Assembly (NCBI GenBank): GCA_964491115.1
Contig: CAZBEW010000004.1
Coordinates: 1-61,416, forward strand
From: an uncultured Pseudomonadales bacterium
Lineage (GTDB): Bacteria > Patescibacteriota > Microgenomatia > UBA1400 > PJMF01
Reading direction: 5' to 3'
Length of the DNA: 61,416 nt
Part shown: positions 1 through 61,416 of the stretch, piece after piece
Position numbering within the stretch: position 1 is the first letter of the stretch
Layout of the letters: each line of letters opens with the position of its first letter
Notes under the pieces: generated by a model
Told to the model about the DNA's origin: nothing
The model's input: the letters and a program-made list of their open reading frames with translations, nothing else
Database searches by the model: none
Program-made: the position numbers and the translations under genes

Positions 1-249
1 ATCATCTTCCTGCTTGTTTTAATACAATTAGTTAGCACCGTGGCCACCTTAACCAAAAATATTGCTTATGGCCAACAAATTGAATTACTGAAGAAAGAAG
101 AAGCCAGTTTAATATCTCAAGAGAGTGTGCTAAATCAAGCTATTGCTCAAGAAATATCCATTCAACAATTAGCCGATGATCCAAGCTTTGAAGATACCAC
201 TAATTACCTTGTGCTCAAAGTAAAAGACAATGCGCTAGCACTGCGCTAA
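1..249 (+). CDS. FtsL-like small cell-division protein (5' end outside window)
   Basis: Frame is open from base 1 (IIFLLVLIQLVSTV, hydrophobic), followed by a short coiled-coil. Lies directly upstream of a class B PBP, the usual ftsL position. Positional call. Confidence 0.5.
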   Translation: MIFLLVLIQLVSTVATLTKNIAYGQQIELLKKEEASLISQESVLNQAIAQEISIQQLADDPSFEDTTNYLVLKVKDNALALR

Positions 250-256
250 ACAAATC

Positions 257-2014
257 ATGGCTGAAGAATTTAGTTTTTCCAGAAAGAAAGTATTTTTAAG
301 CTTTATTGCCTTGGCAGTCATCTTGATTATAGTTAGGCTGTTTTATTGGCAAGTGATACGTGGTGATGAATTAAGAAATCTGAGCGAAAAACAGGCAATT
401 CGTAACAAAAGCCATGAGGGCTTGCGGGGCCAAATTTTTACCAGCGATGGTTATCTTTTAGTCGGCAATCAAGAAGTCTTTGATTTAAAACTCGATCGAC
501 AAAATTTTACAGGCGATGTTGAGCAATTAAGCCAACAATTAGCCAGTATTATTGCCCAAGAGAATTGGCAATTCCAAGATGCTTCAGATAGTGCCAGTCG
601 CTTGCTCGTTCAACAGCAAATTGAAAGTAATTTGATCAATAAATTTTCTAGCCAAGCAAATTGGCCACAATTAGCTAGTCAACTTAGTTTAAAAGCCAAA
701 GAAGAAATTTTAGCTCTGAATAATCCCCATTTAGCTTTTGATAGTAGTTCAGCTCGTTTTTATCCAGAAGCGTCTATGGCCGCTCATATTACTGGTTTTG
801 TTGGCCGTGATGAAGATGGCCAAGAAATTGGTCGTTATGGTATCGAAGGAGCTCTCGAAGATGAATTAAAAGCCAGAAAAGAAAGCGGCTGGTTTCGTAC
901 CGACGCTTTTGGTGCTTTGTTGGCAGGTTCTAATTATCAATTGAAAAACCTTAATGGCCGTGATGTAACCTTAACTATTCGTCGAGACATCCAACATATT
1001 GCTGAAACTAATTTAGCTTGGGGAATTGAGCAATATGCTGCTGATCGAGGAGAGATCATTATTCTCGATAGTCAAACTGCTGAAATTGTCGCTCTTGCCA
1101 CTTGGCCAAACTACCAACAGTGGCAATATTATAAATATCCAGCCGAAATCCTCAAAAACCCCAGCTTAACGCGACTTTATGAACCTGGCTCAACTTTTAA
1201 GGTCTTAACTGTTTCTAGTGCCATTGATGCCAAGCTGATTAATCCCAACACCGTCTGTACTCGTTGCGCTAGTCCCAGACAATTTGGTAATTATACGATT
1301 AGAACCTGGAATGACGTCTATCATCCCAATATTACTATGACTGAAGCTCTAGAAAAGTCTGATAACGTTGCCATGATTTTTGTGGCAGAAATGTTGGGGC
1401 AAGAAAGATTTGCTGAATATTTAAAAAAATTTGGTATTGGTCAGAGTTTAAAACTAGATTTGCAAGATGACAGTAGCACTTACTTTCCACAAAAAATTGG
1501 CCCAGTTGAACTGGCCACCATTAGTTTTGGTCAGGGTATTAGCACTAATAGCTTACAACTCATCCGAGCTATTAATGCCATTGCCAATAAAGGCAAACTA
1601 CTCGAACCAATGATTATTGAGAAAGTTTATGATCATCAACTAGCTGAAGAAATATCGGTTGAGCAAAAAAAAGCTCAACAAGTTATTAGTCAAGAAACAG
1701 CCGCATTAGTCAGCGAAATGATGGTGGCTGCCGCTGCCCATGGTGAAGCTCAATGGATTGCTTCTAAGCGCTACACTGTGGCTGCCAAAACCGGCACTTC
1801 TCAAGTCCCTGATCCCCAAGGTGGATATAAAAGTGATGAGACAATTGCCAGTTTTATCGGTTTTGCTCCTGCGGAGAATCCTCGCTTTACCATGCTGATC
1901 AAATTAGAAAATCCCAAATCCAGTCCCTGGGCTGCTGAAACAGCTGCCCCTCTTTGGTATCGAGTTGCTGACAAACTCATGCTCTTGTTTAATATTGCTC
2001 CAAATGTGGATTAG
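257..2014 (+). CDS. ftsI: Class B penicillin-binding protein (FtsI/PBP2-type transpeptidase)
   Basis: N-terminal TM, PBP dimer region, catalytic motifs EPGSTFK (SxxK), KSDN (SxN), KTGT (KTG). Confidence 0.9.
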   Translation: MAEEFSFSRKKVFLSFIALAVILIIVRLFYWQVIRGDELRNLSEKQAIRNKSHEGLRGQIFTSDGYLLVGNQEVFDLKLDRQNFTGDVEQLSQQLASIIAQENWQFQDASDSASRLLVQQQIESNLINKFSSQANWPQLASQLSLKAKEEILALNNPHLAFDSSSARFYPEASMAAHITGFVGRDEDGQEIGRYGIEGALEDELKARKESGWFRTDAFGALLAGSNYQLKNLNGRDVTLTIRRDIQHIAETNLAWGIEQYAADRGEIIILDSQTAEIVALATWPNYQQWQYYKYPAEILKNPSLTRLYEPGSTFKVLTVSSAIDAKLINPNTVCTRCASPRQFGNYTIRTWNDVYHPNITMTEALEKSDNVAMIFVAEMLGQERFAEYLKKFGIGQSLKLDLQDDSSTYFPQKIGPVELATISFGQGISTNSLQLIRAINAIANKGKLLEPMIIEKVYDHQLAEEISVEQKKAQQVISQETAALVSEMMVAAAAHGEAQWIASKRYTVAAKTGTSQVPDPQGGYKSDETIASFIGFAPAENPRFTMLIKLENPKSSPWAAETAAPLWYRVADKLMLLFNIAPNVD

Positions 2015-2020
2015 TTGCTT

Positions 2021-2041
2021 GTTGAGTAAACTAGACTCAAC
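2021..2041. terminator. Hairpin between convergent pbp and parB
   Basis: GTTGAGT/ACTCAAC 7-bp stem with 7-nt loop, no strong U-tract. Confidence 0.3.
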
Positions 2042-2085
2042 TATTAAATTTAGCAAAAGCTCAAGCTAAAAAATCGCTCAGTTTG

Positions 2086-2907
2086 CTATTTAGCGATATT
2101 CATTAATTTTTCCAGATCAAGTTGAGTTTTATCTGGCGAGCCCTTGAGAGTAATGGTAACTTTAGTCTGTTTTCGTGAACGCACCACTTTCAGAGTGGCA
2201 TTATTTTTAAAATAAGTTTGCAACTTGTCTTCCCAGCGAGCCACTTGTTCTTCATCTTGAGCTAAAGGACGCCCTCGTCCATCATCATATTTTTGTGTGG
2301 CTTGATCTTGACCAGCTTTAATTCGTCTAACTAATTCTTCTGTTCTTCTAACTGAAGCATTTTCCTTTAAGACCTGCTTATAACAAGCAATCATCAAAGC
2401 TGGATTTTTTAAACTCACTAAAGAGCGAGCATGACCCTCAGTGATTTGCTGACTTAACAGGCCATCATTAATCGCATCTGGCAAATCTAATAACCTAATC
2501 GTATTGCTAATATAGGAAGAAGATTTACCAATTCTTTGAGCCATCTCACCAATGGACAAGCCAAATTCTCGACTTAATCTAGCAAATGATTGGGCTCTTT
2601 CAATCGGGTTGAGATCAGTGCGCTGCACATTCTCCACAATGGCCATTTCTAACATACCTTGGGGACTAGTTTTTTTCACGTAAACTGGTAATTCCTCAAT
2701 ACCCAAGACCTTAGCTGCTCGCCAGCGTCTTTCACCAGCAATAATTTGATAACCAGCCGGAGTTTCTGCTACAACTAGAGGTTCTAGGACACCATGAATC
2801 CGAATTGATTCAATTAAATCCATTAAATCTTCTTTTTTAACTTTTTCTCTAGGTTGAAAAGGATTAGCTTGTAAATGACTGGCGGGAATTTTTTTGATAT
2901 CTGTCAT
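2086..2907 (-). CDS. parB: ParB/Spo0J chromosome partitioning protein
   Basis: NPFQPR, HGVLEPLVV, IIAGERRWRAA, IVENVQRTDLNPIE and HTH (LRLLDLP...ITEGHAR). No parA adjacent. Confidence 0.95.
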   Translation of the reverse strand: MTDIKKIPASHLQANPFQPREKVKKEDLMDLIESIRIHGVLEPLVVAETPAGYQIIAGERRWRAAKVLGIEELPVYVKKTSPQGMLEMAIVENVQRTDLNPIERAQSFARLSREFGLSIGEMAQRIGKSSSYISNTIRLLDLPDAINDGLLSQQITEGHARSLVSLKNPALMIACYKQVLKENASVRRTEELVRRIKAGQDQATQKYDDGRGRPLAQDEEQVARWEDKLQTYFKNNATLKVVRSRKQTKVTITLKGSPDKTQLDLEKLMNIAK

Positions 2908-3019
2908 ACTCTATATATAACACAGTATATCAATTTTGCCTAGAGTTTGTTTCACAGTTTTCACAAAGACAATAAATCCACTAACACGTGAAAATTACCA
3001 GAGGAAAAAGCGAAAAAAA

Positions 3020-3280
3020 TTACTTTTTAGGTAAGACTCGAACTACAGTTTTGCCCCAACGCTTGGTGAAATTAACTGCACCATCAATCATGGCAAAAAC
3101 TGTGTAATCTTTACCCATTTTGGCACCTTGACCAGCCTTATATTTTGCGCCTTTTTGTCGCAAAATTATTTGACCAACTTTAATATCTTGACCACCAAAT
3201 TTTTTTAAACCAAAACGACGACCTGGTCTTGAACCTTGTGCGTGTTGTGTAACGCTACCTGAACCTTTAACGTGTGCCAT
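3020..3280 (-). CDS. rpmA: 50S ribosomal protein L27
   Basis: MAH start, GLKKFGGQ, GQIILRQKG, MGKDYTVFA. Confidence 0.93.
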   Translation of the reverse strand: MAHVKGSGSVTQHAQGSRPGRRFGLKKFGGQDIKVGQIILRQKGAKYKAGQGAKMGKDYTVFAMIDGAVNFTKRWGKTVVRVLPKK

Positions 3281-3288
3281 ATTTCCCT

Positions 3289-4470
3289 TTATTTAAAATT
3301 AAAAAAATAAACTTCGCGCTGAACCCTAGCTCCTTGTCGAGCATAGAGTAGAGGTGAAACTACAAGATTGTAGCCTTTTGCACTTAATTTGTCAATTAAA
3401 TGATCTAGAGAAAAAACCCGATGCTTAGTGACAACTTTAGGAAAAATTATCGCGATTTTGGCACCAGGATTAAGAATTTTACTAAAATTATTAAAAGCCC
3501 CTAAATACAATTTAGTCAAACCTTTAAAAATATTAGCTAATTCTTCTTCTTTAGGCGTCTGTCTACCTAAAAATGGTTCGGTCACCAATAGATCGAACTT
3601 TTCCCCAATTTTTTCAGGATTGAGTTGGCCCACATCAGCTAAAAATATTTGTTCCGCAAAATTTTGCCTTGGCAAATTATATTCATTGCTAAACCAGTCT
3701 AAATTTTGTCTGCTTCCCCAGACTGCTTGTTCATCTAAATCTGCTCCATAAACCTGATGACCAAGATTTAAAGCCTCTATTAGAATTGTGCCCGTGCCAC
3801 AAAATGGATCAAGAAGTTTAATTTTTGTGGCTGACTGATTGGCTTGCTCAGCTAAATATAAGCCACTAGCAATGTTAACCAGCATACGAGCTACTTTTGG
3901 TGGCAACATGCCCTTCTTTCGATCAAAATAAGGCTTTGAGCGATCGCGCTTAGTCCAATCATCAATATCTTGCACAGCGACTAAATAACTAAGATAGATA
4001 GCACCCTCATCATGGTAAAGGAAAATTTCTTGGCTTGCTTCTTGGTGCAGAGCAAAAGCACCACCTTCAAATGAGCCTTTGAAATAACGAGAGCGATAGC
4101 CCTTTTCTTTCAACAAGTCTTTAATTTGGGCATGATTAATGGCTTTTTGCCCTTTGCCTTTTTGATAAATACTAAAATAAGGTTGATTACTCTTGCTAAT
4201 TAAGCAATCAACTACGGCATTTTTTAAGCTGGTTAAGTCACTAGACTTGCTTAAAACTCCTTCTAGCTGAAAAATTTTTACTAAGCCACCGAGTTTGTTG
4301 ATGAAGTCGGCTTTTTTAAATTCTTCTTCAGTCATCTCTGCTACAGCCAAACGATTAGCCAGTTCACCCTCAGCACTCAGTACTTGAGCATTTAATTGAG
4401 GATAGACACTGTTTAACTCCAACAATGATAGCTGAGGAGTATTACCAAACAAAAATAAGAATTTGGACAT
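3289..4470 (-). CDS. Trm11/UPF0020-like SAM-dependent RNA methyltransferase
   Basis: GMLPPKVARMLVN, LLDPFCGTGTILIEA (motif I), VTEPFLG (DPPY-like motif IV). Confidence 0.75.
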   Translation of the reverse strand: MSKFLFLFGNTPQLSLLELNSVYPQLNAQVLSAEGELANRLAVAEMTEEEFKKADFINKLGGLVKIFQLEGVLSKSSDLTSLKNAVVDCLISKSNQPYFSIYQKGKGQKAINHAQIKDLLKEKGYRSRYFKGSFEGGAFALHQEASQEIFLYHDEGAIYLSYLVAVQDIDDWTKRDRSKPYFDRKKGMLPPKVARMLVNIASGLYLAEQANQSATKIKLLDPFCGTGTILIEALNLGHQVYGADLDEQAVWGSRQNLDWFSNEYNLPRQNFAEQIFLADVGQLNPEKIGEKFDLLVTEPFLGRQTPKEEELANIFKGLTKLYLGAFNNFSKILNPGAKIAIIFPKVVTKHRVFSLDHLIDKLSAKGYNLVVSPLLYARQGARVQREVYFFNFK

Positions 4471-4475
4471 AGGTC

Positions 4476-4787
4476 CTAAGTAATTTGCAAAATTTTAACC
4501 AAGCTTTGTAGCTGACGATGACCTTGGACTTTTCGATGACGAGATTTAGCCTTATATTTGGCTACTCGAATTTTTTCGCCCTTATTGTTTGCCATAACTT
4601 CACAATCAACCTTAGCTGATTTAACAATGGGTTGGCCAATTTTTCGATTATCACCATCAACGAGTAATAAGACATCGCTTACCGAAAATTTTTCGCCTTC
4701 TGCCTTATCTAGTCGATCAACAGTAATTTGATCACCTTCACTCACTTGGAATTGTTTGCCTTGTAATTGAATAATAGCGTATTTCAT
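4476..4787 (-). CDS. rplU: 50S ribosomal protein L21
   Basis: MKYAIIQLQGKQFQVSEGD, KYKAKSRHRKVQGHRQ. Confidence 0.96.
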   Translation of the reverse strand: MKYAIIQLQGKQFQVSEGDQITVDRLDKAEGEKFSVSDVLLLVDGDNRKIGQPIVKSAKVDCEVMANNKGEKIRVAKYKAKSRHRKVQGHRQLQSLVKILQIT

Positions 4788-4798
4788 AACGAATTGTG

Positions 4799-4807
4799 AT
4801 TATAACA
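4799..4807 (-). promoter_or_regulatory. Extended -10 promoter of rplU operon
   Basis: TGtTATAAT on the minus strand, 11 nt before the rplU ATG. Confidence 0.55.
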
Positions 4808-4817
4808 TATACTAAAA

Positions 4818-5933
4818 CTATTGAAAGATTGAGCTTGCTAGCTTTTCTTCTTCTTCGACAATGTTTTGCAGCGGCGCTAAAGAAAAAAATAAGGATAAAA
4901 TGCTACTACCACCATAAGATAAAAAGGGCAGGGTAATACCAGTGATTGGTAAAATAGCTAAATTCATGCCAATATTAATAAAAATTTGCACCAAGAACAT
5001 GCTAAAAACTGTCAACAAATATAATTGTTTGGCCCGATTCTCCTCATGATAAGTGAGATATAAAATAAAACCTAATAAAGAAAAATATAAACCCAAGATT
5101 AGTAAAGAGCCTAAAAAACCCCATTCTTCAACAAATGAGGCAAAAATAAAATCAGTCTGCCTTTCTGGTAAAAATTTTAAATGAGATTGCGTCCCTTGAC
5201 CCAAACCCTGACCCCAAAGCTGCCCAGCGCCCACAGCAATTACTGACTGACGCGCATTATAAGCGGCACTAGTTTCTTGAGTAAAATCACTGCTAAGGCT
5301 TTTTTCAGGACTATTAAAAAATAAAAAACTGCTTAATCGGGATTTCTGATAATCAGCTAAGACAAAGAACCACACAACAGCTAGCAAGAAGATAGATAAA
5401 CCAACAAAAATAGCAATTTTTTTCCAACCGATAGGATTATAAAAAATAAAAACTGATAGGGCTAATAAGAAAACCATTGCTGTCCCAAAATCTGGCTGGA
5501 AATTAATCAATAAAGCAGGCAAGAGAATGATTAGCAAGATTTTTATTGTTTCAGGCCAGGAGAGTTGTTTTTCTTTACTTTTCTGACTTTGCTTTTTAAA
5601 AAAACTGGATAAATATAAAGCGGTAATTGGCACGGCTAATTGTGATGGTTGAAAGCGCAAACCAAAGGGTAAGTTAATCCAAGCAACTATACCCCTAGTT
5701 GTTCGTCCCCAGATTAATAAGCCTAATAAAAGCAAATTAAGTAGCCAATATAAATAGGCACTCGCTCGCCACCAATAGTTGATATTTACTCTTGATAAAA
5801 TAAAAAAAAGTAAAAAACCCAAGACGTAAGCCAACAACTGGACGTTTAATAAATCGGGAGCAATGCTTCTTAAAGTCACCAAAGCAACAATCATTAACAA
5901 GAACAGCACCGTCGTTAAAAAATACTTTCGCAC
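4818..5933 (-). CDS. rodA: SEDS family peptidoglycan polymerase RodA
   Basis: Multi-TM, FQPSQ, QPDFGT, QSVIAVGAGQLWGQG, FLPERQTDFIF, LPFLSYGGSS. A separate ftsW lies in the dcw cluster. Confidence 0.85.
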   Translation of the reverse strand: MRKYFLTTVLFLLMIVALVTLRSIAPDLLNVQLLAYVLGFLLFFILSRVNINYWWRASAYLYWLLNLLLLGLLIWGRTTRGIVAWINLPFGLRFQPSQLAVPITALYLSSFFKKQSQKSKEKQLSWPETIKILLIILLPALLINFQPDFGTAMVFLLALSVFIFYNPIGWKKIAIFVGLSIFLLAVVWFFVLADYQKSRLSSFLFFNSPEKSLSSDFTQETSAAYNARQSVIAVGAGQLWGQGLGQGTQSHLKFLPERQTDFIFASFVEEWGFLGSLLILGLYFSLLGFILYLTYHEENRAKQLYLLTVFSMFLVQIFINIGMNLAILPITGITLPFLSYGGSSILSLFFSLAPLQNIVEEEEKLASSIFQ

Positions 5934-5991
5934 CTCTACAGACTAAAACAAAGTTTCTTTTTTTTCAATGCTGATTAAAGAAAAAGTAATT

Positions 5992-8922
5992 CTACAAGTC
6001 TTGCAAACCTTCAATTTGGGCTCTCACTAATTGACTATTACTTTTCTCTTCAATCATTTTAGTAAACTGATTGGGCCAGGTTCTTAAATAAACCTTGGTT
6101 TTTTCATCGACTGCTAAGTTGGCTTCTTTACGCCAGGTTTGAATTCGCCTAATGATGATTCTGGCTTCACCCTCTGCCTTGAGGTCTTCGTTGAGCTCTA
6201 AATCAAAGTTTGCCTGCATGTCGGCTGTAGTTTCTTGACCCCAGTTAATATCTTTGACATTTAACTCTTGTTTGAGAATCGCTTCTAATTCAGCATTACC
6301 CATAAAACTAGCCGCTTTATTAAAGCTTACCGAAGCTAAAGGTTGACGCAGAGGCATTTTTGCGATTTTTCGCTGAGCATGACCCAACTCCACCAATTGT
6401 CTTAATTCAGCCATCTGTTTTTCTAATTCCAGATCTTGATATGATGGGATAATTTTTGGATAGTCGCATAAATGCACCGATTTATCACTTGTATGTAGTT
6501 GTTGATAAACAATTTCGCTAAAAAAAGGTGTGAGTGGAGCAAATAATTGAGCTGATACATCAAGCACTGTCGCAAAAACCTGAGAGGCTTGGTCACTTTG
6601 ATTACTCTTGAAGCGATCTCTAGATAGTCTCAAATACCAAGTGGAGAAATCATTGATAAAAGGGGCTACTAGTCGAGTCGCGCGCATCACATCGAAATTA
6701 TCTAAATATGTACTTAATTGTTCGCTTAGGCTGCTAAGCCGTGATAATAACCAGCGATCTAAAACATGGTTGATTTTTGTCACTTTTTGTAAATCTACTT
6801 TCTCAAGATTTTTTTGAGCAAAACTTTGATAAAAAGCCAAAATATTCCACCAAATCAAAAATACTCGTCGGCGCAAATCTGCCACTTCTTGTTCAGCAAA
6901 ATTTAAAGTTTCAGCCTTAACTGCAGCTGATGACAATAGATATAGGCGCAAGCTATCGGCTCCATATTTATCAATAATTAACTCTGGCTCTGGATAATTA
7001 TTCAAGCGCTTGCTCATTTTTTTGCCATCACTGGCCATAATTAAACCAGTACACATCACATTGGCAAAAGCACTACTCGCTGTTTTATTAAGACTTGATT
7101 GCTCTTTTTCATTAGCCATAGTTAAAGCTGTAGCCAAAACGTGCAGCGTGTAAAACCAACCTCGAGTTTGATCCTGACCTTCAGCAATAAAATTAGCTGG
7201 AAAATGTTGGTCAAATAAATCTTGATTAGCAAAAGGATAATGAAATTGAGCATAAGGCATAGCTCCAGATTCAAACCAACAATCTAAGACTTCTGGCAAA
7301 TGCTTGAATTCCTTGCCATCTTTTGTAATCACAATCTGATCAACAAACTCTTTGTGTAAATCATCAAGTTTATGTCCAGACAAAGATTCCAATTCCTGAC
7401 TACTGCCAACACAGATTAATTCACCATCTTCACTCTGCCAGAGAGGAAGGGGAGTTCCCCAAAAACGATTGCGTGAAATGGCCCAATCCCTGGCATCAGC
7501 CAACCAATGACCAAAACGACCTTCTTTAATATGTGCTGGTTGCCAATTAATAGCCTGATTATTCTGCAATAATTGCTCTTTAAAAGAACTGACTGCTACA
7601 AACCAGGAACTGGTCGCGTAATTTAATAAAGGCGAATCACAACGCCAGCAATGAGGATAACTATGGGTAAATTGTTTTTTAGCAAATAATAATGATTTTT
7701 TGGCTAAATATTGAATAATTTTAATATCGGTAGCTTGGACTTGGTCTTTCGGTTTTACCTCAAGTCCAGCAAAATCCGTCACTGCTTTAGTAAAGCGCCC
7801 ACTCATATCTACATGTTGAATAAAAAGTTTATTTTTGACTGCAGTATCAAGCTGTGAAAAATGCAATAAGTTTTCTCCAAGTCGGTAATCATCCTCACCA
7901 AAAGCTGGAGCTATATGCACAATACCCGTGCCTTCTTCTAAATTGACAAAATCTCCAGCTTGAATAGTAAAGATTAACTTTCTTGCTTCATCAGGTAAAT
8001 CTGGATCAGTATTCAAATTCATAAAATAAGGGAAAACTGCTTGATATTTAAAGCCAATTAAGTCTTGACCCTTAACAGTTTTAAGAATTTGATAGTCTTG
8101 ATCAGCAAAGACCGCTTCTAGACGTGATTTAGCTAAATAATATTTTTCTGGACGATCAGCGATTTTAACTAAAACATAATCTAGTGTTGGATTAACTGCC
8201 AAAAACATATTACCTGGCAAGGTCCAAGCCGTCGTTGTCCAACTGAGCAAATAGATCTCCTCATCCGTGTCTTCTAATTTGAATTTGACTGTCAGGGCCA
8301 AATCCTTAACATCTTTATAAGCCTGACTAACTTCAAAGTTTGACAGGGGAGTACTGCAATGAGGACAAATGTGCATGGCTTTATGACTTTGATAAATCAA
8401 GCCTTTATCAAAAAGTTCTTTAAACACCCACCAGACACTTTCCATATAGTTTTTATCCATCGTTTTATAGGCATTTTTCATATCAATGAATCGACCGATT
8501 CTATTGATAGTTTTTTCCCAATCCTCAGCATAAGTTAAGACCCTGGCTCGACAGGCTTGGTTGAAATTAGCTACGCCATAATCTTCAATCGCTTGTTTGT
8601 CTTTGAGTTTCAATTCTTGTTCAATTAAGTTTTCAATTGGTAAACCATGACAATCCCAACCCCAAACTCGCCGCACATATTTACCTCTCATCGTTTGATA
8701 ACGAGGGATTGAATCCTTAATCATCGATTGCATTAAATGACCGTAATGAGGTAAGCCGGTGGCAAAAGGAGGCCCATCATAAAAAGAAAAGTTTGCAGCC
8801 CCTTTTCTTTGTTCAAGAGATGATGCGAAGACTTGTTCTTTTTCCCAAAATTCTAGAACTTTTTCCTCTAGTAGAGCTAGGTCTGGTGCTTGTTTATAGT
8901 CTTTAATTTCAAGCTGTTTCAT
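5992..8922 (-). CDS. ileS: Isoleucyl-tRNA synthetase, type 2 (archaeal/eukaryote-like)
   Basis: YDGPPFATGLPHYGH, WDCHGLP, ISRNRFWGTPLP, EGQDQTRGWFY, KMSKR. Start placed at ATG 8922 because the ORF-track TTG 8940 lies in the terminator U-tract. Confidence 0.97.
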   Translation of the reverse strand: MKQLEIKDYKQAPDLALLEEKVLEFWEKEQVFASSLEQRKGAANFSFYDGPPFATGLPHYGHLMQSMIKDSIPRYQTMRGKYVRRVWGWDCHGLPIENLIEQELKLKDKQAIEDYGVANFNQACRARVLTYAEDWEKTINRIGRFIDMKNAYKTMDKNYMESVWWVFKELFDKGLIYQSHKAMHICPHCSTPLSNFEVSQAYKDVKDLALTVKFKLEDTDEEIYLLSWTTTAWTLPGNMFLAVNPTLDYVLVKIADRPEKYYLAKSRLEAVFADQDYQILKTVKGQDLIGFKYQAVFPYFMNLNTDPDLPDEARKLIFTIQAGDFVNLEEGTGIVHIAPAFGEDDYRLGENLLHFSQLDTAVKNKLFIQHVDMSGRFTKAVTDFAGLEVKPKDQVQATDIKIIQYLAKKSLLFAKKQFTHSYPHCWRCDSPLLNYATSSWFVAVSSFKEQLLQNNQAINWQPAHIKEGRFGHWLADARDWAISRNRFWGTPLPLWQSEDGELICVGSSQELESLSGHKLDDLHKEFVDQIVITKDGKEFKHLPEVLDCWFESGAMPYAQFHYPFANQDLFDQHFPANFIAEGQDQTRGWFYTLHVLATALTMANEKEQSSLNKTASSAFANVMCTGLIMASDGKKMSKRLNNYPEPELIIDKYGADSLRLYLLSSAAVKAETLNFAEQEVADLRRRVFLIWWNILAFYQSFAQKNLEKVDLQKVTKINHVLDRWLLSRLSSLSEQLSTYLDNFDVMRATRLVAPFINDFSTWYLRLSRDRFKSNQSDQASQVFATVLDVSAQLFAPLTPFFSEIVYQQLHTSDKSVHLCDYPKIIPSYQDLELEKQMAELRQLVELGHAQRKIAKMPLRQPLASVSFNKAASFMGNAELEAILKQELNVKDINWGQETTADMQANFDLELNEDLKAEGEARIIIRRIQTWRKEANLAVDEKTKVYLRTWPNQFTKMIEEKSNSQLVRAQIEGLQDL

Positions 8923-8938
8923 ATTGCCTTTTTTATAC

Positions 8939-8981
8939 AAAAAAACCTTATTAAATCTCGTTGCTTAACGGATTAATAAGG
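8939..8981 (-). terminator. Intrinsic terminator of the ileS leader
   Basis: CCTTATTAA/TTAATAAGG 9-bp stem (8973-8981 with 8946-8954) followed by 7 U. Confidence 0.85.
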
Positions 8982-9123
8982 CTTGCTAAAAAGCAAAGGT
9001 ACCAGCCCTATCACTACTCAATTTTGACTATTACGCAGTCACTGCGGCTCGTTCTACTTTTTGACACAATGATTTGTCAAATTTCTGCGAGCGCCTCGTC
9101 AGATGATGACTGACTCAAACGGC
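8939..9123 (-). ncRNA. ileS T-box riboswitch (ultrashort Stem I, AUC specifier, transcriptional terminator)
   Basis: Stem I gcc..GA-gtcag[tcATCat]ctgac-GA-ggc 9093-9123; Stem II GCTCG-CAGAAA...AAGTAGAA-CGAGC 9047-9092; IIA/B 9026-9046; T-box AGGGC-TGGTACC 8998-9009; terminator 8939-8981. Confidence 0.88.
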
Positions 9124-9142
9124 TTTATGCTTTAACAAAAAT

Positions 9143-9151
9143 ATTATAACA
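9143..9151 (-). promoter_or_regulatory. Extended -10 promoter of ileS leader
   Basis: TGtTATAAT, 19 nt upstream of Stem I. Confidence 0.7.
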
Positions 9152-9208
9152 GAAAATTGTTTACTAATTCATTTAAAGAAAATCGGGAAGGCTTATTGCT
9201 TTAGATAT

Positions 9209-19152: not shown

Positions 19153-20376
19153 ATGGGTTATAAGCGACACGCTATTATTGGTTTCTCTGTTCAAAGTTTG
19201 CAAAAGGTTTTTGTTTTTGTCATTAATTTTGTAAAAATTGTGGTTTTGGCTAGATTACTTAAGCCCAGTGATTTTGGACTTTTTTCTTTAGTCATGATTG
19301 CTCTAGGTTTAACTGAAAGTTTTACCCAAACTGGGATTAATACCACCATTGTTCAATCTAAAAAAGATATTAATTATTTCCTAGACACCGCCTGGGTGAT
19401 TGCTATTTTTCGGGGCTTGATCATTGGCTTAATTATGTGGCTATTAGCCTCATTTATGAGCAATTTTTATCAAGAAGAATTATTGTTACCGCTGATCAGG
19501 GCAGCAGCCTTGGTGCCAATTATTAAGGGTTTTATCAATCCAGCCATCGCTCAGTGGCAAAAAAACTTTAATTTTACTAAGGAAGGCTTATATCAAGTCC
19601 TTCATTTAGCAACTGAGCTCATCTCACAAATTATTTTAGTCATAATCTTAAAAACAGTCTGGGGCTTGGTTGCCGGCGTCATTTTTGCGGCCATCTTTGA
19701 GGTCTTTTTGTCATTCTTAATGAATAAAGAGCGCCCGCGATTTCACTACTATGTGAATCGCGGGCGCTATATTTTTAAAAATGCTAAGTCTTTGGCTTTG
19801 GCAAGTTTATTTTCTTATTTAAATGACAACGCTGATGATTTTGTGATTGGTAAATTGCTTAATTCTCATCAACTGGGTATTTATCATAATGCCTATTCCT
19901 TGAGTCATAAGGTCAATTATGAGCTTTCTAAGGCTGCTCACCATGGTTTAATGCCAGTTTTTGCCAATCTCCATCGAGAGCAAGAAGAGGCTCGTTTAAA
20001 ACAGGCTTTTAAAAAATCTATGTTTAGCACCCTGCTGATTACTTTGTTGCTTAGTCTACCTTTAATGATTTGGCCTGAATTTTTTGTAAAAGTGGTTTTG
20101 GGTGATCAATGGATAGAGGCTAGCCAAGTTTTGCCAGTTTTAATCCTCGCAGGCCTGGTCCACAGTGCTGTTAATATTGTTTATGCTTTCCTTATTGCTC
20201 AACAAAAATATTTCTCCATGAATTTGCATCTGGTTGTTTCTTTGATCTTAATGATGATAGCAATCTTTTTGCTGACTCCAACTTATGGCTTATTTGGTGC
20301 TTGTTTGGGCATCCTTATAGCCAGGGTTGTTAGCTTTCCTATCAGCCTAATTTCTCTAAAAAAGAAGGCATGCTAA
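19153..20376 (+). CDS. Polysaccharide flippase (Wzx/MOP family)
   Basis: About 12 TM segments, LARLLKPSDFGLF, GKLLNSHQLGIYHNAY. Confidence 0.85.
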   Translation: MGYKRHAIIGFSVQSLQKVFVFVINFVKIVVLARLLKPSDFGLFSLVMIALGLTESFTQTGINTTIVQSKKDINYFLDTAWVIAIFRGLIIGLIMWLLASFMSNFYQEELLLPLIRAAALVPIIKGFINPAIAQWQKNFNFTKEGLYQVLHLATELISQIILVIILKTVWGLVAGVIFAAIFEVFLSFLMNKERPRFHYYVNRGRYIFKNAKSLALASLFSYLNDNADDFVIGKLLNSHQLGIYHNAYSLSHKVNYELSKAAHHGLMPVFANLHREQEEARLKQAFKKSMFSTLLITLLLSLPLMIWPEFFVKVVLGDQWIEASQVLPVLILAGLVHSAVNIVYAFLIAQQKYFSMNLHLVVSLILMMIAIFLLTPTYGLFGACLGILIARVVSFPISLISLKKKAC

Positions 20377-21158
20377 TCAAAAATTTAAGCATCATTGTTT
20401 TAAATGATCGGCAAGATCAGCTTTTCCAACAATCTCTAATGAGTGTTGCTTTTGCCGAGCAAATAATTGTTGTAGATCAAGAAAGCGCTAATGATTGGCC
20501 AGCATTAGAAAAAAAATTAAAAAAACTTAATCCTGAGCTAAAATTTCGGCTAATTTTTAGAAAAAATCCCATCACTGATTTTGCTGATCTCCGCAACAAA
20601 ATGATTAAAAAAGTTAATACTCCCTGGTTAGTGTTTTTGGATAGTGATGAAATTTTGAGTCAAGAAAATTTAGAGCAGTTGCCACAACTGCTTAATAATG
20701 ATCAAGTGGATGCTTACCTGATCAAAAGAGTTGACTATTTTCACCAGCGACAACTTAATTTTGGTGAAACGGCTAATTATTATAGTCCGCGTCTGGCCAG
20801 AGTTAATTCTATTAAATATGATCGTCAAGTTCATGAAGTCGCGCACATTACTGGTCAAATTAAAAAAAGTAATTTAATTATTAAGCATTTCTCTCATCAA
20901 AATTTAGCAAATTTTCTGCTGAGCGTTAATCAATACGCCCAACTTGAAGCAGATTATCGCTTGGCCATGCAGATTCCTTACACAAAGAGCAAAATTATTT
21001 TACAAGGCATATTTTATCCAACGGGCAAATTTTTATTTAATTATTGGCTAAAATTGGGTTTTTTAGATGGCTTTGCTGGCTTATGTTATGCCTGGATGAT
21101 GAGTATTCATTCTTTACTAGTTAGAATTTATCTTTATGAAAAATATTTTCTTAATTAG
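20370..21158 (+). CDS. Glycosyltransferase family 2 (WaaE/KdtX-like)
   Basis: IIVVDQES, DFADLRN, FLDSDE, QVHE, FLDGFAG. Confidence 0.88.
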   Translation: MLIKNLSIIVLNDRQDQLFQQSLMSVAFAEQIIVVDQESANDWPALEKKLKKLNPELKFRLIFRKNPITDFADLRNKMIKKVNTPWLVFLDSDEILSQENLEQLPQLLNNDQVDAYLIKRVDYFHQRQLNFGETANYYSPRLARVNSIKYDRQVHEVAHITGQIKKSNLIIKHFSHQNLANFLLSVNQYAQLEADYRLAMQIPYTKSKIILQGIFYPTGKFLFNYWLKLGFLDGFAGLCYAWMMSIHSLLVRIYLYEKYFLN

Positions 21159-22254
21159 TCTTTTATTATTTATTGCTGGGGGAGAGTTGGGTAAAATTCA
21201 TCTCACAGCAGCAATAGCGGTTTATTTACACGATTTTTTACTAATTGCCTACTTATTATTTAATGTTAATAATTTAAAAAAAATTATTAAAAAGTTGAAA
21301 AAAATTAATAAAATTAATAAAAAAATACTTTTTCTATTAATTCTTAATGTTTTTTTGGCAATTAGCTACGCAATTTATCAAAATCGGCTCCAATTGACGA
21401 GTTTTTTATATATGGCTCGAGCTTTAGCCTATTTTTTATTTATTTTACTGTTAAAGCAAAATTTTAATAAGCAAAAAATTCTTAATGTCTTTTTGTCTGC
21501 CTCTTTCTTAATTTTAATTTTAGGTTTGTTGCAGTATTTTCTTCTACCAGATTTAACTAGTCTTTATCATTTGGGCTACGATGATCATTTTTATCGACTC
21601 GCTTCCACACTGCTTGATCCAAATTTCACTGGACTGATTCTAGTGTTTAATTGTTTATATTATTTTAAGCAAAAAAAACTTGATAAAAAGAATATTTTAT
21701 TGGCATTATTATTTTTAGTTGGCCTAGCATTAACTTACTCAAGAGCCAGTTATTTGAGTTTAATGCTGGCTAGCATCTATTTAATAATCAATAGTCAAAA
21801 AATCACTAAATTATTTATTGCTCTTTGCTTGGTTTTATTTGTTATCTTCATCCCCTTTTTACCCAAAAAAAGTGGGGGAGAAGGGGTAAATTTAACACGA
21901 GTTAGTTCAATTTCAGCAAGAATGACTAGTGCTCAACAATATTTAAGCAACAATCAGGGCCCAACTATTTTCTTTGGCCAAGGACCTTTTGCTCCTCAAT
22001 ATCAACTTAATCAAGAGGGCAACATTAGTCACGCGCGCTTTGCTGATAATTTCCTAATTTTTTTCTACAACGGTTTTGGAATTTTTGGTACTTCTTTGAT
22101 TTTACTTTTATTAATCAGAGAGTTTAAACGAGAGTGGGGACGCAAACAACATTGGCAAATCAGTCTATTAATTGCTCTACTTGTCCACAGTCTGTTTAAT
22201 AACAACATGACTCAAGCTATTACAGGCTTAACTTTTTGGGCTTTTTATCTTTAA
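21136..22254 (+). CDS. O-antigen ligase/Wzy_C-like membrane protein
   Basis: Multi-TM, RLASTLLDPNFTG, LTYSRAS, late H(A)...DN motif, VHSLFNN. Confidence 0.75.
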   Translation: MKNIFLISLLLFIAGGELGKIHLTAAIAVYLHDFLLIAYLLFNVNNLKKIIKKLKKINKINKKILFLLILNVFLAISYAIYQNRLQLTSFLYMARALAYFLFILLLKQNFNKQKILNVFLSASFLILILGLLQYFLLPDLTSLYHLGYDDHFYRLASTLLDPNFTGLILVFNCLYYFKQKKLDKKNILLALLFLVGLALTYSRASYLSLMLASIYLIINSQKITKLFIALCLVLFVIFIPFLPKKSGGEGVNLTRVSSISARMTSAQQYLSNNQGPTIFFGQGPFAPQYQLNQEGNISHARFADNFLIFFYNGFGIFGTSLILLLLIREFKREWGRKQHWQISLLIALLVHSLFNNNMTQAITGLTFWAFYL

Positions 22255-23015
22255 TTATTGAGAAATTTCACCTTAACCTCTAGTTCGCTTTGATTGCCAG
22301 CGCGATCAACGGCCACAAATCGTAAAAGATTGTCGCCTTCCTCTAGATAGTAAGTGCTAGTAAATTGGCCATTTTCATCAGCCAAAATTAACAAATCATT
22401 GAGATAAACTCTAGAAGATGCTTCTGTTTCACCAACAATACTCGTGTTGCGATTTCGTTTTAACTCTATGGTGCTGTTTGCTTTTGGCTCTGTTACGGTA
22501 ATGACTGGTGGCTCATCGTCGTAGACCAGTTGATAGGTCTTGCTTTGTAAGGATTCCGTGCCTGATTCATTTACCGCATATAAAGTTAATTGATTGTCAC
22601 CTTTTTCTAACTCTAACTGTTTGTTGAATTCTCCTTTTTCGCCAACTAATTCTTCTTCAACTTGCTGGCCATTTAAAATAAAAACTACTCTTGAATCTGG
22701 ATCAGCATAGCCCTGTAATTTTAACTGCGCACTAAAAGTTGCTTCTGGGGGTGCCTCAAATAAAACCGGTGCCTGTGGAGGTAAATCATTATTAATATTT
22801 GTGTCAGAATCTTTATCGATAAAATTAAAAAATAATTTAATTAAATTCGGCATAATTACGAAAAGAAACAGTAATAGCAAGACTATCGCCAAAAAAATGA
22901 AGAAAAAGGTTTGTTTACGCATCTCTTTTTCTTGTTTTTTTAATAAACGGGAATTGCCTCGATTACTTCGAGAGCCAATTTTATAAACAGAAGAATATCG
23001 ATTTGAGCTTGACAT
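22251..23015 (-). CDS. Membrane-anchored Ig-like (Big) domain protein
   Basis: Basic N-terminus, one TM, two beta-rich Ig-type segments (LEKGDNQLTLYAVNESG; LEEGDNLLRFVAVDRAGN). Confidence 0.7.
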   Translation of the reverse strand: MSSSNRYSSVYKIGSRSNRGNSRLLKKQEKEMRKQTFFFIFLAIVLLLLFLFVIMPNLIKLFFNFIDKDSDTNINNDLPPQAPVLFEAPPEATFSAQLKLQGYADPDSRVVFILNGQQVEEELVGEKGEFNKQLELEKGDNQLTLYAVNESGTESLQSKTYQLVYDDEPPVITVTEPKANSTIELKRNRNTSIVGETEASSRVYLNDLLILADENGQFTSTYYLEEGDNLLRFVAVDRAGNQSELEVKVKFLNN

Positions 23016-23065
23016 ATTAAATTATAAATTAAACTAAATTAATCATATCATAAAGTCGATTTATG

Positions 23066-23139
23066 AGCCAAAGGTGGGATTCGAACCCACGACCTGCGGT
23101 TTACGATACCGCTGCTCTAGCCAGCTGAGCTACTTTGGC
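23066..23139 (-). tRNA. tRNA-Thr(CGT)
   Basis: GCCAAAG/CTTTGGC acceptor, GCGGT-ATCGTAA-ACCGC anticodon arm, GGTTCGAATCC T arm; CCA not encoded. Confidence 0.93.
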
Positions 23140-23155
23140 TGTTCTGATTTTAGCG

Positions 23156-23226
23156 AGCGACCGAAGGGAGTCGAACCCTCACCTCAAGCTTGGGAAGCTC
23201 GCATTCTACCGCTGAACTACGGTCGC
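23156..23226 (-). tRNA. tRNA-Gly(CCC)
   Basis: GCGACCG/CGGTCGC acceptor, CGAGC-TTCCCAA-GCTTG, GGTTCGACTCC; CCA not encoded. Confidence 0.95.
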
Positions 23227-23309
23227 TGTTAACTTATTTTAACATTTTTTACTAATCTAATTGTTTTAATCTCTGCTTCTAGTTAATTTTACAATGATAC
23301 AATTAACTT

Positions 23310-25337
23310 GTGAAGAAAATTTTTAATATTCTTTCAAAGTATATTTTTCCAATTCAACTAATTTTAATAATATTTTTATCTATTTATGCATCGAGATCCT
23401 TATTAATTCAAAAGATTAATATACCTTATTTAGAAGACCTTTATGCGCATTCGCAATGGAGCTTACCCTTAAGCACGAGAATCATGTCGGACAGTGAGTT
23501 GTATCAAGTTGCTGGACACAGATTAATAAAAGGCAGTTCAGCTTTTTCAATTAATCCAGAAGTCCCACCTATTGCTAAGTATCTTTATGGATTGGGAATC
23601 ATTATTTTTAAAAATCCTTATGTAATTTCAACACTTTTGTATTTATTAGCTATCTTCTTGTTCGCAAAACTATCTTTTGCTGTTCTTAAAGACAAAAATC
23701 AAGCAAAAAGCTCAATTATTTTATTTTGTTTAAGCCCAATTCTAGTCAGTCAAATTGGCCAAACAATGCTTGATTTACCTCAACTAGTGTTTCTTCTAGC
23801 ACACCTGCTAGCCATAATCCACGCCAACAATGCTGACAATAATAAAAAATACATGCTCTTTTTAACATTATCGGGAATTTCCCTGGGATTATTTGCTACT
23901 AGTAAAATTCCAGTTGTGGTTTTGGCAATATTATTAGCAGATTTTTTATTTATAAAAAAATCTAAAAAAATTACTTCATTAATTTACATTACAATAATTA
24001 CTGGATTTGTCTATTTTCTTAGTTATGTTCCCACATTAATTATTCATCAAATATCTATTTTAAATTGGCTAAAAAATCAAAAATGGATGATTCATTTTTA
24101 CGCCTCGTCAGAACTTAAAAGTAATCCCTTATATTATTTATCAACTATTTTACTTGGGCAATTTAAGGGTATGTGGGAACACGCTACCTGGCAATATGTT
24201 CAAGAATGGACCATTTTATGGCCAATTTCCATATTGGCCGCCATTCTATTAAAAATAAAAACATTTGCAAAACAGCATTTTTCTAAAGAAATTACCTTTA
24301 TCAATAATTTAGCCCTAATAATTTTATTTATTTACTCATTCTTTCCATTTTGGAGTAGATATTTTTTATTAGTAATTCCTTTTTTAATCATTGTTTTAGT
24401 AAAAATGCTGGAAACTAAAAAAATAGCATTATCTTTATTAAAAATAATCTCTGTGGTCTGGTTGATAATTTTTTTCATACCTAGTCCACAAGCCACTATT
24501 CAAACCATTGAGGATAAATTTTCCAGTGGTAATTATCAAGATTTTTATCATGTAATAGAAACAGATGTCAACATTGATGAATTTTTTTCAATTCTAAAAA
24601 ATGTTGAAGTTAACACTCAATCAAAAAACATTTCATTAAAATTCGAAAAAGCAAAATTCAATCTTTTTAAACAAAATTATCAACTGGCGGTTGAAGCAAG
24701 CTACCCAACTCCCGTTGGAACTTATAAACAAGCATGCCTAATGAGCATGAGAAAAAAATTTAACCAATGGCAAGTCTTGTGGAATTGGGATTGTCTATAT
24801 CCCAATTTTCAACTTGGTGACAGACTAGAAACAACAATTGTTTATGCAAATCAAGGCACCCTATTTAATCAAGATGGCACTGTTTTATCCCAACAGGGCA
24901 ATCAAGACTTTGTGATGCTTAACACTAAATTGCTCAAAAGTGGAGATAATCAATTAACAAAAGATTTGGCAACAATGATGGGCACTGATGAACCCCAAAT
25001 GGAAAAATTAATTTTTATAGATTATAGAGGAACTGAAAAGCTGCCTATTGGATTCCTGCCTAAAAACACTTCTGAAACAATAATCAATAAACTCCAGGAA
25101 AATCCGGCTATTCTTTTTGAAAAAAGACCTGCGAGGGTTTATAACTCAAAGCTAGATTCACAAAATATTAGCAAAATCAAATCCCTAGAAAGCACATATC
25201 AAGAACTCCTGGGGAAAAATGGGGGAGAACTCAGTTATATTAGAGGTGAAACTTCAGAAGTGCTACTTCTTCAAGACAGCGTTAATGGGAGTAATGTTAT
25301 TTTAGAAAAAGATATATTTTCAACTCAAAATCAATAA
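23310..25337 (+). CDS. GT-C (ArnT/PMT-like) membrane glycosyltransferase fused to MecA_N/PBP-dimer-like fragment
   Basis: About 10 TM segments with NPEVPPIAKYLYG and MLDLP, then a soluble region with WQVLWNWDCLYPNF..GD..ANQGTLFNQDG resembling PBP2a-type N-terminal domains. No SxxK transpeptidase domain. Confidence 0.6.
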   Translation: MKKIFNILSKYIFPIQLILIIFLSIYASRSLLIQKINIPYLEDLYAHSQWSLPLSTRIMSDSELYQVAGHRLIKGSSAFSINPEVPPIAKYLYGLGIIIFKNPYVISTLLYLLAIFLFAKLSFAVLKDKNQAKSSIILFCLSPILVSQIGQTMLDLPQLVFLLAHLLAIIHANNADNNKKYMLFLTLSGISLGLFATSKIPVVVLAILLADFLFIKKSKKITSLIYITIITGFVYFLSYVPTLIIHQISILNWLKNQKWMIHFYASSELKSNPLYYLSTILLGQFKGMWEHATWQYVQEWTILWPISILAAILLKIKTFAKQHFSKEITFINNLALIILFIYSFFPFWSRYFLLVIPFLIIVLVKMLETKKIALSLLKIISVVWLIIFFIPSPQATIQTIEDKFSSGNYQDFYHVIETDVNIDEFFSILKNVEVNTQSKNISLKFEKAKFNLFKQNYQLAVEASYPTPVGTYKQACLMSMRKKFNQWQVLWNWDCLYPNFQLGDRLETTIVYANQGTLFNQDGTVLSQQGNQDFVMLNTKLLKSGDNQLTKDLATMMGTDEPQMEKLIFIDYRGTEKLPIGFLPKNTSETIINKLQENPAILFEKRPARVYNSKLDSQNISKIKSLESTYQELLGKNGGELSYIRGETSEVLLLQDSVNGSNVILEKDIFSTQNQ

Positions 25338-25415
25338 TCGTTAAATCATTAATCTCAAATAGGATAGCTAGTTTCTGAAAATAGTTGGGCAAATTTTTAA
25401 AAACAATAAAAACTT

Positions 25416-25492
25416 TGGCGACCCCGACCGGGCTCGAACCGGCGATCTTCTCCGTGACAGGGAGATATGTTAACCAACTACACCACAGGGCC
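25416..25492 (-). tRNA. tRNA-Asp(GTC)
   Basis: GGCCCTG acceptor, TCTCC-CTGTCAC-GGAGA, GGTTCGAGCC, ends GCCA (CCA encoded). Confidence 0.96.
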
Positions 25493-25610
25493 TTTTTAAT
25501 TTGCACCTGGATTATAAAAGGAAAATCATAAAACTGCAAGAAACAAGCGAAAAAAGTAAATTAATCGTATATAATAAAAATACATAATAGTTAAAACTGA
25601 AAGGAATTTA

Positions 25611-26189
25611 ATGCTTTATATCTTAATTCCCATCATTCTTATCGCTTTCTATGTTATGAGCGTTTTTAATGGCCTGCAACGTCTTAAAACACAAATTAAA
25701 GCCAGCATTCAGGAAATTGGTAACCAGTTAAAACGTCAGTCTGGTTTAATTCCAAGCCTTGAAAGCACTGTTAAGGGTCAACTTAAACACGAGCAGGGTA
25801 TTTATCAAATGTTGACAGATGCTCGCAAGTCCACGCTTAAGGCTGAACAAACTGGCAACAGCAAGGACATTACTCAAGCCATTGACGACATTCAGAAGGT
25901 TATTCCTCAAATTCAGGTGGTGCTTGAAAGTAATCCAGAACTCAAAGCTAATGAAGCTATTAAAAAGTTTATGGATGAGCTCACCGACACCGCTGATAAA
26001 TTAAGCTATGCTAGAAGAAGCGTGATCGATTTATCACAGTCTTACAACGAAAAATTGGTGGTCTTTCCATCAAACATTGTGGCCAATTTATTTGGATTCA
26101 AAGCTGAAAAAGGTTTAGAAACTCCAATGACTGGCGAACATGTTACGGTTGCAGAAGAGGAAATGAAGACTCCAAAAGTGGATCTTTAA
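25611..26189 (+). CDS. lemA: LemA family protein
   Basis: N-terminal TM, QLKRQSGLIP, ESNPELKAN, YN...FPSNIVANLFGF. Confidence 0.92.
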   Translation: MLYILIPIILIAFYVMSVFNGLQRLKTQIKASIQEIGNQLKRQSGLIPSLESTVKGQLKHEQGIYQMLTDARKSTLKAEQTGNSKDITQAIDDIQKVIPQIQVVLESNPELKANEAIKKFMDELTDTADKLSYARRSVIDLSQSYNEKLVVFPSNIVANLFGFKAEKGLETPMTGEHVTVAEEEMKTPKVDL

Positions 26190-26239
26190 TTCTGAGCAAT
26201 AGCATTACAAAAATATTCAATTGAGAGGATTGTCTGTTT

Positions 26240-27160
26240 ATGACTCATTATCAGTTAGTTGCTAAAAATAAAGCTCGATCTGTAGCAGTCATGGTCGGTT
26301 TTGTCTTATTTGTGCTTGTGACTAGCTATGTTATTGCGCGTGCTTTTGATTACCCTCTGTCTATGGTGGGCACAGCTTTCATTGTTGCTGGAATGAGCAC
26401 TTTCTTTTCATATTTTTTTTCCGATAGAATCGTCCTAACAATCTCGGGAGCTAAACCGGCTAATCGCCAAGAACACTTTGACTTCTACACTATTACTGAA
26501 AATATTGTAAACAGTCAAAGATTGCCCATGCCCAAGCTTTACGTCATCGAGGATAGCGCGATGAATGCCTTTGCTACTGGCCGAAATCCTAGCCACGCCG
26601 TGGTTTGTGCCACTACTGGTTTATTGGCTAGACTAAACCGCAGCGAACTTGAAGGGGTAATTGCTCATGAGATTAGCCATATCAAAAATTATGACATTTT
26701 ATTAATGTCAATTGTTTCTGTCCTAGTTGGCTTAATTGCTTTGTTGGGTGACTGGGTTATGCGCGGTTCAGTGTATGGTCCAATGCGAAACAATAATAAA
26801 AAAGATGGGGAACGCAGTCAGCTAGATATTATTATGTTTTTTGTCGCCATAGTCATGGCTTTGTTGGCACCAATTATTAGCAAACTAATCAAGCTAGCTC
26901 TTTCTCGGCGTTATGAATTTTTAGCTGATGCTAACGCCGCTGCCATAACCAAAAATCCTGAGGGACTAGCTAAAGCCTTAATTAAAATTAGCCAAGATCA
27001 AGAACCTTTAGAAGCAGCTAATAAAGCCACTGCTCATTTATATATTAGCGACCCTCTAAAAAATAGTCGTGGCGGAGTCGCTGCTTTCAAAAATTTATTT
27101 CAAACTCATCCACCCGTGGCTGAGCGAGTTCAGGCTCTCAGAGCCATCAGTATTAAATAG
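26240..27160 (+). CDS. htpX: M48 zinc metalloprotease HtpX
   Basis: NAFATGRNP, ELEGVIAHEISH (HExxH), RYEFLAD, THPPVAERV. Confidence 0.94.
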   Translation: MTHYQLVAKNKARSVAVMVGFVLFVLVTSYVIARAFDYPLSMVGTAFIVAGMSTFFSYFFSDRIVLTISGAKPANRQEHFDFYTITENIVNSQRLPMPKLYVIEDSAMNAFATGRNPSHAVVCATTGLLARLNRSELEGVIAHEISHIKNYDILLMSIVSVLVGLIALLGDWVMRGSVYGPMRNNNKKDGERSQLDIIMFFVAIVMALLAPIISKLIKLALSRRYEFLADANAAAITKNPEGLAKALIKISQDQEPLEAANKATAHLYISDPLKNSRGGVAAFKNLFQTHPPVAERVQALRAISIK

Positions 27161-27201
27161 CTGAATTACTTCTAAAAAAATTGCTAAATTCTGCTAAACT
27201 A

Positions 27202-27525
27202 ATGCCTATTGTGTCAAAAAAAATTGTTAGTAAAGACCAGGTTAAACATATAGCTCAACTAGCTAATATTCCTATTAGTGAAAGTGAAAGTCAGCAGTTG
27301 GCTAAAGATTTTGCCCAAACTTTAACTGTGGTAGATCAATTAAAAACAGCCGATGTGGCTGAGCTATCAGGCACCCATCAGGTCACTGGTTTTAAAAATA
27401 TTACCAGAGAAGATATTGTCGATGAAAGCCTCAGTTTTACCCAAGAAGAAGCGCTGGCTAACGCCAGGGGACAACAAGATGGTTATTTTCTTGTTCCTCA
27501 GGTCTTAAACAGCGAAGACAAGTAG
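27202..27525 (+). CDS. gatC: Asp/Glu-tRNA amidotransferase subunit C
   Basis: HIAQLANI, REDIV, GYFLVPQVL, upstream of gatA. Start set at ATG 27202. Confidence 0.88.
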   Translation: MPIVSKKIVSKDQVKHIAQLANIPISESESQQLAKDFAQTLTVVDQLKTADVAELSGTHQVTGFKNITREDIVDESLSFTQEEALANARGQQDGYFLVPQVLNSEDK

Positions 27526-27585
27526 ATATTAAACAGCGAGGACAAGTAAACATTAAACGGCAAAAACAATTAAATCGGAAAAATA
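27505..27585. repeat. Decaying tandem duplication of the gatC 3' end
   Basis: Units start at 27505, 27529, 27553 (24-bp period) and 27570: ttaaacagcgaagacaagtag / ttaaacagcgaggacaagtaa / ttaaacggcaaaaacaa / ttaaatcggaaaaataa. Confidence 0.85.
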
Positions 27586-28965
27586 ATGACTTTAAATCAA
27601 TTAACCCTTCAAGAAGCACTAGCTGGTCTCAAGGCTGGTTCATTAGACATCAGTGATTTATATCGCGACTTAAATGATGCCATAGAAAAGCAAAAGTCTT
27701 ACAACATTTATTTACAACTCAATCCACAGGCAGAAGAAGAGGCTAAACAACTACAAGACACTCAATTAAAAGGTTTGCCAATTGCTGTGAAAGATAATTT
27801 TTGTAGTAAAAAATTAGCAACTACTGCAGCTTCAAAAGTTTTAGAAAATTTTATTCCACAATATGAATCAACTGTTAGCGAACGCTTACAAAAAGCTGGC
27901 GGAGTCATTATTGGAAAAAGTAATTTAGATGCTTGGGCTCACGGTTCCTCGACTGAAACCAGTGATTTTGGACCCAGCCTCAATCCACGCAACCCTGATT
28001 ACCTACCAGGTGGCTCATCGGGTGGTAGTGCTGCTGCGGTGGCCGCTGATCTATGTTTAGCAGCGATCGGCAGTGAAACAGCTGGTTCTATTAGACAGCC
28101 GGCTGCTTGGTGCGGCACAGTTGGCTTAAAACCAAGTTATGGACGGGTCAGTCGCTTTGGCGTGGTAGCTATGGCCTCATCAACTGATAGTCCAGGAGTT
28201 TTATCCAAAACGGTCGAGGATGCTTGTCTCGTCTTAAACACTATTGCTGGACCAGATGCACGAGATGCAACTTGTAATCAAGAGCCAACTCCAGATTTCA
28301 CTAAATTTTTAGATCAAGATATTAGGGGTTTAAAAATCGGCTTAATTTATCATGATGTTCAAGGCGTTGAAGAAGCCAATGAAAAATTAGCCCAGGAATT
28401 AGCCGTCTTAAGTCAACTCGGAGCCAAAATAGAAAAAGCCCAAGCACTTGATCCACATAATGCCATTGGCGTCTACACCGTGGTTCAGCGAGCCGAGGTT
28501 AGTAGTAATTTGGCTCGCTATGATGGCATCCGCTATGGTCGAGATCGCTCCTATTTTGGAGCTGAAGCTAAAAGAAGAATTATGCTCGGCACTTATACCT
28601 TGTCAAAGGGTTATGCCGATCAATATTACAATCTGGCACAAAAAGTCCGCACACAATATTTAAATGATTTTACCCAACTGTTTAAGAAATATGACGTTTT
28701 GGTCAGTCCAACTTCACCGGGTTATGCAAAAAAAATTGGTGCTTCAGCTAATTCTGCCATGTTTGGAGAATTAGAGGATATGCTGCTTGAAGCAAGTTCA
28801 GTGAGTGGTTTGCCAGGCATCAATGTGCCTTACTATCGAGATCCTCAAACTAATTTATTTTTAGGAGCCAATTTTGTCGCACCTATGTGGCGAGAAGATC
28901 TGGTAATAAAAGTGGCAGATGCCTTTGAAAAAAATAGCAAATGGAATACTTGGAGAAATCGTTAA
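27586..28965 (+). CDS. gatA: Asp/Glu-tRNA amidotransferase subunit A
   Basis: IAVKDN, PGGSSGGSAAAV, GSETAGSIRQPA, EAKRRIMLGTY. Confidence 0.97.
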   Translation: MTLNQLTLQEALAGLKAGSLDISDLYRDLNDAIEKQKSYNIYLQLNPQAEEEAKQLQDTQLKGLPIAVKDNFCSKKLATTAASKVLENFIPQYESTVSERLQKAGGVIIGKSNLDAWAHGSSTETSDFGPSLNPRNPDYLPGGSSGGSAAAVAADLCLAAIGSETAGSIRQPAAWCGTVGLKPSYGRVSRFGVVAMASSTDSPGVLSKTVEDACLVLNTIAGPDARDATCNQEPTPDFTKFLDQDIRGLKIGLIYHDVQGVEEANEKLAQELAVLSQLGAKIEKAQALDPHNAIGVYTVVQRAEVSSNLARYDGIRYGRDRSYFGAEAKRRIMLGTYTLSKGYADQYYNLAQKVRTQYLNDFTQLFKKYDVLVSPTSPGYAKKIGASANSAMFGELEDMLLEASSVSGLPGINVPYYRDPQTNLFLGANFVAPMWREDLVIKVADAFEKNSKWNTWRNR

Positions 28966-30293
28966 TGTCTGAAAACAACTATCAACTAGTCTGTGGTTTA
29001 GAAATTCATGCAGAGTTAAAAACTGCCTCAAAAATGTTTTGTGCTTGTAAAAATGACCCATTTACCGCTGAAAAACCCAACATCCACACTTGTCCAGTTT
29101 GTTTAGGTATGCCCGGTGGTTTACCCTTGGCCAATCGCAAAGCCATTGACTGGACCATTAAAATCGGTTTAGCTCTTAACTGTCAAATTAATTTGTTTTC
29201 AAAATTTGATCGAAAGAATTATTTTTATCCCGATCTACCAAAGGGCTATCAAATTAGCCAATATGATATTCCTTTCTGTCATGATGGTTATTTAGACACC
29301 AGTCAGGGTCGAGTAAAAATTCAACGTATTCATCTCGAAGAAGATACTGCCAAATTAGTTCACCAAAAAGATCACACCTTGATTGACTTTAACCGTTCAG
29401 GAGTACCCCTAGTTGAAATCGTCAGCGATATCGATATTAAAAATGCTCAGCAAGCCAAAGAATACGCCCAAAAAATCAGACAAATTTTACGCTATTTGGA
29501 TGTGGCAGATTGCGATATGGAAAGAGGGGGAATGAGGTTGGAAGCAAATATTTCTTTAAAGAAAGCAAGTGATCCAGCCAACTTTATACCCAATTATAAA
29601 GTCGAGTGTAAAAATATAAATTCTTTTCGTTTTATGGAGCTAGCCATTAATTACGAAATGGAACGTCAAGCTCAATTACTGGACCAAGGTGAAACTCCAG
29701 TTCAAGAGACGAGAGGTTTTAACCCTCAATCTGGCAAAACCTTTAGTCAACGAGCCAAAGAAGAAGCGCAAGACTATCGTTATTTTCCAGATCCTGATTT
29801 ACCACCTATAGAATTTAGTCCTGCCGATATTGAACGCATTAAAAATGAGCTAGTTGAGCTTCCTGATCACTATGCCCTCAGACTTAGTCAAGAATATCAG
29901 CTTGATTTAAATTTATGCCAACGCTTAGTCAGCAGTTCAGCGAAAGCCCATTTTTTTGAGAACATTTTGCTATTGGCCAAACAAAACAATATTGAAGCGG
30001 GAAAAATCGTGAACGCCTTATTAAATAAAAAAATTAATTATCAATTAAGTGATGATCCGCAATTAATTATCAAACGCTATCAGCAGTTAAACGCGGTTGA
30101 AGATTTGAGCCCAGAAACAATTGCTAATTTTGTTACAGAGGTGCTCAAAGAAAATTCAGATGCAGTAGCAAAATATCGGGCAGGTAAAAGCGAAGTCCTG
30201 GCTTTTCTCATTGGCCAAAGCATGAAAAAAATTGCCAAAAAAGTTGATGTTAATCAAGTAAAAAAGATTTTGTTAGCACAATTAAACAATTAA
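28965..30293 (+). CDS. gatB: Asp/Glu-tRNA amidotransferase subunit B
   Basis: GLEIHAEL, FDRKNYFYPDLPKGYQISQ, HLEED, DFNRSGVPLVE, DYRYFPDPDL. TAATG overlap with the gatA stop. Confidence 0.97.
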   Translation: MSENNYQLVCGLEIHAELKTASKMFCACKNDPFTAEKPNIHTCPVCLGMPGGLPLANRKAIDWTIKIGLALNCQINLFSKFDRKNYFYPDLPKGYQISQYDIPFCHDGYLDTSQGRVKIQRIHLEEDTAKLVHQKDHTLIDFNRSGVPLVEIVSDIDIKNAQQAKEYAQKIRQILRYLDVADCDMERGGMRLEANISLKKASDPANFIPNYKVECKNINSFRFMELAINYEMERQAQLLDQGETPVQETRGFNPQSGKTFSQRAKEEAQDYRYFPDPDLPPIEFSPADIERIKNELVELPDHYALRLSQEYQLDLNLCQRLVSSSAKAHFFENILLLAKQNNIEAGKIVNALLNKKINYQLSDDPQLIIKRYQQLNAVEDLSPETIANFVTEVLKENSDAVAKYRAGKSEVLAFLIGQSMKKIAKKVDVNQVKKILLAQLNN

Positions 30294-30315
30294 ATGAGAT
30301 ATACTAAGTCTAGAT

Positions 30316-33300
30316 ATGGCCCTGCAAAATAATGACTTTGTCCACTTACACACACATAGCGAATATTCCATTTTAGATGGTCTGAGTAAAATTCCTGATT
30401 TAATTGCTCAAGCAAAAAAATTTGGCCAAGAAGCTCTAGCCATAACCGACCATGGCAATATGTATGGTCATATTGTGTTTTTTAATGCTTGCAAAGAAGC
30501 AAATTTAAAAGCAATTATTGGAGTAGAGCTTTATCTGGCCAAAAATTCTCGTTTTGATAAACAATTAAAAATGGGCACCGACCAGTTTCATCTAACTTTG
30601 CTAGCCAAAGATTTTACCGGCTATCAAAACCTCATGAAACTGGTGTCTTTAGCCAATTTTGAAGGTTTTTCTTATAAGCCACGTATCGACCATGAACTGC
30701 TAGAAAAATATAACGAGGGTATTATCTTGCTGAGCGGCTGTATGAGCAGTCTTACTAGTCGACTTTTGTTAGATGATAAAGATGACCAGGCTATTGAAAT
30801 ATTTAAAAAATATCAAAAAATCTTTAAAGATCGTTTCTACTTAGAAATCCAAAGACATCCTCATGTCCCAGAAACTTATACCCTGACCAAAAAATTAATT
30901 GCCATTGCTAGGCAACTCAAGTTGCCCTTGGTAGCGACCAATGATTCTCACTATATCAATAAAAGCGATGCTGAAGCCCAAGATGCCTTGCTGTGCGTGC
31001 AAACACGACGCTTGATCAGTGATGATAGGCGCATGAAAATGATTGATCAGCCAGATTTTTATTTTAAATCTAGCCAAGAAATGATCGAAGCCTTTAATGA
31101 TATTCCTGAGGCAATTAGCAATAGTAAAAAAATTGCCGATCAATGCAATCTGACCATTCCTACTGGCAAATTAATCTTTCCAACTTTCGAATTACCCAAG
31201 GGCGAAAATTATGCAAGCTATTTAAAAAAAATTGTTTACCAAGCTGCTAAAGAAAAGTTTCCAGAAATTACTCAAGAAATTAAGGATCGTCTTGATTATG
31301 AGATTAAAATTATTAATGAAAAAGGTTATCCTGCTTATTTTTTGATTACTCAAGATTTTGTTAATTGGGCCAAAAACCAGGGCATTGCTGTGGGTCCTGG
31401 ACGGGGCAGCGCTGCTGGCTCTTTGGTTTCTTATTGTTTAAATATTACCACCCTTAATCCTCTAGAACACGGTCTTCCTTTCGAACGATTTCTCAATCCA
31501 GAAAGACCAACACCGCCCGATATCGACATTGATTTTGCAGATATTAAACGCGATGATGTCCTTAAATATGTCGCTACTAAATACGGCGAAGATCATGTGG
31601 CCTCAGTCATCACTTTTGGGCGAATGGAGGCTCGGGTCGCTGTCCGCGACATTGGCCGGGTCCTGGGACTACCTTACGAAGAACCCGATAAAATTGCTAA
31701 ATTAATTCCTAATGACCCTGGTCGGCGCGTATCAATTAAGCAAGCTATTCATAGTGTCCCAGAATTGGGCAATTATTATCAACAAAGTAGATTCAGAAAA
31801 TTACTTGATTTAGCCATGAGAGTAGAGGGCACTATTCGTCAAGCAGGGATGCACGCCTGTGCGGTCATCATTGCTGATAAACCATTAACCAATTACACGG
31901 CCATTCAAAAAGATTCACGGTCTGGCAAAACTCTCACTCAATTGGACATGTATTCACTAGACTGTAATGTTGATGATGATGCTATTGGTTTGCTAAAATT
32001 TGATTTATTAGGACTGCGAAATTTGTCAATTATTCAAGAAGCGCTGGCCTTAATTAAAAAATATCAAAAACAAGATATTAAAATCGATAGCATTTCTTTA
32101 GAAGATAAAAAAACTTTTGCTTTATTAGCCAGTGGCGACACCACCGGCGTTTTTCAACTTGAATCTGCTGGTATGCGGCGGATTGCCAAAAGCTTAAAAC
32201 CTAATAAGTTTTCAGATATTACAGCTATGGTCGCCCTTTATCGACCAGGGCCAATGGATCTTATCCCGCGTTTTATCGAAGGCAAACATAATCCAGAAAC
32301 AATTGAATATCCTCATCCATCGCTTGAGCCTTTCTTAAAAGAAACCTACGGCATCATGGTGTATCAAGAGCAGATCTTAGAAATTGTCAATTTTATGGCT
32401 GGTTATAGTTTGGGAGAAGCTGATATTTTACGAAGAGCCATTGGTAAAAAGAAAAAAAAGCTGCTAGACACCAATAAGAATCGCTTCATTAGGCAATCTG
32501 TAAATAAAGGCTATAAAAAAGCCACTGCAGAGCGAGTTTGGGGCTTTATTGAAGCTTTTGCTAATTATGGTTTTAACAAATCTCACGCTGCTAGCTACGC
32601 CATGATCGCTTATCAAACTGCTTGGCTTAAAGCTAATTTTCCAGTGGAATACATGACTGCGGTCATGAGTGTTGAGTCTAATTCTCATTCAATGAATCGA
32701 GACGAGAAAATAGCTATTACCATTGAAAATTGCCGACAAATGAATATTAAAATCTATCCGCCTGATATTAATCTTTCCGAAAAAGATTTTACTATTGAAA
32801 AAGATCCTGATTCTTTGGGGGGCATGGCCATTCGTTTTGGTTTGGGAGCAATTAAGCACGTCGGCAGTGCTGCCATTGAAAATATTCTCACTGTGAGAAG
32901 CGCAGAAAAAGAATTTCAATCTTTCACCCATTTCTTAAAAACCACCAGCACGCGCAAGGTTAATAAAAAAACTATTGAGAGTTTAATCAAAGTTGGCGCC
33001 ATGGATCGCTTTGCTCATCGCTCGTCAATGTTAGAAAACCTCGAGCAAATTCGTCAAAGTGCAGAACAATTTAGCTCAGAAATCGATGGCCAAGATAATT
33101 TATTCGCCAATCTTGAAGATCAAGTTGTCAAAATTACCGATAATTTTGTTGAACTAGAAGAATATCCAAAACAAGAAATTTTATCTTTTGAAAAAGAACT
33201 TCTGGGCATTTATTTAACCAGTCATCCGCTGGCTGATGCCATGCAAGTTTTACAGAGAAAAAATAGTTTAAAAATTGCTGAAATTGATCCAGAAATCCAT

Positions 33301-33780
33301 CAAGACCAAATCTTTCTTTTTGGCGGAGTCATTACTAGATTTAAAGAAATTACTACTAAAACCGGTCGCTTAATGGCTTTTGCCACTTTAGAAGATACTA
33401 GCGGTAAAATTGAGTTTTTAATTTTCCCCAAACTCTATCAAAAGTGGATTGGTCGTCTCGCTGAAGAAAGCATTATTCTTCTTCGAGCCAAAGTGCAAAA
33501 TCGTGATGAAGAACTAAAACTTATTGCCGAAAAAATTACTTTGCCCTCAGACGAAGTAATTAATGAAGAAAGTTTAAGTGATTATCAAGAAATTTTTATT
33601 CCCAGAAAAACTAGTAAAACAACGCTTAAAGAGTTAGGTGAACTACTAAAAGCAAATCTGGGCAAAACCCATATTGTAATTATTATTCCTAATGGCTCAA
33701 AAGCGGAAAAAATTAATCTACCTTATCAGGTGGATTGGAACGATAAGCTAGCAGAACAAATTGAAAACTTATTAAAATAA
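30316..33780 (+). CDS. dnaE: DNA polymerase III alpha subunit
   Basis: PHP domain [49 protein letters not shown] fold. No intein seen. Confidence 0.98.
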
Positions 33781-33783
33781 ATA

Positions 33784-34656
33784 ATGAAAATTACCAAGCC
33801 TGCCCAACTGCGAAACATCGCCTTTAAACTCAGACAAGATATTCTATCCATGATTTATCAAGCCCAAAGCGGACATCCTGCAGGCAGCTTGGGGATGGTC
33901 GATTTAATCTTGTGCTTATACGCCACTGGCATTTTGCGTCATGATCCACAACGACCCACTTGGGAAAAACGCGATTATTTTTTGCTGTCAAATGGACACA
34001 TTTGTCCTGCTCTTTACGCTGTTCTAGCTCAACAAAAATATTTTGCCAGAGAAGAGTTGGCAAGTTTTCGCCTGATTAATAGTCGTTTACAGGGTCATCC
34101 ACACCTACTAATGGCTGGGGAAAACATCGATCCAAAAACTTTGCCCGGTATTGAAATCACAGCTGGCTCTTTGGGGCAGGGAGGATCGCAAGCAGCTGGT
34201 TTAGCCTATGGTCTGCAATTAGCTCAAAGAAAAAACCACGTTTTTTGTTTATTAAGCGATGGTGAACAGCAAGAGGGACAAAGCTGGGAAGCCTATATGT
34301 TTGCCGCTCATTACCAACTGCATAATTTAACTTTCATCATTGATTACAATCAAATTCAAATCTCTGGCAAAACAAGGGAAATTATCTCGCTGGGAGATTT
34401 GAAATTAAAATTAATTGCTTTTGGACTCCATGTTCTGGAAGTTGATGCTCATGATTTTGAGGATCTGCAAGACAAACTCACCCAAGCTAAAAATAATAAA
34501 AAACAGCCAGTAGCATTAATTGCCCACAGTATTCCGGGGAAAGGCGTATCATTTATGGAAAATGATTATCGTTGGCATGGCAAAGCTCCCAATAAAAGGG
34601 AATTTGAAAGCGCCATGCATGAGTTAAGAATTAAAAGACAAAACGATCATGAGTGA
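33784..34656 (+). CDS. Transketolase, N-terminal (TPP-binding) subunit
   Basis: SGHPAGSLG, LSNGH, LQGHP, GSLGQG, SDGEQQEG, WHGKAP. Confidence 0.93.
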   Translation: MKITKPAQLRNIAFKLRQDILSMIYQAQSGHPAGSLGMVDLILCLYATGILRHDPQRPTWEKRDYFLLSNGHICPALYAVLAQQKYFAREELASFRLINSRLQGHPHLLMAGENIDPKTLPGIEITAGSLGQGGSQAAGLAYGLQLAQRKNHVFCLLSDGEQQEGQSWEAYMFAAHYQLHNLTFIIDYNQIQISGKTREIISLGDLKLKLIAFGLHVLEVDAHDFEDLQDKLTQAKNNKKQPVALIAHSIPGKGVSFMENDYRWHGKAPNKREFESAMHELRIKRQNDHE

Positions 34657-35656
34657 AAATCAACTACTTGCCAGTAGAGATGGTTTTGCTGTCGGCTTAG
34701 TCAAAGCCGCGCAAACTAATCCAAACGTCATGGCTTTATCTGCAGATTTAAGTGATTCTTTGCGCTTGGCAGACTTTAAAAAGCAATTTCCTAGCCAGTA
34801 TGTTGAATGTGGTGTGGCAGAACAAAATATGATCGGTGTGGCCGCTGGCTTGAGTTTGCTGGGTAAAATCCCCTTTGCCACTAGTTTTGCTTCTTTTAAT
34901 CCAATTCGAAATTTTGATCAAATAAGAAATATAGCCTATTCAAATCTTAATCTCAAAATTGTTGGTGGACACGCAGGGCTTGCTACTGGTGAAGATGGAG
35001 CGATTCATCAATCTTTAGAAGACCTAAGTCTCATGATGAGCTTGCCAAATATGCGGCTTGTTTCTCCAGCTGATGCCAAGCAAGCCAAACTAGCTACTCT
35101 TGCTCTGGCTAAAGATCTCGGCCCAAGTTATTTGCGCTTAAGTCGTTTAGCTGTGCCTGATTTAGAATTTTCCTTAAAAAATTTAAGTAATAAGCGAGCA
35201 GACTCACATAAATTTTCTTTAGATAAAGCCCAAGTTTTAACTTCTGGCAAAGATTTAACTATTGTTGTGTCGGGAATTCTTGCTCATCAAGCTGTTCAAG
35301 CCTGTCTTGAATTACAAGCACTCGGAATTAGTGCTGAATTAATTAATATTATTTCAATGAAGCCTCTCGATCTTGAATCTATTTTATTGAGTTGCCAAAA
35401 AACTCAGGCACTATTAATTATTAGTGAAGAACAATTGGGTAGTGGTTTTAATGCTTATTTAGCTCAACAAGTCCTCAATAATTTAGGAGAAAAAAATAGC
35501 AAGCCCTTGTTAACTGAGTTTGTTGCCGTTAACAATACCTTTGGTGAATCGGGAACTGCCGAACAATTATTAAATAAATATCATTTGGACAGTCAAGCAA
35601 TATTAAATAAAACTCTGCTATTGTTGAAAAAAAAGAGAAAATTATTGAGTATTTAG
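34649..35656 (+). CDS. Transketolase, C-terminal subunit
   Basis: SADL, ECGVAEQNMIGVAAG, GEDGAIHQ, FGESG. Confidence 0.92.
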   Translation: MSENQLLASRDGFAVGLVKAAQTNPNVMALSADLSDSLRLADFKKQFPSQYVECGVAEQNMIGVAAGLSLLGKIPFATSFASFNPIRNFDQIRNIAYSNLNLKIVGGHAGLATGEDGAIHQSLEDLSLMMSLPNMRLVSPADAKQAKLATLALAKDLGPSYLRLSRLAVPDLEFSLKNLSNKRADSHKFSLDKAQVLTSGKDLTIVVSGILAHQAVQACLELQALGISAELINIISMKPLDLESILLSCQKTQALLIISEEQLGSGFNAYLAQQVLNNLGEKNSKPLLTEFVAVNNTFGESGTAEQLLNKYHLDSQAILNKTLLLLKKKRKLLSI

Positions 35657-35731
35657 CGCTGGTAAGCAAGTATTTAGCGCTGGTAAGCAAGTATTTAACC
35701 CCAACAACCAAGTATTTAGCGCTGGCAACGT
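35648..35731. repeat. 21-bp tandem repeat x4 at the convergent tkt/mutM junction
   Basis: agtatttagcgctggtaagca twice (35648, 35669, identical), degenerate copy at 35690, near-identical copy at 35711. Confidence 0.92.
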
Positions 35732-36594
35732 TCGCAATAAAAACTACTTCTTCCGCCCAGCTTAACTCTTTTGATTTTAAAATCCCGGCCACAATCTGGA
35801 CAAATGGCATTTTCTTGACCATAAACCAGTAATTGATCTTGATAGGAACCAGCTAAACCATCAATGCCAACATAATGACCATCAAAAGTAGTACCACCAG
35901 AAAGAATGGCTGTCTCAATTATTTGCTGCATTTCTAATAACAAGCGAGTCATTTCAATTTTACTCAAGCTACTAGCTCTTCTAAGAGGGGAAATTTTCGC
36001 TCTAAACAGTGCTTCACTAGCATAAATATTACCAACTCCAGCTAGAACCTGATTATCCATAATAAATTGCTTGATGCTGATGTGTCGATTTTTAGCTTTC
36101 TCCAATAAATATTTGATATTTAGGTTGGGATCATTAACGTCTAAGCCATAATGGACAAATTCTTGTGAAAGCTGATCTTGTGCTTTCAGTCTGAGCCAAC
36201 CAAAAACGCGCATGTCATTAAAAAATAGTTGACTGTGTTTTTGTTTTCGATCTTCTAAATCAAAAATTACTCGAGTGTGTTTACTGGGCAGATCATTCAG
36301 CCAATCGGCAGTCGGATGACCACCACCTGCGCGCCGACCTTCTCTATCAAGAAAAATTAATTGGCCAGTCATTTTTAAATGAATTAATAAATGCTGACTA
36401 TTACTTAACACCAGGTCGAGTATTTTTGCTCGACGTTTAACATCAATAAATTGCTGACCAATTAATAAACTCTTGTTTTCTGCAAAATTGGGAAAGCTTT
36501 TTTCTCTCAATAAGTGAACGTCTCTAATTCTTTTTTCTAACAAGACTGGAGCTAAATTTTTTCTTAGCGATTCAACTTCAGGTAATTCTGGCAT
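35716..36594 (-). CDS. mutM: Formamidopyrimidine-DNA glycosylase
   Basis: MPELPEVE, HLKMTGQL, GVGNIYASEAL, zinc finger CPDC...CERCQ. Confidence 0.97.
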   Translation of the reverse strand: MPELPEVESLRKNLAPVLLEKRIRDVHLLREKSFPNFAENKSLLIGQQFIDVKRRAKILDLVLSNSQHLLIHLKMTGQLIFLDREGRRAGGGHPTADWLNDLPSKHTRVIFDLEDRKQKHSQLFFNDMRVFGWLRLKAQDQLSQEFVHYGLDVNDPNLNIKYLLEKAKNRHISIKQFIMDNQVLAGVGNIYASEALFRAKISPLRRASSLSKIEMTRLLLEMQQIIETAILSGGTTFDGHYVGIDGLAGSYQDQLLVYGQENAICPDCGRDFKIKRVKLGGRSSFYCERCQR

Positions 36595-36599
36595 ATCGT

Positions 36600-39500
36600 T
36601 TAGGGTCGATGTTCTTTAGCCCCAATTAATCCACACTTTTTATATTTTAAACCCGAGCCGCATGGGCAAGGATCGTTACGCCCAATTTTTTCCGACCCCG
36701 TTGCAGAAGTAGACGAGTCGCTGCGATTCGTGGTCGTGGCGCTTGGCTGATGATTATTAGTATTAGCTAAAAGTTTAGCCAAATCACTGGTGTTAGCTGT
36801 TTTTCCAGCTACTGAGGGGGGAGTTTGCCCAGCTCGTCTCGGATCTGCTGCAACTGCTTGTAATAAACTGTCAGCAACATCAGCTTTATCTAATTGCATG
36901 TTTCTGGGTATAACAGATTGTTGTTGCACCAAAGGTTGAATTCTAAAAATTCTAGTGGCAATGCTGCTTTGAATATTATTAATTAATTCCTCAAACATTT
37001 TGAAAGCTTCTCTTTTGTATTCTGACAAAACAGTGTTTTTATCACCACGCAACCAAATGCCCTGACGCAAATCATCGATCATATCAAGATGATCCATCCA
37101 TTTTTCATCAATCGTTGACAGAATGACAAATTTTTCTAACTCGCGCATCAGCCCTTCTCCAACTTTGGTTTCTCGTGACTCGTAGGCTTGCTCAACCACT
37201 TTCATTAATTCATCAATTATTGAGGATGGATCTTTTTCTTTGTCTAATTTTTTAGCTATTTTTTGTTGAGAAGTTTCATCGAAAGGAATTATTTTAGTAA
37301 AATCTTTGACGATTAATTGATAAGCCTCAGCTTCGCTTTCCGCATCGCTGTTTTCTAAGCCCAATCGACTATTAACCAAAAAGGTTACTTCCTGCTGAAT
37401 ATAATCCAAAATTTGTGCTTTTAAAGTGGTTTCTTGACCACTCTCATCTACAATGACATTGGCCAAACGATCATCACTTTGTGTCTGGTTAATACTTATG
37501 GTGGCCACTTCTAGTAAACGACGACGACGCTGGTAAATAATTTCACGATGCTTATTCATCACATCGTCAAAATCTACTAAACGCTTGCGTTGATCAAAAA
37601 AGAAGGTTTCTACTTTTGTTTGCGCTGACTCAATGGCTTTACTAACCATTTTATTTTCAATCACTTGTTGTTCTTCGATTTGCAATAAATTCATGACTTT
37701 AGCAATTTGCTCACCACCAAAAATGCGCATGATTTCATCATCCAGTGAGACAAAAAATTGAGAACTACCAGGATCTCCTTGTCTGCCTGATCGACCACGC
37801 AACTGGTTATCAATACGTCTTGATTCATGACGTTCTGTACCAATAATGGCCAAACCGCCAACCTCAATAACCTGCTGATGAGCCTCTTGCCACTCTTTCA
37901 TGGCTTGGGCATATTCTTTCAATTTATAATTAGCTGGATTAATTAAGCTTGGTAGATCTAAATCTTTATAAGCTGCCGGAATTTTGCTCTTTTTCTTGGT
38001 TAGTTGCGCTTTGCGGTAATTTTTTAATTCTGGTTTTGCTCCACCCAAAACAATATCAACCCCTCGACCCGCGATATTAGTAGCAACCGTAATGGCTCCT
38101 TTTTTACCAGCATCGGCAATAATAAAAGCTTCTCGTTCATGATTCTTGGCGTTTAAAAGCTGATGATCGATTTTTTTACGGCGCAAAAAATTTGAAATGA
38201 TTTGATTGTGCTCAATTGACCGAGTGCCCAACAAAATTGGTTGACCAAGATCATGCAGCCGCTCTACTTCTTTAACAATCGCTGAATATTTAGCGGCCGT
38301 GTTTTTATAAATTTGATCGGGGCGATCTTGACGAATCACTACTTCGTTGGTGGGAATAGCTAAAACATCGGTATGGTAAATTTGGTTAAACTCTTCCGAT
38401 TCAGTTAGAGCTGTACCAGTCATACCAGACAATTTTTGGTACATTCTAAAATAATTTTGCAAAGAAATAGTGGCTAAAGTTCGAGACTCTTGTTGAATAG
38501 CTACTCCTTCTTTGGCTTCAATAGCTTGATGTAGACCATCGCTGTAGCGTCGACCAAACATTAAACGACCCGTGTGCTCATCAACAATAATTATTTGATT
38601 ATCCTTAACAATATATTCTTTGTCTTTGTGGTAAAGAGATTGCGCTTGGAGTGCTTTTTCAATGTGGTGAATAGTATCAAAGTTTTCTTCATAAAGATTA
38701 CTAACACCTAATTTTGCTTCTAAACGCTTAACACCCAAGTCAGTGAGGGTGGCACTTTTCGACTTTTCATCAAGTTTATAATCTTGCTCTTTACTTAAGG
38801 AACGCACCATATCGGCAAATTGATAATATTTATTGGTTGGTTCAGTATCAGGAGCAGAAATAATTAAAGGCGTTCGTGCTTCATCAATTAAAATTGAATC
38901 AGCTTCGTCAACAATTGCAAAATGATGAGGATGGCTTTGCCTTTGCACCATTTGTTGTAAATTTTGCACCATGTTATCGCGTAAATAATCGAAACCAAAT
39001 TCATTGTTGGTGCCGTAAGTGATGTCGGCTAAATAAGCCTCTTGTCGACTAATTTCCACAAAATGCTCAAGGCGCTCATCGCCTCGCTCTTCGCTATCCA
39101 CATTGGGATCATACAAACGAGCATGGTCGTGAACAATGACCGCTGTTTTCAAACCTAAAAAATGATAAATTGGGCCCATCCAGCCTACACCAATTTCAGA
39201 CAAGTAATCATTGACTGTCACCAGGTGAGCTCCATACCCCAATAAAGCATTAAGATAAAGAGGGCAGGTGACGGTTAAAGTTTTACCCTCACCAGTTTTT
39301 TGTTCAGTAATATTGCCTCGATGAAGGGCGACACCAGCCAACATCTGCACATCAAAATGTCGCACACCGATAAGGCGACGCGATACTTCGCGAACCGTGG
39401 CGTAAGCTTCGGGCAAAATTAACTCTAGAGTCTCTTGGTCGATATTTTTTAAAGCATCTTGATAGGCTGGAGAATTAAGCTCAAGAGCTGGATCAATTTT

Positions 39501-39671
39501 TTGTCGATGTTGCTCAATAATTTCTTTAAACTTCTTGGTCTGCGAAGCTAAGTCTTTATCGCTTTTAGCCTCCATTTCCGGCTCAAAAGCGTTGATTTGA
39601 TCAACTAATACTTGATACTTCTTGAGTTTTTTTTGTTCCTCATCGAAAAGGCTTTTAAGAAATTTAAACAT
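36600..39671 (-). CDS. secA: Preprotein translocase subunit SecA
   Basis: EQKTGEGKT, VTVNDYL, DEADSILIDEARTP, TNIAGRGVDI, RRIDNQLRGRSGRQGDPG, SEC-C motif GRNDPCPCGSGLKYKKC. Confidence 0.99.
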   Translation of the reverse strand: MFKFLKSLFDEEQKKLKKYQVLVDQINAFEPEMEAKSDKDLASQTKKFKEIIEQHRQKIDPALELNSPAYQDALKNIDQETLELILPEAYATVREVSRRLIGVRHFDVQMLAGVALHRGNITEQKTGEGKTLTVTCPLYLNALLGYGAHLVTVNDYLSEIGVGWMGPIYHFLGLKTAVIVHDHARLYDPNVDSEERGDERLEHFVEISRQEAYLADITYGTNNEFGFDYLRDNMVQNLQQMVQRQSHPHHFAIVDEADSILIDEARTPLIISAPDTEPTNKYYQFADMVRSLSKEQDYKLDEKSKSATLTDLGVKRLEAKLGVSNLYEENFDTIHHIEKALQAQSLYHKDKEYIVKDNQIIIVDEHTGRLMFGRRYSDGLHQAIEAKEGVAIQQESRTLATISLQNYFRMYQKLSGMTGTALTESEEFNQIYHTDVLAIPTNEVVIRQDRPDQIYKNTAAKYSAIVKEVERLHDLGQPILLGTRSIEHNQIISNFLRRKKIDHQLLNAKNHEREAFIIADAGKKGAITVATNIAGRGVDIVLGGAKPELKNYRKAQLTKKKSKIPAAYKDLDLPSLINPANYKLKEYAQAMKEWQEAHQQVIEVGGLAIIGTERHESRRIDNQLRGRSGRQGDPGSSQFFVSLDDEIMRIFGGEQIAKVMNLLQIEEQQVIENKMVSKAIESAQTKVETFFFDQRKRLVDFDDVMNKHREIIYQRRRRLLEVATISINQTQSDDRLANVIVDESGQETTLKAQILDYIQQEVTFLVNSRLGLENSDAESEAEAYQLIVKDFTKIIPFDETSQQKIAKKLDKEKDPSSIIDELMKVVEQAYESRETKVGEGLMRELEKFVILSTIDEKWMDHLDMIDDLRQGIWLRGDKNTVLSEYKREAFKMFEELINNIQSSIATRIFRIQPLVQQQSVIPRNMQLDKADVADSLLQAVAADPRRAGQTPPSVAGKTANTSDLAKLLANTNNHQPSATTTNRSDSSTSATGSEKIGRNDPCPCGSGLKYKKCGLIGAKEHRP

Positions 39672-39700
39672 ATTTTCTACAATCTTAAAAAATTAGTATA

Positions 39701-40954
39701 TTAAAAATATTTTTTCAGAACTTGCGGAATCTCAATTGTAGCATCTTTTTTCTGATAATTCTCAATTATGGCCGCCAGTAAACGAGGTGAAGCAACAACT
39801 GTATTATTTAGTGTATAAACATATTTAATGCTGCCATCTTTAGCCTGGTAGCGAATGTTTAAGCGCCGAGACTGAAAATCATTAAAATAGCTAGCACTAT
39901 GAGTTTCTCGATAAGTATTCTGGCTGGGGAACCAGGTTTCAATATCATATTTTTTACGTTGTCCTGCTCCTAAATCACCAGTGCACATGGCCATCACTCG
40001 ATAGGGCAGACCCAATTGTTTTAATAATTCTTCAGCAAAACTCAACATTTGCTCATGCCAACGTCGCGTTTCTTCTTCGTCAGCAATGCTTAAAACAACT
40101 TGCTCAACCTTATTAAATTGATGGACTCGAATAATTCCTCTGGTATCTTTACCGTGAGCACCTATTTCTCGACGGTAACAAGGCGAAATTCCACAAAGCT
40201 TGATAGGTAAATCTTTTTCCCTTAACAGTTCATTTTGATGATAGGCGGTTAAAGCCACTTCTGCTGTGCCTGCTAAAATCTGTTTATCTTGAGTGTAATA
40301 ATGGTCGTCTTGTCCCCAGGGAAAATACCCGGTGCCCAGCATTGCTTCAGGTTTTACTAAAGTTGGCACAGACAAGAGGGTAAAGCCTTGCTCGCGCATT
40401 GAATCTAGAGCAAAATTTAGCAATGCTCTCTCAAGTAACAAAGCCTCATTTTTCAGAAAAAAAGCTCTAAAACCAGCAATTTTGACTGCGCGTTTAGTAT
40501 CTAGCCAATCTAATTTTTCCATTAAAGTTTGATGATCTAGAGCAGGAAAATCAAATTGAGGAATTTTTCCCTCTTCTCTGAGCACTTGATTAAAACTTTC
40601 GTCACTGCCAATCGGGGTGTCTGCTGTGGGAATGTTGGGAATAGCCAACATTAATTCTGTAAAGCGCGCCTCACTAGCACTCAGCTCGGGTTCAATTTTT
40701 TTTAATTCATCTTTAATTAATTTGCCTCGACTAACAAGTTCTTGACTCACTTGTTTGCCTTGAGCGAGCTCTTGTTTAATCAGACCAGCATTTTCGTTAC
40801 TTTGTTTTCGCCAATCATCTACTGCTAGTTGTAATTTTCGTCTTTCTTCATCAACTGTTAATAGCTGATCAACTATTGAGCTGTCCAGTTGTTTATTAAC
40901 ACAGGCTTCTTTAACTTCTTGTGCATGTTGACGAATAAAATTAATGTCAAGCAT
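39701..40954 (-). CDS. serS: Seryl-tRNA synthetase
   Basis: MLDINFIR, N-terminal coiled coil, GTAEV, YRREIG..G.DTRGIIRVHQF, YTLNNT. Confidence 0.96.
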   Translation of the reverse strand: MLDINFIRQHAQEVKEACVNKQLDSSIVDQLLTVDEERRKLQLAVDDWRKQSNENAGLIKQELAQGKQVSQELVSRGKLIKDELKKIEPELSASEARFTELMLAIPNIPTADTPIGSDESFNQVLREEGKIPQFDFPALDHQTLMEKLDWLDTKRAVKIAGFRAFFLKNEALLLERALLNFALDSMREQGFTLLSVPTLVKPEAMLGTGYFPWGQDDHYYTQDKQILAGTAEVALTAYHQNELLREKDLPIKLCGISPCYRREIGAHGKDTRGIIRVHQFNKVEQVVLSIADEEETRRWHEQMLSFAEELLKQLGLPYRVMAMCTGDLGAGQRKKYDIETWFPSQNTYRETHSASYFNDFQSRRLNIRYQAKDGSIKYVYTLNNTVVASPRLLAAIIENYQKKDATIEIPQVLKKYF

Positions 40955-40963
40955 AATTCCTTA

Positions 40964-42667
40964 TTAATTTTTTGTATGTAAGTCTTTTAGTTCTTTTATT
41001 CTATCCTGAAGTAATTGTTGATCAATGTTTAATAAAAACCAAGCCGCTCTTGGACCAGATTTTTTACCTAAAAAAGCCAGATAGATTGATTTAAAAGCAG
41101 GCCCGGTGCCAAGACCTTGCTTAGCCAAATCAAAAATAGCCTGTTGCAGTTCTTGGGCCTGCCAAGATTGACCAGCGATCATTTTACTTATTTCTTCTAA
41201 AAACATGATTTGTTCTGCACTCAATTCTTGAGCTTGCGGAGGCATGGTTTTTTTAGCTCGCCACTGATATTCTTCAGGAGCATACTTGCTGATCCATAAT
41301 TCAGCATAATGTAGTCGCTCAGTGATGACTTCTTTTTCTAAGGCAGTTAATTCAGCCCCCTTAACTTTACTGGCTTCCACAAATACATCTTTTTCCGGAT
41401 ATTGCATCCACTGAGCTAAATCACGAAAACGAGTTAAAAAATGAGCTTTGGGAACTATATTATCTGGCTGTGACAAAACAAAAGCACGCGCTAAACGCTG
41501 ATCTCCTTCTTCTTGCCCCCAATAAATTCGCGCAGCTCGATCATAATCGTCAAATAAATCAGGAATTGCCATGCTGGCTGGATCAAAATCTATCACCTGA
41601 TTGTGATCCTTGTTAACAAATAAAAAACGTCCAACACTTGGGGGAAAAAGAGCAGTAAATTCACGAGCTGAAGTGCCAACTCCTTTACTAGAACTCATTT
41701 TACTCCCTCGCAAGAGTATCCATTCATAAGGGATGTCAAAAGGCACTTGAGTTTTAAAAACTTCTCGACAAATGGCATTAGCCATATCTCTTGAGCCACC
41801 AGCACTAGTATGATCTTTGCCAGCACCCTCAATATTCACACCCAAAGTCCTCCAATGAGCTGGCCAATCAACTTTCCACAGCAACTTACCATTGCCTGAA
41901 AAAGGGCTAATTTTGCCCCGATGACCACAGCCCTCAGCCCATTTAACCCCGTGTTCTTGACAAACAAAACTCACTTCTGTGCCATCCCAATCAGTCACTA
42001 AAGTGGTGCCAATTTTGCCACAAACTGGGCAAACAACTTGAAACGGATACCAATTTTCTGGCAGATCATAATCAGCCACCTCTTTATAAATTTTCTTGAA
42101 TAAATCGACACGATCTAATGAAAAGCGAATTACTTCATCCATTTGACCACTCTCATACAAGTGATGACTCCACACTATTTCTTGACTACAACCTAGGGCG
42201 CGAAAAGTATGAATAAAATCAGTGGCATAAAATTCTGCAAAATTTTTGGCAGCCTCTAGCTCCATTTTTTCTTGCTCATTAATTTGCGAAAAATCAATTC
42301 CAGACTTATCCAAAGCTGGGGGAGGAATTAAATATAAGGGTTTGCCCATGTGTTGAAGATATTCCTCTTTATTCAAATAGAGAGGTAAACCGTCCATCGG
42401 ATCCATATCATTAAAGACATAAGTGCTGAGCACTTTTTGAGCGCGATTTTCTTGAGACTCCTTGTCTAAATGTTCTTGAATGATTTTAGCAATGACATCG
42501 TGTAACAACACCCCTCGCAAAGCACCCGTGTGCACTCTCCCAGAGGGAGTTTTCATATCATCAACATGCAGCTCTGTAATAGCTTGTTTTTTTTGCCAAA
42601 GTAAAATTTCTTCAACTAATGTGTCTAAACTATGAGCTGACTGCTCAACGGGCTTCTTTTTATTCAT
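40964..42667 (-). CDS. lysS: Class I lysyl-tRNA synthetase
   Basis: TPSGRVHTG, DMDPMDGLP, CPVCG and C..GCG zinc sites, GKLLWKVDWP, EGAGKDH, KMSSSKG, GPRAAWF. Confidence 0.95.
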   Translation of the reverse strand: MNKKKPVEQSAHSLDTLVEEILLWQKKQAITELHVDDMKTPSGRVHTGALRGVLLHDVIAKIIQEHLDKESQENRAQKVLSTYVFNDMDPMDGLPLYLNKEEYLQHMGKPLYLIPPPALDKSGIDFSQINEQEKMELEAAKNFAEFYATDFIHTFRALGCSQEIVWSHHLYESGQMDEVIRFSLDRVDLFKKIYKEVADYDLPENWYPFQVVCPVCGKIGTTLVTDWDGTEVSFVCQEHGVKWAEGCGHRGKISPFSGNGKLLWKVDWPAHWRTLGVNIEGAGKDHTSAGGSRDMANAICREVFKTQVPFDIPYEWILLRGSKMSSSKGVGTSAREFTALFPPSVGRFLFVNKDHNQVIDFDPASMAIPDLFDDYDRAARIYWGQEEGDQRLARAFVLSQPDNIVPKAHFLTRFRDLAQWMQYPEKDVFVEASKVKGAELTALEKEVITERLHYAELWISKYAPEEYQWRAKKTMPPQAQELSAEQIMFLEEISKMIAGQSWQAQELQQAIFDLAKQGLGTGPAFKSIYLAFLGKKSGPRAAWFLLNIDQQLLQDRIKELKDLHTKN

Positions 42668-42711
42668 AAATCCTTTATATTTTAGCTTGAATATCTGGCT
42701 TTATCTAGACT

Positions 42712-42733
42712 AAAAACCCCGCACTTGGCGGGG
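42712..42733 (-). terminator. Intrinsic terminator after greA
   Basis: CCCCGC-caagt-GCGGGG-TTTTT on the minus strand. Confidence 0.8.
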
Positions 42734-42754
42734 CTGACATGCTTAATTATTTTT

Positions 42755-43240
42755 TTAACTTACGCTGATAATTAAATATTCCATTTTCCCAGCCGGCGTT
42801 TCAACTACAACCCGATCGCCCTTTTGTTTATTTAAAAGGGATTTACCCACTGGAGATTCTATGGAAATTTTACCTTCTTCAAGGCTAGATGCATATTGAC
42901 CAACCAATGAATAAGTTAGTTCTTGATTAGTATTAATTAAATGGAGTTTTACTTTTGAACCCAAAGAAACTAAATGGCCAGATTGTTCCTTGACCACTTT
43001 AGCTCGATCAATAATATCTTCAATTTGATCTATCCGAGCATTAAGCATCGCTTGCTCATCTAGAGCTGAATGATAATCGGAGTTTTCGCTTAAATCACCC
43101 TGATCACGAGCATTAGCAATTCTAGCCACCGCTTTTGGCATCTTCACTTCTTTAAGATCTTTAAGCTCAGTTGTCAAATCAGCCAGACCATCTTCGGTTA
43201 AAATAATTTGATCGTTTTTATCTTTGATTTGTTTCGACAT
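42755..43240 (-). CDS. greA: Transcription elongation factor GreA
   Basis: ARDQGDLSENSDY, VSLGSKV, ISIESPVGKSL. Start set at ATG 43240. Confidence 0.95.
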   Translation of the reverse strand: MSKQIKDKNDQIILTEDGLADLTTELKDLKEVKMPKAVARIANARDQGDLSENSDYHSALDEQAMLNARIDQIEDIIDRAKVVKEQSGHLVSLGSKVKLHLINTNQELTYSLVGQYASSLEEGKISIESPVGKSLLNKQKGDRVVVETPAGKMEYLIISVS

Positions 43241-43305
43241 AACAGGCGATAAGTATAAAGATTTTTTTCTTCTTTGCAAGTCCCTAAACGTGTTTTGAAG
43301 TCGTT

Positions 43306-45204
43306 CTACTTGGCTAAAACTAAAACAGCTTGAAAAGCACCCTCGCTGTCTTCTACAGCAATTTTATCTGATAATTCCCAGTCAAGCTTAGTCAGCTCAC
43401 TGAATTCTTTTAGTAGCGCCTGATGAGTGGCTTCAGTTGCTTCGTTTAAATCACTGAACAATAAATAATTGCCCTCTTCATATTTGCCACGAGCATTTTT
43501 GGCTGCTACATCTGGAAAACCTGCTTCTTCTAAGGTCTTAGCTATCTCACCAGCGTAGCCTGCCTTAGTTGTCGCATTGACCACTAATAATTGATAATCT
43601 TCTTTATTAATGGTGACTTTTTCTGGTTCGGGCGTTGGCGTTACTTCTTCTATTGGGTTGCTAGTTTCATCACTAGGCTTGACATCTGCTGGCTGCTTAT
43701 TAGTTAATTGTAAAATCCCATAACCAAGGCCAATACCAATGGCAGCAGTTAAAACAAGGCTGAAAAAAGCGATGCCAATCATTTTGAGCACGCTTTTTCC
43801 TTCAGTAGTAGTATTCTTAATGACCGGTTTGCTGTCTGACATACTTGGCTCCTTATTAAATTTTTGTGCATCTTTTTTATTCAAAACAGATGGATCAATA
43901 GCTAAATTAGCAAACTGTGCCAAATCAATTTCACCAGTACTAGACTTGCTTGCTTCCTGCTTATTTTTGACATTTTTAGTCGACTCTTGCTGAGTTTCTT
44001 CTTTTATTTCTTGATTAAGCTCTTTTACCTCTAACTCAGGCTCTGGTTTTGTCTCCTGCTTCAGATCTTTTTGAGTCTTAACCTGATTAATTTCCTGCAA
44101 ATCAAGTTTTTTGGGAGAGGGTAGGGTTTCACTTTCTAGATCCTTTGGCAAAACTTCATCTACTGCTGGCTCCTGCTCGCTTAGGTCTTTTTCTACATCT
44201 TTTTCTTCACTGCTTTCAGACATTTGACTATCACTTTCTTGTGTAATTTGTGCAGTATTTTCTTCGCCAATTACCGCTGGTTTGCTAATTGCAGCAGCAC
44301 TTATTTCGTCTTCTGAATCAAGCTCTTCTAACTGTTTAGTATCTAATTCTTTATCATAGTTCTTATCAATTTCAAACTGTGGCAATAAATAATCAGGAAT
44401 AGAAAAAGTTTTTGCTCCCGCTTCAATAATTTTTTTGATATAAGAGGGTATCTTTTCTCCTTCTGGGGTTGGTTCAGCCAGTTGCTGAACAGGGAGAGTG
44501 TCACTCAAAGCTTCTTTAATTTTTTGATCAACCAAAGCGTCAGACAAAAGATACAACGTTTGGATGCTTGGCTCAACACCCTTGAGTGTTTTGACAGTGT
44601 CAGCAAAGTCATTAGCATGATCTATTGAGGTGTTAAAACATTGGTCAACACCAATGTAGTGTTGAGCTAAATATAATTCTCTGTTAATTTGCAAAATTGA
44701 AACCGAGGGCTCTAAACTTACCAGTGACTTAACGCTAAAGCTCAAAGGGGCAATCGCAGTTATTTTGAGATCTTTATTGTTTTTGAGAGCTTTCACCAGT
44801 GGTAAAACAATGCCTTTTTCTAAAGCAGTTAACTGCACCTTAAATGATCCAGCATAATTACTTAAGACAGTCGTGTGTAAATAAAAGTCTTCTTTATCAA
44901 TTTTTAAATCAACTAATAGGTGATCATTTAAGTAGTCTTTAACCTCTTCTTCAGTCTTTACCTTCACATTCACCATGGTGTTGGTAAAAAGGAAATCGGG
45001 TAAAATTAATTGATATGTCCCGGGTTCGAGTTTATCAACCAACTTCTTAATGTTTTTTTCAATCAAGCTATTTTCATCTAAAAATTGACCATTTAACTGG
45101 TGAAAATCGCTAATAACAAACTCATGGGCTTTTTTTGTAGGATTTAATTTAGCAATATAAGCTAAATCGCTAAGAATATAGAGAAGACGTGTTTCTGTGG
45201 GCAT
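43306..45204 (-). CDS. Membrane protein with long cytoplasmic domain, acidic linker and C-terminal LytR_C-like domain
   Basis: TM at IGIAFFSLVLTAAIGIGLGYGIL; C-terminal LLVVNATTKAGYAGEIAKTLEEAGF. Start set at ATG 45204, 6 nt after TATAAT. Confidence 0.65.
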   Translation of the reverse strand: MPTETRLLYILSDLAYIAKLNPTKKAHEFVISDFHQLNGQFLDENSLIEKNIKKLVDKLEPGTYQLILPDFLFTNTMVNVKVKTEEEVKDYLNDHLLVDLKIDKEDFYLHTTVLSNYAGSFKVQLTALEKGIVLPLVKALKNNKDLKITAIAPLSFSVKSLVSLEPSVSILQINRELYLAQHYIGVDQCFNTSIDHANDFADTVKTLKGVEPSIQTLYLLSDALVDQKIKEALSDTLPVQQLAEPTPEGEKIPSYIKKIIEAGAKTFSIPDYLLPQFEIDKNYDKELDTKQLEELDSEDEISAAAISKPAVIGEENTAQITQESDSQMSESSEEKDVEKDLSEQEPAVDEVLPKDLESETLPSPKKLDLQEINQVKTQKDLKQETKPEPELEVKELNQEIKEETQQESTKNVKNKQEASKSSTGEIDLAQFANLAIDPSVLNKKDAQKFNKEPSMSDSKPVIKNTTTEGKSVLKMIGIAFFSLVLTAAIGIGLGYGILQLTNKQPADVKPSDETSNPIEEVTPTPEPEKVTINKEDYQLLVVNATTKAGYAGEIAKTLEEAGFPDVAAKNARGKYEEGNYLLFSDLNEATEATHQALLKEFSELTKLDWELSDKIAVEDSEGAFQAVLVLAK

Positions 45205-45304
45205 ATCTAAATTATAGCGATAAAGCACCTAGAGTGCAAGAAAAAAATAAAAACGAAAACTTTTAAGAAATTTACGCGTTAAGGAAAACTCTCACCAGGC
45301 TTTA

Positions 45305-45970
45305 CTATTTTTGTTTACTGGCGAAAACAAAACAAATGTAGTCGTGCACTTGATTGGGGATTATCTCTATTTTAAACTTGTGTTTTTTTAAAACAGTTAA
45401 TAAATCTTGATACTGTTTTTTCATTTTCTTATTAAATTGATGAGCCTCCATGGCAATAAATTCAATCTTATCTAAATCCCTAGCACTCGCGTTCTTAAAA
45501 ATATCGTATTCACATCCTTCACAATCAATTTTTAAAAAATTACATTGCCCAATACCTTTTAAAATTTGAGCCAATGACTTGGCTTTTGCATCCTTTAAAA
45601 GCACATTTGTGACTTTATTTATTTTTAGATTTTTTTTCATCAATGACACTCTTTCATCATTACATTCGTAAGCAATGACTTTTTTTGCTTTCTGAGCTGC
45701 CAGTATTGAAAAATCGCCAATGGCTGCCCCAATATCAATCACCACATCTTGTTTATTAATCATTTTCTTAGTTCTATATTGATCGTCTACAATTACTTCT
45801 TTTAATGTCCATATATCCATGAAATTACTAACATAAAAACTATATTTATTTTTTATTTTAATGATAATTTCTTTTTTAATAGAAAGTAAAGGAAAGCTAT
45901 ACCAATTAAAATTGGTAAAAATTGTTAGAATTGAGGAAAGATAGTATTTTGCAGCCGTTTTATGCATCAT
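45305..45970 (-). CDS. FkbM family methyltransferase
   Basis: VIDIGAAIGDFS, AYEC, FLKIDCEGCEY; visibly AT-rich. Confidence 0.85.
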   Translation of the reverse strand: MMHKTAAKYYLSSILTIFTNFNWYSFPLLSIKKEIIIKIKNKYSFYVSNFMDIWTLKEVIVDDQYRTKKMINKQDVVIDIGAAIGDFSILAAQKAKKVIAYECNDERVSLMKKNLKINKVTNVLLKDAKAKSLAQILKGIGQCNFLKIDCEGCEYDIFKNASARDLDKIEFIAMEAHQFNKKMKKQYQDLLTVLKKHKFKIEIIPNQVHDYICFVFASKQK

Positions 45971-46080
45971 CAGCAATTATACTGTTTTTTAATAATCAGC
46001 CAACAAGAATCGAGTTATTTCGACCATCACCAGACTATTAGTGAAAAATTTAAGATGGGTGGATGGACCCTGTGTTTTTG

Positions 46081-46154
46081 TGAGTCCGCCGGGACTCGAA
46101 CCCGGGACGCACAGCTTAAAAGGCTGTCGCTCTAACCGACTGAGCTACGGACCC
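46081..46154 (-). tRNA. tRNA-Lys(TTT)
   Basis: GGGTCCG acceptor, ACAGC-CTTTTAA-GCTGT, GGTTCGAGTCC; CCA not encoded. Confidence 0.95.
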
Positions 46155-46199
46155 ATGTTTTTACTTAAAGAACAATTGTTTATTATATACTAAAAAAAA

Positions 46200-46766
46200 T
46201 TAATTAACCCTAGAAACATAATCACCAGTAGTAGTATCAATTGATAGTACATCGCCCTCCTTAATAAATAAGGGCGCTTGAACAAGTAAACCTGTTTCCA
46301 TTATAACCGGTTTTTTTCCAGCAGTTTGACGATCTCCAGTCACAGCATTGTCTGCCTTAGCCACTTTAAGTTTAACCTTTGGAGGCAGACTCACCCCCAG
46401 GGCTTTCTCTTCATAAAAAAGCACATAGACTTTAATATCGGCAGTTAACATTTCCACTTGGCCTTCAAGTAATTTAGCAGGAACAGGTATTTGTTCGTAG
46501 CTAACTGGATCCATAAAAATTACCTCATCATCAGCTTTATATAAAAATTGCATTTCTTTGCTCGATACATCTAGCTCTTCAACATTGTCGTGAGATTTAA
46601 AAGTAAACTCAACATTGGCTCCAGAACGCATATCACGCATTTTCACTCGAGAAAAAGCTGAACCCTTGCCAGGAGAGACAAATTTCACATAAGACACATA
46701 ATGAGGCGCATTCCGATAAAGAATATAGCTGCCTTTTTTGATGTTACCTGCTTTAATTATTGACAT
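46200..46766 (-). CDS. efp: Elongation factor P
   Basis: VSPGKGSAF (modifiable Lys), FMDPVSYEQ, METGLLVQAPLFI, IDTTTGDYVSR. Confidence 0.97.
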   Translation of the reverse strand: MSIIKAGNIKKGSYILYRNAPHYVSYVKFVSPGKGSAFSRVKMRDMRSGANVEFTFKSHDNVEELDVSSKEMQFLYKADDEVIFMDPVSYEQIPVPAKLLEGQVEMLTADIKVYVLFYEEKALGVSLPPKVKLKVAKADNAVTGDRQTAGKKPVIMETGLLVQAPLFIKEGDVLSIDTTTGDYVSRVN

Positions 46767-46785
46767 AAGTTAATATTCAAGGCTT

Positions 46786-46814
46786 ATTAAAACTTAATTT
46801 TTTTGCCTAGTCAA
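46786..46814 (-). promoter_or_regulatory. Sigma70-like promoter of efp
   Basis: TTGACT (46809-46814), 17-nt spacer, TTTAAT (46786-46791). Confidence 0.45.
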
Positions 46815-46834
46815 GTTAATTTATCAAACAGCCT

Positions 46835-47941
46835 TTAAGCAAACAGCTCGCTAGCCGGAAAAAATAAAACATCATTGATATCGCTCACTCCAGCAAAAAA
46901 CATAATAATTCTGTCAACACCCACCGCAATTCCTCCAGATTCTGGCATGCCTACTTCCAGGGCTTTAATAAAATCCTGATCTAATTCATAAGAAATTTTA
47001 TTTAATTCTTTTCTTAGTGATAACTCGGCTTTAATGCGCTGTTCTTGTTCTCGATGATCTGTTAATTCACTAAAAGCGTTGCCCAATTCTAAACCAGCCA
47101 AATAAATTTCAAAACGTTCGGCAAACTGAGGATTGCTTGTTTTTCTTTTAGCCAAAGCGGCTTGAGACAGGGGATAATCACAAATAATCACTGGATGATC
47201 TAATTGAGCTAATTGTGGCTCAATTTCATTTAAAAACAGTTGATAAAACAAATCATCCCAACTCGCATCGCTAGATAACTGATAATTTAGCTTCTTTGCG
47301 GCCTGATAAAGAGCGTCTCTATCAAGCAATTCCTGCTCTTGAATATTTAAATATTTAGCAAAAACTTCTGCCACAGTTAGGGTTTGATAAGGAAATTGTA
47401 AATTATAGTTTTTGCCTAAATATTCAACACTTTTATCTCCCAATCTGGCCAGCATGCTTTGTGCAAAATCGTCTGTTTTTGTGCTGTAATATTTTTTTAA
47501 TTCTTCATGAATAAGGAGCATTAGTTGAGCAACATCTAACATAATATCCTGATAGTCGGCTGAAGCGCGATACCATTCTAAGATGGTAAATTCGGGATTA
47601 TGATTCTGCCCAAAACTTTCTTGATTACGAAAACTTTTGCAAATCTGATAAATTTTATCTAGACCAGCCACTAATAGTTTTTTCATACTATATTCTGGGC
47701 TAGTGAGTAAATAAGCCGGCTGACCATGATCGTGTTCGTCTTTTAATTCCGTTCTGAAAACTTCTAAATAAGGCTCTGAACCAGGTGCTTTAACCAAGAG
47801 CGGCGTTTCAACTTCAAGAAACTGTTGCTGATCAAAAAATTTTCTGATAGCTTTAATGACTTGTTCACGCAGCAATAAGCGTTGAGCAAAAAAATCATCA
47901 TGACGCATTTTTTGCCAATTTTTTTCTATATTTTTTTTCAC
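46835..47941 (-). CDS. epmA: EF-P lysine aminoacylase (EpmA/GenX/PoxA)
   Basis: Class II LysRS catalytic core lacking the anticodon OB domain: LLTSPEYSMKKLL, HNPEFTILEWYR, ERFEIY..GLELGNAFSELTD, GIAVGVDR. Adjacent to efp. Confidence 0.9.
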   Translation of the reverse strand: MKKNIEKNWQKMRHDDFFAQRLLLREQVIKAIRKFFDQQQFLEVETPLLVKAPGSEPYLEVFRTELKDEHDHGQPAYLLTSPEYSMKKLLVAGLDKIYQICKSFRNQESFGQNHNPEFTILEWYRASADYQDIMLDVAQLMLLIHEELKKYYSTKTDDFAQSMLARLGDKSVEYLGKNYNLQFPYQTLTVAEVFAKYLNIQEQELLDRDALYQAAKKLNYQLSSDASWDDLFYQLFLNEIEPQLAQLDHPVIICDYPLSQAALAKRKTSNPQFAERFEIYLAGLELGNAFSELTDHREQEQRIKAELSLRKELNKISYELDQDFIKALEVGMPESGGIAVGVDRIIMFFAGVSDINDVLFFPASELFA

Positions 47942-47973
47942 AAGCGGATATTATAGTACCATTAGGCCAATTA

Positions 47974-48939
47974 TTAAAAGCCAAAGAGCTTTAAGATGAT
48001 ATATATTGCATAGAGAGCAATCATTAATATTGATTCTTTGCGCTCAAATTTGTTTTTACTCAATAAAAAGAGCACCGCTATAATCGTCGTAAAGAGCAAG
48101 TAGGGCACATCAAACAAGACCAATTGCCGATTAATTTCCCAACTAGTAATAGTGCCACTTACCCCCAATGCTAAAAAAACATTCAAGATATTGCTGCCAA
48201 TTAAATTGTTTAAAGACAGGGCAGTTGATCCCTTCCTCATGGCCGTAATTGACACCATTAGCTCTGGCAAACTACTGCCCAAACCAACCAAGAGAATACC
48301 AACCAGCACTTCATTAATGCCCAAGGTTTCAGCGATCAACACCCCATTGCTTAAAACCATTTGCGAGGCTTTAAATAAAATTAGCAAGCCTAAAATTAAT
48401 TGGAAGAAACTCAAATAATTAATTTTTTGAATTTTCTTTGTCTTTATTTTTTTATTATTTTTAAAAAGCAGGCTTTGTTTTTTTAAGTTTTGTCGATTTA
48501 AAAAGAGCAAATAAACAAGATAAAAAAGAATTAATAATATTCCGTCTTGTTGATTGATGATGCCATCCTGACCAAGGAAATAAAATATTGTGTTCGACAT
48601 GACCAACATTAACATGTCTAACAATAATTCGCTTTTTTGCAGTTTAATCACTTTTAACAAACCCACAATGCCTAAAATTAAGGCTAAATTGGCCATGCTT
48701 GAGCCAATGACATTACCTATCACTATTGGACTAGAATCGATGCCATTTAATTGGCGAATTGCCCCAGTGACCGCAATAATAATTTCTGGAAAACTTGTCC
48801 CAATTGCCACAATAGTTAAGCCAATAAAACCCTCTGACAAGGCCAGTGATTTGGCAATTTTGATGGCTGCACGCGTGACTATTTCTGCCCCCAGCCACAA
48901 CAAAAACAAAGCAATAAAAAATAGCACAAAATTAGACAT
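47974..48939 (-). CDS. Ca2+/Na+ antiporter (CaCA, YrbG-like)
   Basis: Alpha-1 repeat VAIGTSFPE..GNVIGSSMAN and alpha-2 repeat VGLGSSLPE..NLIGSNILN. Confidence 0.92.
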   Translation of the reverse strand: MSNFVLFFIALFLLWLGAEIVTRAAIKIAKSLALSEGFIGLTIVAIGTSFPEIIIAVTGAIRQLNGIDSSPIVIGNVIGSSMANLALILGIVGLLKVIKLQKSELLLDMLMLVMSNTIFYFLGQDGIINQQDGILLILFYLVYLLFLNRQNLKKQSLLFKNNKKIKTKKIQKINYLSFFQLILGLLILFKASQMVLSNGVLIAETLGINEVLVGILLVGLGSSLPELMVSITAMRKGSTALSLNNLIGSNILNVFLALGVSGTITSWEINRQLVLFDVPYLLFTTIIAVLFLLSKNKFERKESILMIALYAIYIILKLFGF

Positions 48940-48949
48940 TGCTTACATT

Positions 48950-48994
48950 AAAGCAGAAAACCCCATAAGTAATCAAGAGAGGGTGAGCGAGTAA
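48950..48994. repeat. att-like repeat copy A (distal)
   Basis: 31 bp identical to 58574-58604, 40/45 over the extended match; includes a decayed tRNA-Gly 3' end (tgagcgagt). Confidence 0.9.
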
Positions 48995-49156
48995 AGATAG
49001 GTTACTCGAACCCAAACCATTTTTTATGGATGTGTCCAAGCAGTTCTAAGCTACCTTTTTCCCTTGCTAAATCAAGCTAAAAATCTCTCATTTTCTGTAA
49101 TATTTATAGTATAAGTTGGCGTAAACTTGAAAAATTGGCTTTGTCTTGATTCATGC

Positions 49157-49801
49157 CTAAGGTGATACATGATCATCTTGAGTATACTCGTCACCGTTTT
49201 CATTTCTACCCGTAAGTTTATATTTAGTAACTTCTGTAGAATTAGGATTCCTTTTAACACCCTGTTTTATATCATCAAGTTCTGAAGAAGCTAAATCTGC
49301 TAAAACGTCTGGTGGAGTAGAAGGATTATTCGCAGCAATTAATTGTGACCAAGCATTGTAACTTCTACCAGCACTTTCTAACAGTTCAGAAGGGGTATTC
49401 GGATTACACAGGGCAAGTGTTCTTACAATTGGATTCTCATCTCCAACTAATAACTCAAGTGCAAACTGATCTTGAGTATTAGCTGCCTCCTGCCTTTTTT
49501 TATCTACACTCCATTGGCGCATGTTTCTTGCTGTACTTTCAATTGCTCGATCAAGTTCTGATAATAAGTTGTCTGTATCCTCAATAATCCTTTCGGTATG
49601 AGTATCAACTGAAAAATCGCCTTGTTCTTTTCTAGAAGCTAGAGCACTTGAGTTTTCCTCATGAGGTAACTGACTTAGTAGAGAATCAATTTCCGCAAGA
49701 CTCAATGATCCCTGCCTCTCATTAGAACCTGATGTTTTAGACAGAGGCTCTCTGCCGTTATCAGAAATAGTTGCTTCGGTGGGTTGTTGAATTTCGCTCA
49801 T
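49157..49801 (-). CDS. Hypothetical protein with LRV/HEAT-like NPxTP repeats
   Basis: ALCNPNTPSELLE, AANNPSTPPDVLADLA, VKRNPNS at about 24-26 aa spacing. Confidence 0.6.
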   Translation of the reverse strand: MSEIQQPTEATISDNGREPLSKTSGSNERQGSLSLAEIDSLLSQLPHEENSSALASRKEQGDFSVDTHTERIIEDTDNLLSELDRAIESTARNMRQWSVDKKRQEAANTQDQFALELLVGDENPIVRTLALCNPNTPSELLESAGRSYNAWSQLIAANNPSTPPDVLADLASSELDDIKQGVKRNPNSTEVTKYKLTGRNENGDEYTQDDHVSP

Positions 49802-49834
49802 ATCAAATAGTCTCTACATATAGAATAACATTTT

Positions 49835-52800
49835 CTAGTCAAAAGTATCATCAATTTGCTGTTCAATTTTGTCAAAAAATCTTTGAGAAAGCTGTTCTGC
49901 TCTAGGTACAGGAATAGCGTTTGGTCCAAAATGTTCATGTATGGTATCGGCTCCACTTTGTAGTCCTATTCCAGTAATAACCATGTCTCTTCTAAAATTA
50001 TTAATTACCCCAGGAATAGATCCCTCACATACCATACCGTCGGTTAGAAAGAATACAAAATTATAAGAATGAGTAAACTGATCTGCATAATTTTGAAGAC
50101 TTTGGCATGCGGCAGTGAGAATCAACTCATCATTTTGGTTGCAAATAGATGCATCCAGCAATACAACTTTAGCCAAATCCTCCCCTGATATGTCCTGATC
50201 AAATGTCTTAAGAAACCTGTAACCACCTTCTGTAAAAATTAAAACTTCAAACGGTATATCAAGTCTTTTAGTTAATTCAACAAGACCAACTGCCAACTTT
50301 TTTTCAGCTTGAATAACTCCACCTGCGGTTGATCCTGTGTTATCTAAAATAATACTCCAGCAAAATGTTGGTTTTTCTGGATTAAGCTTTCGTTCAAACG
50401 AATTCGGTCTAAGTACAGTTTTACCCTCAAGTGTGCCTAATATATTGCGCTGCCATGCGTTCTGCAATCTTGAACCATGTAATTGATCTTTGGTCACTTG
50501 ATATTCTTGATCAAGATTGAATCTTTCAGTAAAAAAGTCAGTAGCTTCATCAATAAATTCATGAACATCTTCCATATATTCCACATATGTGTCCAAAGCT
50601 TCACCGTCAAGTCCACTGAGCTCTTGGTAATAACTCCTCAAATCGTTCTCTTGAGACTGTTTCACCTTTTCTAATTCTGCAATTTGTGCCCGTTGAGACA
50701 AAATAAGCCGATCTTTTTGCTGCTGAATTAGTTGTTGTGCTACTTCTTCATCAGTTTTTTTGAGACCAAAGTTTCCCTCTTCATTCCGTTCACCAAATTT
50801 ACTACCCAAAGTGTCATTAAGCTCATTTAGTTCATCAAGCATCCTATTACGTCTTGAATATTGAACTCCCTGACCTTCGTTCTGACCGACTCCGCCAGGT
50901 TGTTCTTGTGTACCTGCCTGGATATCTTGTCCTGGTTGAAGATTTCCTTCAGCCATTTGACTTAATTGATCACTCTGGCTGTCTGCCAAAGAGTCTTGTT
51001 GAATTTGTGATTGCCCGTTAGGTTGATCGGAAGTTTGGTTAGACTGACCCATTCTATCGCTAGACTGATCCTTGCTGCCGTTATCAGCGCTTTGTTCTGC
51101 CATCATACCAGCTTCAGTGCTTTGACCACTTTGTTGGTCCAAGTTGCCATTCTCTGAATGTTGACCTTCTGGCTGGTCACCGTCTTGTCGATCTTGGTTT
51201 TCTTGTGCTGATTCTCCCTCAAGTTGTCCTTGATTATCTGGTAGCTCAATTTTTGATGCCTCCCACAAATAGTAGAAGTTTTTAGGGTCATGTTGCCCGA
51301 ATTGATTCAAACGATCGAGATAGATTTGTTCAGCAAATGGAGCACGATCTGTTGCATTCCAGATTACTGGCATACTCCTACGATAAAATTCGCCCCATTC
51401 AATAGCTCCTGGCGGCACGGGGATAGACTTGCTTCCAGATCCTCCTCTATACCAAAACCTACCAATGGGCTTTGGAAGATTAAAATTAACTAAAAATGAA
51501 TCTTGGTTAAGAAGGGAATCGATTCCCAAACCATCCTGCCTTCCTAAGAACTCTGTAGCAGCTTGTTGGCTGTAAATGGAGAATGAAGGCAAATCATACC
51601 CGTGATCCTTCATCTGTCCAATAATCTTATCGGTGAAATTGGGGTTATATTGCTGATATGCATTCATAAGCAATCTCATTACTGATCGATACGTTTTTGA
51701 TGTGTTTTTAGCAAATTCCCTGACATTTTCTAGCGTCTCTAGTTGTTCAGGTGTAAGCTTACTTTCATCAATTCCAAACTCCGTAATGTTGTAAGTCATA
51801 GGCTCTTCATCTTCTTCTGCCACTGCTTTTTCAAGATCTGCTTCGGAAAATTGGTTTGCCACTTCCTGTAGTTGTTCAAGCTCTTCTTTCAGGTTTTGAA
51901 GTTCATTCTTGACTTGTTCACCATCTGTTTTTTGTTGCAGTGTTTCTTGCATCTGCTCTTGCATTTGACTAGCCTGTTGAGCAATCTCCTGCATTGAAGA
52001 TAATTTTTGTTCTTTTGGACTGGCGGGGCGTGCTTGTGCTTTTTCGAGTCGTTTTTGAATTTCTGTAAGTCGATCATTTAACGCTTCAGCTAGCAGGTTT
52101 TCTGCTTGGATTCTTTCAATACGTTCTTGAGGACTTATTTCTTCGCCATGTTTCACACTACTTTGTTCAACATTAGTGTCTGAATCTTGGAGAGTACGGT
52201 TCATTGCTTCGAGTTCTTCAGGTGATATTAGAGAAACAAGTTGGGGAAAAATCCCATCCTTAATCGTACTAGCTTTTCTTCTAGGATTACTTGTTTTTAC
52301 AGCATCATTAATTTGATCTCTTAATTCTGGCGTAATCGCTTCTTTTACTTTCAGACTAGACTTAGTAAGTGCCTCCTCTACGATTTCTGAAGCAATGATT
52401 CCTATCCTCGAGAGTCCTTCCAAAAAGGTAATATCGATTGCTTGTCTAAATGGGGAGCGATCGCCAATTGATGCTACCATCTCTCTCACATTTATCTCGG
52501 TTTCATAAAGCGCACGAAAGTTATCTTGAGGAGTAGAACTATGACTGTTCTTCATCTCTAAATAATCAACTGATGGGCTGTGAATTGCTTGAGCTAAGGC
52601 CGTTGCAATTTGTGGTGGTAAATCCTGATCTTTTGCCCAGCTACTTAATTCGGACAGGTATCTTTCAAACGGATAATTGAGGTTGCCTATTTCGTGCCGT
52701 AAACGGGCATTAACAACTCGCAGGTCAGTTTTTGCTAAATAACCCTCAGGATAGGTAATAACATTGGGAACACCATATACATTGTCTTGAGTCATGCCCA

Positions 52801-52984
52801 CCGACCACTCGTCTCCGGCAACGGCGTGAAGCTGAATTTTTCCACGCAAACCTCTATCTTCAATCTCCTGAGTAAATCCATGAGCAAGAATTGGAATTAA
52901 TTCGTCAACTTGGCGAGTTAAGTCGGTTAAATCTCTTTCAGGTTTTTTGGCTTCTTCTACACGTGCTGTCTGAATTTCTGTCAT
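49835..52984 (-). CDS. Large vWA-domain protein (CobT-like architecture)
   Basis: C-terminal IILDNTGST (MIDAS-like) and FFLTDG; Q/S/D-rich linker; coiled coil; N-terminal RHEIGN. Confidence 0.8.
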   Translation of the reverse strand: MTEIQTARVEEAKKPERDLTDLTRQVDELIPILAHGFTQEIEDRGLRGKIQLHAVAGDEWSVGMTQDNVYGVPNVITYPEGYLAKTDLRVVNARLRHEIGNLNYPFERYLSELSSWAKDQDLPPQIATALAQAIHSPSVDYLEMKNSHSSTPQDNFRALYETEINVREMVASIGDRSPFRQAIDITFLEGLSRIGIIASEIVEEALTKSSLKVKEAITPELRDQINDAVKTSNPRRKASTIKDGIFPQLVSLISPEELEAMNRTLQDSDTNVEQSSVKHGEEISPQERIERIQAENLLAEALNDRLTEIQKRLEKAQARPASPKEQKLSSMQEIAQQASQMQEQMQETLQQKTDGEQVKNELQNLKEELEQLQEVANQFSEADLEKAVAEEDEEPMTYNITEFGIDESKLTPEQLETLENVREFAKNTSKTYRSVMRLLMNAYQQYNPNFTDKIIGQMKDHGYDLPSFSIYSQQAATEFLGRQDGLGIDSLLNQDSFLVNFNLPKPIGRFWYRGGSGSKSIPVPPGAIEWGEFYRRSMPVIWNATDRAPFAEQIYLDRLNQFGQHDPKNFYYLWEASKIELPDNQGQLEGESAQENQDRQDGDQPEGQHSENGNLDQQSGQSTEAGMMAEQSADNGSKDQSSDRMGQSNQTSDQPNGQSQIQQDSLADSQSDQLSQMAEGNLQPGQDIQAGTQEQPGGVGQNEGQGVQYSRRNRMLDELNELNDTLGSKFGERNEEGNFGLKKTDEEVAQQLIQQQKDRLILSQRAQIAELEKVKQSQENDLRSYYQELSGLDGEALDTYVEYMEDVHEFIDEATDFFTERFNLDQEYQVTKDQLHGSRLQNAWQRNILGTLEGKTVLRPNSFERKLNPEKPTFCWSIILDNTGSTAGGVIQAEKKLAVGLVELTKRLDIPFEVLIFTEGGYRFLKTFDQDISGEDLAKVVLLDASICNQNDELILTAACQSLQNYADQFTHSYNFVFFLTDGMVCEGSIPGVINNFRRDMVITGIGLQSGADTIHEHFGPNAIPVPRAEQLSQRFFDKIEQQIDDTFD

Positions 52985-53006
52985 ACATATAAGTTGCTTT
53001 AACTAT

Positions 53007-54974
53007 TTATACCCTAATTTGTTCGGCCAATATGGTATTTAGTGCCTGGGTATCTATCTGACCTTTTTTGTAAGTTAATGTATGTGGAAGGTAGGTTAAT
53101 GCAATAGAGTACGCTGCAGCATTCCAGCCAGCTTTATAATTTGGCATTGAACGTAAATCGGCAGCCCACAAGTGATTCTCAGAGTAGAATTTAGCCGCTT
53201 CAATGGAACCTCTTAGGGAAATATCACGCTCCATACGAACGTCGCCAGTCCTTGTTTTCTTGGCGCGTACTGTTTCTCTAGTCTTATTGGCAATAAAAAT
53301 AATACTCTTAAGGTCTTGAATGACACGAACTAGTTCAGGATCAACAATTATGTCACTACGTTCATTGTTAACCACTTTATGCCACATCTTGATAAACTCA
53401 TCATCGGGTATATCTACAAGAGGAGTTATCTGCGCCTTTAATATCAACGCTTCGTCATGAGTGAATCGTTCATTACCAGTGTATGGATCTTTCTCCCTAA
53501 GTGGAGGATATCCAATTTGCATTGCGTTACTTCTATCATCAATTGTCTCTGGCAAGTTTTGAACACCTTCATAATCTGCAGGATTCATAAGTCCAACAAT
53601 TGCCACGCCAGGAGCAGACTCAATTACTTCATTGTTTAAGAAAATAGCCCTGTCATGATCAAGTAGAGAATTAAAGAATTTTGACACTGCTGGATTTAGT
53701 AGGTTTACTTCATCAAACTCTAATAGTGAATTGGGAGTTGTAATAGCTGTAATAATTCTTGAAGGTATTTTTACTACTTCACCATCTTTTAAAATTATGT
53801 CATACGTCAAATCATATTCAGTCTTATCTGGAGAGCATGCATATCTAAACAGTGGTCGCTGTGATAGAGCAGCGTAATGCTCAGTAAGCTGATTCTTGCC
53901 AGTACCTCTTGGGCCAACAATTACAGTCATTCCTTTTGCTTTGAGCTTTGTCCACTCAGGGGATTGACCTGTTTCAACAAGCCTTTCTAATTCTCGATTA
54001 TTTCCCAATCCTATCTGACGATTAACCAATTGAGCAAACCAAGCCATACGCTCCTCAAAGTATGGAGTCATCTTGAAGTGGGGGTCAATCTTAGGTATAT
54101 GACCATTACCATCAACATCCATTTCTTGTAAAAACGTACGTGTGGAAATAATCTCAGCAACTCTTTGACCAAACCCTTCCAAATCATCAACTTTGTGTTT
54201 ACTAACATCTACAATTCCCTCAAGATTACCTAATGCTAATTGACCAATTTGATTTGCTAATTGGGTGGCTCGCTGGTCGTATTCGGCTAAATCGGGGTTT
54301 AGCTGTTCATATTCAGTCTGTAAGCGAGATAACTCCCCAATCACTTCGTTAAAAGCTCTTAACTCACTTGAGCCTTCTAAGACGTTATCAATGGCTGGGA
54401 GACGCTCGCCCTGTCGTTCTCCCCAAGTGATCACATCACCAGGGCCAATTGTGTCTGGTAAACCATACTGCCTTTTCTTTTCGAAGAAAACATCTGACCA
54501 CTTTCTTCCACCATCAACATATAATTTCCCAGCGATAGCTTCCCATTCAGATTTATCTCTTGGTGGTTGGCAAACGGGAATCTTGGCTGCTCCAACTGTA
54601 ATATAGGGTAATCTATCAGCATTAGATATTTCTCCAGAACCTTCTTCATTAATGACTTCTTGTAAAACATCTGGACCACCAGCTCTTTCTACTTCATCTC
54701 TTAATCTTTCAAGCTCCTCTTTTATAAGACCCATTTGATTCTCTAGGGTGGTTATAAAATCAGCCTTGCTTCTCCCGTCTGTTGAAGTCCATGTGTCAGA
54801 AAGCTTGCGGGCTCTGGTTAAGCCTTCAGATAATTTAGTGTATTTACTTTGAAGCAAATCAAAAGGAGACTGCGCTATTTCCGCATCTTCACCCTCAATT
54901 TTAGGCACAGGAACAACTTGTTCAGTTAGTTCTGATACTTTTGGCTCACTATAGATTCCAGTTATTTCAGACAT
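53007..54974 (-). CDS. MoxR/AAA_5-type AAA+ ATPase with long N-terminal extension
   Basis: Walker A GPRGTGKN (53892-53915), Walker B LLEFDEVN, sensor I GLMNP, IDDRS, lid ISLRG. Confidence 0.88.
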   Translation of the reverse strand: MSEITGIYSEPKVSELTEQVVPVPKIEGEDAEIAQSPFDLLQSKYTKLSEGLTRARKLSDTWTSTDGRSKADFITTLENQMGLIKEELERLRDEVERAGGPDVLQEVINEEGSGEISNADRLPYITVGAAKIPVCQPPRDKSEWEAIAGKLYVDGGRKWSDVFFEKKRQYGLPDTIGPGDVITWGERQGERLPAIDNVLEGSSELRAFNEVIGELSRLQTEYEQLNPDLAEYDQRATQLANQIGQLALGNLEGIVDVSKHKVDDLEGFGQRVAEIISTRTFLQEMDVDGNGHIPKIDPHFKMTPYFEERMAWFAQLVNRQIGLGNNRELERLVETGQSPEWTKLKAKGMTVIVGPRGTGKNQLTEHYAALSQRPLFRYACSPDKTEYDLTYDIILKDGEVVKIPSRIITAITTPNSLLEFDEVNLLNPAVSKFFNSLLDHDRAIFLNNEVIESAPGVAIVGLMNPADYEGVQNLPETIDDRSNAMQIGYPPLREKDPYTGNERFTHDEALILKAQITPLVDIPDDEFIKMWHKVVNNERSDIIVDPELVRVIQDLKSIIFIANKTRETVRAKKTRTGDVRMERDISLRGSIEAAKFYSENHLWAADLRSMPNYKAGWNAAAYSIALTYLPHTLTYKKGQIDTQALNTILAEQIRV

Positions 54975-54980
54975 ATAAGT

Positions 54981-55385
54981 TTATGTTTGCTCAACAACTC
55001 TTTTTAATTCTTGTAAAAAATTTTCTACCATCTCTGATGCCTTATCTGAGTAATGCACAATAAGCACTTTATCTTGAGGCACAACTCTCAGATGACCCTC
55101 ATATCCAGGCACACCAAACAACCATCTCCCTAAAGTGTCAACTCTGATTATTTCACCGTTCTTATCGACCCCATATCCATCGCTCTGTATTTCCGTCTGA
55201 TAGGAAGGTAACTTTCTGGCTTTTTCATGAAGATAAATGCTGGCTGTCACACCTAGCGACTTTGGAGCCTGAATCGCAAGTGTTTTGTTTAGCGGTTGTA
55301 GCTTCATAGGGAAGTATATTTTTTCCATAGTGTTCTCACAGAAATTATCTCTTTCCATTATTACTATTTCTTTGCATAAAAACAA
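54981..55385 (-). CDS. Small hypothetical protein in the MoxR-vWA operon
   Basis: Fills the gap between the 1012-aa gene and the ATPase; stop 6 nt before the ATPase ATG. Start uncertain (55385, 55358 or 55328). Confidence 0.65.
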   Translation of the reverse strand: MFLCKEIVIMERDNFCENTMEKIYFPMKLQPLNKTLAIQAPKSLGVTASIYLHEKARKLPSYQTEIQSDGYGVDKNGEIIRVDTLGRWLFGVPGYEGHLRVVPQDKVLIVHYSDKASEMVENFLQELKRVVEQT

Positions 55386-55454
55386 GGTTAAAACACTACA
55401 AACAATAGGTAGGAAAGTTTGGTGTAAATATTGAAGACTTGCTCAAAAAATAAG

Positions 55455-58400
55455 TTATTTATCAATCTCTGATATTAGTGATGACAGTAGAAAAGGATAT
55501 TGAATGATTTCTTCAACGCTAAACCCAGCCCCAACAACCTGTTCTGCTAATTTTTCACCATTTTTGTGTCTGGCCATAATTGAAATAATTTCTGGTTTTT
55601 CTGGAATGCCTAATCGCTGAAGAGTGTTATTACTTACAACATTAAGAGCATCATACAAACTAACATCGTTCTCGACTAAATACAGTGTGGTGTCAAATCC
55701 AAAACGTTCAATTGCTCTTGTTACTCTGTAAGTGTCATTTTTTGCCAACATGCTCAATTGCTCGAATGTGTAGCTAATCGACTTGCCTTCAAGTGTTTTT
55801 CTAACATCTGTGGCACTGCTTAAGCGGACACCATTACCAATAAACCTTTCAATTTCATCCATTGAAAATACTTTCAAAGCTGTGGACAATTCGTATCCTT
55901 GGGTGTTAACCGCAATTTGAACAGTTTCTTTGAAGTCCTTCTTAACTTGATGTTCAATCAAAACTGAGTTGATTTCAGAATAATGACTGTAAGTAACCCC
56001 ATTCCTTAATAAATCTTTTGCCCGATCTAAAGATAGGTGACGCAAAGCATCTGAAAAATTCTCTATGTCCATATCATGATTTATATAGCCAGCAATACTA
56101 ATGACCTCAGAAATTGGTAGGTTGTGACCATACCCTTTTGCGATATCTGCTACTTGAACAGCATATTCTAAAGCTGAGTCAGAGGAAATTAATGACTTAG
56201 TATCATCCAATCCAAATCTGTCTAGTGATTTGCTCAACCATTTACTCAAATCATCATCTCTATAATCTTTAACCTGTCCTGCTAACTCTTGAAGAGCAAC
56301 AGTGGTCAACTCATGTCCATGCTCCCTCATTGTCCGCTTCACTGCAGTAAGAACATATAAATTAAGTCCTTTATCCAAAGATTCTTGAATTTCGCCTATT
56401 GAAAACTCCTTAAGTGCTTTGTGAAGACCTTGATGTCTTTTACCAGCAATGTCTTTAATTACATCTAAGGGAACTTCAACTCCGTTTTGTTTGAGCATTG
56501 ACCCAACCCTGACTAACTTCTGAAGTAGTTCGTGTCCGTATTTTTCTTGTTTTGCTTGTTCGACAATTCTTCTCATCCTGTCAAAATGAACTCTATTTAT
56601 TTCTGTATTACCAAGAAGAATATCAATAATTGACATGGCAATAACGGTTTCTTGGCTTACTCCTCTCTGTAATGCCTTGTGAGCCCTGTTAATAGTCCCT
56701 AGTGGGGTATAATTAATCCAGTCGATAACGCCCTCTAAAGATTGTCCAGTTGAATGGCCGTATTGATCTTTTTCTGATTGAAAAGCAAAGTGTAGGTCAA
56801 CAGCCTTTTGTGCTAGGCTTTTGTGTCTCTCATGTTTTTCTTTAAGAACTTCTTGTTTAGCTTTCAATTCTTCTATTAACTGTTCTGGTGTTCTTGTTCT
56901 CAATCGGTGAGTTTCAGCAAGGTAATTTTCAGAAAGGGTTCTCTCTATCATTTGATGTTGAGCTGTAAGGCTCTCTAACTGTAGGGTTCTTTCTTCTTCG
57001 GGTAATTCTAGACTAAGAATATTTGCTTTCCTTCTTTCAAATCTAGCTATTAGAGCATCTTGTTTTCTTTGAAATTGTTTTTCAGAAAGAGTCAGCTCTT
57101 TCGCAGTATGACTAAGTACCCACTCGTCTCGTTCGGTTTGTTCAGAAGGTAGGTGTTCAAGTTGCCAGTGAATTTTCCGAAGTTCTCTACCATACTGATC
57201 GTCACCTGCTTTTCCTATAAACCGTCCAATATTATGTAAATCTACCCCTCGAATTTTTTGTCTCATTCCGCGCAGCTGCCTTTGAACTGGCTCACCGAGA
57301 CGAGCCCATGCTATAGATTCTCGTAGCCCTTGTGCCTTATCACTAGACATGCTTGAGTATGGGGAACCCTGAGAACGTCCTGTGTTGTTATACTCCATGG
57401 CCTTCGTATACCACTTTGCAGCCAGTAAAACCGCCTCATGCTCTAGCTTTTGAGGGTCTGTTTTAGCTAAATCTTCCATATCTTTTGACCGAGTTACCTC
57501 TCTGTAAGCAGCACGATATACCTCCCTGAGCACTGGGTAAGCCCCAATATTCTCACTTCCGTGATAAATCTCAGAGTGATAACCAAAAAGATTGGGCATA
57601 TGCTCTGTTGAAGCTTTATGCCCCTCATCACTAGAATTGTTTTGTTGATTTTTAACTCTACGCAAAGCAATATCGAATGCTGCTAATTCAGGAGTTCCTT
57701 TCATTTCTGCATACAAAATATTCCTACGCAAACCAGTGGCGATGTTTTCTGGATGAGCGTCTTCTGCTGAAATTGGCTCATCTACTTGAATATATTTACC
57801 TTTGTTATAATCCCATTGTTTATTTGTCCTAATAGCTTTTCCTTCAATAAAATCACGATAGAAATTAAGTTTTTTGGTTAAGTATCTAGTACCAGGCTCC
57901 TCAGAACTTAAAACTGCCAAAGCTGCATCCGCTATTGGCATCCCAGCCAGTAGCTTCAACCTTACTATTTTGTCCTCAGTCTCTAAGTATCTTTCTATAG
58001 ATTGTGGTTCCCTGGGACGATCATCAATGAATTCAAACAAATGACTATATTCTCGCTTTGCTCGATCAACATCCATAACTTCAGAATGTTCCAACTCTCC
58101 TGGTAAAGGTTGATCTCCATATTTGTAATCTATTAGTCCCTGGGTAAGTGCTTCCTGCAAAGTCAATTTTTGATGTCTCTCTCTAGTTTCCGCTGTTTGA
58201 GCTTTTTGTGCTCTTTGCTCCTCATGTTGTGGGTGTTGTCCTCGTCCTATATGTCTTTTTTCCCGCCCTGTAACATGCCCACTATGCTTAATAAAGTCAT
58301 GAGTAGTACGATGAGGTTCTTTGGGTTTTCCTGAAAGAACTGATTTCATTCTTTGCAAGAAGTGAGATAGTGGTGGGGTAGATTCATTCACTTTTTCTTG

Positions 58401-58493
58401 TTCAAGTTCTTGCAAAATATCATCAGTTTCAGGAGACTGCTGTCTTATCTGTTGCTCAAGTTGTGATTGGTTCGGTTCTGAAACTTCGGCCAT
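55455..58493 (-). CDS. Large hypothetical protein with C-terminal ~55-60 aa helical repeats
   Basis: 1012-aa ORF with acidic N-terminus, His-rich patch, coiled coil and about six tandem repeats at 55458-56520. Confidence 0.8.
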   Translation of the reverse strand: MAEVSEPNQSQLEQQIRQQSPETDDILQELEQEKVNESTPPLSHFLQRMKSVLSGKPKEPHRTTHDFIKHSGHVTGREKRHIGRGQHPQHEEQRAQKAQTAETRERHQKLTLQEALTQGLIDYKYGDQPLPGELEHSEVMDVDRAKREYSHLFEFIDDRPREPQSIERYLETEDKIVRLKLLAGMPIADAALAVLSSEEPGTRYLTKKLNFYRDFIEGKAIRTNKQWDYNKGKYIQVDEPISAEDAHPENIATGLRRNILYAEMKGTPELAAFDIALRRVKNQQNNSSDEGHKASTEHMPNLFGYHSEIYHGSENIGAYPVLREVYRAAYREVTRSKDMEDLAKTDPQKLEHEAVLLAAKWYTKAMEYNNTGRSQGSPYSSMSSDKAQGLRESIAWARLGEPVQRQLRGMRQKIRGVDLHNIGRFIGKAGDDQYGRELRKIHWQLEHLPSEQTERDEWVLSHTAKELTLSEKQFQRKQDALIARFERRKANILSLELPEEERTLQLESLTAQHQMIERTLSENYLAETHRLRTRTPEQLIEELKAKQEVLKEKHERHKSLAQKAVDLHFAFQSEKDQYGHSTGQSLEGVIDWINYTPLGTINRAHKALQRGVSQETVIAMSIIDILLGNTEINRVHFDRMRRIVEQAKQEKYGHELLQKLVRVGSMLKQNGVEVPLDVIKDIAGKRHQGLHKALKEFSIGEIQESLDKGLNLYVLTAVKRTMREHGHELTTVALQELAGQVKDYRDDDLSKWLSKSLDRFGLDDTKSLISSDSALEYAVQVADIAKGYGHNLPISEVISIAGYINHDMDIENFSDALRHLSLDRAKDLLRNGVTYSHYSEINSVLIEHQVKKDFKETVQIAVNTQGYELSTALKVFSMDEIERFIGNGVRLSSATDVRKTLEGKSISYTFEQLSMLAKNDTYRVTRAIERFGFDTTLYLVENDVSLYDALNVVSNNTLQRLGIPEKPEIISIMARHKNGEKLAEQVVGAGFSVEEIIQYPFLLSSLISEIDK

Positions 58494-58573
58494 ATTATTA
58501 GTATCTAATAAATCGGTATATTTTACAATTCGTTTTTATAGTAATGTTAAGACGACACACGTAACCATTCCTA

Positions 58574-58618
58574 AAAGCAGAAAACCCCATAAGTAATCAA
58601 GAGAAAATGAGCGGGTGA
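58574..58618. repeat. att-like repeat copy B
   Basis: Matches copy A; its last 23 nt match the tRNA-Gly 3' end and flank (59332-59354) at 21/23. Confidence 0.9.
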
Positions 58619-58691
58619 GAGGGGGAGTATATTAAAAAATATGAAAGTTTAGACTAAAAAAGAGGAATACAACAATTTCCTGCTCACTGTG

Positions 58692-59315
58692 TTATTTGAT
58701 TATTGATTCCAACAGTTCAATTACCTCATTTTCTGCAAGACCAACTGTTTCAATGTCGAAGTTTAAGCCCTGATAACTAAAAGTGGAAATATACATTTCA
58801 TTATAATTTCCTATTTTTACTTCTATTCCTTTTATTTTTGAAACTTCAAGTGGCTCATCACCTAGGAAATAATCTCTTAATGGCTCAAAATCTTTGGAAA
58901 AAGCAACAATGATGTGTTTTTCAATTAAACCATCATTACTTGGCTCACTTTCATAATTCACAACATAATCATGCAATATGTTGTATGGAGCATTTTGATA
59001 ATCTTCCTTGTTTTCATCAAGTTTTTTGGTATATATCAAATATTTTGATTTAATTGTCAAACTACTAGGCACTTTTATATCATCTAGAAAAGTATACTCA
59101 GTAAATCTTTCTTTAACGTTTATATCAGTATCATATTTAATGTCTGCATCTAAATTTGCAGCTGCGATTTCTTTTAGATAATTTATTTTAATTGTATTAG
59201 CAGACGGTGTTGTAAAACTTTTTTCTTTCTTATTTTTAAATACAAATATTCCAGCAATAATTAATAAAAGACATATGGGAATTAAGAAAGATCTAAACCA
59301 TTTATTGTTTTTCAT
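58692..59315 (-). CDS. AT-rich single-TM hypothetical protein (cassette gene)
   Basis: Perfect AGGAGGA SD (59321-59327) before ATG 59315; N-terminal TM; lies between att copy B and the tRNA. Confidence 0.8.
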   Translation of the reverse strand: MKNNKWFRSFLIPICLLLIIAGIFVFKNKKEKSFTTPSANTIKINYLKEIAAANLDADIKYDTDINVKERFTEYTFLDDIKVPSSLTIKSKYLIYTKKLDENKEDYQNAPYNILHDYVVNYESEPSNDGLIEKHIIVAFSKDFEPLRDYFLGDEPLEVSKIKGIEVKIGNYNEMYISTFSYQGLNFDIETVGLAENEVIELLESIIK

Positions 59316-59345
59316 TTTATTCCTCCTTTTTATCAAGAAAAAGTG

Positions 59346-59416
59346 AGCGGGTGACCAGAATCGAACTGGCCTCTTCTCCTTGGAAGGGAGATATACTACC
59401 GATGTACTACACCCGC
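59346..59416 (-). tRNA. tRNA-Gly(TCC)
   Basis: GCGGGTG/CACCCGC acceptor, TCTCC-CTTCCAA-GGAGA, AGTTCGATTCT; CCA not encoded. Confidence 0.95.
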
Positions 59417-59498
59417 GCTTGCCTAATGCGTAAGTTGCTGCTTAGCAAATTACTGCTCAGCAAACTCAGTTAACATTCTAAATGATTGTTATGGCAAA

Positions 59499-60485
59499 TC
59501 AAGGCGATATTTTTTTTAAAGCTTTTTTTAGTGCACTAGCTTGAATAGTTGGCAAATCGCTAGCATCCACAAAACCAAACTGCGCAAAGGGTCCTGGATC
59601 GCCTTTCAACACAAAAGGGGTAACTGCCACAACCCGCTCGTCACTCCAAATATTTTTGAGCGCATAGGCATAATAATCGCTTAAATAAAAATTGATCATG
59701 TAGCTTGATTTCCAGCCAGTTTCAGTAATAAATGTTTGAAAATCTCGACCCGTTTTGTTTTTTAAAAAATTTAATTCATAAATAAAGCCTTTTAAAGAAT
59801 TTTGCCCATTGGTCTTGGGCGAGGCTGAAAAGTTTGGATTTGGATAAGAATGAGAATTCCAATAGTCAATGTAAGTAAAAATCTCTGGGTCAACACGAAG
59901 CATTGTTTCTAAATAGCTAAAAGCTTCCATGGTTGGAAAAGTATTGGCAGTTGCTAAATCCAGTGCTGCTGGCAAAACTTTATAATTTAAACCCTCACTA
60001 CGCAACCAATTACTAGTAAATTTTAAAACCTGCGTGTAAGCAAGCGGATCAATTTTGCCACCCCATTCTTGAGCGTGATTAACTTCATTAAAAACGACCA
60101 CTAATTTTTCCTTTCGATGCCAATTTAAACTTGATAAAAAAGCAACCAAATTAACAATTTCTTTGCGCGTGGGGATTGTCCAATGGTGTTGCTCACTGTC
60201 ATAGCTGGTCGCTAAACGAATAATCGGAATCAATTTAAGCCGATAAGCTTCATCAAAAAATTGTTGCCAGCGTTGCCAATCTTGCGTATCGCTAGTAGCT
60301 AGGGGAATGGTGATGTAGCGCCACTCATCATCCTCAAAAATCATGCGCACTTGCTTAAGTTCTTCTGGTTGCAAAATATGCATGCCTAAAACATCATTTT
60401 TTGCCCAAACGTCTTTTATGCCAAGTGCTAAAAAACAGAGCAAAATAAAAAGATTCAATAATATTTTAGATTGATGTTTCAACAT
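59499..60485 (-). CDS. Exported clan GH-A-like TIM-barrel glycoside hydrolase
   Basis: Signal peptide; VVVFNEVN (acid/base) and FITETGW (nucleophile), HSYP. Confidence 0.7.
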   Translation of the reverse strand: MLKHQSKILLNLFILLCFLALGIKDVWAKNDVLGMHILQPEELKQVRMIFEDDEWRYITIPLATSDTQDWQRWQQFFDEAYRLKLIPIIRLATSYDSEQHHWTIPTRKEIVNLVAFLSSLNWHRKEKLVVVFNEVNHAQEWGGKIDPLAYTQVLKFTSNWLRSEGLNYKVLPAALDLATANTFPTMEAFSYLETMLRVDPEIFTYIDYWNSHSYPNPNFSASPKTNGQNSLKGFIYELNFLKNKTGRDFQTFITETGWKSSYMINFYLSDYYAYALKNIWSDERVVAVTPFVLKGDPGPFAQFGFVDASDLPTIQASALKKALKKISP

Positions 60486-60568
60486 TTTATTAGATTCAAT
60501 ATATCAAGAATTCTTGTTAAAGTCAATGAATTAGTATATGATAATCTCAGCAAATAATTTCTTGTATT

Positions 60569-61252
60569 ATGAAACAAGCAAAACAAAAATCTATTTTTGC
60601 GTCTTTATTTTATAGTTTATCCTGGATCTGTTTTAGTGCCGCAATAATAATTGTTACGAGTCTTGTTTACAATTCTTACTACAAGTTTAGTCCTCAGGAT
60701 CAAGAGCAGCTAGTCCTAAATCAGATCTTAGAAAATCATCAACCAGCTGCTTTAGCTCCAGCCGGACAACAAGTTCTCAGCGTGGTGGAGAGTGAAGATG
60801 CTAGAGCAGAATTGATTGCCAAATTTTTGGAAAGGCACAATTCTCCAATGACTCCTCATAATGTTTATGGGCAAAAATTGGTCGAAATTGCTGATCGACA
60901 CGGCTTAGACTTTCGTTTTTTGCCGGCAATTGCCATGCAAGAATCAAATTTATGTCGAGTCACCAATCCACAAGCGCCAAACAACTGCCTTGGTTTTGGC
61001 ATTCATAGCCGAGGAACTTTAGACTTTGATAGTTACGAAGCGGGTTTTGAGCGCGCTGCTAGGGAATTAAAACAAAATTATATTGATCAAGGTTTAGACA
61101 CGGTCACCCTAATTGAAAGCAAGTACACTCCTTCAAGTAACGGTTCTTGGGCTAATTCGGTTAATCAATGGATGGCAGAGATTCGCTATGACGATCGAGA
61201 CATGGGCCGCAGTGAAAAAGTTAACACCAATGTCCTAGAATTCGCGAATTAA
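60569..61252 (+). CDS. Membrane-anchored lysozyme-fold (glucosaminidase/SLT-like) protein
   Basis: N-terminal TM; FLPAIAMQES, NNCLGFG, KYTPSS. Confidence 0.65.
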   Translation: MKQAKQKSIFASLFYSLSWICFSAAIIIVTSLVYNSYYKFSPQDQEQLVLNQILENHQPAALAPAGQQVLSVVESEDARAELIAKFLERHNSPMTPHNVYGQKLVEIADRHGLDFRFLPAIAMQESNLCRVTNPQAPNNCLGFGIHSRGTLDFDSYEAGFERAARELKQNYIDQGLDTVTLIESKYTPSSNGSWANSVNQWMAEIRYDDRDMGRSEKVNTNVLEFAN

Positions 61253-61302
61253 AGCTTTGAAATTATTTTTTCCAGACTAAAAAATATTTATTAAAGAGAT
61301 AC

Positions 61303-61330
61303 TTGACATCCTTATAATTTTTGCTATAAT
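61303..61330 (+). promoter_or_regulatory. Consensus sigma70 promoter
   Basis: TTGACA (61303-61308), 16-nt spacer, TGcTATAAT (61322-61330). Confidence 0.85.
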
Positions 61331-61336
61331 AACATC

Positions 61337-61407
61337 ATCTCAGAAGGTTCTTCCTCACCGGGACTACGTTCTGAGCTCAAAAGATCCCGCGCTAAGCGGG
61401 TTTTTTT
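61337..61407 (+). ncRNA. Candidate ~70-nt structured RNA / attenuator leader of unknown family
   Basis: CTCAGAA/TTCTGAG hairpin 61339-61375 between a consensus promoter and a terminator; no ORF. Confidence 0.5.
61386..61407 (+). terminator. Intrinsic terminator
   Basis: CCCGC-gctaa-GCGGG-TTTTTTT. Confidence 0.85.
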
Positions 61408-61416
61408 GTGCTTAAT

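What the first reader, a model, noticed from the sequence alone, without database searches (positions are those of the whole stretch)
8939..9151. Hybrid T-box: Actinobacteria-type ultrashort Stem I coupled to a transcriptional terminator
Seen on the minus strand, in order: extended -10 (9143-9151); a 31-nt Stem I with K-turn-like GA/GA pairs and a terminal loop ucAUCau carrying the Ile codon (9105-9107); Stem II GCUCG-CAGAAA-[UUUGACA/UGUCAAA]-AAGUAGAA-CGAGC with the S-turn strands; a IIA/B pseudoknot (CGCA/UGCG, GAC/GUC); only 16 nt with no evident Stem III; antiterminator AGGGC-UGGUACC-u-UUGCU/AGCAA-GCCUU. Its 3' strand overlaps a 9-bp terminator plus U7. UGGU would pair with the ACCA end of tRNA-Ile. 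Known: ultrashort-Stem-I ileS T-boxes are described from Actinobacteria, where they act translationally. Inference: a minimal transcriptional version in a probable CPR organism, which standard T-box models may miss.
Basis: partly seen in the sequence, partly recalled or inferred. Interest (0 to 1): 0.88.

Follow-up and report, generated by a model that had tools for sequence, protein, structure and literature searches.

The report
Short-stem ileS T-box with terminator
The RNA leader of the isoleucyl-tRNA synthetase gene in this tiny uncultivated (Patescibacteria/CPR) bacterium is a real tRNA-sensing T-box switch: it joins the miniature tRNA-reading arm known from mycobacterial translational switches to a transcription terminator and lacks a helix (Stem III) that reviews call indispensable.

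Summary
The 185-nt element (9123-8939) lies between ftsZ and ileS.

- **Structure:** on a structure-blind alignment of 12 relatives, 88% of cells pair and 23 of 37 pairs change on both sides; slid controls pair 30-43%. The IIA/B pseudoknot covaries too.
- **Specifier:** the loop codon tracks the gene: AUC before ileS, GUC before valS in other Patescibacteria.
- **tRNA match:** the genome's tRNA-Ile(GAU) has A73, which fits UGGU.
- **Default state:** the terminator (-14.8 kcal/mol, then U7) beats the antiterminator (-7.5). A hairpin plus U-run follows 55 of 73 related leaders, against 1-9 of about 72 at control offsets.
- **Relatives:** my covariance model matches 128 of 401 Patescibacteria genomes. 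It also finds actinobacterial ileS leaders, 9 of 11 of which lack a terminator.
- **Rfam:** RF00230 finds nothing here or anywhere in this genome.
- **Stem III:** this genus, and about half of the CPR matches, have no Stem III helix. Only a purine string remains.

I found no publication describing this. Recent papers call the ultrashort class translational and ileS-only. It is a new variant of a known kind, common in CPR. No regulatory function has been tested.

The parts
9143..9151 (-). Extended -10 promoter element, TGTTATAAT
   Evidence: Read. A TGnTAnAAT element sits 12-25 nt upstream of Stem I in nearly all related leaders. That leaves no room for a long Stem I. The strict -35/-10 consensus scan found no promoter, so this rests on the extended -10 alone.
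9093..9123 (-). Ultrashort Stem I. Base helix GCC/GGC. K-turn-like GA (9116-9115) opposite GA (9097-9096). Hairpin GUCAG/CUGAC with the 7-nt loop UCAUCAU.
   Evidence: On the MAFFT alignment all 5 hairpin pairs and 2 of 3 base pairs change on both sides. On 73 sequences the cells pair 95-98%. RNAfold reproduces the hairpin.
9105..9107 (-). Specifier codon AUC (Ile) in the apical loop, followed by purine A9104
   Evidence: AUC is invariant in every ileS leader found. GUC takes its place before valS. The genome encodes tRNA-Ile(GAU).
9047..9092 (-). Stem II with S-turn strands: CAGAAA (9087-9082) opposite AAGUAGAA (9059-9052)
   Evidence: In the 12-sequence alignment one G and two A of the AGAA strand (A44, A45 invariant; G43 in at least 90%) and A-UA-A of AGUAGAA are conserved. 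The basal helix pairs in 99.5% of cells and the distal helix in 92%. All 12 pairs change on both sides.
9026..9046 (-). Stem IIA/B pseudoknot. IIA is CGCA/UGCG. IIB is loop GAC (9040-9038) with GUC (9028-9026).
   Evidence: The IIB pairs switch between GAC/GUC, AGC/GCU, GGC/GCC, GUA/UAC and others.
9010..9025 (-). 16-nt single-stranded linker in place of Stem III. It keeps the purine string GAGUA (9019-9015).
   Evidence: No hairpin forms. GAGUA aligns with GAGCG/AAGCG, the RRRxG motif that flanks Stem III in actinobacterial and Saccharibacteria leaders. 36 of 73 CPR matches have the same short linker.
8978..9009 (-). Antiterminator. Helix A1 is AGGGC/GCCUU. The T-box bulge is UGGUACC (9004-8998). 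Helix A2 is UUGCU/AGCAA.
   Evidence: UGG-ACC is invariant. UGGUACC occurs in 70 of 73 matches. A1 and A2 covary. The helix evaluates at -7.5 kcal/mol. UGGU is complementary to A73-C-C-A of the genome's tRNA-Ile(GAU).
8939..8984 (-). Intrinsic terminator. Stem 8981-8967 with 8962-8946 (15 bp, one bulge), then U7 at 8945-8939. Its 5' arm reuses 8981-8978 of helix A1.
   Evidence: It folds at -14.8 kcal/mol, and the expression platform's minimum-energy fold is the terminator form at -20.1. Both of its basal G-C pairs use C8981 and C8980, which the antiterminator pairs with G9006 and G9007. Relatives carry an equivalent hairpin plus U6-7 with a different sequence. The simple scan did not report it, because its stem criteria did not fit.
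8927..8931 (-). Shine-Dalgarno sequence AAAGG, 4 nt before the AUG at 8922-8920
   Evidence: Read. It lies downstream of the U-tract and outside the terminator hairpin.
5992..8922 (-). Regulated gene ileS (isoleucine--tRNA ligase, 976 aa)
   Evidence: NCBIfam TIGR00392 ileS scores 850 bits against a cut-off of 621. Pfam finds tRNA-synt_1 and Anticodon_1.

Best explanation
This is a T-box riboswitch that controls ileS by transcription attenuation.

Transcription probably starts a few bases after the extended -10 element, near 9136. The first 98 nt (9123-9026) fold into a class III type decoder: a 31-nt Stem I that shows AUC in its end loop above a K-turn-like GA/GA motif, an S-turn Stem II, and the IIA/B pseudoknot. 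By analogy with the solved actinobacterial ileS complexes, Stem I and Stem II clamp the anticodon stem-loop of tRNA-Ile(GAU). The tRNA elbow is not touched.

If the bound tRNA is uncharged, its free A73-C-C-A end pairs with UGGU (9004-9001). That stabilises the weak antiterminator, which holds C8981 and C8980. The downstream hairpin then loses its basal G-C pairs next to the U7 tract, and RNA polymerase reads into ileS.

If tRNA-Ile is charged or absent, the stronger 15-bp terminator forms and transcription stops at 8945-8939.

Shown here: the anatomy, its conservation and covariation, the link between codon and gene, the fit to the tRNA, the energy ranking of the two folds, and the conservation of the terminator. 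Inferred: tRNA binding, charge sensing, and termination itself.
For: - **Anatomy:** every element is at the stated coordinates.
- **Fold:** RNAfold of the decoder alone returns the proposed Stem I and Stem II.
- **Covariation, structure-blind alignment of 12 relatives:** 88.1% of cells pair and 23 of 37 pairs change on both sides. 0 of 500 shuffles reach the score, and slid controls pair 30-43%.
- **Covariation, 73 leaders:** 89.4% paired, covariation score 0.715 against 0.189 shuffled, pseudoknot included.
- **Specifier:** AUC sits in the loop of every ileS leader found. GUC loops precede valS.
- **tRNA:** the genome's tRNA-Ile(GAU) has discriminator A73.
- **Energy:** terminator -14.8 against antiterminator -7.5 kcal/mol; the platform's minimum-energy fold is the terminator.
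- **Terminator conservation:** a hairpin plus U-run follows 55 of 73 CPR matches, against 8/71, 1/73 and 9/72 at control offsets. The terminator sequences differ between genera but each forms a hairpin plus U6-7.
- **Shine-Dalgarno site:** it lies outside the hairpin.
- **Link to class III:** model R1 matches 128 of 401 Patescibacteria genomes and retrieves actinobacterial ileS leaders of the same layout.
- **Independent hint:** Rfam RF00230 gives sub-threshold T-box matches (35-39 bits) to 3 of 13 related leaders.
Against: - No experiment or transcript data supports the switch.
- RF00230 gives no match here, even at E<=10.
- The terminator and antiterminator share only 4 nt (up to 7 with G-U and A-U extensions), and helix A2 can persist in both states. 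This is a smaller overlap than in textbook T-boxes.
- There is no Stem III helix. The review PMC7583486 calls Stem III indispensable for binding the tRNA 3' end.
- There is no elbow-binding platform. The same review argues that transcriptional T-boxes need it to capture tRNA fast enough.
- In two relatives (G012 with UGGC, G043 with UGGA) the bulge does not match their A73 tRNA-Ile. The expected discriminator covariation was therefore not seen.
- The 73-sequence alignment was fitted to the model, so its pair counts lean towards the structure.
Confidence: 0.8

Rival explanations
1. The same T-box decoder acts at translation initiation, wholly or additionally, as in Actinobacteria. In the tRNA-free state the Shine-Dalgarno region would be masked by pairing with the 5' strand of helix A2.
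For: When the platform is folded together with the start of the coding region, AAAAAGGCAA (8932-8924) pairs with UUGCUUUUU (8996-8988). The Shine-Dalgarno site then has P(unpaired) = 0.12. The closest known relatives of this decoder are translational (PMC10482949; 10.1101/2023.02.28.530422).
Against: The complementarity depends on GGCAA, which occurs only in this genome and its 97%-identical neighbour. Other species of the genus have GGGAA or GGAAA there. In the fold of the whole leader the Shine-Dalgarno site is unpaired. It lies outside the conserved hairpin, and that hairpin is followed by U7 in this genus and by a U-run in most relatives, which a sequestrator does not need.
Confidence: 0.1
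2. The structure is a conserved leader with a constitutive or protein-controlled terminator that no longer senses tRNA. That would make it a degenerate T-box relic lacking Stem III and the elbow platform.
For: Two elements that reviews treat as essential are missing: Stem III for 3'-end binding and the double T-loop platform for fast capture (PMC7583486). Two relatives have a bulge base that does not match their tRNA.
Against: A relic would not hold AUC, the purine after it, UGG-ACC and the S-turn bases invariant while its helices change by compensatory substitutions over a whole phylum. It also would not switch its loop codon to GUC exactly before valS. The purine string that flanks Stem III elsewhere is retained.
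Confidence: 0.07
3. The pattern is a chance resemblance in an AT-rich intergenic region.
For: Rfam's T-box model gives no match. The simple promoter and terminator scans found nothing.
Against: The model match here scores 147.6 bits, E = 1e-40, and is the only one in the genome. There is conservation and covariation upstream of ileS in dozens of genera.
Confidence: 0.01

Closest known systems
Class III ('ultrashort Stem I') ileS T-box riboswitches of Actinobacteria (Mycobacterium tuberculosis, M. smegmatis, Nocardia farcinica; Sherwood et al. 2015; structures 6UFG and 6UFM as cited in PMC7583486)
   Same: Both have a short Stem I with the AUC specifier in the end loop above a K-turn. Both have an S-turn Stem II, the IIA/B pseudoknot and a UGGN bulge, and both regulate ileS. 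A model built only from CPR leaders retrieves actinobacterial ileS leaders with this layout.
   Different: The output here is an intrinsic terminator with U7. In 9 of 11 actinobacterial matches there is no terminator, and GGAG lies in the downstream pairing region. This genus has no Stem III helix, whereas the actinobacterial leaders have a long one. The K-turn bulge is 4 nt (GUUU) rather than 3 (AUC). The host phylum is Patescibacteria. In CPR the same design also serves valS, whereas a 2023 preprint states that all ultrashort T-boxes regulate ileS (10.1101/2023.02.28.530422).
Canonical class I transcriptional T-box (Bacillus subtilis tyrS type; Rfam RF00230)
   Same: The logic is the same: uncharged tRNA stabilises an antiterminator that competes with a terminator ahead of an aminoacyl-tRNA synthetase gene. 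[quoted passage not shown]
   Different: There is no long Stem I, no specifier internal loop, no AG bulge or distal double T-loop platform, and no Stem III. RF00230 gives no match. The terminator overlaps only the 3' strand of helix A1.
Class II glyQS T-box (Bacillus subtilis, Geobacillus kaustophilus)
   Same: It is a naturally reduced transcriptional T-box, which shows that modules can be lost.
   Different: glyQS drops Stem II and keeps the long Stem I and Stem III. This element does the opposite: it keeps Stem II and drops the long Stem I and Stem III.

Membership tests
T-box riboswitch (general; Rfam RF00230) | A specifier codon that matches the amino acid of the regulated gene | tested here: met
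   AUC (9107-9105) precedes ileS (TIGR00392, 850 bits). AUC is invariant in related ileS leaders, and GUC precedes valS.
T-box riboswitch (general; Rfam RF00230) | A T-box bulge UGGN complementary to the tRNA NCCA end, within an antiterminator made of helices A1 and A2 | tested here: met
   UGGUACC lies at 9004-8998 between covarying helices A1 and A2. The genome's tRNA-Ile(GAU) has A73. Two relatives (UGGC, UGGA) do not match their A73 tRNA.
T-box riboswitch (general; Rfam RF00230) | A mutually exclusive terminator hairpin followed by a U-tract | tested here: met
   A 15-bp hairpin plus U7 shares 8981-8978 with helix A1 and folds at -14.8 against -7.5 kcal/mol. It is conserved in 55 of 73 relatives, against 1-9 of about 72 at control offsets.
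T-box riboswitch (general; Rfam RF00230) | A score at or above the curated threshold of the family model (93 bits) | tested here: not met
   No match at the gathering score, at E<=10 on 8850-9250, or anywhere in the genome. Related leaders reach only 35-39 bits.
T-box riboswitch (general; Rfam RF00230) | A long Stem I with a distal double T-loop platform that stacks on the tRNA elbow | tested here: not met
   Stem I is 31 nt and closes at 9123/9093 with covarying pairs, directly next to Stem II. The -10 element lies only about 20 nt upstream.
T-box riboswitch (general; Rfam RF00230) | A Stem III helix flanked by the purine string RRRxG ... AA | tested here: not met
   There are 16 unpaired nt between IIB and A1. 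Only the string GAGUA (9019-9015) remains. It aligns with GAGCG/AAGCG of leaders that have Stem III.
T-box riboswitch (general; Rfam RF00230) | Readthrough that depends on uncharged tRNA | not testable with these tools
   This needs in vitro transcription or in vivo reporters.
Class III (ultrashort Stem I) ileS T-box | The specifier in the end loop of a short Stem I above a K-turn, with no elbow platform | tested here: met
   The loop is UCAUCAU. GA (9116-9115) lies opposite GA (9097-9096) above GCC/GGC. The K-turn itself is inferred from sequence only.
Class III (ultrashort Stem I) ileS T-box | An S-turn Stem II and a IIA/B pseudoknot directly after Stem I | tested here: met
   The AGAA and AGUAGAA strands are conserved (6 of their bases invariant, G43 in at least 90%), the helices covary, and IIB covaries.
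Class III (ultrashort Stem I) ileS T-box | Sequence and structure similarity to actinobacterial members | tested here: met
   The CPR-built model R1 matches 14 of 201 Actinobacteriota genomes, once each, at up to 54 bits. The leaders read out upstream of ileS-like ORFs have the same layout.
Class III (ultrashort Stem I) ileS T-box | A translational output, with a Shine-Dalgarno sequestrator competing with an antisequestrator | tested here: not met
   The Shine-Dalgarno site (8931-8927) lies outside the conserved hairpin, which is followed by U7. The predicted Shine-Dalgarno pairing is not conserved within the genus.

The most novel reading that the evidence does not exclude
Patescibacteria carry a lineage-wide, undescribed class of minimal transcriptional T-boxes. 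These decode tRNA with only the Stem I / Stem II anticodon clamp. In about half of the cases they sense the 3' end without any Stem III helix. They still act within the short time window of transcription, and they serve at least ileS and valS. If so, neither the elbow platform nor Stem III is needed for co-transcriptional tRNA sensing, contrary to current reviews.
Probability: 0.55. Interest if true: 0.75.

Novelty: new variant of a known kind. Interest (0 to 1): 0.62.

Why it matters
Current reviews tie the module to the output. Long Stem I with an elbow platform goes with transcriptional control, because tRNA must be captured before the polymerase reaches the terminator. Ultrashort Stem I goes with translational control, where there is no time limit. 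The same reviews call Stem III indispensable for reading the tRNA 3' end (PMC7583486).

This leader and its many CPR relatives break both rules at once. They are about 146 nt from Stem I to the end of the antiterminator.

If they work as predicted, three things follow:
- They define the smallest natural transcriptional T-box.
- They give a compact scaffold for tRNA-responsive switches.
- They show that amino-acid sensing by tRNA charge is kept even in 0.8-Mb genomes. This genome has a single T-box, on ileS.

They also expose a blind spot in annotation. Rfam's model and TBDB's class II search, which was run only on Actinobacteria, both miss them.

Tried and rejected
- **Rfam scans.** I ran gathering and permissive E-value scans on the window, the leader and the whole genome. 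There was no T-box match, only chance matches to unrelated families.
- **Simple promoter and terminator scan.** It returned nothing. Its stem and loop criteria do not fit this long AT-rich hairpin, and there is no -35 element.
- **Discriminator covariation.** I expected G73 and U73 tRNAs in the genomes whose bulges read UGGC and UGGA. All seven tRNA-Ile(GAU) genes I checked have A73, so this test gave no support.
- **Original papers.** Sherwood 2015 and Vitreschak 2008 are not held in the library. I recall that Sherwood's abstract says 'many' rather than all actinobacterial ileS leaders were predicted to be translational. I could not check this, and it may narrow the novelty.
- **Literature searches.** Searches for T-box with Candidate Phyla Radiation, Saccharibacteria or Patescibacteria returned nothing relevant.
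- **Shine-Dalgarno masking by the 5' strand of helix A2.** I considered it and rejected it as the main mechanism, because the complementarity is species-specific.
- **A second T-box in this genome.** None was found, either by model R1 at E<=1 or by a motif-plus-terminator scan.
- **Loci returned by the genome search.** They are not re-oriented to the match. My first read of '-' strand matches looked at the wrong flank, and I corrected this.

Full report
**Observation**

The gene calls come from Pfam and NCBIfam and the sequence.

- An extended -10 element, TGTTATAAT, lies at 9151-9143.
- Stem I is 31 nt (9123-9093). Its base helix is GCC/GGC. GA (9116-9115) lies opposite GA (9097-9096). The hairpin GUCAG/CUGAC carries the loop UCAUCAU, with AUC at 9107-9105.
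- Stem II (9092-9047) carries CAGAAA opposite AAGUAGAA.
- Stem IIA is CGCA/UGCG. Its loop GAC pairs with GUC at 9028-9026.
- A 16-nt unpaired linker follows (9025-9010).
- The antiterminator is AGGGC-UGGUACC-U-UUGCU-UUUU-AGCAA-GCCUU (9009-8978).
- A hairpin (8981-8946) is followed by U7 (8945-8939).
- The Shine-Dalgarno sequence AAAGG (8931-8927) and the AUG (8922) lie downstream of the U-tract.

The only correction is that the terminator has 15 pairs with one bulge, not 9.

**Is it more than chance?**

- RNAfold of 9127-9026 alone returns the proposed Stem I and Stem II, with Stem IIA one pair longer.
- The whole leader folds with z = -3.0 against shuffles.
- I took the regions upstream of ileS from 60 genomes of the same genus, family and order and read them in the right orientation. 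Of 30 loci, 21 carry UGGNACC together with a hairpin whose loop reads NNAUCNN and whose stem differs between genera.
- On a structure-blind MAFFT alignment of 12 of these, my structure pairs 88.1% of cells. 23 of 37 pairs change on both sides, 0 of 500 shuffles reach the covariation score, and slid controls pair only 30-43%.
- The covariance model R1 built from 15 leaders matches this locus at 147.6 bits and nothing else in the genome.
- A 73-sequence alignment made with R1 pairs 89.4% of cells, with covariation 0.715 against 0.189 for shuffles. The IIB pseudoknot covaries too (GAC/GUC, AGC/GCU, GGC/GCC, GUA/UAC). That alignment was fitted to the model, so one search is the cleaner test.

**Organism and distribution**

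The genome is 0.8 Mb in 38 contigs. The nearest public records are titled Candidatus Paceibacterota, Pacebacteria or Woesebacteria. It is therefore a Patescibacteria (CPR) genome.

R1 matches just upstream of ileS in 31 of 79 named loci, including many Saccharibacteria. It matches none of the Chlamydiae, Rickettsiales or Actinomarina loci. It matches 128 of 401 genomes sampled across the phylum, and some genomes have 2-4 copies.

**Evidence that it reads tRNA-Ile**

- AUC followed by a purine is nearly universal in the ileS leaders.
- Copies of the same design with GUC in the loop sit directly before valS. The loop triplet therefore tracks the synthetase.
- This genome encodes tRNA-Ile(GAU) with discriminator A73, which is complementary to UGGU.
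- One expected signal failed. Two relatives have UGGC or UGGA, yet their tRNA-Ile also has A73.

**Evidence for a transcriptional output**

- The antiterminator evaluates at -7.5 kcal/mol and the terminator at -14.8. The platform's minimum-energy fold is the terminator, so the default state is OFF.
- The two folds compete for 8981-8978. These bases include both G-C pairs at the foot of the terminator, next to the U-tract.
- Terminators of other genera have unrelated sequences, but each forms a long hairpin followed by U6-7 at the same place.
- By a fixed rule, a hairpin plus U-run follows 55 of 73 CPR matches. The same rule finds 8 of 71, 1 of 73 and 9 of 72 at control offsets.
- The Shine-Dalgarno site lies outside the hairpin. 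A predicted pairing of the Shine-Dalgarno region with the 5' strand of helix A2 depends on bases found only in this species and its nearest neighbour.

**Relation to known classes**

R1 was built only from CPR leaders. It still retrieves one match each in 14 of 201 Actinobacteriota genomes. The best of these are ileS leaders with the same layout: GGC-AUC-GA-hairpin(CGAUCA)-GA-GCC Stem I, an AGAA/AGUAGA Stem II and the CGGG...CCCG pseudoknot. Unlike this element, they have a long Stem III and no U-run, and GGAG lies in the downstream pairing region. The decoder is therefore the class III or 'ultrashort' type, and the output differs.

The literature I could reach says the following:
- Classes III and IV mainly or mostly control translation (PMC10482949; 10.1101/2025.07.25.666911).
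- The ultrashort class is translational and all of its members regulate ileS (10.1101/2023.02.28.530422).
- Transcriptional T-boxes generally need the long Stem I platform, and Stem III is indispensable (PMC7583486).
- TBDB searched its short-stem model only in Actinobacteria (PMC7778990).

Rfam RF00230 finds nothing here. It gives only 35-39 bits, against a threshold of 93, for 3 of 13 related leaders. Text searches found no paper on T-boxes in CPR. I could not read Sherwood 2015.

**Stem III**

In this genus the 16 nt between IIB and A1 cannot form a helix. The same is true for 36 of 73 CPR matches. What remains is a purine string: GAGUA here, and RAGnR in general. It aligns with the GAGCG/AAGCG that precedes Stem III in actinobacterial and Saccharibacteria leaders. 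This is the feature of the window that departs furthest from published T-box rules.

**Earlier notes of this scan**

Earlier notes describe the same design in many other CPR genomes. They agree with what I found independently, but they are not evidence.

**Verdict**

This is a real T-box (about 0.95). It very probably acts by transcription attenuation (about 0.8). It is a new variant of a known kind, common in Patescibacteria and apparently undescribed.

Noticed in passing
L112, L114, L116, L117, L129, L130, L134 (also L118, L124, L127, L131, L133, L137): Other Patescibacteria carry the same short-stem T-box design with GUC followed by A in the Stem I end loop. The three checked (L112, L130, L118) sit directly upstream of valS by NCBIfam. 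The ultrashort class is therefore not restricted to ileS.
   Followed up: partly
L079:956-1200, L064:959-1200, L075:965-1200: Saccharibacteria ileS leaders keep Stem III, flanked by AAGCG ... AAA. The arm next to the U-run (for example CAAAAGAGAUGAUU in L079) pairs with the loop and 3' strand of Stem III. The terminator would then enclose the whole antiterminator and compete with Stem III rather than with helix A1, which is a different switching topology.
   Followed up: no
L027 (G012) and L029 (G043); tRNA loci L142 and L147: The T-box bulges read UGGC and UGGA, but tRNA-Ile(GAU) in these genomes has A73, as in all seven genomes checked. The variable bulge base is mismatched there.
   Followed up: yes
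L014, L019, L021, L028 (relatives in the same family or order): In these ileS leaders a second small hairpin lies between the specifier hairpin and the 3' strand of the Stem I base helix, giving a three-way junction. L021 and L022 also carry large insertions in helix A2.
   Followed up: no
window 8924-8932 with 8988-8996: The Shine-Dalgarno region AAAAAGGCAA is complementary over 9 pairs to the 5' strand and loop of helix A2 (UUGCUUUUU). It is predicted to be paired in the full-length platform fold. The match is specific to this species and its nearest neighbour.
   Followed up: partly
genome contig C3:37434-37510 (outside the window): Besides tRNA-Ile(GAU), the genome encodes a tRNA with anticodon UAU, called tRNA-Ile by ARAGORN. 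This is an uncommon way for bacteria to read AUA.
   Followed up: no
L162 (Actinobacteriota genome G534): This weak R1 match has a strong hairpin plus U7 terminator and sits upstream of an ORF that does not look like ileS. It may be a transcriptional T-box of another specificity in an actinobacterium.
   Followed up: no
L042:1-91: An Rfam DUF3800-V RNA match (52.8 bits, above its threshold) lies about 1 kb upstream of ileS in a Paceibacterota MAG.
   Followed up: no

What the first reader, a model, noticed from the sequence alone, without database searches (positions are those of the whole stretch)
48950..59354. Three staggered copies of the tRNA-Gly(UCC) 3' end define a tandem, integrase-free cassette array
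Seen (+ strand): tRNA end atcaaga-aaaag-tgagcgggtga (59332-59354); copy B atcaaga-gaaaa-tgagcgggtga (58596-58618, 21/23); copy A atcaaga-gaggg-tgagcgagtaa (48972-48994). A and B share a perfect 31 bp (48950-48980 = 58574-58604). They delimit a ~0.74 kb one-gene unit and a ~9.6 kb five-gene unit, neither with a recombinase. The distal copy is more decayed. Inference: successive site-specific insertions at the tRNA by a trans-acting integrase, integron-like. The repeat also reads TTGATT-18-TGcTTTAAT toward the antiporter, so it may double as a promoter.
Basis: partly seen in the sequence, partly recalled or inferred. Interest (0 to 1): 0.8.

Follow-up and report, generated by a model that had tools for sequence, protein, structure and literature searches.

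The report
Stacked foreign gene blocks behind tRNA-Gly
In a tiny uncultured Patescibacteria (CPR) bacterium, two foreign DNA blocks sit one behind the other after a glycine tRNA gene, each closed by a spare copy of the tRNA's tail plus the neighbour gene's promoter; neither block, nor the genome, encodes a dedicated integrase, and related species have the site empty or filled with other inserts, so this is a real insertion hot spot whose enzyme is still unknown.

Summary
tRNA-Gly(UCC) lies at 59345-59416 on the minus strand. Its last 10 nt plus 13 nt of flank recur at 58596-58618 (copy B) and 48972-48994 (copy A). A and B share 43 nt, 31 of them perfect, and that 31-mer occurs nowhere else in the 0.8-Mb genome.

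Seven species of the same genus settle the reading:
- Four have an empty site, with the tRNA followed about 50 nt later by the antiporter gene.
- One has a 14-nt remnant of unit 1.
- One has a 130-nt structured, gene-less module.
- One has a 480-nt insert.

So these are successive insertions at a hot spot.

Unit 2 (9.6 kb) is a complete, horizontally acquired five-gene MoxR(AAA_5)/vWA-type operon. It is absent from 40 relatives. Elsewhere it occurs inside a conjugative-type element and in another repeat-bracketed block.

Unit 1 is a 5'-truncated, orphaned anti-sigma-like gene, so it is a decayed remnant.

Copy A is not simply decayed. It differs from B at 5 bases, and 4 of them pair with an inverted copy (49185-49195) across a 214-nt folded tail.

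The genome has only two core Xer-like recombinases. Large serine recombinases abutting tRNA genes occur in five of the eight relatives checked, but not in this genome.

"Integron-like" is not supported. The promoter reading is supported by conservation. The mechanism remains inferred.

The parts
59345..59416 (-). tRNA-Gly(UCC), intact; the anchor of the array
   Evidence: ARAGORN. It is 97-100% identical to the tRNA of congeners.
59332..59354 (-). Repeat copy 1: the last 10 nt of the tRNA plus 13 nt of flank (TCACCCGCTCA-CTTTTTCTTGAT in tRNA orientation). The flank part differs from copy B at 2 positions.
58619..59331 (-). Unit 1 (713 nt, 27.5% GC). It holds one gene, 58692-59315, of 207 aa with one N-terminal membrane helix. 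The gene is a 5'-truncated, orphaned member of a family that elsewhere follows an ECF sigma-factor gene by about 2 nt.
   Evidence: The gene is absent from 40 relatives. The 14-nt filler in G004 is its deletion remnant.
58574..58618 (-). Repeat copy B (45 nt): a pseudo tRNA end (TCACCCGCTCA) plus TTT plus the 31-mer carrying the -35 box TTGATT. Its -10 box is altered to TTTTAG at the junction with unit 2.
   Evidence: Its tRNA-like part is 14 of 14 identical to the equivalent copy in G004.
48995..58573 (-). Unit 2 (9579 nt). It has an 80-nt leader and five co-oriented genes: 55455-58493 (1012 aa), 54981-55385 (134 aa), 53007-54974 (MoxR-like AAA_5, 655 aa), 49835-52984 (1049 aa, with a C-terminal vWA-like DxSGS/TDG motif) and 49157-49801 (LRV-repeat protein, 214 aa). 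A structured tail follows.
   Evidence: The same five genes occur in the same order in L021, L024, L026 and L028, and gene tables of L040-L043 show the same size pattern. The AAA_5 gene is absent from 40 relatives. Tetranucleotide distance from the genome ranks 3 of 44.
48982..49195 (-). Structured tail of unit 2 (214 nt). It is closed by an 11-bp stem between X' (49185-49195, GGUGACGAGUA) and the tRNA-like part of copy A (48982-48993, UACUCGCUCACC). It starts where the conserved part of the LRV protein ends.
   Evidence: RNA fold z = -2.6, with 0 of 200 shuffles folding as well. DNA fold z = -2.0. X' is the only inverted copy with at most 1 error in the window, with a chance of about 0.001 of falling within 250 nt. 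The protein tail GRNENGDEYTQDDHVSP is absent from homologues.
48950..48994 (-). Repeat copy A (45 nt): a variant pseudo tRNA end (TTACTCGCTCACCC) plus the 31-mer. This is the working promoter copy in front of the antiporter.
48947..48976 (-). Inferred antiporter promoter: -35 TTGATT (48971-48976), an 18-nt spacer, then an extended -10 TGcTTTAAT (48947-48955). The start codon lies 7 nt after the -10, so the mRNA is probably leaderless.
   Evidence: Both boxes and the 7-nt distance are conserved in 8 species while the spacer varies. The simple consensus scan does not call this site because TTTAAT lacks A at position 2.
47974..48939 (-). Na+/Ca2+ exchanger-family antiporter gene, the ancestral neighbour of the tRNA
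   Evidence: Pfam PF01699, E = 3e-54. It lies directly after the tRNA in G001, G003, G005 and G007.

Best explanation
The roughly 50-nt spacer between tRNA-Gly(UCC) and the leaderless antiporter gene is an insertion hot spot in this Patescibacteria genus. The window carries two foreign segments stacked in tandem.

Each insertion was made by recombination between the chromosomal site and a look-alike site carried by the incoming DNA. The chromosomal site is the tRNA 3' end plus the antiporter promoter. Each insertion therefore left a direct repeat of the target, 23 nt for unit 1 and 45 nt for unit 2.

The likely order is as follows. Unit 1 entered first, in the common ancestor of this species and its sister G004. 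It has since been eroded to a truncated anti-sigma-like gene here and to 14 nt in G004. Unit 2, a complete MoxR/vWA-type five-gene operon with a 214-nt structured tail, entered later at the displaced copy B. It brought its own variant of the site, now the left part of copy A.

The recombinase is not encoded in the units. It was either lost or acted in trans. Candidates are the large serine recombinases that abut tRNA genes in five of the eight relatives checked, or the two core Xer-like enzymes.

Because the repeat contains the promoter, the antiporter kept a promoter copy after each insertion.

Shown: the repeats, the empty sites, the foreign origin of the cargo, the absence of an integrase, and the element-borne site variant. 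Inferred: the type of recombination, the enzyme and the order of events.
For: - Repeats are real and locus-specific.
- Empty sites occur in G001, G003, G005 and G007. Other inserts sit at the same point in G002, G004 and G006.
- The G004 state is confirmed in an independent 805-kb metagenome contig.
- The flanks of G000 and G004 are collinear at 93.8% identity over 11.95 kb.
- The cargo is foreign. The AAA_5 gene and the unit-1 gene are absent from 40 relatives, and composition is atypical.
- All five unit-2 genes recur in the same order in four other CPR loci, including one beside T4SS, relaxase and large serine recombinase genes; four further loci show the same gene-size pattern around the AAA_5 homologue.
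- The left part of copy A differs at 5 of 14 positions from both B and G004, while B equals G004 at 14 of 14. At 6% divergence I calculate the chance of that at about 0.002.
- Four of those 5 bases pair with X', so the variant arrived with the element, as an attP-type site would.
- Unit 1 is truncated and orphaned, and the G004 filler matches its two ends. This shows ongoing decay, as in the published three-step accretion model (PMC5704250).
- Large serine recombinases lie convergent to tRNA-Ser, tRNA-Asn and tRNA-Trp genes in G002, G005, G006, G007 and G017.
Against: - No integrase is present in either unit. The 95%-complete genome has only two Xer-like genes, and both are conserved in every relative checked, so they are core genes. 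The third PF00589 hit lies on a 63% GC contaminant contig.
- The repeat lengths at this one site differ: about 2, 11, 23 and 45 nt. The repeats start only 10-11 nt inside the tRNA and run far into species-specific flank. This is unlike the usual tRNA-regenerating att sites.
- The 31 nt shared by A and B include a spacer that differs even from the sister species. The incoming site must therefore have come from this same species or been homogenised afterwards.
- No free or circular form and no second genome with unit 2 at this site was found.
Confidence: 0.55

Rival explanations
1. Target-mimic cassette mechanism. Unit 2 enters as a single strand, by conjugation or DNA uptake. Its tail folds so that X' pairs with X2 and presents a double-stranded replica of the target. 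A host enzyme, the Xer-like pair or an unknown one, then recombines it with the chromosomal site. This would resemble CTXphi attP(+) or integron attC. The gene-less structured modules behind tRNA genes in relatives would be the minimal form of the same system.
For: - The X':X2 stem shows 4 element-specific compensating bases, and the tail folds better than shuffles.
- The tail is not part of the conserved cargo.
- There is no dedicated integrase in the genome.
- At this same site G002 carries a 130-nt gene-less module. It recurs behind tRNA-Gly(UCC), Gly(GCC), Pro(GGG) and Ser(GCT) of G017, and each copy ends in a copy, exact or near-exact, of its own tRNA's 3' end. Paired cells reach 93.8% against about 51% in slid controls, and the module has no Rfam match.
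- Earlier notes of this scan describe such modules, but those are unverified leads.
Against: - The tail of unit 2 has no sequence relative in 400 genomes of the phylum and does not match the R1 model.
- Unit 1 has no convincing inverted copy.
- This genome has no other tRNA-end module.
- The stem is only 11 bp and does not cover the 31-mer, where the crossover must lie.
- X' was found after looking for it.
- The site is not dif-like.
Confidence: 0.18
2. RecA-type (Campbell-like) integration, or local rearrangement. A circular or taken-up DNA from a strain of the same species carried a 31-45-nt stretch of the tRNA-antiporter spacer. It recombined by ordinary homology and duplicated that stretch.
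For: - A and B are perfectly identical over 31 nt, including a spacer that differs even from the sister species G004.
- Repeat lengths vary at this one site.
- The homologous operon in L024 lies in a 12.2-kb block bracketed by a 77-nt direct repeat (76 of 77 identical) that is not a tRNA end and has no integrase.
Against: - This does not explain how foreign DNA first acquired the host spacer.
- It does not explain why inserts of unrelated origin all land exactly at the tRNA end.
- It does not explain the element-specific variant paired with X'.
- 31 nt is short for RecA-dependent recombination; this last point is general knowledge, not tested here.
Confidence: 0.12
3. Assembly artefact. The real molecules are a chromosome without unit 2 and a separate circular unit 2 carrying one copy of the 31-mer. 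The assembler threaded the circle into the chromosome at the shared 31-mer.
For: - The genome is a 38-contig metagenome bin with contaminant contigs.
- The shared stretch is exactly 31 nt, a common assembler word length.
- A scaffold gap starts just after the window, at 61417.
Against: - Both junctions lie in contiguous sequence.
- Even under this reading unit 2 would carry a matching attachment site, so the biology would change little.
- A 9.6-kb circle with no replication gene is unlikely to persist.
Confidence: 0.07
4. A true integron-type cassette array.
For: The units are co-oriented, and unit 1 starts 30 nt after the tRNA end without a promoter of its own.
Against: - There is no integron integrase. 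The best hits to integron-integrase models reach 111 and 70 bits against a cut-off of 265.
- There are no attC-like imperfect palindromes at the unit ends.
- The repeats are copies of the target, not of cassette sites.
Confidence: 0.02

Closest known systems
CIMEs (cis-mobilizable elements) and tandem accretion of islands at gene 3' ends (ICESt1/ICESt3 family and streptococcal IMEs; review PMC5704250)
   Same: The elements keep attL and attR but have no integration or transfer genes. They are stacked in tandem because a newcomer used an att copy of a resident element. There is decay by deletion, seen here in unit 1 and the G004 remnant.
   Different: No related autonomous element with the same site specificity was found. 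The repeats extend well beyond the target gene into the next gene's promoter. The phylum (CPR) has no described examples in the library searched.
tRNA-gene genomic islands with a displaced tRNA 3' fragment (classical tyrosine-integrase islands; from my own knowledge)
   Same: The tRNA is intact and direct copies of its 3' end mark the distal island ends. The site is a hot spot with varied cargo.
   Different: There is no integrase. Only 10-11 nt of the tRNA are duplicated, and the rest of the repeat is flank.
Large-serine-recombinase islands abutting tRNA genes in Patescibacteria
   Same: Same genus and the same kind of target (tRNA 3' ends). These are the only dedicated integrases seen in the genus.
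   Different: None lies at tRNA-Gly(UCC) in the loci fetched. None is present in this genome. Their att repeats were not resolved here.
CTXphi-type IMEX elements and integron attC sites (folded single-strand recombination sites; from my own knowledge)
   Same: An inverted and a direct copy of a target-like sequence lie at one end of an integrase-less element. The host has only Xer-like recombinases.
   Different: The site is not dif-like. The stem is short, and no integron integrase is present. This is a mechanistic resemblance only, and it is untested.
MoxR AAA+/vWA conflict systems (PMC7159879), as a comparison for the cargo of unit 2
   Same: A MoxR-like AAA_5 ATPase sits next to a large protein with a vWA-type DxSGS...TDG motif. 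The distribution is patchy and often associated with mobile elements.
   Different: The other three genes have no recognised domains except LRV repeats. No effector domain was identified. There is no PADLOC hit above noise, and the function is untested.

Membership tests
Integron (cassette array) | Integron integrase (IntI) next to the array | tested here: not met
   Only two Xer-like recombinases are present, on other contigs. Their scores against integron-integrase models are 111 and 70 bits against a cut-off of 265.
Integron (cassette array) | Each cassette ends in an attC imperfect palindrome | tested here: not met
   The unit ends are direct copies of the target. No comparable inverted-repeat site is present at both unit ends.
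CIME / tandem accretion at a gene 3' end | The element is bounded by direct att repeats derived from the target's 3' end | tested here: met
   The repeats are 23 nt and 45 nt and include the last 10-11 nt of tRNA-Gly.
CIME / tandem accretion at a gene 3' end | No integration or transfer genes inside the element | tested here: met
   Pfam, NCBIfam and PADLOC scans of all six proteins found none.
CIME / tandem accretion at a gene 3' end | A related autonomous element with the same att specificity exists, and excision or mobilisation can be shown | tested here: inconclusive
   The homologous operon lies beside T4SS, relaxase and serine recombinase genes in L021, but that element's att site is unknown.
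Classical tRNA-integrating genomic island | An integrase gene inside the island, next to an att site | tested here: not met
   Only 80 nt and 162 nt of non-coding DNA lie at the ends of unit 2. Unit 1 holds one non-recombinase gene.
IMEX (element integrated by host XerCD) | Integration into a dif-like 28-bp site with two inverted 11-bp arms | tested here: not met
   The 45-mer has no such inverted arms, judged by reading the sequence. The true dif site of this genome was not located.
Structured tRNA-end module (R1 type, seen in G002 and G017; undescribed) | A match to the conserved core (CGACGG-hairpin-CCTAGT-hairpin) between tRNA-derived arms | tested here: not met
   The R1 model finds nothing in the window at E <= 1 and nothing in the own genome.
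MoxR-vWA system (cargo of unit 2) | A MoxR-type AAA+ ATPase | tested here: met
   PF07728, E = 2.4e-17. NorQ/CbbQ structures match at 7e-11 to 8e-5.
MoxR-vWA system (cargo of unit 2) | A partner protein with a vWA domain (MIDAS motif) | tested here: inconclusive
   D-x-[ST]-G-S (DNTGS here, DNSGS in three homologues) and TDG are conserved in five homologues, and CobT matches are weak. The AlphaFold model had pLDDT 44, too poor for a fold search.

The most novel reading that the evidence does not exclude
Patescibacteria may possess a way of inserting DNA at tRNA 3' ends that needs no element-encoded integrase. The incoming unit would carry a folded tail in which an antisense copy pairs with a sense copy of the target, and a host enzyme would do the joining. 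Unit 2 would be a gene-carrying example, delivering a whole five-gene operon. The 130-nt gene-less module at the same site in G002, and behind four or five tRNA genes of G017, would be the minimal form.
Probability: 0.18. Interest if true: 0.85.

Novelty: new variant of a known kind. Interest (0 to 1): 0.55.

Why it matters
Candidate-phyla-radiation bacteria have tiny genomes and few recognisable mobile-element enzymes, yet they clearly exchange genes. This locus gives a clean, comparable series at one site: empty, a 14-nt scar, a 130-nt module, a 480-nt insert, a one-gene remnant and a five-gene operon. That series shows both how such genomes gain operons and how they erode them again. If the recombinase proves to be a host enzyme or a helper element acting in trans on a target-mimicking tail, it would explain how integrase-less cassettes spread in this phylum. 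It would also give a simple rule for finding them. The cargo, a conserved but uncharacterised MoxR/vWA-type operon that also rides on a conjugative-type element, is a candidate conflict or defence system worth testing.

Tried and rejected

2. A third tyrosine recombinase on C19: rejected, because that contig has 63% GC and is a contaminant.

3. Partial tRNA or known RNA families at the unit ends: only noise was found. The GTTCGAG near copy A is probably chance.

4. Relatives of the unit-2 tail: none in 400 genomes of the phylum, none in viral contigs, and no look-alike in earlier notes of this scan.

5. tRNA-Gly-like att sequences near homologous operons in eight other loci: none found for the four loci searched for the motif; none of the eight has a tRNA-Gly gene.

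6. Terminal inverted repeats of unit 1 (18 nt, 89% complementary): judged to be chance in AT-rich DNA.

7. An inverted copy for unit 1: only a 7-bp stem, z = -1.6, so it was not counted.

8. Structure of the vWA-like domain: pLDDT 44, so no fold search was run.

9. Profile searches of the 1012-aa and 1049-aa proteins against solved structures: nothing significant.

10. The consensus promoter scan does not call the TTGATT-18-TTTAAT site. The promoter inference therefore rests on conservation only.

11. Displaced tRNA-Gly ends in other genera of the order: no copy of the 12-nt end with at most 1 mismatch in the 14 loci where tRNA-Gly(UCC) was called, although several carry structured modules.

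Full report
**Observation**

tRNA-Gly(UCC) lies at 59345-59416 on the minus strand. There are three 23-nt copies at 48972-94 (A), 58596-618 (B) and 59332-54 (the tRNA end), with spacings of 9624 and 736. There is also a 43-nt A/B pair at 91% identity that contains a perfect 31-mer. The 31-mer, allowing up to three mismatches, occurs only at these two places in the whole 798,531-bp, 38-contig assembly. No other tRNA of the genome has a displaced copy of its end. One correction is needed: only the last 10 nt of the tRNA are inside the repeat, and the rest is downstream flank.

**Organism**

Homologue names (Magasanikbacteria, Parcubacteria, Woesebacteria) and the title of the sister genome ("Candidatus Paceibacterota bacterium") place the window in Patescibacteria (CPR). 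The bin is 95% complete. It contains a few high-GC contaminant contigs.

**Comparison with relatives (the key result)**

Read in tRNA orientation, four species of the same genus (G001, G003, G005, G007) have the tRNA followed directly by yyyTCTCTTGATTA, an 11-nt variable spacer, TTTCTGCTTTAATG, 6 nt and then the antiporter start codon. That is the empty site.

- G004, the sister species, has flanks 93.8% identical over 11.95 kb. Its order is tRNA end, a 14-nt filler, a second copy TCACCCGCTCA, the promoter and the antiporter. The same arrangement occurs in an independent 805-kb metagenome contig. The filler (ACTTTCTT+CCCTTC) matches the two ends of unit 1 (ACTTTTTCTT...CCCCTC). G004 therefore carries a deletion scar of unit 1.
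- G002 has a 130-nt gene-less insert ending in a copy of the tRNA end.
- G006 has a 480-nt insert with a small gene and no repeat.

**Promoter**

The blocks CTCTTGATT and TTTCTGCTTTAATG are conserved in all eight species, while the spacer between them varies. The start codon always lies 7 nt after TTTAAT. This is the pattern expected for a -35 box and an extended -10 box driving a leaderless mRNA. The simple consensus scan does not call the site, so this is an inference from conservation. In copy B the -10 is changed to TTTTAG at the junction with unit 2.

**Unit 2 (48995-58573)**

Its five genes encode:
- a 1012-aa protein;
- a 134-aa protein;
- a MoxR-like AAA_5 ATPase (PF07728, E = 2.4e-17; NorQ/CbbQ structures match);
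- a 1049-aa protein whose C-terminus has conserved D-x-[ST]-G-S and TDG motifs typical of vWA domains, although the structure model was too poor to confirm this;
- an LRV-repeat protein.

All five have homologues in the same order in four other metagenomic or CPR contigs, and four further contigs show the same gene-size pattern around the AAA_5 homologue, in varied neighbourhoods. In L021 the operon sits between T4SS genes (VirB4-like, TrbL, TrbC), a coupling protein, a relaxase and a large serine recombinase. In L024 it lies in a 12.2-kb block bracketed by a 77-nt direct repeat (76 of 77 identical) with no integrase. The ATPase gene is absent from all 40 relatives searched. The unit's tetranucleotide composition ranks 3 of 44 for distance from the genome. 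Unit 2 is a horizontally acquired, complete operon, possibly a MoxR-vWA type conflict system (PMC7159879; function untested).

**Unit 1 (58619-59331)**

It holds one 207-aa gene and has 27.5% GC. Homologues are 36-55% identical. In the two contexts I read, the homologue follows an ECF-type sigma-factor gene by about 2 nt. They also carry about 43 extra N-terminal residues that the window's protein lacks. Unit 1 is therefore a truncated, orphaned anti-sigma-like gene, a decayed remnant rather than an intact cassette.

**The repeats are not simple target duplications**

The tRNA-like part of copy B (TCACCCGCTCATTT) is identical to that of G004. Copy A (TTACTCGCTCACCC) differs at 5 of 14 positions from both, yet the adjoining 31 nt are identical. 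At about 6% divergence, five changes in 14 nt have a probability of about 0.002 by my arithmetic.

Inside unit 2, 190 nt from copy A, lies an inverted copy X' (49185-49195). The 227-nt stretch folds with an 11-bp closing stem between X' and A. The fold z-score is -2.6 as RNA, with 0 of 200 shuffles folding as well, and -2.0 as DNA. Four of the five A-specific bases are Watson-Crick paired in that stem. With B-type bases, two of them would mismatch and two would wobble. X' is the only inverted copy with at most one error in the 61-kb window, and the genome-wide rate gives about 0.001 for one falling within 250 nt. X' lies in a 17-residue tail of the LRV protein that homologues lack, so the 214-nt tail is not part of the cargo.

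I conclude that the A variant arrived with unit 2, as the element's own attachment-site arm, and that the crossover lay in or at the edge of the 31-mer. I searched for X' after earlier notes of this scan prompted the idea, so its weight should be discounted somewhat.

**Recombinases**

The genome has three PF00589 hits. One is on a 63% GC contaminant contig. The other two are Xer-like and conserved in every relative checked, at 89-99% identity within the genus, so they are core genes. There is no serine recombinase in this genome.

Large serine recombinases of 434-584 aa occur in G002, G005, G006, G007 and G017, but not in G000, G004, G001 or G003. Most of those fetched lie convergent to a tRNA gene (Ser, Asn or Trp), 1-2.5 kb away. 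Such elements are therefore the genus's visible tRNA-targeting integrases and plausible helpers. None is at tRNA-Gly(UCC).

**A related phenomenon at the same site**

The 130-nt insert of G002 is homologous to the sequence behind tRNA-Gly(UCC) of G017. A covariance model built from the two finds further copies in G017 directly behind tRNA-Gly(GCC), tRNA-Pro(GGG) and tRNA-Ser(GCT), with a weaker match near tRNA-Met. Each copy has this layout:
- a terminator hairpin;
- a piece of its own tRNA's T-arm;
- a conserved core (CGACGG, a hairpin, CCTAGT, a hairpin);
- a copy, exact or near-exact, of its own tRNA's 3' end.

Paired cells reach 93.8% against about 51% in slid controls, with the caveat that the alignment was fitted to the model. 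Rfam has no match. The window and its genome have no copy. This confirms, for one relative, earlier notes of this scan about structured modules behind CPR tRNA genes. It keeps open a target-mimic mechanism but does not show it for the window.

**Mechanism**

[quoted passage not shown] Unit 1 would be a decayed older insert and unit 2 a later one at the displaced site. This is the CIME/accretion model known from streptococcal elements (PMC5704250).

The rivals are:
- a folded-strand, target-mimic mechanism using host enzymes (0.18);
- homology-driven Campbell-type integration (0.12);
- an assembly artefact at the 31-mer (0.07);
- a true integron (0.02).

Points against the main reading are the absence of any integrase, the different repeat lengths at one site, and the 31-nt identity in a species-specific spacer.

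The papers library held nothing on such elements in Patescibacteria.

**Verdict**

This is a real and well-delimited insertion hot spot carrying integrase-less stacked units. It is a new variant of a known kind (tRNA-linked islands, CIME accretion). Its unusual features make it a good test case for how CPR genomes acquire DNA.

Noticed in passing
L063 1501-1650 (G002); L062 1501-1650; L066 1501-1672; L067 1501-1651; L068 1501-1646 (all G017): A structured, gene-less module of about 130-170 nt lies directly behind tRNA-Gly(UCC), Gly(GCC), Pro(GGG) and Ser(GCT). Its layout is a terminator hairpin, a piece of that tRNA's T-arm, a conserved core (CGACGG-hairpin-CCTAGT-hairpin) and a copy, exact or near-exact, of that tRNA's own 3' end. 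It shows compensatory changes and has no Rfam match. It is present in G002 but absent from four congeners at the same site.
   Followed up: partly
L071-L080 (G002, G005, G006, G007, G017): Large serine recombinase genes (434-584 aa) lie convergent to, and 1-2.5 kb from, tRNA-Ser(GCT), Ser(GGA), Asn and Trp genes in most loci fetched. These look like tRNA-targeting serine-integrase islands. None is present in the window's genome or in G004.
   Followed up: partly
L024 4200-4276 and 16427-16503: A 77-nt direct repeat (76 of 77 identical) brackets a 12.2-kb block holding the homologous MoxR/vWA operon. The block has no integrase, and the repeat is not a tRNA end. Just inside the left copy is what reads like a fragment of a type I restriction methylase gene.
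   Followed up: partly
L021 1-22040 (also L022, L023): The homologous five-gene operon (AAA_5 protein 74% identical) sits among VirB4-like, TrbL, TrbC, coupling-protein, relaxase and large serine recombinase genes. This looks like a conjugative element of a CPR-type organism.
   Followed up: no
window 48937-48955, and the same place in L014-L020: The antiporter start codon lies 7 nt after the conserved -10 box in all eight species, so the mRNA is probably leaderless.
   Followed up: partly
G000 contig C23, 1640-1657 (outside the window): A 16-nt stretch, GGTCACCCGCTCATTT, matches the tRNA-Gly end and copy B. It lies inside a miaA-like housekeeping gene. It is probably chance, but it is unexpected at this length.
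   Followed up: no
G000 contigs C19, C27 and C33 (outside the window): These contigs have 60-68% GC in a 37% GC bin, so they are contaminants. C19 carries the third Phage_integrase hit and should not be counted for this organism.
   Followed up: yes
L020 9765-10244 (G006): A 480-nt insert sits at the same tRNA-antiporter site. It has a small membrane-protein gene on the opposite strand and a GC-rich terminator hairpin, and no copy of the tRNA end.
   Followed up: no
L049 (G013) and L058 (G035), first ~100 nt after tRNA-Gly(UCC): Two genomes of different families share another conserved stretch, ATTGCGGGCAGGCAAGG..GGGTTCGA, behind tRNA-Gly(UCC). In L058 it ends in a T-arm plus a variant copy of the acceptor end. 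This is possibly a second module family.
   Followed up: no
window 61416 / contig C4 61417-61516: A 100-N scaffold gap starts right after the window's end, 2 kb from the tRNA.
   Followed up: no

Follow-up and report, generated by a model that had tools for sequence, protein, structure and literature searches.

The 61,416-nt stretch of DNA analysed here (the window) carries, at positions 49157-58493 of its minus strand, five open reading frames, A to E, which constitute a real and rare operon of ultra-small Patescibacteria (CPR) bacteria. The encoded proteins include a MoxR-class AAA+ ATPase (C), a vWA partner (D) and three further conserved components (A, B and E), and the whole cassette was recently inserted at a hotspot linked to a tRNA gene. 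We give an about even chance to the interpretation that these genes specify a self-contained, mobile MoxR-vWA remodelling machine, which acts on its own tail-bearing partner.

Organization and recurrence of the five-gene unit

The five genes are separated by intergenic gaps of 69, 6, 22 and 33 nt, in agreement with the co-oriented operon with 6-69 nt gaps described in an earlier reading of the sequence alone (the sequence-only reading). The order A-B-C-D-E was found again in approximately 40 independent loci representing at least nine CPR lineages, and the arrangement is consequently not attributable to chance. In a comparison of 42 loci, many of which are cut by contig ends, C was present in 42, D in 40, in each case adjoining C, B in 38, A in 35 and E in 30. 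The three accessory genes do accordingly accompany the ATPase-vWA pair elsewhere, and no gene family besides A-E recurs across diverse loci in the same neighbourhood comparison. Two variants were located on contigs of non-CPR bins; these have kept C, D, E and a tail-bearing protein, while the body of A and B are missing. The longest hydrophobic run in any of the five proteins is at most 8 residues, from which it follows that none of them has a TM segment or signal peptide, as had been noted previously.

The ATPase C

Gene C (53007..54974, minus strand) encodes a 655-aa MoxR-class AAA+ protein, in which a conserved N-terminal extension of 340 aa precedes the AAA_5 core and lid. Residues 351-481 match Pfam AAA_5 (E=2.4e-17; score 63.7 bits, cut-off 22), and PF07728 is carried by all relatives of C (110/110). 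The Walker A motif, GPRGTGKN, occupies residues 354-361 (53892..53915, minus strand), where the sequence-only reading had placed it, and the Walker B motif, hhhDE, ends in D421-E422 (53709-53714, minus strand). Both motifs are invariant in 15 sequences, including the unusual Asn following the Walker A Lys, a position normally held by Ser or Thr. The extension had been described as about 350 residues long and partly coiled-coil, and it contains a helical, coiled-coil-like stretch at residues ~200-246, which gave weak matches to coiled-coil families.

Among solved structures, those nearest to C are NorQ (9qh4, E=2.9e-12) and CbbQ, and the match spans the AAA core alone. NCBIfam returned just GvpN, with 13.6 bits versus a cut-off of 266.8, placing C outside the NorQ/CbbQ equivalog families. 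C furthermore differs from NorQ and CbbQ in being twice as long, in its unique 340-aa extension and in its GKN Walker A. Thus, C is not a member of any characterised ATPase subfamily whose client is known.

The adaptor D

Gene D (49835..52984, minus strand; 1049 aa) starts 22 nt after C, placing the adaptor gene directly downstream of the ATPase gene as in the NorQ-NorD and CbbQ-CbbO pairs. Residues 1-250 form an N-domain with an invariant RHEIGN motif, followed by a coiled coil, an alpha/beta middle domain (residues 395-580), an acidic, Gln/Gly-rich disordered linker (residues 580-780) and a C-terminal vWA domain. In all 14 relatives the vWA domain reaches the C-terminus of the protein, which is a conserved, nearly invariant TFD, with no effector domains behind it. 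The MIDAS motif consists of D881-N-T-G-S885 (50330..50344, minus strand) with T981-D982-G983 further downstream, and D881, N882, S885, T981, D982 and G983 are invariant in the 14 relatives. The D protein of the window gave no match to Pfam VWA, also when its C-terminal 249 aa were searched at E<=10. Conversely, 8 of the 14 aligned relatives match PF00092 (best E=2.7e-6), several database relatives have a precomputed PF00092 assignment, and the C-terminal part of the window's D is 44-50% identical to three aligned relatives. As its own sequence fails Pfam VWA, the vWA identity already ascribed to this protein rests on homology and the MIDAS motif.

The layout of a C-terminal vWA domain with MIDAS, a conserved extreme C-terminus, a flexible acidic linker and conserved N-terminal domains is shared with NorD and CbbO, and, as regards the vWA/MIDAS domain, the linker and the N-domains, with CobT. 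The AlphaFold2 model of D residues 1-600 (pLDDT 83) was compared with the PDB using Foldseek, which returned nothing below E=1, NorD and CbbO structures included. Because the N-domains of D match none of their structures, the likeness to NorD and CbbO is architectural only, and contacts between ring, adaptor and client are predicted by analogy.

Known clients of MoxR-vWA systems

NorQ-NorD functions in nitric oxide reductase maturation, and CbbQ-CbbO is a Rubisco activase; both belong to the CbbQ/NorQ/GvpN group, whose MoxR AAA+ ATPases work with vWA adaptors. The proximity of the AAA core of C to NorQ and CbbQ is consistent with an explanation in which the cassette encodes a chaperone that matures a host protein from elsewhere in the genome or inserts its cofactor, comparable to NorQD (NO reductase), CbbQO (Rubisco) or CobST and BchID (metal chelation). 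Likewise, in the CobS-CobT and BchI-BchD pairs an AAA+ motor is combined with a partner featuring an acidic low-complexity linker before a C-terminal vWA/integrin-I-like domain, the layout that D shares with CobT and BchD. However, the corresponding clients are largely missing. In a screen of 13 cassette-bearing genomes (the window's genome and 12 others), with positive controls matched in reference genomes, the RuBisCO large subunit (PF00016) was absent from the window's genome and 10 of the 12 other carriers, i.e. present in 2/13, and neither COX1/NorB (PF00115) nor CobN (PF02514; CobN/BchH subunit) was found in any of the 13. The earlier observation that the usual clients are not encoded here therefore extends to the entire genome of the window, which lacks Rubisco, NorB and CobN. 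No CobT, CobS_N or Mg-chelatase Pfam match was obtained for the five proteins of the window or the aligned D relatives, and the N-domains of D fit no NorD or CbbO fold. In addition, a congener at 95% protein identity is devoid of the whole cassette, indicating that no core host process depends on it. A chaperone devoted to a host protein is consequently very unlikely. Unlike NorQ-NorD and CbbQ-CbbO, the cassette also includes three extra conserved genes (A, B and E) and a partner with a cassette-specific C-terminal tail, and it is mobile as a unit.

Gene A and its C-terminal tail

Gene A (55455..58493, minus strand) encodes a 1012-aa protein, analysed here from the ORF call, an alignment and an AlphaFold2 model (pLDDT 85.6, pTM 0.69). 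Residues 1-140 are disordered, residues 140-635 constitute a conserved N-module, residues 694-984 are helical repeats and residues 985-1012 form a C-terminal tail. The repeat or solenoid character attributed to the protein on first reading is borne out by 5.5 helical repeats of 56-63 aa each; across the family the repeat number varies from 0 to 5.5. Fold comparison of the model gave no convincing match, and the family is rare, with 154 representatives in 1.84 billion proteins. The N-module (56589..58076, minus strand) holds most of the invariant residues of A, in the motifs GTPE, SPY, RGMRxKI, RFIGKSG and KSLAQKALDLHF, and includes a beta-hairpin and a long, helical, coiled-coil-like arm. Proteins of 1300-2333 aa also begin with an A-type N-module; in one genome context examined for this group, no AAA gene was found near the gene.

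No other short segment of A is conserved as highly as the tail (VVGAGFSVEEIIQYPFLLSSLISEIDK; 55458..55541, minus strand), the last 24 residues holding 8 of 42 invariant columns. An alignment of tails yielded the consensus AGF[ST]x[ED]E[IL]xx[FY]P[FY]LxSxL, behind which there are 3-8 further residues; G, F, E, P and S do not vary among the tails (20/20). In locus L063, the A homologue (683 aa) consists of N-module and tail, the repeats having been lost and the tail retained, and in five loci (L015, L006, L002, L030 and L031) the tail ends proteins that otherwise share nothing with A. A search of 13 whole genomes gave 16 tail matches, every one of them cassette-encoded and none elsewhere. The sequence-only reading had proposed the 1012-aa protein as client or sensor of the ATPase-vWA pair; this role receives indirect support from the tail, the one feature common to every variable partner protein of such cassettes.

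The AlphaFold2 model shows the tail as helical and packed as a half-repeat cap, with pLDDT ~87 falling to 73. On this model the tail may simply act as a structural cap or mediate a homotypic contact, in which case it would not serve as an address label. In its predicted helical, packed conformation it is not a disordered degron.

Genes B and E

Gene B (54981..55385, minus strand) is listed as a small protein of 134 aa from a TTG start. Since homologues start at about residue 20-27 and a gene caller's version in the protein collection has 108 aa, B is probably shorter than listed, the true start probably being M20 or M27, which would give 108-115 aa. The protein has an invariant motif, GRxLFGVPGxxGHxR, and its relatives fall in 222 clusters, every one a 106-136-aa hypothetical protein; no Pfam or PDB relative was found. 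Gene E (49157..49801, minus strand; 214 aa) combines an acidic, helical N-terminal part with C-terminal LRV repeats. Its score against Pfam LRV (PF01816; 25.9 bits at residues 153-171, cut-off 21.6), together with a weak LRV_2 match, agrees with its initial description as LRV-like.

Insertion site and mobility

In the window, the cassette forms an insertion of 9.6 kb with a 43-nt direct repeat at its two ends, located beside a tRNA-Gly(UCC) gene (59345..59416, minus strand; ARAGORN), the same tRNA being found at the empty site of congeners. Three repeat copies are staggered along the site, the first of them being the 3' end of the tRNA with its trailing bases (59332-59354). The upstream 43-nt copy (58574..58616), at the tRNA-side junction, is 91% identical to the downstream copy (48950..48992), which marks the junction on the side of a Na+/Ca2+ exchanger gene. 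Compared with the empty site of congener G004, the left part of the upstream copy is native-like, and the right part of the downstream copy continues into native sequence identical to that site. The site is empty in 7/7 congeners, and the mobility suggested earlier is thereby confirmed for this locus. Between the repeats there is no ORF beyond A-E, and domain search of the five proteins gave no recombinase, so that the insertion has no integrase or recombinase of its own.

A further gene (58692..59336, minus strand) occupies the interval from the tRNA end to the second repeat copy; its 214-aa product has a single hydrophobic segment, at the N-terminus, and matches nothing in Pfam. The gene is part of the island, as a single-gene cassette separate from the five-gene system; congener G004 has just 13 nt at this position.

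The distribution of the cassette is consistent with a function in anti-phage or anti-element defence with ternary MoxR-vWA logic, in which A would sense an invader, or be an effector through its N-module, and C and D would gate an activation leading to abortive infection or interference. The occurrence is patchy and rare, with 31 loci in 185,579 species genomes and absence from 60 relatives, the 7 congeners among them, and the insertion at the tRNA-linked site is recent. The closest relative (C 74% identity) lies between VirB4/TrbL/TrbC genes and relaxase/coupling-protein/recombinase genes, i.e. in a conjugative T4SS element, and another relative lies between integrase and phage tail genes. 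Some loci adjoin a weak Cas_csx3 match and MJ1673, others Ntox44/DUF5412 toxin-immunity genes. A and E diverge fastest among relatives (33-49% and 34-41% identity) and C slowest (52-74%). Against this stands one Saccharibacteria lineage in which the cassette occupies a stable, fixed housekeeping neighbourhood of the chromosome, and which shows that the cassette is not always element-borne.

The conjugative context of the closest relative also fits a service to the carrying mobile element, for instance in establishing it in a new host, in counter-defence or in delivering the tail-bearing protein, with the tail as export or transfer signal. Type IV secretion system substrates typically have C-terminal signals, and the tail is situated at the very C-terminus of varied proteins. 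Still, T4SS genes are missing within 10 kb of most loci, conjugation genes do not recur alongside the cassette, and the tail accompanies C, D and E and not secretion genes. The cassette of the window has no transfer or recombinase genes, and phage and plasmid collections and IMG/VR yielded no relative. We therefore regard service to the element as improbable.

Comparison with known conflict systems

MoxR-vWA conflict systems are established (PMC7159879; PMC13622651), and the cassette resembles the VMAP/iSTAND ternary systems (Kaur et al. 2020, PMC7159879) in several respects. A MoxR-vWA pair is accompanied by a third, fast-evolving and largely alpha-helical component, the distribution is patchy and mobile, and variable proteins are tied to the core by a short module that they have in common, recalling effector-associated domains. 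However, the cassette has no VMAP-C or inactive STAND domain; VMAP-C (PF20028) was found neither in the five proteins nor in the whole genome, in a search that gave no match in control genomes either. The vWA domain of D is at the extreme C-terminus without effector domains behind it, opposite to the VMAP/iSTAND layout (PMC7159879), and the cassette tail is found on no core component. Moreover, VMAP/iSTAND systems belong to multicellular actinobacteria and cyanobacteria, whereas the hosts of the cassette are unicellular, reduced CPR bacteria.

No defence model of PADLOC-DB v2.0 was matched by any of the five proteins, the best results being LmuB on the coiled-coil part of C (E=0.004) and PDC-M15B on E (E=0.014), both over short stretches. 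Likewise, profile searches of the five proteins detected no effector domain, be it a nuclease, protease, TIR, pore-forming or any other type. In combination, these results leave defence as a possible but doubtful explanation.

Proposed mechanism and biological role

For a self-contained remodelling machine, we infer a ring-adaptor-client arrangement by analogy to NorQ-NorD and CbbQ-CbbO. The ATPase C would assemble into a hexameric ring, onto which D would dock with both its vWA domain and the conserved TFD at its C-terminus. NorD contacts NorQ through two parts, the vWA domain and the C-terminus (PMC13036017). The two N-terminal domains of D, carried on the long, acidic, flexible linker, would hold the target. 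Rather than a host enzyme as in the known systems, this target would be a cassette-encoded protein, here the 1012-aa A, marked by its conserved, 28-residue, helical C-terminal tail, which among the 13 genomes is exclusive to such cassettes.

The invariant Glu of the tail could complete the MIDAS metal site of D. In Rea1/Midasin, which has an AAA_5-type motor, the MIDAS domain holds on to a small conserved element in the clients Rsa4 and Ytm1 via an invariant acidic residue, which offers a possible model for such a reading of the tail. Midasin itself is eukaryotic and of giant size, with six AAA modules in one chain, and its likeness to the cassette proteins lies in the domain classes. E, the N-domains of D and the N-extension of C would be equally possible receptors for the tail. 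ATP hydrolysis would then alter the state of A, resulting in activation, assembly or release of the conserved N-module, with B and E as accessory adaptors.

Concerning the biological role, we infer from the way the cassette travels that a conflict or element-benefit function is most likely, and a conflict role is plausible. More tentatively, and with considerable doubt on our part, the cassette could represent a new, "tail-addressed" class of mobile, ATP-driven systems, in which a portable 28-residue C-terminal module commits unrelated cassette proteins to a MoxR-vWA-LRV machine that switches them on or off. In that case the mobile elements of CPR bacteria might have a conflict or immunity system of their own, the first of its kind, and the N-module of A would be a new effector or sensor fold.

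Organisation and distribution of the five-gene cassette

The five genes lie head to tail on the minus strand and encode proteins A (55455-58493, 1012 aa), B (54981-55385, 134 aa counted from a TTG start), C (53007-54974, 655 aa), D (49835-52984, 1049 aa) and E (49157-49801, 214 aa). The intervening gaps are 69, 6, 22 and 33 nt, in agreement with the co-oriented operon proposed in the sequence-only reading. The window covers positions 1-61416 of an 81,427-bp contig in a genome of 798,531 bp (38 contigs, estimated to be 95% complete), a usual size for Patescibacteria (CPR). The absence of transmembrane segments and signal peptides noted earlier is likewise borne out, as the longest hydrophobic run in A-E is ≤ 8 residues; since all five proteins are in addition acidic (pI 4.5-6.3), they are assigned to the cytoplasm. 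Domain scans of A-E and six sub-domains (Pfam, NCBIfam and PADLOC) returned only AAA_5 and LRV, with zero PADLOC models matched by the five proteins, and sequence profile searches of A, B, D and E against the PDB gave only low-complexity or coiled-coil matches, none of which was meaningful. Four domains are devoid of recognisable Pfam or PDB relatives: the conserved N-module of A (residues 140-635), protein B, and both the N-terminal and the middle domain of D.

Clustering at 90% identity leaves at least 110 relatives of C, which are ~45-75% identical along the entire length, and their named sources are almost all Patescibacteria. A scan of one genome per species identified 31 loci among 185,579 species, spanning Magasanik-, Zambryski-, Parcu-, Pacei-, Morani-, Peregrini-, Gracili-, Sacchari- and Falkowbacteria together with a few short contigs in non-CPR bins. 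The accessory genes do accompany the ATPase-vWA pair elsewhere: of 42 loci, all have C, 40 have D, 38 have B, 35 have A and 30 have E, with contig ends accounting for most of the missing genes, and the gene order is always A-B-C-D-E. No other gene family recurs across diverse loci in this set of 42. Judged by identity to the copies in the window, A (33-49%) and E (34-41%) diverge fastest and C (52-74%) slowest.

The tree of C resolves three clades: one with the window, L002, L063 and L064; a second with Saccharibacteria and two long-branched variants from Peptococcaceae and Synergistaceae bins; and a mixed third clade of Parcubacteria, Magasanikbacteria, Gracilibacteria and Peregrinibacteria. 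The variants in these two non-CPR bins are reduced, retaining C, D, E and one protein with the C-terminal tail of A (see below) while lacking the A body and B. In the Peptococcaceae MAG (L030, 7147-15079) the tail protein is 634 aa long and encoded downstream, and in the Synergistaceae MAG (L031, 9620-15123) it comprises 168 aa and is encoded on the opposite strand. Short cassette contigs were also found in Gammaproteobacteria, Bdellovibrionales and Desulfosporosinus bins (L007, L009, L010 and L036). At least three of them (L007, L009 and L010) fall on short branches within the Zambryskibacteria/Parcubacteria copies in the C tree, and the four contigs are most likely binning errors rather than cases of transfer.

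A separate observation concerns the 1.93-Mb chromosome of a Gracilibacteria member using genetic code 25 (L005/L017), which encodes two tandem A paralogues of 1044 and 1045 aa, both of them tailed. The corresponding D owes its length of 1692 aa to linkers expanded by long arrays of acidic tandem repeats of the ESINGEDRASKE and GSSESSGE types. Ntox44 and DUF5412 toxin-immunity genes are located 1-3 kb downstream of this cassette.

The ATPase, its vWA partner and protein E

Protein C matches AAA_5 over residues 351-481 (E=2.4e-17). Across 15 aligned relatives, the Walker A sequence GPRGTGKN (residues 354-361; 53892-53915), the Walker B pair D421-E422 and a number of conserved arginines do not vary. 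The residue following the P-loop lysine, Ser or Thr in the usual motif, is Asn throughout the family (GxxGxGKN), which is unusual. In searches with the family profile, the closest solved structures were those of NorQ (9qh4, E=2.9e-12) and CbbQ (5c3c and 6l1q), the similarity being restricted to the AAA core. The 340-residue N-terminal extension gave zero Pfam matches and is nevertheless conserved, with the motifs IPVCQPP..EWEAV.GK, KPGE and LNPD; residues 200-246 of C are helical, with only weak matches to coiled-coil families.

The vWA domain of D was recognised through its relatives. The Pfam VWA profile did not match the D of the window, even when only the last 249 residues were searched at E≤10; PF00092 was found in 8 of 14 aligned relatives (best E=2.7e-6) and is a precomputed assignment on several database relatives. 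The C-terminal part of the window's D is 44-50% identical over 330-430 residues to three of the aligned relatives, and the residues of the MIDAS metal site, D881-x-T-x-S885 and T981-D982, occupy invariant alignment columns. Upstream of the vWA domain, residues 1-250 make up a conserved N-domain in which the NARLRHEIGNLNYP motif is invariant; next come a coiled coil, an alpha/beta middle domain that is likewise conserved (residues 395-580) and an acidic, Gln/Gly-rich linker of ~200 residues whose length is very variable among relatives. A nearly invariant TFD closes the protein. AlphaFold2 gave a confident model for residues 1-600 (pLDDT 83), and a Foldseek search of this model against the PDB returned nothing below E=1. 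The non-significant matches comprised minimal zincins (selecase, probability 0.35-0.41, E ~2-3) and BlaR1; a reading of the invariant RHEIGN helix as part of a degenerate zincin may be regarded as a weak lead from the model.

Protein E scores above the Pfam LRV cut-off. Its acidic helical N-terminal part (approximately residues 35-100; 49500-49700) displayed weak similarity to Pup, a protein that binds an AAA+ coiled coil, both in Pfam (E=0.043) and against Pup chains in the PDB (E=0.1-0.3). The likeness (E=0.04-0.3) is probably compositional, and Pup-like function was not retained as an assignment.

Protein A and its C-terminal tail

AlphaFold2 models A with confidence (pLDDT 85.6, pTM 0.69) and predicts a disordered start (the first 140 residues), followed by the mostly helical N-module (residues 140-635), which carries one beta-hairpin and a long helical arm. 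Residues 694-984 form 5.5 helical repeats of 56-63 aa each, and the final segment (residues 985-1012), hereafter the tail, is modelled as helical and resembles the first half of a sixth repeat. The best Foldseek match was the TALE-like protein BurrH, at a borderline E=1.4e-3 and TM 0.13-0.17; designed helical repeats came next. The acidity of the repeat region (pI 5.2, net charge -13) makes TALE-type DNA binding unlikely. Against BFVD the model retrieved just long helical tail proteins, above E=1e-3.

The A family is rare, with 154 representatives at E≤0.001 among 1.84 billion. Homologues range from having no repeats at all, as in the 683-aa protein of L063 composed of N-module and tail, to having more than five, and the N-module is also found at the head of proteins of 1300-2333 aa that lack the tail. 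For the largest of these, P0245 (2333 aa), no Pfam matches were obtained in the other parts of the protein and no AAA gene is located nearby. Inspection by eye of the C-terminal parts of P0245 and of P0233 (1414 aa) revealed GNAT-like motifs (such as YRGKGL and YQKQGHG in P0233) as well as a D-T-x-C-C-M motif common to the two.

The tail is the constant feature of the A family. It conforms to the consensus AGF[ST]x[ED]E[IL]xx[FY]P[FY]LxSxL, after which come 3-8 further residues, and the G, F, E, P and S are invariant in 20 of 20 sequences. In five loci the same tail closes a protein that is otherwise unrelated to A as judged by profile-profile comparison (L015, 505 aa; L006, 526 aa; L030, 634 aa; L002, 189 aa; L031, 168 aa). 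When the tail profile was run over the 13 whole carrier genomes (~14 Mb), it gave 16 matches, one or two per genome, every one of which is encoded in a cassette; in the genome of the window, A is the sole tail bearer.

Insertion and mobility of the cassette

The cassette is a recent insertion in the genome of the window. C is absent from all 60 related genomes, including the seven congeners, and in each of these seven the counterpart of the gene at 59499-60485 neighbours a Na+/Ca2+ exchanger gene (47974-48939 in the window) at a distance of 166-648 bp, with a tRNA-Gly(UCC) gene in between. In the window the same two flanking genes are 10.6 kb apart. In G004, a close congener with an empty site and 95% identical flanking proteins, ~69 nt separate the tRNA end from the exchanger start codon. 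A 43-nt direct repeat with 91% identity flanks the five genes (48950-48992 and 58574-58616, spacing 9,624 bp), and a third, shorter copy is the tRNA-Gly 3' end itself. Read against G004, the junctions place the recombination inside the shared ~30-nt core CTCTTGATTACTTATGGGGTTTTCTGCTTT.

A separate 736-bp unit (58619-59345) separates the second repeat copy from the 3' end of tRNA-Gly and has a single gene, encoding a 214-aa protein with one N-terminal hydrophobic segment and no Pfam match. G004 has just 13 nt at this position, so the site gives the impression of a hotspot where integration has occurred repeatedly, now occupied by two tandem cassettes that carry no integrase. No recombinase genes are found between the 43-nt repeats, and no direct repeats ≥ 16 nt flank the cassette in 22 other loci.

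Other settings point to further modes of travel. In the closest relative (C 74% identical), VirB4/TrbL/TrbC genes flank the cassette on one side, and genes for a relaxase, a coupling protein and a serine recombinase flank it on the other. This CPR-type contig (L002/L003, ENA metagenome scaffolds, 1-22040) encodes a VirB4-like ATPase, TrbL, TrbC, a Replic_Relax relaxase, a TraG/TrwB-like coupling protein and a serine recombinase; it is an integrative conjugative element with a full conjugation set around the cassette. To our knowledge, few such elements have been described in CPR. In L042 (5425-21959) and L043 the cassette is positioned directly between a tyrosine integrase and opposite-strand phage tail genes (weak SPP1_Dit and TMP_2 matches), and probably represents prophage cargo located at the integrase end. 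In one Saccharibacteria lineage it is surrounded by a fixed housekeeping neighbourhood. Searches of INPHARED phage genomes, IMG/VR viral contigs and PLSDB plasmids gave no relatives beyond distant CbbQ/NorQ.

Comparison with known systems and proposed role

MoxR-vWA pairs are widespread, but few have a known client, namely NorQD, CbbQO, RavA-ViaA and the chelatases. In line with the earlier remark that the usual clients are missing, COX1/NorB and CobN/BchH are encoded in none of the 13 carrier genomes, and the RuBisCO large subunit is absent from the genome of the window as well as from 10 of the 12 others. The positive controls for these searches were found in reference genomes. The VMAP-C domain was found neither in the five proteins nor in the whole genome of the window, in a search that gave no match in the control genomes either. 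Furthermore, the vWA domain of D is terminal, whereas effector domains follow the vWA domain in the ternary conflict systems (PMC7159879). A literature search found no description of the cassette.

We infer a machine in which C would form the ATPase ring and D would act as its adaptor, by analogy with NorQD; in that system NorQ is contacted by the NorD vWA domain and C-terminus, and the ring remodels a NorD linker (PMC13036017). The client would be the cassette's own tail-bearing protein, and the MIDAS metal may be bound by the tail's invariant Glu. Alternatively, the tail may be received by E, by the N-domains of D or by the N-terminal extension of C. With regard to function, we favour a role in conflict or in benefit to the element on the basis of the mode of travel and the patchy distribution, but the lack of a recognisable effector, together with the fact that one lineage keeps the cassette stably in place, calls for caution.

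In this model the motor and its probable client travel together, the client bearing a short, exclusive tail as its mark, and target recognition and remodelling by a MoxR-vWA machine would become directly testable with five proteins and one peptide. The cassette is one of few conserved multi-gene accessory modules common to distant lineages of the poorly understood CPR bacteria, including animal-associated Saccharibacteria. It is carried as cargo by a CPR conjugative element and also moves by integrating at a tRNA-linked site, and therefore bears on gene flow and possible conflict systems in CPR.
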